From: Candidatus Saccharimonadota bacterium
GTDB taxonomy: Bacteria > Patescibacteriota > Saccharimonadia > Saccharimonadales > Saccharimonadaceae
Length of the DNA: 24,000 bases
Assembly (NCBI GenBank): GCA_018064165.1
Contig: JAGOZV010000001.1
Span: 7,767-31,766 of the forward strand
Direction of reading: 5' to 3'
Positions 1 to 24,000 of this stretch are shown here, piece after piece (position 1 is the first letter of the stretch; every line of letters begins with the position of its first letter). A program made the translations under genes and the position numbers. The notes beneath the pieces are model-generated. The model was not told where the DNA came from and made no database searches. It was given only the letters and a program-made list of their open reading frames with translations.

Positions 1-510
1 CTGTACAAAATTTAATTCGTCTAAAGAATCTGCGTACATTGTGACATAAAAACCAAAGCGAAAGAATTTTTCTGCACCAAGTTGAATTTGGTCACGAAGT
101 TCTTCGGCATCCCCTATGGCCGCCTCAAGGGCAGGATCTCTTACCTGTCCTTTTTCTGCATTTATTGCCATAGAAGCTTCAAGTTGCGTAACTTTTTTAC
201 GTAAATTATTTAAAATTACCTGGCTTTCGACTGGATAAATATATAAACTTATATCTATTACTTCATCTATATTAACTAATGAACTAATCCATCCTGTGTA
301 TATTGAACGAGGATATCCAAAAACGTAAAGTGTGCGTCCATATTTTGTGCCTAATCTAAAATATGAAGAATGAATTTCAATACTACTTGGAGCAATTAAA
401 TCTCGTAAGGTTGTAACACCTTTAAGAAAAATTTCTTCCGTTCTAGCCTGCTCCTGAGCAAGCTGATCTCCCGCAATATCAGTTGCATTTTTTTTCTTTT
501 TTCTAGCCAT
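1..510 (-). CDS. virB4: VirB4/TrsE-like type IV secretion ATPase, first ~170 aa only (gene continues off the left edge)
   Basis: Absent from the ORF track because there is no stop in-window. The minus-strand ATG at 510..508 opens a frame that stays open to position 1: MARKKKKNATDIAGDQLAQEQARTEEIFLKGVTTLRDLIAPSSIEIHSSYFRLGTKYGRTLYVFGYPRSIYTGWISSLVNIDEVIDISLYIYPVESQVILNNLRKKVTQLEAS... The DLIAP, G.KYGRTL.V.GYPR and GW..L segments match what I recall from the pre-ATPase region of Gram-positive VirB4 proteins (Tn916 Orf16 / TrsE / PrgJ class). Walker motifs would lie outside the window. Confidence 0.7.
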   Translation of the reverse strand, partial: MARKKKKNATDIAGDQLAQEQARTEEIFLKGVTTLRDLIAPSSIEIHSSYFRLGTKYGRTLYVFGYPRSIYTGWISSLVNIDEVIDISLYIYPVESQVILNNLRKKVTQLEASMAINAEKGQVRDPALEAAIGDAEELRDQIQLGAEKFFRFGFYVTMYADSLDELNFVQ

Positions 511-1342
511 TTATCCCCCCATTGATTTGATTTGTGGATGGTATTGTTTCAGACGGATTAATAATAACTTCCTTTCTTACGTACGTAGAAGCCGCTTCAT
601 TGAAATTTCCTAGTGGTTCGCGTAAAGCCGTGTCGGGGTTATAGAAATTATAATATAATTCGCCTAACTCTTTTGTATTTAGAGGTACGCTTTTTACACC
701 AACGTGGTGTAAACCATTCATGATACTATCTACACGGTTACCGATTTCAGTTTTTGCTCTTTCGTAAGTTTGACTGTCAATTTTAACAACCGATGGTGGT
801 GCTTTTGAAAATAGAGTATTAAAGAAGCCTTTACCTTGATCTAACGGAGTATTAAGCTCTCCTAATGGAAAGTATGGTACTACAATAAAAAATGATTTAT
901 CCATAATGTTGGCTTGTTGTGACAATATATCTACAAAGTTTATATAATCGTCCATAAGTAAATTCAAGAGCATATTATCATTATTATTGCGAATGTTTAT
1001 TAATTTATCTAAATATGGTCCTATATCTACCCGTTGTGATCTTGCAAGAATTTGTATTGGATGAGTCAAGGAATTAAGGAAATTTTGGTAGCCATATTCT
1101 ATCGCCTCTTTTTCGGTTGGACTCATTAGATCAAAATTTATTGGTTGACAAGCTATTACGGCGCGAAATGTGCCGTCTGTCATAATAACCATATTTTCTC
1201 TTATCTCAGAAAGAAGCAAAGTATTTTGAGTTGAATTAGGATTTTTTGGAGCATCAGGGATATTTTGAGTGATATTATTAGAACCAGCTTCCAGTTGTTG
1301 GTTTGGAAACTGTTGGTTAGGTATTTGTTGATTTGGAGGCAC
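503..1342 (-). CDS. Stand-alone protein resembling the extreme N-terminal domain of VirB4-type ATPases, with a Q/N/P-rich leader
   Basis: ORF-track protein. The segment LLLSEIRENMVIMTDGTFRAVIACQPINFDLMSPTEKEAIEYGYQNFLNSLTHPIQILARSQRVD follows the DG....I.v.p.Nf.L.s..E......y..FLN.....iQi pattern of VirB4/TrsE N-termini. The start is GTG at 1342..1340, with AGGTGGG about 12 nt upstream, so the start is uncertain. The stop TAG (505..503) overlaps the ATG (510..508) of the downstream ATPase ORF within AATGGCTAG. The N-terminus has three PNQQ(I/F/L) repeats. Confidence 0.55.
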   Translation of the reverse strand: MPPNQQIPNQQFPNQQLEAGSNNITQNIPDAPKNPNSTQNTLLLSEIRENMVIMTDGTFRAVIACQPINFDLMSPTEKEAIEYGYQNFLNSLTHPIQILARSQRVDIGPYLDKLINIRNNNDNMLLNLLMDDYINFVDILSQQANIMDKSFFIVVPYFPLGELNTPLDQGKGFFNTLFSKAPPSVVKIDSQTYERAKTEIGNRVDSIMNGLHHVGVKSVPLNTKELGELYYNFYNPDTALREPLGNFNEAASTYVRKEVIINPSETIPSTNQINGGING

Positions 1343-1359
1343 GTTTATAAATTTCCCAC

Positions 1360-2358
1360 CTATCTTAAAGATATTATTACTTCATCTTCACCAAGATTAT
1401 TTTTCTCTTCTGAAATCCTTTTTGCTTGACTAGCTAAAGTTGCAATTGAAAAATCTTCTGGTGCATTTGTTGCAAGTTCTATTATATCAGCTGAAATGGT
1501 ATTTTGGATATCCTTATTTTCTGTTTCTACTTCTTTTACGATAGTCTTATTTATATCAATTGAAGTTTGTGTGGTTGACGTTGGTGATAGAACAGCTTGA
1601 TTCATTGTAGGAAATGGATTTATAACGACATTGCCTATTGGTTTTTCAACTGTGTTAATTAATGGTGTTTCAAGAGCAGGAACTGTGTAATTATCCTGAA
1701 TATTTGGGTAAACTAGTTTATCTACTGGTTGTTCGGTAATTGCAGGATATTGTGTGGGTGATTGTATATTTTTTAATACATCTTGTTTACGCTGAATAGC
1801 AGACTGTTCAAGCCTTTGGTCGATGCTTTGTCCAATAGAGTATTCGTCTGATAAAATATCAATTGAACTATTGGCCTCAAAATATATGTCAGGGTTTAAG
1901 CCATTGGAAATCTCAGGACCATGCGAAGACATTGCTCCTCTGGTAGCCCATCCTTTTGAATCTACTATTTGAGCCAAATAAGAAAATCTTCTTTCTGCCT
2001 CATCTTCAGATAAGTCTTTAGATAAGCTTACTTCTACAACTTTAGGAGCGGATATTTCTACTCTAGACTCAACCCCGTCTGGATCCCAAAGTCTCTTACG
2101 AGGTTTTACATAAAATGAAATAATCGCAGCTAAATAAGTCTCCATAGGTTGATCTTTACGAAGTGGTAACGCAAGAGCAGCAAAAAATAAAATGATAGGT
2201 GCTGGAATAATAGCTAAAATTGGCAATATTTGCCATAAAACAAAAGCTAAAAAACCCATAGCAGCGACAATTAGTAAATATATGAATTGTCTAAAAGTAA
2301 AAGGGCCGAGTAATTTATCTTCCGCCTCGACATCTTGTGGCACTTTATAAATAGCCAT
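1360..2358 (-). CDS. prgI: PrgI-family / VirB3-like T4SS membrane protein with a long low-complexity C-terminal extension
   Basis: The N-terminus MAIYKVPQDVEAEDKLLGPFTFRQFIYLLIVAAMGFLAFVLWQILPILAIIPAPIILFFAALALPLRKDQPMETYLAAIISFYVKPRKRLW matches the PrgI-family pattern: (V/I)P.d.e.edK..GplT.RQ followed by two TM helices. It sits directly upstream of the VirB4-like ORFs on the same strand. Confidence 0.65.
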   Translation of the reverse strand: MAIYKVPQDVEAEDKLLGPFTFRQFIYLLIVAAMGFLAFVLWQILPILAIIPAPIILFFAALALPLRKDQPMETYLAAIISFYVKPRKRLWDPDGVESRVEISAPKVVEVSLSKDLSEDEAERRFSYLAQIVDSKGWATRGAMSSHGPEISNGLNPDIYFEANSSIDILSDEYSIGQSIDQRLEQSAIQRKQDVLKNIQSPTQYPAITEQPVDKLVYPNIQDNYTVPALETPLINTVEKPIGNVVINPFPTMNQAVLSPTSTTQTSIDINKTIVKEVETENKDIQNTISADIIELATNAPEDFSIATLASQAKRISEEKNNLGEDEVIISLR

Positions 2359-2478
2359 ATAATTATTATATCATTAATGGATACGCTTTTCTTTACGAAG
2401 TTAAAGTTTAAAATTTTCTTGTTCTAATCAAGAATATATTGTATTCTTGTTGTATGAATAAGGTAGAAAAATAAAAAA

Positions 2479-2874
2479 ATGAAAAAAATCTTGCTCATTC
2501 TATCAAGTATATTCTTACTGTCTTTGGTGTCTGTGGCGTTTATTGGTACTTTTGTAAATGCCCAGAATAGTTGCGGAGGAATAGAAACTTCTATTATTTC
2601 TTGCGCTAACGATGGAGGAAGTACAGCAAATGTTAAAGATTCTGCTGTATGGCAAATATTAAGAGTTGCCATAAATATCTTAACAGGTGGAATAATGGTA
2701 GCCGCACTAGGTGGTCTAATATATGCTTCCTTTTTATATACTTCATCTGGTGCTAATCCAGAAACAAGAAAAAAGTCTATGACTATAATGACAAATATTG
2801 TTATTGGAATTGTAACCTATGCTTTAATGTGGGCACTTCTAAATTTTATTTTACCAGGAGGAATTGGACTATGA
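2479..2874 (+). CDS. VirB2/TrbC-like T4SS pilin paralog 1 (divergent)
   Basis: It has a signal peptide (MKKILLILSSIFLLSLVSVAFIGTFVNA|Q) and a short Cys-pair segment (NSCGGIETSIISCAND). Two hydrophobic helices are separated by the loop YTSSGANPETRKKS. It is the first gene of a same-strand run of paralogs, and its stop overlaps the next start (ATGA at 2871..2874). Confidence 0.6.
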   Translation: MKKILLILSSIFLLSLVSVAFIGTFVNAQNSCGGIETSIISCANDGGSTANVKDSAVWQILRVAINILTGGIMVAALGGLIYASFLYTSSGANPETRKKSMTIMTNIVIGIVTYALMWALLNFILPGGIGL

Positions 2875-3599
2875 TAAAGCCAAAAACAATAGTATTACTA
2901 ATAATATCTAGTCTTTTCTTTACTTTTTTACTGCCTATAGCAAACCAACAGTCTGTAAGCGCTATTACTACTTCACCTGCAGGTGGGTCAGGAGGTTCTT
3001 GTGCTGGAAGTCAGCATTTCTTTGGCTTCCCTGCGTGGTATAGAGGAGTCACAAAAATAGACAGTAATGGAAATTGTGTTGTAGAATTTACAGGTAATAG
3101 TGACGATATTGGTCCATTTATTTGGAAGATAGTACTAAATGTTATAGAAATAGCGTTAAGGGTAATAGGAATAGTTACGGCGGGATATATTTTATATGGT
3201 GGATTTAGCTATTTAACTGCTAATGGTTCCCCAGATAAAGCCGCAAAAGGCCTTAATTTGATTATGAGTGCATCTATAGGCCTTATAATATCTATAGCAT
3301 CTATAGGAATAATTAATAAATTATTTGAGATAATTCCAGCTGGGACTGCCGCAGTAGATGGAATCTATAAATTAGAAGCTGCAGAAGTACTTAGTAGTGT
3401 GTTATCTATAGTATATTGGATAGCTGGAGCGGTGGCGGTTATTATGATTATTATTGCAGGTATTCGTTTTATAACCTCTGGAGGTAACCCTTCGGGGTTG
3501 CAAAAGGCACGTTCTTCGTTAATTTATTCTGTAACAGGTTTAGTAGTAATAATAATTGCATTCACTATAACAAATGTGATTTTAGGATTTTTTAAGTAA
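2871..3599 (+). CDS. Double-module VirB2-like pilin protein (two pilin cores in one polypeptide)
   Basis: The ORF track starts at 2829, but I prefer ATG 2871: AGGAGG lies 9 nt upstream and ATGA couples it to the upstream stop. The product then begins MIKPKTIVLLIISSLFFTFLLPIANQQSVSA|ITT (signal peptide). It contains two copies of the helix-loop-helix core: ...AGYILYGGFSYLTANGSPDKAAKGLNLIMSASIGLIISIASIGII... and ...IIAGIRFITSGGNPSGLQKARSSLIYSVTGLVVIIIAFTITNVIL. Confidence 0.6.
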   Translation: MIKPKTIVLLIISSLFFTFLLPIANQQSVSAITTSPAGGSGGSCAGSQHFFGFPAWYRGVTKIDSNGNCVVEFTGNSDDIGPFIWKIVLNVIEIALRVIGIVTAGYILYGGFSYLTANGSPDKAAKGLNLIMSASIGLIISIASIGIINKLFEIIPAGTAAVDGIYKLEAAEVLSSVLSIVYWIAGAVAVIMIIIAGIRFITSGGNPSGLQKARSSLIYSVTGLVVIIIAFTITNVILGFFK

Positions 3600-3614
3600 A
3601 GGTAGGTTAAAAAA

Positions 3615-3992
3615 ATGAAAAAAATAGTATTAAATTCACTGGGTACAATGGTTATGGTAATTGGTTCTATGATTTATTTGAACAATCCTGTAAATGCAAT
3701 TGTTCTATCGGATAACTGTCCAACTGGAGGATCTTCAAGTGTTTGTGCCTCGGCAAGCCCTAAAGATGACTTAGGCGCAATTATTAAACAAATAACAAAC
3801 GTAATGTTCTTTATTATTGGTGCTATAGCTGTTGTGATGATTATATACTCAGGTATTAGATATACGACCTCTGCGGGAAATCCAGCAGGTGTTACGGCAG
3901 CAAAAAATTCATTAATATATTCTATTGTGGGGCTTGTTGTAGCTATTTTAGCTTACGCTATTGTTAATTTTGTAGTCACCCGAATAGGATGA
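3615..3992 (+). CDS. VirB2/TrbC-like T4SS pilin paralog 3
   Basis: RBS AGGTAGG. Signal peptide ends ...NNPVNA|I, followed by a Cys-pair variable segment (DNCPTGGSSSVCASA). The conserved core is FFIIGAIAVVMIIYSGIRYTTSAGNPAGVTAAKNSLIYSIVGLVVAILAYAIVNFVV. Confidence 0.7.
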   Translation: MKKIVLNSLGTMVMVIGSMIYLNNPVNAIVLSDNCPTGGSSSVCASASPKDDLGAIIKQITNVMFFIIGAIAVVMIIYSGIRYTTSAGNPAGVTAAKNSLIYSIVGLVVAILAYAIVNFVVTRIG

Positions 3993-4022
3993 TATACTAT
4001 TTAAAAAGAAAAGGATGAAAAA

Positions 4023-4415
4023 ATGTCAAATAAATTAAAAAGTATTCTTATTAGTACATTAATGGTCGCAGTTATGGTTTTTGGCGTGTCTATAATATAT
4101 CAAACAGGAAATACTGAAATAGCAGGTGCAATTAATAGCGAAATAACAAGTGGAATGAATGCTACTTCTGCAGGTACTTCAACACCAACAGACGCTAATG
4201 TTGTAATAAAGAATGTAACCAATATAATGTTCTTTATTATTGGTGCAGTAAGCGTTATTATGCTTATTTACGGAGGCATCAGGTATACTACATCAGGTGG
4301 CAATACAAATAGTGTCACGGCAGCAAAAAATACTGTCATATATTCTATTGTAGGATTAGTTATATCAATTCTAGCTTATGCAATTGTAAACTTTGTTGTA
4401 ACCAATATAAAATAA
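4023..4415 (+). CDS. VirB2/TrbC-like T4SS pilin paralog 4
   Basis: RBS AAAGGA. It has a signal/anchor sequence and then a variable Ser/Thr-rich segment. The core is FFIIGAVSVIMLIYGGIRYTTSGGNTNSVTAAKNTVIYSIVGLVISILAYAIVNFVV. Confidence 0.7.
   Translation: MSNKLKSILISTLMVAVMVFGVSIIYQTGNTEIAGAINSEITSGMNATSAGTSTPTDANVVIKNVTNIMFFIIGAVSVIMLIYGGIRYTTSGGNTNSVTAAKNTVIYSIVGLVISILAYAIVNFVVTNIK
4233..4333 (+). repeat. 101-bp block shared with 4683..4783 (1 mismatch) inside pilin paralog 4
   Basis: Base-by-base comparison at a constant offset of 450 bp shows identity over 4233..4304 and 4306..4333. The single difference is A/G at 4305/4755. Flanking coding sequence of the two genes is only roughly 70-75% identical by eye. 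Confidence 0.9.
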
Positions 4416-4472
4416 TTGATTTATGAGATTGTATCTGTTATAAATAATAGTAACGAAAGGAATAAGATATAA

Positions 4473-4871
4473 ATGTCAACAAGATTAAAACAAATTTTAT
4501 CAAGCCTGTTAATAATACCCATAATGGCATTGGGCGTATCAGCTGCTTTACAGATTAATAATGTTAATGTAGTTAGAGCGACCGAAATGACATTAAGTGG
4601 TGGAGTAAGTAGTAGTCAAGGAGACGACGTCCCACAAGATTTAGCTGGCGAGGTCTTTAAAAATGTAGTAAATATTTTACTATTTATTATTGGTGCAGTA
4701 AGCGTTATTATGCTTATTTACGGAGGCATCAGGTATACTACATCAGGTGGCAATGCAAATAGTGTCACGGCAGCAAAAAATACAATAATGTACTCTATTA
4801 TAGGTCTAGTTGTTGCTATTTTAGCTTTTGCGGTTGTTCAGTTTGTTGTGAATCAAGTAATGGACTCATAA
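4473..4871 (+). CDS. VirB2/TrbC-like T4SS pilin paralog 5
   Basis: RBS GAAAGGAA. It has a signal/anchor sequence and then a variable segment. The core is LFIIGAVSVIMLIYGGIRYTTSGGNANSVTAAKNTIMYSIIGLVVAILAFAVVQFVV. It is followed by a strong terminator. Confidence 0.7.
   Translation: MSTRLKQILSSLLIIPIMALGVSAALQINNVNVVRATEMTLSGGVSSSQGDDVPQDLAGEVFKNVVNILLFIIGAVSVIMLIYGGIRYTTSGGNANSVTAAKNTIMYSIIGLVVAILAFAVVQFVVNQVMDS
4683..4783 (+). repeat. Partner copy of the 101-bp block (inside pilin paralog 5)
   Basis: See 4233..4333. Confidence 0.9.
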
Positions 4872-4891
4872 CATCAGAATATAATAAAAAA

Positions 4892-4919
4892 ACACCCCTT
4901 ACGAAAGGGGTGTTTTTTT
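4892..4919. terminator. Bidirectional rho-independent terminator between the pilin operon (+) and hsp20 (-)
   Basis: Hairpin ACACCCCTT-ACGA-AAGGGGTGT, flanked by an A-run upstream and TTTTTT downstream. Confidence 0.85.
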
Positions 4920-4932
4920 ATTCTTTGATTTA

Positions 4933-5406
4933 TTATTGAATTTGAATTTTTACAGCTTTATCTTGTTTGATCTTTTCAAAACGAACAGTCAAAACGCCGT
5001 CTTTTAAGGTTGCTTGAACGCCATCTTCTTTAACTTGAACAGGTAAAGCAATTGTGCGACTAAACTCGCCCCAATAAGCTTCTTGGATGTGCCAGTTAGT
5101 TGCGTCTGACTCGTCTCCACTGCTTAGGGTGCCACTAATTGTTAAAATACCATCGCTGATACTTACGTCTAATTCTTCGCGGTTAACGCCAGCTGTACGA
5201 GCTTTAATAACAAGACTGTCGTCTGTTTCATAAACATCTACTGCAAGCTGTCCTGGAAGCTCTTCTTCTGCGTCGTTCCAATCGTCGCCTTCCTCTGTAG
5301 TTAAACCGAGGCCCTGTGGCTCAGTAGCCATAAGGTCGTCGTCGTTTAGAAATGCTGATTCTAGCTCATCTTCTATTAATAAATCGTTATTCTGTTTACG
5401 GGCCAT
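4933..5406 (-). CDS. Hsp20 / alpha-crystallin family small heat-shock protein
   Basis: The alpha-crystallin domain is recognisable: LAVDVYETDDSLVIKARTAGVNREELDVSISDGILTISG...WGEFSRTIALPVQVKEDGVQATLKDGVLTVRFEK. The track ORF starts at 5442, but I prefer ATG 5406..5404 (MARKQNND...) because GGAGGA lies 5 nt upstream. Confidence 0.9.
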   Translation of the reverse strand: MARKQNNDLLIEDELESAFLNDDDLMATEPQGLGLTTEEGDDWNDAEEELPGQLAVDVYETDDSLVIKARTAGVNREELDVSISDGILTISGTLSSGDESDATNWHIQEAYWGEFSRTIALPVQVKEDGVQATLKDGVLTVRFEKIKQDKAVKIQIQ

Positions 5407-5454
5407 TGATATCCTCCACTTTTCTCTAGGCACTATTGACAAATTGTCCCTCTC

Positions 5455-5483
5455 ATTATAACTAGAAAATGTATTATAATCAA
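5455..5483 (-). promoter_or_regulatory. Sigma70-type promoter for hsp20 (TTGATT-17 nt-TATAAT)
   Basis: The minus strand reads TTGATT (5483..5478), the 17-nt spacer ATAATACATTTTCTAGT, then TATAAT (5460..5455). The predicted TSS is near 5448, about 40 nt upstream of the ATG. A small palindrome GACAA-A-TTGTC (5438..5448) sits at the predicted +1 and could be an operator. Confidence 0.5.
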
Positions 5484-5514
5484 TATAATAATAGGTAAAA
5501 AGGTAAAAATTACA

Positions 5515-6162
5515 ATGATTGATGCGATGCTTTCTGTTTTAGCTCCTCACTACTGTTACGGCTGTCAAAATCCACCAAAATTATTATGTTCTAAATGTAA
5601 TAAATACAACAGACAAAATTACAACACTTCAAATAAAATTGAACTTGTTACTAAGTATAATACCATAGAGGTTAATTATATTGATGCGCGTGCAGGTGCT
5701 TTGAAGGCAGTAATAGATGGTTATAAATTTCAGCGAGAAAAAAGTTCATACAAAATATTAGCCAGAATGCTGAATGATGTATTCCCTGTTAGTAAGGACG
5801 AAATCATCACTATTATTCCAACGAGTACAGCACACAAAAGAGAAAGAGGTTATGACCACATGAAATTGATTGGAAAATACTATGCAAAATTATCTAATGC
5901 AACTTTTGCAGAGGTAATTGAAGGAAATCGCGCTTATTCGCAGCATAAGAAAAATTATAAAGATAGGCAAAATCTTTCTAAAAATATATTTAGTGTAAAA
6001 AATAGAATAAATCTAAACAAAGATTCCCCTATTATTCTTATAGACGATATATATACTACAGGAGCAACAATAAGGGAAGGATACGAAGCACTAAAGGATG
6101 CGGGCTTTACTAATATAAAATGTAGAGTTATTGCTTATCAGCCATTTAGTATCGACGAATAA
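5515..6162 (+). CDS. comF: ComF-family protein (phosphoribosyltransferase fold, competence-associated)
   Basis: The N-terminus carries a 4-Cys motif (HYCYGCQNPPKLLCSKCNKY). The C-terminus carries a PRPP-binding loop (PIILIDDIYTTGATIREGYEAL). Size is 215 aa. Confidence 0.8.
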   Translation: MIDAMLSVLAPHYCYGCQNPPKLLCSKCNKYNRQNYNTSNKIELVTKYNTIEVNYIDARAGALKAVIDGYKFQREKSSYKILARMLNDVFPVSKDEIITIIPTSTAHKRERGYDHMKLIGKYYAKLSNATFAEVIEGNRAYSQHKKNYKDRQNLSKNIFSVKNRINLNKDSPIILIDDIYTTGATIREGYEALKDAGFTNIKCRVIAYQPFSIDE

Positions 6163-6204
6163 TAGATTATCTGGTAAAATGTTGATTGTACTTAATACAC
6201 AAAT

Positions 6205-6294
<90 letters not shown>

Positions 6295-6311
6295 GAATAA
6301 ATACATAATAA

Positions 6312-6339
6312 AATAACCTGCAATTTGCAGGTTATTTTT
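6312..6339. terminator. Bidirectional terminator between tRNA-Ser(UGA) and the minus-strand pilin gene
   Basis: Hairpin AATAACCTGCA-ATT-TGCAGGTTATT, followed by TTT and preceded by an A-run. Confidence 0.8.
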
Positions 6340-6360
6340 GATTATTGAAATATATTTTTA

Positions 6361-6804
6361 CTACAGGTTACTCCAACCTGCACCGTTACCACTTGTTCCG
6401 GTACCTCCAACCCCTCCACTAGAGGATGATAATGTAGTTAGTAGAAAATTTATAATTGCATAAGATAGAATTGAAATAACTAAACCTACAATAGCGTATA
6501 AAATAGTGTTTTTAGCAGCTGTAACAGCACTAGAATTTCCACCAGAAACAACATATCTTAAACCGCCGTAAATGATCATTACAACGCTTAATGCTCCAAC
6601 AATATATAGAAGTGTATTAGCAACAGTTGTGAATATTCCGCCCGTACCGAATAGGTCTGTAGGCTGACCAGTTCCCTGTGCCGATTGTACTCCCTGTTCT
6701 ACAGAACCACCAACAAAAGCTAATGCACTAGGCTGATAAAGAAAACCTAGAACTGCTATAAGAGTGAACATAACAACAAATTTTGTGTAAAATGAATTTT
6801 TCAT
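6361..6804 (-). CDS. VirB2/TrbC-like T4SS pilin paralog 6 with a Gly/Ser-rich C-terminal tail
   Basis: Strong RBS (AGGAGAA 5 nt upstream). Signal peptide ...QPSALA|F. The core is LLYIVGALSVVMIIYGGLRYVVSGGNSSAVTAAKNTILYAIVGLVISILSYAIINFLL. It alone has an extra tail, TTLSSSSGGVGGTGTSGNGAGWSNL, not present in the other five. Confidence 0.7.
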   Translation of the reverse strand: MKNSFYTKFVVMFTLIAVLGFLYQPSALAFVGGSVEQGVQSAQGTGQPTDLFGTGGIFTTVANTLLYIVGALSVVMIIYGGLRYVVSGGNSSAVTAAKNTILYAIVGLVISILSYAIINFLLTTLSSSSGGVGGTGTSGNGAGWSNL

Positions 6805-6856
6805 GTGATTCTCCTAAAGATATTTATAGCAAAAAAAACTAGAAATGTCTAGATTA

Positions 6857-6865
6857 TGATATACT
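6857..6865 (+). promoter_or_regulatory. Extended -10 element (TGATATACT) upstream of tRNA-Ser(GCU)
   Basis: It fits the TGnTATACT pattern and ends 15 nt before the mature tRNA 5' end. The same 12-mer ATGATATACTTA recurs at 7022..7033. Confidence 0.4.
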
Positions 6866-6880
6866 TAATAAGGAATCTAT

Positions 6881-6973
6881 GGAGGAGTACCCAAGCGGTT
6901 GAAGGGGCGGCTTTGCTAAAGCTGTAGTATGGGGCGACCTGTAGCGGGGGTTCGAATCCCCCCTCCTCCGCCA
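6881..6973 (+). tRNA. tRNA-Ser (anticodon GCU), CCA encoded
   Basis: Manual fold: GGAGGAG-TA-CCC-AAGCGGTTGAA-GGG-G-CGGCT-TT GCT AA-AGCTG, a long variable arm, GGGGG-TTCGAAT-CCCCC, CTCCTCC-G-CCA. Confidence 0.9.
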
Positions 6974-6981
6974 TAATAAAG

Positions 6982-7003
6982 AAAGGCAAAAAGCCTTTTT
7001 TTT
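6982..7003 (+). terminator. Rho-independent terminator after tRNA-Ser(GCU)
   Basis: Hairpin AAAGGC-AAAAA-GCCTTT followed by a T-run. Confidence 0.7.
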
Positions 7004-7022
7004 ATTTTATGCATAAGGTCCA

Positions 7023-7031
7023 TGATATACT
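7023..7031 (+). promoter_or_regulatory. Extended -10 element (TGATATACT) placed for leaderless transcription of the 7038 gene
   Basis: The -10 hexamer TATACT occupies 7026..7031. It is followed by 6 nt (TATATT) and then ATG at 7038. No Shine-Dalgarno sequence is present. Confidence 0.45.
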
Positions 7032-7037
7032 TATATT

Positions 7038-7715
7038 ATGAATAATGATGGTAATCAAAGTAATTATTGGAAACCAGAAGTACCTTCCGAGGATAATGCA
7101 CCCTTAGAGTCACAAGAAATAATTTCTTCTCAACCCCCTATTAATAACGAATCACAATTGTCAGATTCTTCCGAGGCTACAACTGAAGATGCTTCTATTC
7201 AAGTAGATGAAAATATAGAATCTCAGACAAATGAAAATGAAAACACAGATGTAACAATACCTGTAGACTGGATTGCTCCAGAGTATTTTGTAGGAGCTAA
7301 GGGCAAAATGTGGTATTTCCTATTAGGAATTATAGCTGCTGTATTTATTGCAGTGTCAATTTTTGTATTTCAATCATATTCATTTGCAATTTTAGTGTTG
7401 GTTATGGCTATTGCGTTAGTTGTCTATACAAAGCGGCCGCCTCAAGAAATAAAATACACCTTAAGCGTTCAACAGGGGTTATATATTGGCGATAAATTGT
7501 ATAATTTGCAAGACTATAAATCGTTTAGTATAGTGCAAAATAACAATAGAAATTTCATAGAACTTATCCCTATAAAAAGGTTTTCACCCGCTCTTTCAGT
7601 ATATTTTCCTCAAGATGCCGGAGAAAGAATTGTTGATATTTTAGCTAGTCGTTTGCCAATGGAACAAACAAAACCAGACATAATGGATAAAATCATAGAA
7701 AAATTAAGAATTTAA
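7038..7715 (+). CDS. Hypothetical membrane protein (acidic disordered N-terminus, two TM helices, small C-terminal domain)
   Basis: Long ORF with coding-like composition. A TM pair is visible at WYFLLGIIAAVFIAVSIFVF / FAILVLVMAIALVVY. I recognise no family. Confidence 0.6.
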   Translation: MNNDGNQSNYWKPEVPSEDNAPLESQEIISSQPPINNESQLSDSSEATTEDASIQVDENIESQTNENENTDVTIPVDWIAPEYFVGAKGKMWYFLLGIIAAVFIAVSIFVFQSYSFAILVLVMAIALVVYTKRPPQEIKYTLSVQQGLYIGDKLYNLQDYKSFSIVQNNNRNFIELIPIKRFSPALSVYFPQDAGERIVDILASRLPMEQTKPDIMDKIIEKLRI

Positions 7716-7850
7716 TATCCTAAAAGCCCTTCCCTACTTTTTAAAACGGTATTTATATGCTACAATAAGCACTGTTCTTGATTCTCATTAAGAAAGTACC
7801 TTCTAGTTACAATGTCTTAGTCGGAAATTTTCATATCTGACTAAGTATAT

Positions 7851-7927
7851 GCACCCGTAGCTCAGCTGGATAGAGCGTCGGCTTGCGGAGCCGAAGGCCA
7901 TAGGTTCGAATCCTGTCGGGTGTACCA
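7851..7927 (+). tRNA. tRNA-Arg (anticodon GCG), CCA encoded; integration target of the adjacent element
   Basis: Manual fold, 77 nt: GCACCCG-TA-GCTC-AGCTGGATA-GAGC-G-TCGGC-TT GCG GA-GCCGA-AGGCC-ATAGG-TTCGAAT-CCTGT-CGGGTGT-A-CCA. The backbone closely resembles bacterial tRNA-Arg(ACG), but position 34 is G. Pair 1:72 is G-U. Confidence 0.85.
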
Positions 7928-9544
7928 TACTTGAATTAGAGACGCTATTGCGTCTTTTTTCATCTGTTCTGGATAGGTTTGGACCTTCAAGAACTGCTTT
8001 TCAAGAGATGGATACTTTTCAACTAGTGGAGTTAGATATTCTATAGGCTCAAACAGTAGTACGCCATCTTTCAGTAATAGGTTTTGACCAATAATGCTCA
8101 AGACTTCTTTCTTTTTTAAGTCATTATCACTTTCGAAGTCATATTTAGCATATCGTGCGAAATTAAAGTACTTCTCTAGCAGTTGACGTTGACGCTTGTT
8201 TGAGTTCTCCTGGTCATCAAATTGACCCCTCAATGTAATAAGCCTGTCTTCAAGCTCTTGCTTCTCGGATTTATAAAAAGTTTCGTCAATCATACCTTTA
8301 TATAAAGCACGTTGTAGTTTGTTCACCTCAGCTTCTGTATTTTTAATAGCTTTCATCTGAGTCTCGATTACTTTTTCTTGCTTCTCTGCTTCATCTTCGT
8401 GGAACTCGTCTAAATACTCACAAGTCCATTTGAAGAAGTCTTCAATAATCGTATACTTGCTAATCTCATTTCGAATAGCTTTGGTTAAATCTTGTGGAGT
8501 TATCCTGCTAACGGTCATTGTCTGCGAGCATTCAGAGTACTTCTTTTTTCGAGTACAGTAACAGTATTCGTATGTATGTACGTTTCCATTCTTCTGTTTC
8601 TTGACTATTTTAGAATATGTAATCAGGCAACCGCATTCTCCACACTTAACTAGACCACGATATGGGAATGGGTCATCTAGGGCTATCTTTTCTTCTGGTC
8701 GAGGCTGGTTTGCCCGACCTATCATTCCTTGCACTTGTCGAAACTCCTCTGGTGTAATCATAGGCGAATGTTTACCTTCTGTGTGGTAGATTCCAGAGAA
8801 GCGAATAGCACCCATATAGAAAGGATTCTTAAACATTAAATACAGTCCAGATACTGACAGTGGTTTATTTCCAGATTTTTTACGTTTAGGAGTTTTAAGC
8901 CCCCACTCTTTATCAGCAATTCTTGCTATTTGACTAACAGAGTATTGACCCGTAAGGGCGTAGTCCCACATTCTTCGCACTAGTGCATATCTAGCGTCAT
9001 CAATGACGATTACATTGACATCACTGAACTCGCTTTCTTTCGCATTCTTGTAGCCTATTGGAACTCTGCCAGGATAATAGCCATTTTTAGCCCTTTGCGA
9101 CATTCGGTCTTTTACAATTATTGATAAATCACGACTAAACTGAGTATCTTGAGCTGCGTCTATGCTAAATATAAGGGCGTTATCTTCTGGAAGGTAGTTT
9201 TTATCCTTGGTAATAATAGCTTTAAGTTTGCCATCAAACATTAGCTGCTGGATAACTCCACTCTCTTTTGGATTACGAGCTAAGCGATTAGATTTATAGG
9301 TAAGAATAGCGTTTATATTACCTTTTTCTATTTGTTCGATAAGCTCATCAAACTTTATCCGCTGGTCTGGTATCTTTGCAGATTTAGATTCCTTATATAT
9401 CGCTTTTTTGACGATACGATATTCTCTTGCTTCTGCAATTTCGGTCATTGTTTCTAGTTGGTCATCTAGTGACGCAATTTGTTTGTCTTCGCTTTCGTTA
9501 GACTTTCTTGCGTAAAGTCCGTATTTCAGTTGTTCTAAGTTCAT
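7862..9544 (-). CDS. Large serine recombinase (integrase)
   Basis: The catalytic N-domain is recognisable: YARKSNESEDKQIASLDDQ...YKSNRLARN. A recombinase domain, a Cys-rich zinc ribbon (CGECGCLITYS...YEYCYCTRKKKYSECS) and a coiled-coil-like tail follow. I prefer ATG 9544 (MNLEQLKYGLYARKS, GGAAAA upstream) to the track start 9592. The last ~20 codons run antisense through the tRNA-Arg gene, so the stop at 7862 is host-derived. Confidence 0.85.
   Translation of the reverse strand: MNLEQLKYGLYARKSNESEDKQIASLDDQLETMTEIAEAREYRIVKKAIYKESKSAKIPDQRIKFDELIEQIEKGNINAILTYKSNRLARNPKESGVIQQLMFDGKLKAIITKDKNYLPEDNALIFSIDAAQDTQFSRDLSIIVKDRMSQRAKNGYYPGRVPIGYKNAKESEFSDVNVIVIDDARYALVRRMWDYALTGQYSVSQIARIADKEWGLKTPKRKKSGNKPLSVSGLYLMFKNPFYMGAIRFSGIYHTEGKHSPMITPEEFRQVQGMIGRANQPRPEEKIALDDPFPYRGLVKCGECGCLITYSKIVKKQKNGNVHTYEYCYCTRKKKYSECSQTMTVSRITPQDLTKAIRNEISKYTIIEDFFKWTCEYLDEFHEDEAEKQEKVIETQMKAIKNTEAEVNKLQRALYKGMIDETFYKSEKQELEDRLITLRGQFDDQENSNKRQRQLLEKYFNFARYAKYDFESDNDLKKKEVLSIIGQNLLLKDGVLLFEPIEYLTPLVEKYPSLEKQFLKVQTYPEQMKKDAIASLIQVWYTRQDSNLWPSAPQADALSS
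7918..7927 (+). repeat. Left direct repeat (attL core), equal to the 3' end of tRNA-Arg
   Basis: GGGTGTACCA, identical to 15883..15892. Confidence 0.7.
7940..7960 (+). terminator. Element-borne terminator now serving tRNA-Arg
   Basis: Hairpin AGACGC-TATT-GCGTCT followed by TTTTTT, starting 13 nt after the tRNA CCA end. It lies inside the 3' tail of the antisense recombinase ORF. Confidence 0.7.
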
Positions 9545-9667
9545 AGTTTTCCTATCTATATTATATAACTTTATTAGTATTATGTTAAACAATTAGTTTA
9601 TGTTTATAGAGGTGGTGGTCTACACTGTGGGATTAAGTGAGTGAAGCAAAAATGTATACACCTATAA

Positions 9668-10708
9668 CTAATCATTTTTTGCGGCACTCGGCTCGTCAGA
9701 GGGTAAATAGTATTTATAAGAATTACGCCCACCAGGTAGTACTCTTACCATCTCTGTACGAGCTAGCTCATCTAGGCAGTCGCTAATCTTTTTATCACCA
9801 CCTTTGAACCCATCTGTCTTAATTTGTGCTACAAGCTGCCTTTTAGATAATCCAGGATATAACCCTACTGCTTCTACAATTTCTTTCAGCTGTTCATTGT
9901 GTCGGTCTGCTGACGACTTTCCTTCGCCTACATATTCAAACTCTGTAGCATTCTCGTGAAACCTCAGTTCAAATGGGGCTGGCTCCCAAATATCTCTATT
10001 CTTGGTTTGTGTAAGTCTTACGAACTCGCTTTGACCAACACGGTTTACTGCAATGTGACAATCTGCGGCAGCTAAAATGTCGGAAGAACCACGCATTTCC
10101 ATTGCTGGATTGCTTTGCCCTGCGACACCTTTTCGGTTGTGGTGCAGAATCAATACTGCAAGTCCTGTATCCGCCAACTGCCTATAGCAGTCCATAAGCG
10201 TAGCCATATCACCAGAAGCGTTTTCATCAGCATTATTGAAGCGGGTAAAGGAATCAAATATAACTAAGCCAATTTCTTTTTCTTTAGCTTCTTTTGCGAT
10301 TGCGTCTACATATAAATGGTTCATCTTATAGCCAATTCTGGAAGTAAAATGAATCTCTGTATTTTCAGAAGCTCCCATTTGTTTGAACCGCTTTTGTAGT
10401 CTCTGTCGTCCACTCTCTTCATCAATAACCATTACCCCCATCTGTTTAGAAGGGAAATGTCCAAACACACTCTCACCCTGAGCAACTTTCACTGCCATCT
10501 CCATATATAGCCAAGTTTTGAAACTTCCAGGTGAGCCTGAGATGATTGTTACTCCCTCGGCTGGTATTAAGCCTTCTATAGCCCAAACTTCTGGCGGAAA
10601 CTCCTCTAGCAACAAATCGCTCAATCGTTCAGTAGAGAGCCTTAGCTGGCCTGTCTGTGTACCTTTTTCCCAAAGCTCTTTGTATCGGTTGCGATTTGGA
10701 GAGGTCAT
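9668..10708 (-). CDS. RepA-like / AAA_25-type RecA-fold ATPase with a C-terminal winged-helix domain (element replication or helicase-loader candidate)
   Basis: Walker A is IISGSPGSFKT and Walker B is LVIFDSF. The sequence LILHHNRK resembles RepA/DnaB-like ATPases of plasmids and integrated elements. The C-terminal LSKRQLVAQIK...ISDCLDELARTEMVRVL looks winged-helix. Confidence 0.65.
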   Translation of the reverse strand: MTSPNRNRYKELWEKGTQTGQLRLSTERLSDLLLEEFPPEVWAIEGLIPAEGVTIISGSPGSFKTWLYMEMAVKVAQGESVFGHFPSKQMGVMVIDEESGRQRLQKRFKQMGASENTEIHFTSRIGYKMNHLYVDAIAKEAKEKEIGLVIFDSFTRFNNADENASGDMATLMDCYRQLADTGLAVLILHHNRKGVAGQSNPAMEMRGSSDILAAADCHIAVNRVGQSEFVRLTQTKNRDIWEPAPFELRFHENATEFEYVGEGKSSADRHNEQLKEIVEAVGLYPGLSKRQLVAQIKTDGFKGGDKKISDCLDELARTEMVRVLPGGRNSYKYYLPSDEPSAAKND

Positions 10709-10857
10709 TTCCTAGCTCCATAATTCGGTTGTGTTAAGTAGACTAGGCGTATCAAAGCCATTCCATCTACGATTGCTTTTTGTTTACTTATCTTCTTGCC
10801 GAAGTTTTTCTTGTAGAGTACTTGAAACTCTTTTATTTGCTTTTCTTTTAACTGCAT
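10705..10857 (-). CDS. Small (50 aa) basic hypothetical protein, translationally coupled to the RepA-like gene
   Basis: Below the ORF-track size cut-off; hand-translated as MQLKEKQIKEFQVLYKKNFGKKISKQKAIVDGMALIRLVYLTQPNYGARK*. AGGTGG lies 7 nt upstream of the ATG (10857..10855). Its TGA overlaps the ATG of the next gene (ATGA at 10708..10705). Confidence 0.55.
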   Translation of the reverse strand: MQLKEKQIKEFQVLYKKNFGKKISKQKAIVDGMALIRLVYLTQPNYGARK

Positions 10858-11148
10858 ATTTTTACCACCTGTTACTCTAATTTTTGACGCACTTAACCAG
10901 CCCAGTCGTGGATTGAATCCAACTAAGTTAAGGCAATTAGAATAGAATGCTTACAAAGTTATTCGTAAACGATTACTAATTATTATTTGTGACTGTTTTA
11001 CTTCTTCTCTATATCTTTAAGATGTTTCTCCCTTTGTTTATTGGTTTTCTGTCGTTAGCTTTTCTTATGTGACTGCTGTTGAATCGTATATGTATGGTGA
11101 TTCGTTAGTCGCTTGCTGAAAAACTAAGTTCCACTATAGGGAGGGGGC

Positions 11149-11187
11149 TGTTAGGACTTAGCAATAACTTGTTAGGATATGTTAGTA
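11149..11187 (+). repeat. Iteron-like direct repeats TGTTAGGA / TGTTAGGA / TGTTAGTA
   Basis: Copies start at 11149, 11170 and 11180, a spacing of 21 and 10 bp (helical phase). They lie in a 390-bp non-coding stretch next to the rep-like operon. Confidence 0.45.
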
Positions 11188-11202
11188 ACAGATGTAAAAA
11201 AC

Positions 11203-11228
11203 GAAAAAACCGCCGTATTACGGGCGGT
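11203..11228 (-). terminator. Rho-independent terminator of the 11248..11754 gene
   Basis: The minus strand reads ACCGCCCGTAATACGGCGGT followed by TTTTTTCGTTTTTT, beginning about 20 nt after the stop codon. Confidence 0.8.
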
Positions 11229-11247
11229 ATGTTCAAGTTCAGTTATA

Positions 11248-11754
11248 TTAGTTTCGAGTGATTCTCAGACGATATTCGTCATTAACGGAAGTTCGTTCTT
11301 TACTGCGTTTGAATAAATCAGTTTTTAATCCAAGCTTCCTACCTTTATCATTTAAGCGTCGAACAGCTTGTTCTACGCCTCTTCGGGATTCTTTAAGTTT
11401 TGCAAGAGATACGGCATTATCTCTAGCTTCAAACACTGCATAGTCGTCAATATATTTATTAGGAGAGTTGAATGTTATTTTACATACATAGTGTTCAAGA
11501 GATTTTGGTTCAATTCTTATTTTATTATCGCCTGAATGGAGTTCGGTTTCTTTCAGGTCATACCAAATAGAGTTCTTCAAGAGAGACTTTGCGGCTATGT
11601 TATTCTTCCTTTTCTTATAAAGGATTGGTGCAAAATACCAAACCGCCATACCTAAAGCCATAAGGAAAAGAATTGCGTACACTACAAGAAAGATATTATT
11701 AAACTCAGGGTCTACTTCTATCTGCGGTGTATTGAATGCAAAGTATTTATTCAT
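11248..11754 (-). CDS. Hypothetical N-terminally membrane-anchored protein; C-terminal basic domain possibly DNA-binding
   Basis: One TM helix is visible (FLVVYAILFLMALGMAVWYFAPIL). The C-terminal part, IRIEPKSLEHYVCKITF...SRRGVEQAVRRLNDKGRKLGL, is loosely reminiscent of OmpR/CadC-type winged helices. This is a weak call. Confidence 0.45.
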   Translation of the reverse strand: MNKYFAFNTPQIEVDPEFNNIFLVVYAILFLMALGMAVWYFAPILYKKRKNNIAAKSLLKNSIWYDLKETELHSGDNKIRIEPKSLEHYVCKITFNSPNKYIDDYAVFEARDNAVSLAKLKESRRGVEQAVRRLNDKGRKLGLKTDLFKRSKERTSVNDEYRLRITRN

Positions 11755-11876
11755 AGCTATTTATATTGTAAGCGATTTGGATATTCTGACGGTGATTTCG
11801 TTATATGTAAGAAATTGAAAAAGCTATTCTCTCTATAATAAGAGTAGAGATAAAACAAATATAAACAGGAGTTTTT

Positions 11877-12200
11877 ATGGTTAATAAAAAACCAATAGGT
11901 AGACCACAAAAAGTTAATTATCAGATTATAAGTAAATTGGAGGACTCATTGCAGTACGGGTCTACTATTTCAGAAGCTTGTTACTACGCTGGAATTAGTA
12001 GGGATACATTTTACCGTTACTTCCGTGAAGATAGAATCTTTGCTGAAAAAATGGAACTTGCACGAAATAAGCTGCTAACAATCGCTAAATCAAATGTTAG
12101 TAGAGCGATAATAGAAGGTGATTATGAGAGCAGTTTATGGCTATTAGAAAAGGTCGTTACTCCCTCTCTAGCTATTGCTGACGAAGTGCCGAGGGTATAA
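11877..12200 (+). CDS. Small HTH protein, phage small-terminase-like / resolvase-type HTH
   Basis: RBS AGGAG. The sequence reads IGRPQKVNYQIISKLEDSLQYGSTISEACYYAGISRDTFYRYFREDRIFAEKMELARNK...SSLWLLEK. The order GRP.K, then HTH, then ..F....AR......, then WLLEK is the layout I associate with phage TerS-like HTH proteins. Confidence 0.5.
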   Translation: MVNKKPIGRPQKVNYQIISKLEDSLQYGSTISEACYYAGISRDTFYRYFREDRIFAEKMELARNKLLTIAKSNVSRAIIEGDYESSLWLLEKVVTPSLAIADEVPRV

Positions 12201-12203
12201 ATA

Positions 12204-12695
12204 ATGGAAGAGTACGAGTTTTTCTATGCCGATATTGAAGCAGATTCGATATTTCTAAGTAGGTATAACGTAGGAGATTTTATACACGCTAATAATGGCG
12301 TAGTAGCTTCTAGGCTCAAGGGAGGTTTACTGACGAACTGTAATGTACGATTCTCCTTCGTGCCTCACCCACAAGGATTTTTAGGTTACAGAGTTGAAGA
12401 TGAAGATTGGAAAAATCAACAACTATTTATTTTTGACAAAGACTGGCGTTTCAAAGTTGAAGACAGGTTCTTTTACGATGGCGTTTTTCAAATCTTAATG
12501 TCGCATATAGATTGGGAGGACTTTGGTGAGAAAAAAATTATCGAAGCTGCTAGAAAAGACTTCAAGAAGCTTTATAAACAACCGCCTGTAGATGTTCTAA
12601 ATAATGTGGAATGGAAGCGAAGAGTTAGGAAAGTTCCTGGTGTTGATGGGAAGAACAGTCCCTACAAAGGTTTTCTGACAATGTATTGGAAATAG
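12204..12695 (+). CDS. Hypothetical protein (no recognisable family)
   Basis: 163-aa ORF starting 3 nt after the preceding stop, with GAGGG 9 nt upstream. It looks soluble and is Trp/Phe-rich. Confidence 0.5.
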   Translation: MEEYEFFYADIEADSIFLSRYNVGDFIHANNGVVASRLKGGLLTNCNVRFSFVPHPQGFLGYRVEDEDWKNQQLFIFDKDWRFKVEDRFFYDGVFQILMSHIDWEDFGEKKIIEAARKDFKKLYKQPPVDVLNNVEWKRRVRKVPGVDGKNSPYKGFLTMYWK

Positions 12696-12742
12696 CCTAT
12701 GTAACGTCACTGATAATTATTATTTGACTGTCAGATTAACAG

Positions 12743-12961
12743 CTAAATATCTTTAAATAAGTCTGCTATATCTACTTTCAATGAGCTTGCAATCTTATTT
12801 AATGTACCGAGTCTAGCCCACCGCTTACCAGTTTCGATATATGCAATTGCAACAACACTCATTCCAATACTTTCCGCAAGCCGTTGCTGTGTTAAGCCTT
12901 TACTCTTCCGTACCAATGCTACACGCTTGCCAAATGTTTTCATCAATTCGTTTTCATTCAT
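12743..12961 (-). CDS. XRE-family helix-turn-helix transcriptional regulator
   Basis: Classic Cro/CI-type HTH: LTQQRLAESIGMSVVAIAYIETGKRWARLGTLNKIASSLKV. It is divergent from the 13157 operon. Confidence 0.85.
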   Translation of the reverse strand: MNENELMKTFGKRVALVRKSKGLTQQRLAESIGMSVVAIAYIETGKRWARLGTLNKIASSLKVDIADLFKDI

Positions 12962-12974
12962 ATCATAAGCGTAA

Positions 12975-13015
12975 AATAATAAACAGATAGTTACATAAAC
13001 TAGCTGTTTATTATT
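12975..13015. promoter_or_regulatory. Long inverted repeat / hairpin 14 nt upstream of the XRE start (candidate operator)
   Basis: AATAATAAACAG (12975..12986) and CTGTTTATTATT (13004..13015) are perfect 12-bp complements. Pairing continues inward (ATAGTT/AACTAG, one mismatch), leaving a 5-nt loop. Confidence 0.5.
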
Positions 13016-13156
13016 ACTTAATTAACGGGGGTTGTACTGTTATATAAAAAGTATTGATAAATAGTTAATGGTGTTTGCCCGCTAACAAATATATAGGTAT
13101 TGATGTTGTATAGTAAACGTAAATGATTAATTCAAAATGAAATTAGGAGCTTAGAA

Positions 13157-13801
13157 ATGTCATTCTTCGACAAGGTTAAAGATGCAAGTGATAAAGCTGG
13201 TAAATCAATTCAGAAGAGCTATCAAGAGCAACAGCAGAAGTCAGCCGAACTAAAGGATATTAGAGGGGCTAAACTAGACGCTCTAGCTGTGGAGTATATG
13301 GGTGGATACGGTGATGGTCGTAAAGCGAATGGCATTATTACTTTTTACCAAAACCAAACAGAGTTCAGTGCTGTTATGAGTACAAAGTTCACTATACCTA
13401 ATTCTCAAATCAAAGACATTCTTGTAGAAGGTAAAGATGAAGTTAATAGGCGTGTTACCGTAACCCGACTTATTGCAGTTGGTATATTTGCTTTTGCACT
13501 CAAGAAGAAGAGCAAAGACCAAGAATCGTATATCACGCTTGAACTTATTGATGGTCAAGAAGTTATTTTATTCGTGGAAAATAAAGCACCTATGGCTTTG
13601 AGAGCTAAATTAGCTAAGGTTATCTCGTCTGTTAAACAAGTTAGTGCATCACACCAAGTAGTCTCTGCTCAGCCGCAACCACGAGTAAGCATAGCTGATG
13701 AACTCGGTAAACTCGCTAACCTCAAAGAACAAGGTATATTGACCCAAGCTGAGTTTGATACAGAAAAAGCTAAAGTACTTAACGGTAGGACGTCTATATG
13801 A
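13157..13801 (+). CDS. SHOCT-domain protein with a PH-like/YokE-like N-terminal region
   Basis: RBS AGGAGC. The C-terminal ADELGKLANLKEQGILTQAEFDTEKAKVL is a textbook SHOCT motif. A hydrophobic segment is present at LIAVGIFAFAL. Confidence 0.7.
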   Translation: MSFFDKVKDASDKAGKSIQKSYQEQQQKSAELKDIRGAKLDALAVEYMGGYGDGRKANGIITFYQNQTEFSAVMSTKFTIPNSQIKDILVEGKDEVNRRVTVTRLIAVGIFAFALKKKSKDQESYITLELIDGQEVILFVENKAPMALRAKLAKVISSVKQVSASHQVVSAQPQPRVSIADELGKLANLKEQGILTQAEFDTEKAKVLNGRTSI

Positions 13802-14292
13802 CCCAACAAAATCAAAAGAAAGAAATGTCTAAAGGTATTTATTTCTTAATGTTGATTCCAATCCTTATGTTTGGAGTTCTAGGTGGACTTATTGGATTTA
13901 TGGGTGACAATCCCGACCCCCTATCAGGATTTTTATGGGGAGCGGGTATTGGGCTTGCAGTATGTGTCATAACATTCATCGGAATGTACGGATGGGAGTG
14001 GATTAAAAAGGAAGTTGAAAAAGGACGATTGCTACCGTTCATTATAATTGGCGTTATTGCTGCCGTTGTAGTCAGTGCATACTTGGGAATGAGTTTAGGC
14101 AGACCTTCTTGTGTGGAGTCGGATACAGATAATAGGGGCAGTAGCTGTGTCGAATATGCAGACGATGGCTACGAAGCTACCGGCGACCAGAAATGGGATA
14201 AGTTTTGGAGTACCCTGCCTATTACTGTTATCATCGCTTCTCTAATTGCTGTTATCGTTCGCAATCAGATGGAAAAAGATAAGAAAAAATAA
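13798..14292 (+). CDS. Hypothetical 4-TM membrane protein with a Cys-containing acidic loop
   Basis: Its start overlaps the upstream stop (ATGA at 13798..13801). TM segments are evident. The loop reads GRPSCVESDTDNRGSSCVEYADDGYEATGDQKW. Confidence 0.6.
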   Translation: MTQQNQKKEMSKGIYFLMLIPILMFGVLGGLIGFMGDNPDPLSGFLWGAGIGLAVCVITFIGMYGWEWIKKEVEKGRLLPFIIIGVIAAVVVSAYLGMSLGRPSCVESDTDNRGSSCVEYADDGYEATGDQKWDKFWSTLPITVIIASLIAVIVRNQMEKDKKK

Positions 14293-14340
14293 AATCTTAA
14301 AAGATTCTTATGGATACTCAACGACTATTTAGAGAGACAA

Positions 14341-14526
14341 TTGTTCGAGCAATACCACCCTATCGCTAACACAATCTTTCCTAACGGAACTTACTATGGA
14401 AGAAGTGTATTGGGGAACGAAGGAGAATCCATTTCAGTCTCTGAATGGAACCCTGATATGGTTACTGTCAAAATACATAAGGGTGAATTCAATGGATTCT
14501 CGGACGGCAAGGCTCACTTTCGTTAA
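14341..14526 (+). CDS. Possible small hypothetical protein (TTG start)
   Basis: 61-aa ORF in an otherwise empty 285-bp gap. It has a non-ATG start and no clear RBS. The alternative-frame ORF 14396..14581 is equally unsupported. Confidence 0.25.
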   Translation: MFEQYHPIANTIFPNGTYYGRSVLGNEGESISVSEWNPDMVTVKIHKGEFNGFSDGKAHFR

Positions 14527-14577
14527 GTATATAAATTGTATATATCTACACTATAAATTGTCTATTTTCTATCCAAC

Positions 14578-14904
14578 CTAATGCGTAGCGCCACTACCTA
14601 GTTCAATCATAAGCACACCTCCAATTACAACGGCAATACCAATGGACATAACTAACGTCAGATGTTCTTTGAATAGTAGTTTGCTAAAAATCGCAGTAAG
14701 AGCAACTCCTGACGCTGCCCATATACCGTAAGCGACACCGAGGGCCATACCGCTAGAAAGTGTAAAAATCAGCATTGTAAAGGCAATAGTATATCCAACC
14801 GCAACAGCTACCCACCATCGACGCTTGCCTGAGCTTGCCATCCGTAATGAAAGTGCTCCTGATACCTCGGCAATAATTGCACCGATAAGAAATAACCAAC
14901 CCAT
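14578..14904 (-). CDS. Small multidrug resistance (SMR/EmrE-family) transporter subunit, second of a pair
   Basis: 108 aa with 4 TM helices. The membrane-embedded Glu lies in GAIIAEVSGALSLR, and the GVAYGIWAASGVALTA motif is present. Its start overlaps the upstream stop (TAATG). Confidence 0.85.
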   Translation of the reverse strand: MGWLFLIGAIIAEVSGALSLRMASSGKRRWWVAVAVGYTIAFTMLIFTLSSGMALGVAYGIWAASGVALTAIFSKLLFKEHLTLVMSIGIAVVIGGVLMIELGSGATH

Positions 14905-15251
14905 TATACGTTTCCTTTCTCTTTTCTAGTTGCAGCCTGTGAACCTAATTCAATCATTAGTACGCCAGCAATAATTACTACAATCCCTAGTACCATAATC
15001 GAGGTTAAAGGTTCGTTAAAAATCAAATGTGATAGGAACGCAGTCATTGCTACACCACAAGCACCCCATATCCCATAAGCTACCCCTAGAGCCATACCTG
15101 ATTTAAGTGCTTTTGTTAAAAACACAAAAGCTAATACATAACCTATCAATACCACTATATAGAAAATTGAATTATCCATCCCTGCCTTCAATGAAAGTGT
15201 AGCTACTACTTCCGAAATGATAGCTCCGACTAGAAATATCCATTGTTTCAT
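14904..15251 (-). CDS. Small multidrug resistance (SMR/EmrE-family) transporter subunit, first of a pair
   Basis: 115 aa with 4 TM helices. Glu14 lies in GAIISEVVATLSLK, and GVAYGIWGACGVAMTA is present. The two adjacent, overlapping paralogs fit a paired (heterodimeric) SMR arrangement. Confidence 0.85.
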   Translation of the reverse strand: MKQWIFLVGAIISEVVATLSLKAGMDNSIFYIVVLIGYVLAFVFLTKALKSGMALGVAYGIWGACGVAMTAFLSHLIFNEPLTSIMVLGIVVIIAGVLMIELGSQAATRKEKGNV

Positions 15252-15772
15252 TATTTTACTCCTTCTTTTAGTATTTTCTCTGAGACGTCTAAGATTGACT
15301 GCCTCTCTTCGACACTTATGTTCAACATCCCCAAGCCTCTATCGAACCAAGCCCCATCAGCGATAAGTCGAACAGTCATCAATGCAGACCGCCTAGTAAT
15401 GTCCGTAATATCGTAAAAGTTGAACCAAGCTTCAATCTGTTTAGCCCATTTAGCGTAAAGCTCATCTTTTAATTTGTAGTCAGCCATAAAGGCGAAATCT
15501 GATGAGTCTATTTCGTCAGACATTGCATACCTAAGGTAAGTCATCATCCTGTCTTCGGCGTTAGGTTTAGCAGGAGTTGCGTCAAGCATTAATTGCCATC
15601 TTTCTACGACATCATTCACAAGACCCATCATAAGCGATTTTTTTGTAGGATAGTGATGCACTAGTCCTGCTTTAGTTAATCCTATATCACGAGCGACGGA
15701 ATCAAGCGAAACCGTTTCCCCGTTTTTTATACGTTCCTGTGCAGCTTTAATAATATCTTTTTTCTGAATCAT
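15251..15772 (-). CDS. TetR/AcrR-family transcriptional regulator
   Basis: N-terminal HTH: SLDSVARDIGLTKAGLVHHYPTKKSLM. Size is 173 aa. Its stop overlaps the first SMR start. Confidence 0.85.
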   Translation of the reverse strand: MIQKKDIIKAAQERIKNGETVSLDSVARDIGLTKAGLVHHYPTKKSLMMGLVNDVVERWQLMLDATPAKPNAEDRMMTYLRYAMSDEIDSSDFAFMADYKLKDELYAKWAKQIEAWFNFYDITDITRRSALMTVRLIADGAWFDRGLGMLNISVEERQSILDVSEKILKEGVK

Positions 15773-15775
15773 AAT

Positions 15776-15793
15776 ACCATACTACCGTATGGT
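15776..15793. promoter_or_regulatory. Palindrome ACCATAC-TACC-GTATGGT immediately upstream of the TetR start (candidate TetR operator)
   Basis: Perfect 7-bp arms, overlapped by a second palindrome CTACC-GTAT-GGTAG. It begins 4 nt upstream of the ATG at 15772. Confidence 0.5.
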
Positions 15794-15882
15794 AGGTTTA
15801 TTAACAATATAATCTTTGGACGGTATTTATTTATATCAAGTTACGATATTACTTGTAATGATGGTTTGAACTTCTTTAACTA

Positions 15883-15892
15883 GGGTGTACCA
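15883..15892 (+). repeat. Right direct repeat (attR core): displaced copy of the tRNA-Arg 3' end
   Basis: GGGTGTACCA followed by AATTAG, as at the left junction. Confidence 0.7.
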
Positions 15893-15896
15893 AATT

Positions 15897-15926
15897 AGTT
15901 TGCTATTTGAAAAAGCAAACTTTTTT
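15897..15926 (+). terminator. Rho-independent terminator, probably the original tRNA-Arg terminator displaced by the insertion
   Basis: Hairpin AGTTTGCT-ATTTGAAAA-AGCAAACT followed by TTTTTT, starting 5 nt after the repeat copy. Confidence 0.7.
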
Positions 15927-15946
15927 AATATATAATAAATATATCT

Positions 15947-16036
15947 GGAGAGGTGCAGGAGTGGTTGAACTGGCTTGTCTCGAAAACAAGTGAGCCGGCA
16001 ACGGTTCCGAGGGTTCGAATCCCTCTCTCTCCGCCA
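15947..16036 (+). tRNA. tRNA-Ser (anticodon CGA), CCA encoded
   Basis: Manual fold: GGAGAGG-TG-CAG-GAGTGGTTGAA-CTG-G-CTTGT-CT CGA AA-ACAAG, a long variable arm, GAGGG-TTCGAAT-CCCTC, TCTCTCC-G-CCA. TATAAT at 15931..15936 is a plausible -10. The 15836..16060 minus ORF is an antisense artefact. Confidence 0.9.
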
Positions 16037-16047
16037 GAAGGAAAAAT

Positions 16048-16443
16048 ATGAATAAATCAATTTTTACGAAAATAATTGAGGGAGAAATCCCCAGCTATAA
16101 AATTTATGAAGACGAAAAAACTTATGCTTTTTTAGATATACATCCTGTAACACAAGGTCATGTTTTAGTGGTTCCAAAAAATCAGGTAGAATTTTTATGG
16201 GATCTTCCAGATGAAGATTACCTTGCTGTTATGAAAACGTCTAAAAAACTGGCTAAACATCTTCGCTCTAAACTTAATGTTCCTTATATTGGTGAAAAAG
16301 TTGTTGGTACAGATGTACCTCATGCTCATGTGCATCTTATACCCTTCTCTCAGTCGCATGAATTTCACGGACGACAAGATCTTGATGCTGAAATAAAGCA
16401 CAACGAACTTTCAGAACTATGTAATAAACTTCTAATAAAGTAA
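16048..16443 (+). CDS. HIT-family (histidine triad) nucleotide hydrolase/transferase
   Basis: The histidine triad HAHVHLIP is present. The N-terminal IF.KII.GEIPS.KIYEDE...AFLDI.P...GH.LVVPK pattern is typical of HinT-like proteins. Confidence 0.9.
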   Translation: MNKSIFTKIIEGEIPSYKIYEDEKTYAFLDIHPVTQGHVLVVPKNQVEFLWDLPDEDYLAVMKTSKKLAKHLRSKLNVPYIGEKVVGTDVPHAHVHLIPFSQSHEFHGRQDLDAEIKHNELSELCNKLLIK

Positions 16444-16461
16444 ATAAACAACACTATATAC

Positions 16462-16490
16462 TTGACAAATAATAAAGCATATGCTAATAT
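16462..16490 (+). promoter_or_regulatory. Near-consensus sigma70 promoter (TTGACA-17 nt-TAATAT)
   Basis: TTGACA lies at 16462..16467, then a 17-nt spacer, then TAATAT at 16485..16490. The predicted TSS is near 16497, about 50 nt upstream of the 16545 ORF, which has no SD. Confidence 0.55.
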
Positions 16491-16544
16491 TGTTTTAGTA
16501 TTCAATTGAAACAAATATAAAGAATACAAAACAAAGACAAAAAT

Positions 16545-16874
16545 ATGAACCAAACATTTTTACAATTAACAACACTACCACTTCTTATCTCTTCTTTAAT
16601 GGGAATAATGATACACGAAACGCATTTAGATAGTGCAATAACAAAAATTGTTGCGAGCAAGAACAGTAATGCAATTGTTAAATCGGAAGTTTCATCACGA
16701 ATGCCTCATGTGCATGCTCATGAGAAGCCAATGCTTGAAAATATGAGAGCTTTAAATTCTGGCCGTAATAATGCAAAGAGAAATAAAGGCGAAAACGAGA
16801 AAAAATATATTATCCAAAAGCGTAGTTCTTCTAGATCAATGTCCTCTGACGGAATATTTTGGCCGACAGAATAA
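16545..16874 (+). CDS. Hypothetical small protein (hydrophobic N-terminus, basic/His-rich remainder)
   Basis: It is the only sizeable ORF between a strong promoter and a terminator. It has no RBS and I recognise no family, so the transcript could instead be non-coding. Confidence 0.35.
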   Translation: MNQTFLQLTTLPLLISSLMGIMIHETHLDSAITKIVASKNSNAIVKSEVSSRMPHVHAHEKPMLENMRALNSGRNNAKRNKGENEKKYIIQKRSSSRSMSSDGIFWPTE

Positions 16875-16878
16875 AATA

Positions 16879-16906
16879 AAATGACCTCGAAAGAGGTTAT
16901 TTTATT
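16879..16906. terminator. Bidirectional terminator between the 16545 ORF (+) and valS (-)
   Basis: Hairpin AAATGACCTC-GAAA-GAGGTTATTT (one G-T pair) with A-rich and T-rich flanks. Confidence 0.7.
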
Positions 16907-16916
16907 ATTACAAGTT

Positions 16917-19463
16917 TTATAAAACGTTTAGTTCAGCAACAAGTTTGTCAACCAGTAGCTTTTTTTCTGACAACTGTTTCTTGCTTTCTTCCACTAAATT
17001 AGCGGGAGCTTTTTCTGTGTATGATTTGTTGTCTAGGCGAGCTTCTAAGTTTTTAATTTGATGACGTACCTCTTGAATGCGAATTTCTAGATTTGTTTGA
17101 TGCTCGTAGAGAGTCTTTTTATCTACATCTAACCACGCTTCCCTGCCACTTGCAGCAAGCCTTAATCCTTTTGGCTGATCAACTTTTTTCACTTCGTTTA
17201 CGCGCGTTAACTGCTTTATTAAATTGGCGTGTTCGTGAACAAGCGTGTCATTTTCGTATAAAATATCATATTTTTTATTGCCTGGAAGTTCGGCTGTAAC
17301 GTATCTTGTCTCGGTTACTAGTTTTTTAATACGTTTAAATTGAGCGGCGGAAATTTCATTGTAAGCTAAAGGTTCTGGCCAAGATGCGGTAATTAACAGA
17401 CTATTTTGCCAAGGAATATTTTGCCAGATCGTTTCTGTTACGAAGGGTGCAAATGGATGGGCAATTATTAATGATGTTTCAAGGACCCATGCTAGTACAG
17501 GTGGGTTAATTTCATTTTTGCTTGCCTCTATATACCAGTCTGCTACAGAATCCCAAATTGTATGGTAAATAGTTTCAGTTGCTTCAGCGAATCGGTAATT
17601 GTCTATTTGATTATTTAAAATAGCTATTGCATCGTTTAATTCTTTGACAATCCAATGATCGGCAATTGATTCAGGGGTGGGTGCGGTAGGTTTATAGCCT
17701 TCAGGTATTTTTTCACCGATGAAACGAGAAATATTCCAAAGCTTATTGCAAAAGTTGCGTGCAGCAATTACTTTGTCTGTACTGAAGGCTTGATTCTGTG
17801 CAGCTGAACGATTAGAAACAATACCCATTCTTAAAGCGTCTGAGCCGTACTGTGACAGCGTTTCCATTGGATTGACGACATTTCCTTTACTCTTGCTCAT
17901 TTTCTTGCCGTGAGGGTCTAGAACGAGGCCATTTAAGTATACTTCTTTAAAGGGAACTTTTCCTGTTGTGTAAAGACCAAGCATAATCATTCGCGTAACC
18001 CATGCATAAAGAATATCGGCCCCTGTCTCCATTACAGATAGAGGATAAAATTTTGCTAATTCCCCACCATCTAAATAATCTGTAGTTATATATGGCCACT
18101 GACCACTGCTAAACCACGTATCAAAAGTGTCTTCATCGCGGCGATAGGTTTTGCCATTAACAAGAATGGTTTTTTCATCGACATTCCTATTAAATATCCA
18201 ATCTGTAGGATCGTCGACGTTTTGGAAAGCAGGAATTGGAATCCCCCATGGTATTTGTCTGGAGATATTCCAGTCTTTCAACTCTTTTAAGTATTGAATA
18301 GCCACACGTTTTTTGCTAGTTGGTATCATTTTAATTTCATTATTTTCTAGCGCCCTAATTGCTTTTTCAGCCAGAGGTTTAGTGTGTATAAACCACTGCT
18401 CTTTAAGAAGGGGTTGTATAGGTTTATCGCTTTTGTAGTCGTATCCAACGGTGTGAACAATTGGTTTCTCGCCACGAAGAAGTTGCTCAGACTTTAGCGC
18501 TATTAGGGTTCTTTTCCGTGCTTCTTCTGGTGTTAAGCCAGTAAATTCACCTGGTACATTTGTCATTTTTCCATCGAAACCGATTATTTGACGTTTTTCT
18601 AATCCGTGCCTCTCCCCTACTTCAAAATCATTTGGATCGTGAGCTGGTGTAATTTTTACAGCACCTGTACCATAGTTTGGATCTACATATGAATCTGCTA
18701 TAACCGGTATTTCTCTGTCTGTTAATGGAAGCAATACGCGCGTACCTATTAGATCTTTATATCGTTCATCATCTGGATGAACAGCTATGGCGGTATCTCC
18801 GAACATCGTTTCGGGACGAGTTGTGGCAACGATGATTTCGCCTATTTTGTCGTAAGTTGGATAAGCAATATTCCAAAGAGTCCCCTTCTCTTCCTTATAT
18901 TTTACCTCTATGTCTGAATAGCTAGTTTGATAAGTTGTACTATAGTTAACAATCCTCTCACCCCTGTAAATTAAGCCTTCTCGCCACATTTTTTCAAAGG
19001 TATCATAAACTGTGAAAATTACTTTTTCATCGAGCGTGAAGGTAAGATTATTCCAATCTGCACTTAACCCTAATGCGCGTAGCTGAAGCTCCATATTGCC
19101 TCGTTGCTCTTGTACAAAATTCCAAACCTGGCTATACAGCTGCTCTCGGGTAAAATCAAACCGACTCTCCCCTTTTTCCTGTAAAATTTTGTCGTAAACA
19201 ACCCAAGTTTCGAAACCTGCGTGGTCGGCACCCGGTATGTATTCAGTGCTATACCCTTTCATCCGGTGGTATCTAATCAAAATATCTTGTATAGCAAGCG
19301 TTAATGCGTGTCCGACATGAAGATTGCCATTAGCGTTTGGTGGAGGCATAACAATTGAGTACGGCTCGCCTGTTTCCGATGGTTCAAAGGCGGAGCTATT
19401 TTCCCAGAGACCGTAAATTTCTGGCTCGTATAGATTTGGTTCATAAGATTTTGGTAATTTCAT
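16917..19463 (-). CDS. valS: Valine--tRNA ligase
   Basis: It carries the HIGH motif (PPPNANGNLHVGHAL), the KMSKS motif (GKKMSKSKGN), editing-domain blocks (TTRPETMFGDTAIAVHP, GTGAVKITPAHDPNDFE) and a C-terminal coiled coil. I prefer ATG 19463 (MKLPKSYEPNLYEPEIYGLWE, the canonical ValS N-terminus). The track start at 19523 is a TTG adding 20 aa, so the start is uncertain. Confidence 0.95.
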   Translation of the reverse strand: MKLPKSYEPNLYEPEIYGLWENSSAFEPSETGEPYSIVMPPPNANGNLHVGHALTLAIQDILIRYHRMKGYSTEYIPGADHAGFETWVVYDKILQEKGESRFDFTREQLYSQVWNFVQEQRGNMELQLRALGLSADWNNLTFTLDEKVIFTVYDTFEKMWREGLIYRGERIVNYSTTYQTSYSDIEVKYKEEKGTLWNIAYPTYDKIGEIIVATTRPETMFGDTAIAVHPDDERYKDLIGTRVLLPLTDREIPVIADSYVDPNYGTGAVKITPAHDPNDFEVGERHGLEKRQIIGFDGKMTNVPGEFTGLTPEEARKRTLIALKSEQLLRGEKPIVHTVGYDYKSDKPIQPLLKEQWFIHTKPLAEKAIRALENNEIKMIPTSKKRVAIQYLKELKDWNISRQIPWGIPIPAFQNVDDPTDWIFNRNVDEKTILVNGKTYRRDEDTFDTWFSSGQWPYITTDYLDGGELAKFYPLSVMETGADILYAWVTRMIMLGLYTTGKVPFKEVYLNGLVLDPHGKKMSKSKGNVVNPMETLSQYGSDALRMGIVSNRSAAQNQAFSTDKVIAARNFCNKLWNISRFIGEKIPEGYKPTAPTPESIADHWIVKELNDAIAILNNQIDNYRFAEATETIYHTIWDSVADWYIEASKNEINPPVLAWVLETSLIIAHPFAPFVTETIWQNIPWQNSLLITASWPEPLAYNEISAAQFKRIKKLVTETRYVTAELPGNKKYDILYENDTLVHEHANLIKQLTRVNEVKKVDQPKGLRLAASGREAWLDVDKKTLYEHQTNLEIRIQEVRHQIKNLEARLDNKSYTEKAPANLVEESKKQLSEKKLLVDKLVAELNVL

Positions 19464-19560
19464 AACTATTTTTTTAAAAGTTTCCTCTGTTATCGGTGAT
19501 TTCACGTGAATTTTTGCACGCAATATTTAACAATAAGGACTCCACATACTCCTCCCTGTA

Positions 19561-19569
19561 ATTATATCA
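19561..19569 (-). promoter_or_regulatory. Extended -10 (TGATATAAT) for valS
   Basis: The minus strand reads TGATATAAT (19569..19561). It sits back-to-back, 12 bp away, with the plus-strand TGGTATAAT. Confidence 0.45.
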
Positions 19570-19575
19570 CATTTT

Positions 19576-19584
19576 TGGTATAAT
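19576..19584 (+). promoter_or_regulatory. Extended -10 (TGGTATAAT) placed for near-leaderless transcription of the FemAB-family gene
   Basis: TATAAT ends at 19584 and the ATG is at 19593, so the predicted TSS at 19591-19592 leaves a leader of 0-2 nt. No SD is present. Confidence 0.45.
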
Positions 19585-19592
19585 ATGTCTAT

Positions 19593-20591
19593 ATGGTAGA
19601 ACTTATTGAATGCAAAAATCGTGAAGAGTGGGATGATGATTTATTGGAAAACCAGGGCCACCCTTTTCAGTTATGGGGCTGGGGTGAAGTAAAAGCTGTT
19701 CATGGCTGGAAAACTGAACGTCTCATTATAAGAAATAACGATGAAATAATTGGCTTTGCCCAAGTTTTGACGAAAAAATTGCCGTGGCCACTAAAAGGAT
19801 TTTCATATATTCCAAGAGGTAGAGTACTAGTAAAAGAAGATTCAGATGTTTTTTATAATAAAATTGCAGAATTTATAAAAAAGAAATACAAATCTGTTGT
19901 TTTATCAATTGAACCGCATGCTTTTGAAGAGGTAAATTTACAGGGGTGGAAAAGGGTAGGACACGACAATTCAATTTTAGTAGACCAAACAATAATGATT
20001 GATTTAACGAAACCAGAAGATGAGATTTTGGCTGAAATGGGAAGAAAAACAAGACAAAGTATAAACAAGGCAAAACGAAACATAGACGAAATAAAACAAA
20101 TAACAGATGACGAAGAGCTAGAAAAATGCTTAAATATCTATGATTTAACAAGTAAAAGAGCTGGCTTTGCAATTCATTCACGTAAATACTATCAAACTGT
20201 TATGAAAGAGTTAAATAGTAACTCGCTAATCTTTGGTGCGTATATTAATAATGAACTAGTAGGCTTCTTATGGTTGGCTATAAGTGAATCTGTTGCGTAC
20301 CAAATGTATAGTGGAATTAACGAGGTCGGAGCAAAAAATAGGGTAAACTATGCTTTAAGATGGCATGCTATTACTAAAGCAAAAGAGTGGGGTCTAAAAG
20401 ATTATGATTTTGGAGGGTTGATGCCAGGAGGGGTTGAGTCTTTTAAAAAGGCTTGGAGTAATAAAACGACGTCTTTTGTCGGCACTTACGACAAACCTTT
20501 ATCTTTATGGTATCCTCTTTGGCACAGGGGTAGGCCATTAATAAATAAACTTAATCAAAAAAGAAAAGCACTAAAGCGTAAAGTTAATTAG
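19593..20591 (+). CDS. FemAB-family peptidoglycan interpeptide-bridge aminoacyltransferase (tRNA-dependent), putative
   Basis: 332 aa. The N-terminal HPFQLWGWGEVKAVHGWK resembles the FemX/MurM 'LQS.eW...K...GW' start. The GNAT-like repeat architecture and the size fit the family. The assignment comes from pattern memory only. Confidence 0.6.
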   Translation: MVELIECKNREEWDDDLLENQGHPFQLWGWGEVKAVHGWKTERLIIRNNDEIIGFAQVLTKKLPWPLKGFSYIPRGRVLVKEDSDVFYNKIAEFIKKKYKSVVLSIEPHAFEEVNLQGWKRVGHDNSILVDQTIMIDLTKPEDEILAEMGRKTRQSINKAKRNIDEIKQITDDEELEKCLNIYDLTSKRAGFAIHSRKYYQTVMKELNSNSLIFGAYINNELVGFLWLAISESVAYQMYSGINEVGAKNRVNYALRWHAITKAKEWGLKDYDFGGLMPGGVESFKKAWSNKTTSFVGTYDKPLSLWYPLWHRGRPLINKLNQKRKALKRKVN

Positions 20592-21687
20592 ACCAAGAGG
20601 TCTGGCTCATAGAGATAGATGGTTTTACTTCTAGCGAATATGGATCTACGGGGTCGCACGATTGCGTCATATAATAACCTAAGGTTGCTATCATTGCAGC
20701 ATTATCTGTGCATAATTCTATGGGTGCGTAATTAATGGGGATAGAAAGTTGCTGTTTAAGCTGTTTTCTTAATTCTTGATTAGCAGCTACACCACCAGCT
20801 ATTACCACAGATTGAGGTTTGAATTCTTCGTAAGCTTTTAATACTTTTTGAACAAGAGTTTTTATAGCAGTATATTGAAAACTGCTTGCGAAGTTTGCTT
20901 TCATCTCTGGAGTTAAATTTTTAGAAAGTTCAAAAGAAGGGTAGGCTATGTCAACTCCTATTTCTTGTTGGACTTTCCTTAAAACAGAAGTTTTTAAACC
21001 GGAAAAACTAAAATCATATGGATTTTGCATTTTAGAGATAGGGAATTTATACCTATTCGAATCACCGTTTGGCGCAAGTTTTGAAATTGCTGGGCCACCA
21101 GGGTAGGGAAGACCTAATATTTTTGCAACTTTATCAAAAGCTTCTCCAACAGCATCGTCTTGTGTTTGTCCTATTAATTTGTATTTTCCGTGTTTTTCAA
21201 AAAGAACAATTTGCGTGTGACCACCAGATACGATAAGTGCTAAAATAGGGAACTTAGGCTGATTATTCGGCAGCGCATCGTTCAAACTGTTCAACTTTTC
21301 ATTTTTATTGTTTTTATTATTTATTAAAAAATTGCTGTAAACATGTGCCTCTACATGATGGATAGGGTAGAGGGGTTTATTTTTCGTTATTGCCAGAGTT
21401 TTCGCCGCTAGCGTTCCTACTAATAAAGACCCTAAAAGTCCCGGAGCATAGGTAACCGCAATTGCGTCTATCTCTGACCACGTTAAGTTTGCATCTGTTA
21501 AGGCCTGATTGATTACAGGGTTTATAACTTCTATATGACTACGAGCTGCAATTTCAGGAATAACCCCACCATATTTAGCGTGGATGTCTATTTGAGAGTT
21601 AACAACATTACTTAGTAAATATGTTCCGTCTTCAACTATCGCAGCTGCAGTTTCGTCGCAACTGCTTTCAATTCCAAGTATTTTCAC
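20584..21687 (-). CDS. tsaD: tRNA N6-adenosine threonylcarbamoyltransferase TsaD (Kae1/Gcp family)
   Basis: The N-terminus (M)KILGIESSCDETAAAIV is canonical, and the metal-binding HHVEAH and GGVAAN motifs are present. The start is GTG at 21687. It contains an Asn/Lys-rich insertion (NNKNNKNEKLNSLNDALPNNQ). Its 3' end overlaps the FemAB-family gene by 8 nt. Confidence 0.95.
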   Translation of the reverse strand: MKILGIESSCDETAAAIVEDGTYLLSNVVNSQIDIHAKYGGVIPEIAARSHIEVINPVINQALTDANLTWSEIDAIAVTYAPGLLGSLLVGTLAAKTLAITKNKPLYPIHHVEAHVYSNFLINNKNNKNEKLNSLNDALPNNQPKFPILALIVSGGHTQIVLFEKHGKYKLIGQTQDDAVGEAFDKVAKILGLPYPGGPAISKLAPNGDSNRYKFPISKMQNPYDFSFSGLKTSVLRKVQQEIGVDIAYPSFELSKNLTPEMKANFASSFQYTAIKTLVQKVLKAYEEFKPQSVVIAGGVAANQELRKQLKQQLSIPINYAPIELCTDNAAMIATLGYYMTQSCDPVDPYSLEVKPSISMSQTSWSN

Positions 21688-21693
21688 ATTTTT

Positions 21694-21702
21694 ATAATAT
21701 CA
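21694..21702 (-). promoter_or_regulatory. Extended -10 (TGATATTAT) placed for leaderless transcription of tsaD
   Basis: The minus strand reads TGATATTAT (21702..21694), then AAAAAT, then GTG at 21687. No SD is present. Confidence 0.4.
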
Positions 21703-21766
21703 TACTTGTAATTTCTGAAAAATAGCTTAAAATAGAATTATAAGTCGGTTTTAAGGAGGATTTCAG

Positions 21767-24000
21767 ATGCGTCAGATTGTCACGACTATATTATTTTTTA
21801 TGTTTGTTGCCTTTTTGAGTGTAACAAAGACAAATATTATTTACGCTACAGAGATAAAAGGCTCTGATTATGATATTGTCAGCAGTATTGATACGTATGA
21901 GGAAGATATTTGTTCTACGTTCTCGCGAACAAAAAATATTAATGGTGTTTTAACAAAAGCTTGCATTTTTGAACAGGGAAACTTGTCTGTTGGCAAATAT
22001 TACGATAATGAGCGGAGAAGCAGGGTGGCAGTTAGTTTTTCTAAAGACAACAATTTATATCCTGTTCAAATGCACGGAGATTTATTTGAATGTAATTTTT
22101 TTAGGTGTTTATATTCTGAAGTCTGGGATACTTTAATTAATTTAGAGGTGGTAAATGGTGGATATGGGTTCAGTCCAGTCCTCTATAAAAATTTCACAAA
22201 AAATTTAGAACTAGTGAGCGATACTACTGGTAAGTATTTAGATTATATAAACCCTGAAAGAGAAATCATGCGTCCAACAAGCAATTCTCCCGGATTTGGC
22301 GTAGATGCGGCGGCTATAGGTGTTTCAAATAATGGCAAGTGGCTTATTACAGAACTAAAAGGTGTCGGCATCGTTCGTTTTAATTTGTCAGATGGTACGT
22401 ATCTACGTATTTATCCAGATGTTCTTGAGCATAGAACAGCTCCTGTTTCTAGTAGCGAACTAGCCATAGATAATTCTGGGAAAAACGTTTTCCATGTTGG
22501 CTTAAATGCAGGAATAGGGATGTATCGTATTCAAGGAAATTGTGGTGATGCAAAGCTCACTAATGAACCCCTTGAAAATCCATGCCATCGTGATGAAATA
22601 AACCCAGACAAAATTATCTGGTCAATGAGATATTCTATAGCTCCATCTTTTGTAGAAAATGAGTCAGATTCTGTAAAATTTTATGCAATTTCAACCGATC
22701 CATACTTAAAATATAAAAAAGTCCACATAACTGGAACGGGGAATAACAGTTCGTCATTAAGTTTGCTGTCTTTGGGGGACTCATTCACCAGTGGCGAAGG
22801 CGAGACAGATGACAAATATTATTTTCCTGGTACAAACACAGAGAAAGAGAAGTGTCATTTAAGCAGTCGTTCGTATCCATATCTAATTGGACAGAAGCTA
22901 TCTATATCCGCAAATCTTGTTAGGAATGTGGCATGCTCGGGAGCAGTAACACAAGATGTTGTTGGGCACGCTAAGTACCAAGGACAGCGTAACAGGCTTA
23001 AAGACCTGATTAGCCCCACAATAACGCTGGACAGTCTGCGCAGTGAAGCGAAACTGTACTATTTACCTGGAAGGGTGGAACAGCAATACTTCGTTGAATC
23101 TTCAAAGCCTGGTGCAGTAATTATAGGTGTTGGGGGAAATGATTCTGGGCTTATGTCTAAATTGAATGAATGCGCACTAGCAAGTACCTGTAAATGGGCA
23201 AGCGATCCAGAACTAAGATCTGCTGTGGGGAAAGAGATTCAATCGCTATTTAGTAAACTGACGAGCGTTTATGCAAAAATAAAAAATAGCTCTATAAAAT
23301 CGCAAATATATGCAATTGGATACCCTCAAATTATTAGTAGTGTACCAGCGTGTCGTAATTTAATTGGCACCATGTTTAATCAGGAAGAACGTATCTTTAT
23401 AAATGAATCGTTATCATATCTTAATAAAACTATTCAACGAGCAGCTCAGAATGCTGGCGTAAAGTATCTAGATATTGAAAAAGCATTTGGCGACCATATT
23501 CTGTGCGAGCCCACAAAAACTCCAGCTATGAACGGTGTTCGGTTCGGCGAAGACATAGACGTTGGTATTATTGGTAAGTATCTTGGAAACGAAAGCTTTC
23601 ACCCAACGCCATACGGACACGAGTTGATTGCAAACTATATCAAATCTCATGTTTTACTTGAAGGAGCTACTACGAGCGAAAGAGAAGAAGAATTGGGTAA
23701 AATATCGTCCGTTCCTTTGTCCGAGTATTGGGGAAGTGACGAAAACTATAATCTTGCAATCCGTCATTTAAGTACGATTAATGTATCTAAAGATGATTAT
23801 AATTATTATTTTAAAGATTCTATGATACTGCAAAATTCTACAGTTAATTTAAAAATAAAAGATTTAGAGAGTAATTTGGTTATTTCAGAAGATAATATTA
23901 CTGTAAGTGACGATTCGGTTATCGAAATTGTGAAAAGTAAATTAGACAATTTTACTCAAAATAAAGGAATCTACAGTTTGCAGATTAAAGGGGTCTCTAG
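21767..24000 (+). CDS. Secreted multidomain protein with a central SGNH/GDSL hydrolase domain (3' end outside the window)
   Basis: Absent from the ORF track because there is no stop in-window. AAGGAGGA lies 6 nt upstream of ATG 21767, and I read the frame as open to 24000 (744+ codons). The signal peptide is MRQIVTTILFFMFVAFLSVTKTNIIYA. SGNH block I is LLSLGDSFTSGEG (~22770), block III is IIGVGGNDSG (~23120), and block V is ESFHPTPYGHELIA (~23590). About 330 aa of N-terminal domain and a C-terminal extension are unassigned. Confidence 0.75.
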   Translation, partial: MRQIVTTILFFMFVAFLSVTKTNIIYATEIKGSDYDIVSSIDTYEEDICSTFSRTKNINGVLTKACIFEQGNLSVGKYYDNERRSRVAVSFSKDNNLYPVQMHGDLFECNFFRCLYSEVWDTLINLEVVNGGYGFSPVLYKNFTKNLELVSDTTGKYLDYINPEREIMRPTSNSPGFGVDAAAIGVSNNGKWLITELKGVGIVRFNLSDGTYLRIYPDVLEHRTAPVSSSELAIDNSGKNVFHVGLNAGIGMYRIQGNCGDAKLTNEPLENPCHRDEINPDKIIWSMRYSIAPSFVENESDSVKFYAISTDPYLKYKKVHITGTGNNSSSLSLLSLGDSFTSGEGETDDKYYFPGTNTEKEKCHLSSRSYPYLIGQKLSISANLVRNVACSGAVTQDVVGHAKYQGQRNRLKDLISPTITLDSLRSEAKLYYLPGRVEQQYFVESSKPGAVIIGVGGNDSGLMSKLNECALASTCKWASDPELRSAVGKEIQSLFSKLTSVYAKIKNSSIKSQIYAIGYPQIISSVPACRNLIGTMFNQEERIFINESLSYLNKTIQRAAQNAGVKYLDIEKAFGDHILCEPTKTPAMNGVRFGEDIDVGIIGKYLGNESFHPTPYGHELIANYIKSHVLLEGATTSEREEELGKISSVPLSEYWGSDENYNLAIRHLSTINVSKDDYNYYFKDSMILQNSTVNLKIKDLESNLVISEDNITVSDDSVIEIVKSKLDNFTQNKGIYSLQIKGVS

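Follow-up and report, generated by a model that had tools for sequence, protein, structure and literature searches.

A large serine recombinase island at tRNA 3' ends in Saccharibacteria, very probably a site-specific mobile element

The window analyzed here, a stretch of 24,000 nucleotides from a Candidatus Saccharimonadota genome, very probably carries between positions 7928 and 15892 a site-specific integrative mobile island of Saccharibacteria driven by a large serine recombinase (LSR). This confidence belongs to the observed core, that is, the boundaries, the empty site, the many divergent hosts, the three tRNA targets and the family-wide overlap of the LSR ORF with attP, and does not extend to the transfer route, for which we offer an inference below. 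Copies of this serine-integrase island sit at tRNA ends in ultra-small Saccharibacteria and carry efflux, metal-resistance or defence genes; in a 2014 database paper, serine-type integrases were described as an enzyme class not known to target tRNA genes. The features are collected in Table 1.

Table 1. Features of the island and its flanks (positions in the window)
Feature	Position	Strand	Basis or remark
tRNA-Arg(GCG), integration target	7851..7927	+	ARAGORN; Rfam tRNA 68.5 bits
LSR, 560 aa in the integrated state	7862..9544	-	Pfam, PHROG
attL core, GGGTGTACCA, last 10 nt of tRNA-Arg	7918..7927	+	second copy; empty-site overlap
P' arm of attP and replacement terminator for the tRNA	7928..7963	+	terminator scan; absent from empty site
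RepA-like AAA_25 ATPase	9668..10708	-	Pfam AAA_25 1.1e-34; PHROG primase/helicase families
50-aa ORF (orf50)	10705..10857	-	overlaps AAA_25 start
Non-coding region	10858..11247	.	without ORF
orf168, 168 aa	11248..11754	-	hydrophobic N-terminal stretch (by eye)
107-aa HTH protein, small terminase (TerS) homologue	11877..12200	+	PHROG terS phrog_4102 8.8e-14
orf163, 163 aa, predicted ADP-ribosyltransferase (ART)-like fold	12204..12695	+	operon with TerS-like gene
XRE/Cro-CI-type repressor, 72 aa	12743..12961	-	Pfam HTH_3 2.4e-13; PHROG repressor families
SHOCT-domain protein	13157-13801	+	Pfam SHOCT 1.8e-7; variable cargo half
164-aa membrane protein	13798-14292	+	variable cargo half
Paired SMR efflux genes, 108 and 115 aa	14578..15251	-	Pfam Multi_Drug_Res
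TetR-family regulator	15251..15772	-	Pfam TetR_C_28 2.2e-9
P arm of attP	15853..15882	+	carries T-arm mimic
attR core, second GGGTGTACCA, right end of element	15883..15892	+	
Original tRNA-Arg terminator, host DNA, B' side, displaced by insertion	15897..15926	+	empty-site contigs
tRNA-Ser(CGA)	15947-16036		ARAGORN

The first-pass annotation had placed an integrative element of ~8 kb at the 3' end of tRNA-Arg, noting that the last 10 nt of the tRNA recur at its right end. The repeat is indeed present in exactly two copies in the window, whereas shuffled windows gave 0.02 matches on average and none contained two. The empty site was found in two metagenome contigs (L008 and L009) of the same population as the window, with flanks 98-99.7% identical, which read ...GGTTCGAATCCTGTCGGGTGTACCA|AATTAGTTTGCTATTTGAAAAAGCAAACTTTTTT...tRNA-Ser(CGA) and correspond to the window minus the 7,965-bp insert, so the compact tRNA-Arg/terminator/tRNA-Ser(CGA) arrangement expected from such a deletion is seen directly. 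Alignments of these contigs by blastn to the two window flanks overlap by exactly the 10-mer. The terminator at 15897-15926, just to the right of the insert, lies directly 3' of tRNA-Arg in both contigs and is therefore the original one, and the hairpin at 7938-7957, which is followed by a T-run, is element-borne, as had been suspected. The tRNA-Arg(GCG) gene is intact in occupied and empty contigs alike. The two empty-site strains differ slightly from the window strain, and the sites could thus be never-occupied ones and not excision products.

Ten genomic contexts with unrelated right flanks all place the junction immediately 3' of ...GGGTGTACCA. The AATTAG noted earlier behind both repeat copies does not belong to the site, since nine other hosts carry different sequences 3' of CCA. 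The search for junctions suggested at that stage recovered the empty site but not the circular form: JGI metagenome contigs yielded no excised (attP) junction, and no circular contig of the element turned up. One 8,058-bp contig (L123) considered as a circular form was rejected, being the integrated form. A compositional shift of the element is present but small (GC 0.381 vs 0.344 and 0.366 in the flanks).

The proposed search for related elements elsewhere gave the same island in nine other loci, 98.5-99.8% identical over 8 kb, with the 3' ends of tRNA-Arg(GCG), tRNA-Arg(TCG) and tRNA-Tyr(GTA) as targets. Element proteins are 90-100% identical between hosts, mostly 100%, whereas host proteins across the island-bearing Saccharibacteria are 30-65% identical (HIT 52-65%, ValRS 53%), from which horizontal spread follows. 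The exact TetR sequence is indexed in 2181 blocks, AAA_25 in 614 blocks and orf50 in at least 1000 contigs; for comparison, the host HIT protein is found in 241 blocks and a 225-aa host protein in 106.

Integration would proceed by LSR-mediated recombination between the tRNA gene, at its 3' end, and attP on a circular form of the element. A closer inspection of the arms identified the tRNA-Arg T-arm GGTTCGAAT at 7903-7911 and a mimic GGTTTGAAC at 15863-15871, the latter 24 nt from the central GT vs 19 nt for the real T-arm, so that the resemblance of the right junction to a tRNA T-arm, already remarked upon at first pass, is accounted for by a P-arm copy of the LSR motif displaced by 5 bp. In the B arm, on the tRNA side, we propose that the LSR recognizes the universal T-arm (TCGAAC in antisense) as its outer, zinc-ribbon motif, with the acceptor 3' strand and CCA serving as the inner one; on the element side it would recognize a P arm whose mimic lies 5 bp further from the crossover. 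This presumptive assignment of domains to motifs fits the rule from the LI integrase model, in which attP and attB differ by 5 bp in the position of the zinc-ribbon-domain motif (Rutherford et al. 2013, PMC3783163). Across the family, the tRNA motif T(C/T)G(A/G)AC lies 19-24 nt from TGG at a fixed offset in all 57 B arms, and in 9 of 11 candidate P arms taken from unrelated members the P-arm motif lies at 23-29 nt, matching the offset of the mimic in this island.

The tRNA-Tyr(GTA) copy, with attL CCCAGTACCA and attR GGGTGTACCA, confines strand exchange to GTACCA. Dyad symmetry is best at GT (11/24 for attP, including 10 of the inner 12, and 9/24 for attB), and the GT at 7922-7923 is most likely the crossover dinucleotide. 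Half-site symmetry is modest overall. The attB right arm shows no conservation between hosts, which is unusual among characterized LSR attB sites. After integration, only the ~5 last nucleotides of the tRNA would be element-derived, and its new terminator would come from the element.

The LSR matches Pfam Resolvase (1.9e-12), Recombinase (4.5e-8) and Zn_ribbon_recom (5.7e-5, at 23.8 bits just below the Pfam threshold of 25.3 bits) as well as a PHROG integrase family (4.8e-59), and its domains and catalytic residues are intact, with the invariant R13/S15 and four Cys. Its ORF crosses attL without a stop of its own, the last 21 codons and the stop lying inside tRNA-Arg, and therefore attP is located inside the integrase gene. 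The strand opposite the P' arm encodes the LSR residues ...QMKKDAIASLIQV, a region with a KK..A.ASL motif conserved in the LSR family. Since attP falls within the 3' end of the gene, integration is expected to swap the C-terminal tail: the reconstructed excised protein has 557 aa and ends in WYTLVKEVQTIITSNIVT, and its last ~17-20 residues would be replaced (WYT-LVKEVQT... by the tRNA-encoded WYT-RQDSNLWPS...), with the stop codon supplied by the antisense tRNA. This exchange may have a regulatory role. A nonsense variant of 510 aa circulates, and the LSR is intact in most copies.

The overlap of LSR and tRNA is general across the LSR family. Of 80 related loci across the CPR (GTDB), 64 have an LSR ORF that terminates within a convergent tRNA gene, with 11 isotypes represented, and in all 57 whose tRNA encodes CCA this triplet reads as Trp in frame 0. 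The 50-aa ORF belongs to the family that accompanies these LSRs most consistently: a member occurs in 65 of 81 loci, in each case upstream of the LSR (on its strand in 64 of the 65), and directly upstream of it in the minimal elements L041, L087 and L092. Neither Pfam nor PDB gave a match to this ORF, which might act as an accessory or directionality factor; no recombination directionality factor was identified.

The left half of the element is a conserved backbone comprising the LSR, AAA_25, the 50-aa ORF, orf168, the TerS-like/ART-like pair and the XRE repressor. The gene content read from the sequence at first pass (LSR, AAA_25 with an overlapping 50-aa ORF, XRE, TerS-like HTH protein, two SMR genes and TetR) was confirmed, and the reported lack of capsid, tail, conjugation and relaxase genes agrees with the absence of matches to capsid, tail, relaxase or T4SS families within the element in Pfam, PHROG and NCBIfam. 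If, as we infer, the element excises and replicates, the AAA_25 ATPase could serve the excised form as replication initiator or helicase. The adjoining non-coding region, which may hold a replication origin and promoters, is not repeat-rich, contrary to its earlier description, and has no Rfam match; it contains the orf168 terminator (11228-11209, minus strand) and tolerates an IS insertion in one copy (L116). No match to orf168 was obtained in Pfam, PHROG, NCBIfam or PADLOC; it is conserved in all copies of the element but not in the relative L024, in which the TerS-like/orf163 pair is conserved.

The TerS-like protein shows 37-40% identity to the product of a pneumophage IPP26 gene directly upstream of TerL and portal, and equally to a gene in Streptococcus satellite prophages, and has weak excisionase-HTH matches too. 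At 107 aa vs 132-133 aa it is shorter than its phage counterparts, and just 3 of the 80 LSR family loci have it. For orf163, which has no sequence-family match, the AF2 model (pLDDT 74.9, pTM 0.77) retrieved ART toxins with Foldseek (E about 3e-5, TM 0.43-0.50) along with viral VIP2/MuF-ART proteins. Because the operon partner is predicted to be ART-like, the pair could be a toxin/regulator module.

The right half is exchangeable cargo, in this copy a TetR-controlled paired SMR efflux pump. The SMR pair matches the NCBIfam EbrA/B and Qac SMR models with E of 1e-15 to 1e-18, far below equivalog cut-offs, and probably forms a heterodimeric pump of the EbrAB/Qac type, the substrate being presumptive. 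A palindrome, TACCATAC-TACC-GTATGGTA, found by scan at 15775-15794 just upstream of the TetR gene, is likely the TetR operator. The cargo is swapped in other copies, with ArsR and CadD in L111/L115, where the SHOCT and 164-aa membrane genes are absent, an IetA-like gene in L116, and CARF plus SMODS in L104.

As for the route between cells, our leading guess, though less likely than not, is that a helper phage packages the element by way of the TerS homologue, in a PICI-like manner. Satellite-like features are this homologue, which matches the gene in TerS position of IPP26 and is also found in Streptococcus satellites, and the AAA_25 replicase, since those satellites also use an AAA_25 RepA. 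No helper phage is known for the element, and searches of IMG/VR and INPHARED at DNA or close-protein level gave no relative of the element, of its TerS or of its AAA_25.

It is possible, though somewhat unlikely, that the island is instead an integrative plasmid-like element spread by natural transformation (type IV pili, ComEC), in which a multicopy replicating circle, freed by lysis, would be taken up, re-circularized and integrated by the LSR without dedicated transfer genes. The small size of the element, its own replicase and integrase, its lack of relaxase, T4SS and capsid genes, the near absence of the LSR family from IMG/VR (one weak match) and the missing TerS homologue in most family members all suit this route, and natural competence is documented in Saccharibacteria (Wang et al. 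2023, as summarised in PMC12857230). However, the conserved TerS-like gene would be left unexplained, and no free circles were directly seen in JGI metagenome contigs. Transformation also imports single strands, so that an intact 8-kb circle would be rebuilt inefficiently, which counts against this route.

An improbable reading is that of an integrative mobilisable element, moved as ssDNA through the host's chromosomal conjugation-type T4SS with orf168, orf163 or AAA_25 as an unrecognized relaxase or initiator. RepA-like AAA_25 proteins do occur on mobilisable elements, which counts in its favor, and VirB4, TraC, PrgI and T4SS-pilin genes lie beside the site in host contigs, a few kb upstream in the window. 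Homology links the patescibacterial T4SS to the conjugation machinery of monoderms, and the authors of that work left room for very different relaxases that may still be discovered (PMC12102498). Yet relaxase, oriT and coupling protein were not detected on the element. Few relaxases occur in the phylum, and its T4SS, an essential chromosomal system, is believed to have been recruited for functions other than conjugation (PMC12857230, PMC12102498). An immobile remnant (a decayed prophage or fixed island, its 10-bp repeat a relic and the empty sites never occupied) would suit the lack of an excised form in JGI metagenome contigs, the circulating 510-aa LSR variant and the slightly divergent empty-site strains, but is hardly credible, being already contradicted by the distribution of 98.5-99.8% identical copies in hosts with 30-65% identical core proteins, at three tRNA genes and always with precise junctions, and by the LSR being intact in most copies and the cargo being exchanged.

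Compared with known systems, the recombinase has the resolvase, recombinase and zinc ribbon architecture of phiC31, Bxb1, A118/LI, TP901-1, SPbeta and SCCmec CcrAB/CcrC, and shares with these systems short att sites that have a small core in common and are partly dyad-symmetric; the 5-bp displacement of the outer motif between attB and attP parallels LI. Unlike these LSR prophages and islands, it targets a tRNA 3' end and not protein-coding or intergenic sequence, its attB right arm is essentially free, and its hosts are CPR. Askora et al. are said to have described in 2011 a serine-family recombinase of the Ralstonia phiRSM filamentous phages that integrates at a tRNA 3' end; this enzyme is reportedly small and resolvase-like, without recombinase and zinc-ribbon domains, and the element an inovirus.

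An integrase ORF spanning attP, here with a new tail and a change from 557 to 560 aa, has parallels in Mx8 IntP/IntX, where integration alters the IntP C-terminal region (Tojo et al. 1996, as cited in PMC4383910), and in SSV-family integrases, whose recombination site lies within their own ORF (PMC7253208). These are, however, tyrosine recombinases, and the SSV gene is split into two inactive parts whereas the island LSR changes only in its last ~17-20 residues. With PICIs and Streptococcus satellites (Javan594) the island shares a size of 8-10 kb, a terminal integrase, small HTH regulators, accessory cargo and the lack of structural genes, as well as the AAA_25 domain (in repA of Javan594) and the small-terminase family (37-40% identity to the Streptococcus satellites), but it is only a possible member of this class. 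Its integrase is serine and not tyrosine, the gene order is different and the TerS is truncated relative to phage versions. As in Islander-type tRNA islands, one end is marked by an intact tRNA gene, which element sequence restores and which the integrase gene adjoins, and the other by a displaced 3' tRNA fragment; unlike these tyrosine-integrase islands, the island uses a serine integrase, duplicates only 10 nt, and contributes only ~5 tRNA nucleotides.

The 10-mer GGGTGTACCA, the 3' end of tRNA-Arg(GCG), occurs in the window only at 7918-7927 and 15883-15892 (attL and attR); shuffled sequence gave a mean of 0.02 matches and never two. This agrees with the first-pass annotation, which had proposed an integrative element of about 8 kb bounded by this repeat. 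Contigs with an empty site were traced through exact-protein look-ups of two flanking host genes. Most contigs of the window's population carry the insert. In two others (L008 and L009) tRNA-Arg is followed by AATTAG, a GCAAAC hairpin with its T-run and tRNA-Ser(CGA), with nothing between, exactly the compact arrangement that had been predicted for the unoccupied locus. Their alignments to the window stop at 7927 and restart at 15883, overlapping by exactly the 10-mer, and the element is therefore 7,965 bp long (7928-15892); the empty junction reads CCTGTCGGGTGTACCAAATTAGTTTGC. These contigs also identify the hairpin at 15897-15926 as the original tRNA terminator and the left hairpin, placed at 7938-7957 by a terminator scan, as element-borne, both as had been suggested. 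The AATTAG shared after the two copies turned out to be a coincidence, as unrelated sequence follows CCA in nine other hosts, and it was rejected as a part of the att site. The proposed check on composition yielded a small difference only (GC of 0.381 in the element vs 0.344 and 0.366 in the flanks). Scaffold gaps or contig breaks fall at both junctions in further contigs (L005, L010, L015, L017-L020), which is how assemblers behave when several genomes of one sample share a sequence. The junction anatomy argues for a site-specific integrative island whose novelty would lie in the targeting of a tRNA gene by a serine integrase; the mechanism beyond that anatomy is one that we infer.

Features of the element and of the tRNA genes at its two ends (window coordinates)
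Feature	Position	Strand	Remarks
tRNA-Arg(GCG)	7851-7927		ARAGORN
Large serine recombinase (LSR)	7862-9544	-	Resolvase, Recombinase, Zn-ribbon domains; PHROG integrase 4.8e-59
AAA_25 RepA-like ATPase	9668-10708	-	start overlaps 50-aa ORF
50-aa ORF	10705-10857	-	overlaps AAA_25 start
Non-coding, 390 bp	10858-11247		no ORF, repeats or Rfam match
168-aa protein	11248-11754	-	without family match
107-aa HTH protein	11877-12200	+	small-terminase PHROGs, 8.8e-14
163-aa protein	12204-12695	+	without sequence-family match; ART-like fold predicted
XRE repressor	12743-12961	-	HTH_3
SHOCT protein and membrane protein	13157-14292	+	SHOCT
Two SMR genes	14578-15251	-	EbrAB/Qac-like, far under equivalog cut-offs
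TetR regulator	15251-15772	-	perfect palindrome at its start, 15775-15794
tRNA-Ser(CGA)	15947-16036		ARAGORN

Domain searches returned the gene inventory listed earlier for the interval between the repeats (LSR, AAA_25, XRE, TerS-like HTH, SMR pair and TetR). No capsid, tail, lysis, relaxase or T4SS proteins were found on the element with Pfam, PHROG, NCBIfam and PADLOC, nor the relaxase/oriT of an IME or the relaxase with T4SS/T4CP of an ICE, divergent relaxases being able to escape these four resources. A tyrosine recombinase is likewise absent from the element. The description of 10858-11247 as repeat-rich did not hold: iterons and an RNA gene were both rejected there, with no significant repeats and no Rfam family match. 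The palindrome directly upstream of the TetR start codon (8+8, TACCATAC-TACC-GTATGGTA) is likely the TetR operator of a TetR-SMR-SMR operon.

Judged by its domain content, the integrase is a bona fide large serine recombinase. The catalytic domain (PF00239, E 1.9e-12) has Y11, R13, K14 and S15 invariant among 25 homologues and is accompanied by the recombinase domain PF07508 (4.5e-8) and by a zinc ribbon (PF13408) which, at 5.7e-5 and 23.8 bits, falls just below the 25.3 cut-off; PF13408 is precomputed for many of the homologues, and C301, C304, C330 and C339 are invariant in their alignment. Integration by this enzyme through attP x attB is implied by junctions that are precise in many hosts. 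The LSR ORF runs past the junction without meeting a stop, continues for 21 codons into antisense tRNA and terminates in the D-loop at 7862-7864. The integrated form is 560 aa long and ends in WYT-RQDSNLWPSAPQADALSS, and the reconstructed excised form is 557 aa long and ends in WYT-LVKEVQTIITSNIVT, with a different 14-residue ending past the shared WYT. The integrase ORF thus crosses the attP core and integration alters the integrase C-terminus, as in phage Mx8. The C-terminal tail, WYTRQDSNLRP..., can still be aligned in homologues of only 40% identity, Trp540 being invariant. The element-borne terminator (7938-7963) lies antisense within the LSR coding sequence, where it encodes KKDAIAS, a motif kept across the LSR family in which KK corresponds to the T-run. 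We also noticed that this single stretch is terminator, att arm and coding sequence at once. A nonsense variant, TAT to TAA at window position ~8012 (7980-7982 of contig L123; also in L124 and L125), truncates the LSR to 510 aa, and its presence in three contigs from different samples indicates that some copies are losing integrase function. The 8,058-bp contig L123 had been considered as an excised form and was rejected, being the integrated form with this mutation.

A family scan over one genome per GTDB species returned more than 571 LSR relatives, the best 80 of which were examined. Almost all of these 80 are from Patescibacteria (the Candidate Phyla Radiation, CPR), among them Saccharibacteria, Parcu-/Paceibacteria, Nomura-, Magasanik-, Falkow-, Uhr-, Berkel- and Gracilibacteria. 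The LSR ORF ends within a convergent tRNA gene in 64 of the 80 loci (His 24; Asn 10; Trp 7; Arg 5; Gln and Ser, 4 each; Tyr 3; Asp, Ile and Leu, 2 each; Glu 1), and the loci outside the 64 are mostly contig ends, tRNA fragments or attP-type junctions. The LSR frame reads CCA as Trp in 57/57 family tRNAs that encode CCA. The integrated-state tail comprises 2 to ~60 residues, depending solely on where the tRNA first offers an antisense stop, so that the residues themselves are unlikely to matter. The excised-state tail carries the motif W-x-x-(I/V/L)-(V/I)-x-(D/E)-V-x-T, seen in the window and in the family loci L024, L077, L084, L095, L042, L059 and L092, which may reflect constraint on the protein or, inseparably here, on the DNA of the P arm.

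A search for related elements in other genomes, proposed with the original description, did find the same element at tRNA-Arg(GCG), tRNA-Arg(TCG) and tRNA-Tyr(GTA), with the junction invariably directly after ...GGGTGTACCA. The tRNA-Tyr copy has CCCAGTACCA at attL and GGGTGTACCA at attR, and strand exchange therefore lies within GTACCA. The best dyad symmetry in the reconstructed attP (circular form) and attB (empty tRNA site) is centred on GT at 7922-7923 / 15887-15888; this symmetry is modest (11 matches of 24 in attP, with 10 in the inner 12, and 9 of 24 in attB), and we infer GT to be the crossover dinucleotide. The tRNA T-arm GGTTCGAA starts 19 nt from GT and the P-arm GGTTTGAA 24 nt away, a 5-bp outward shift that is clear for the tRNA-side arm; the right arms have no comparable motif. 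In the Listeria integrase, the motif of the zinc-ribbon domain lies 5 bp nearer the centre in attB than in attP (Rutherford et al. 2013; PMC3783163), a displacement of the size seen here for the T-arm mimic at the right junction, reported previously as loose. Across the family, T(C/T)G(A/G)AC occurs 19-24 nt from the antisense CCA in 57/57 tRNA targets encoding CCA, and T(T/C)nn(A/G/C)AC at 23-29 in 9 of 11 candidate P arms from unrelated members. Most simply, the mimic in the P arm would be the integrase's own recognition motif.

No conservation at all was seen between hosts in the right arm of attB, and it seems to be the tRNA half of attB that carries recognition, which would explain tandems where the element entered the attL of a resident element. 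In locus L108 (2238-3900) the right end of the element abuts another, frameshifted LSR reading toward the core, and three chromosomal family LSRs (L042, L059 and L092) have attP-type rather than tRNA-type tails near their 3' ends. This tandem, these tails and the free B' arm suggest that attL can act as a pseudo-attB. Far-end att repeats are convincing in only a handful of the 80 family loci (L024, L077, L084 and L095); a candidate in L075 is without the P-arm motif and is probably due to chance. The predicted circular attP junction is TTCTTTAACTAGGGTGTACCATACTTGAATTAGAGACG. An exact 24-mer of the attP junction had no match in JGI metagenome contigs, the 557-aa LSR was absent among the 15 listed of 142 members of the LSR cluster, and no recombination directionality factor (RDF) was identified.

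At 98.5-99.8% nucleotide identity, the element recurs in nine further loci, among them that of the complete 1.08-Mb genome CP045921.1; their flanks are 67-69% identical to the window or unalignable. Host proteins share 52-65% (HIT), 53% (ValRS) and 30-44% (two neighbours) identity; for the six element proteins compared, the values are 97-100% in five and 90-100% in XRE. A near-identical element beside such divergent host proteins points to recent horizontal spread across deep divergence; by this comparison the element is mobile, and its sequence is direct evidence that genes have recently passed between distantly related Saccharibacteria. Collection blocks indexed for the exact TetR protein number 2181, those for the AAA_25 protein 614 and those for the two host genes 241 and 106; the exact 50-aa ORF lies on 1000 contigs or more. 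The right half of the element is exchangeable between loci. In L111/L115 (6320-7700) ArsR and a CadD cadmium transporter replace the SHOCT-to-TetR block, L116 (300-6260) has an Hsp70-like gene, an IetA-like AAA ATPase (PADLOC 1.7e-34) and an IS (rve) insertion, and in L104 (7139-8522) CARF and SMODS genes adjoin the SHOCT gene, so that the exchanged cargo comprises the SMR efflux pair, cadmium resistance or defence genes. A more distant relative at tRNA-Arg (L024; LSR 61% identical, 7.7 kb) keeps AAA_25, the small ORF and the TerS-like gene with its 163-aa partner and differs in cargo. One NCBI copy of the exact 50-aa ORF (P0121) is labelled as a Lactococcus raffinolactis MAG, and for several family loci the stated source is Gammaproteobacteria, Nitrospinota, Bacteroidetes or Methanosarcinaceae; mis-binning of CPR contigs is the probable cause.

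The 50-aa ORF family is the most conserved companion of the LSR. Of 81 loci, 65 have a member, which in every case lies upstream of the LSR, shares its strand in 64 of the 65 and mostly comes immediately ahead of the replicase; minimal elements have it directly in front of the LSR. Profile searches of Pfam, PHROG and PDB gave no match for this family, and a homology search with the ORF itself returned near-identical sequences only. As a hypothesis only, the protein could be a directionality factor or a regulator. The commoner CPR element has the order MTase, DUF5659, small ORF, Toprim-type primase-like protein, two unknowns and LSR, of which the window element is a variant with an AAA_25 replicase.

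How the element passes between cells can be discussed from its gene content. By the criterion used for PICI-like elements (~8-15 kb with an integrase, a repressor, a replication module and a terS homologue but free of capsid, tail and lysis genes), the gene set of LSR, XRE, AAA_25 and TerS homologue on 7,965 bp without structural matches is PICI-like; the likeness to known PICIs is by homology only, and the gene order differs. Packaging by a helper phage is the route that we tentatively place first. At 37-40% identity, the 107-aa protein has homologues in pneumophage IPP26, where the gene immediately precedes TerL, portal and MuF, and in 8-11-kb Streptococcus satellite prophages; Javan594, the one satellite examined, encodes an AAA_25 RepA. 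A predicted model of the 163-aa operon partner of the 107-aa protein (AlphaFold, pLDDT 75) resembles ADP-ribosyltransferase (ART) toxins in Foldseek (E ~3e-5, TM 0.43-0.50), and phages often join the ART fold to MuF head proteins. These likenesses speak for the lifestyle of a phage satellite. Against packaging, no helper phage is known, and the TerS homologue is present in only 3 of the 80 family loci. The LSR family is nearly absent from IMG/VR (one weak LSR relative, none for the TerS-like or AAA_25 proteins), INPHARED yielded no relatives at the DNA or close-protein level, and the element DNA had no match in public phage and plasmid collections. The predicted fold would also allow another reading, in which the 107-aa HTH and 163-aa ART-like proteins could form a toxin/regulator pair rather than a packaging module; assignment of the latter as a RES/ParT-type toxin was rejected, the similarity being at fold level with no family match, and we retain "ART-like". 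Natural transformation is a route only slightly less probable than packaging, and the competence documented in Saccharibacteria speaks for it (Wang et al. 2023, as summarised in PMC12857230). The chromosomal conjugation-type T4SS, a system without known relaxases (PMC12102498), is a third and improbable route.

An intact tRNA gene and a displaced 3' fragment flank the integrase-bearing island, which is the signature used by Islander. According to its authors, writing in 2014, tRNA genes had no known integrases other than those of the tyrosine family (PMC4383910); here the integrase is a serine enzyme. Integrase ORFs that cross attP are known for the tyrosine recombinases of Mx8 (cited in PMC4383910) and SSV (PMC7253208). 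A large LSR survey mentions neither tRNA nor Patescibacteria, and our searches of the open (non-subscription) literature turned up no account of such elements from CPR bacteria; the mobile elements of Saccharibacteria are barely described in searchable literature. The phage phiRSM uses a small resolvase-like recombinase to integrate at a tRNA-Ser gene. That a whole serine-integrase family targets tRNA genes across the CPR is an exception to what has been treated as a tyrosine-integrase hallmark, and its targeting logic would be readable, the T-arm being the recognition motif and attP carrying a mimic shifted by 5 bp. Serine integrases are the preferred enzymes of genome engineering, and Patescibacteria have become genetically tractable only recently; an LSR family that is naturally active in Patescibacteria, and whose universal target (tRNA 3' ends) is half-defined, offers candidate tools for them.

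These observations can be joined in a wider reading that, taken as a whole, we consider improbable. A CPR-wide LSR lineage would have adapted its zinc-ribbon domain to bind the universal tRNA T-arm, and attP within the LSR 3' end would be a built-in record of state, with the conserved, P-arm-encoded tail W-x-x-(I/V)-V-x-(D/E)-V-x-T when excised and an arbitrary tRNA-encoded tail when integrated. The tail swap, together with the ubiquitous 50-70-aa partner as directionality factor, would set integration versus excision. If true, small islands would be the main vehicles of biocide and metal resistance and of defence gene flow among ultra-small episymbionts.

Two further observations concern the neighbourhood. 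In contig L006 (1-3350, joining the window at 16031) a 569-aa protein without family match, a 115-aa protein and a metallophosphatase adjoin the HIT gene, and this block, whose proteins gave no informative matches, takes the place of all sequence before the last 6 nt of tRNA-Ser(CGA), with no tRNA detected there. It has the look of another, unrelated element that uses the adjacent tRNA, in which case the tRNA cluster would be an insertion hotspot. Upstream, at window ~3900-4860, tandem VirB2-like T4SS_pilin genes occur in two to four copies among the population contigs, and their repeat segments (4233-4405 and 4683-4856) are 86-88% identical.
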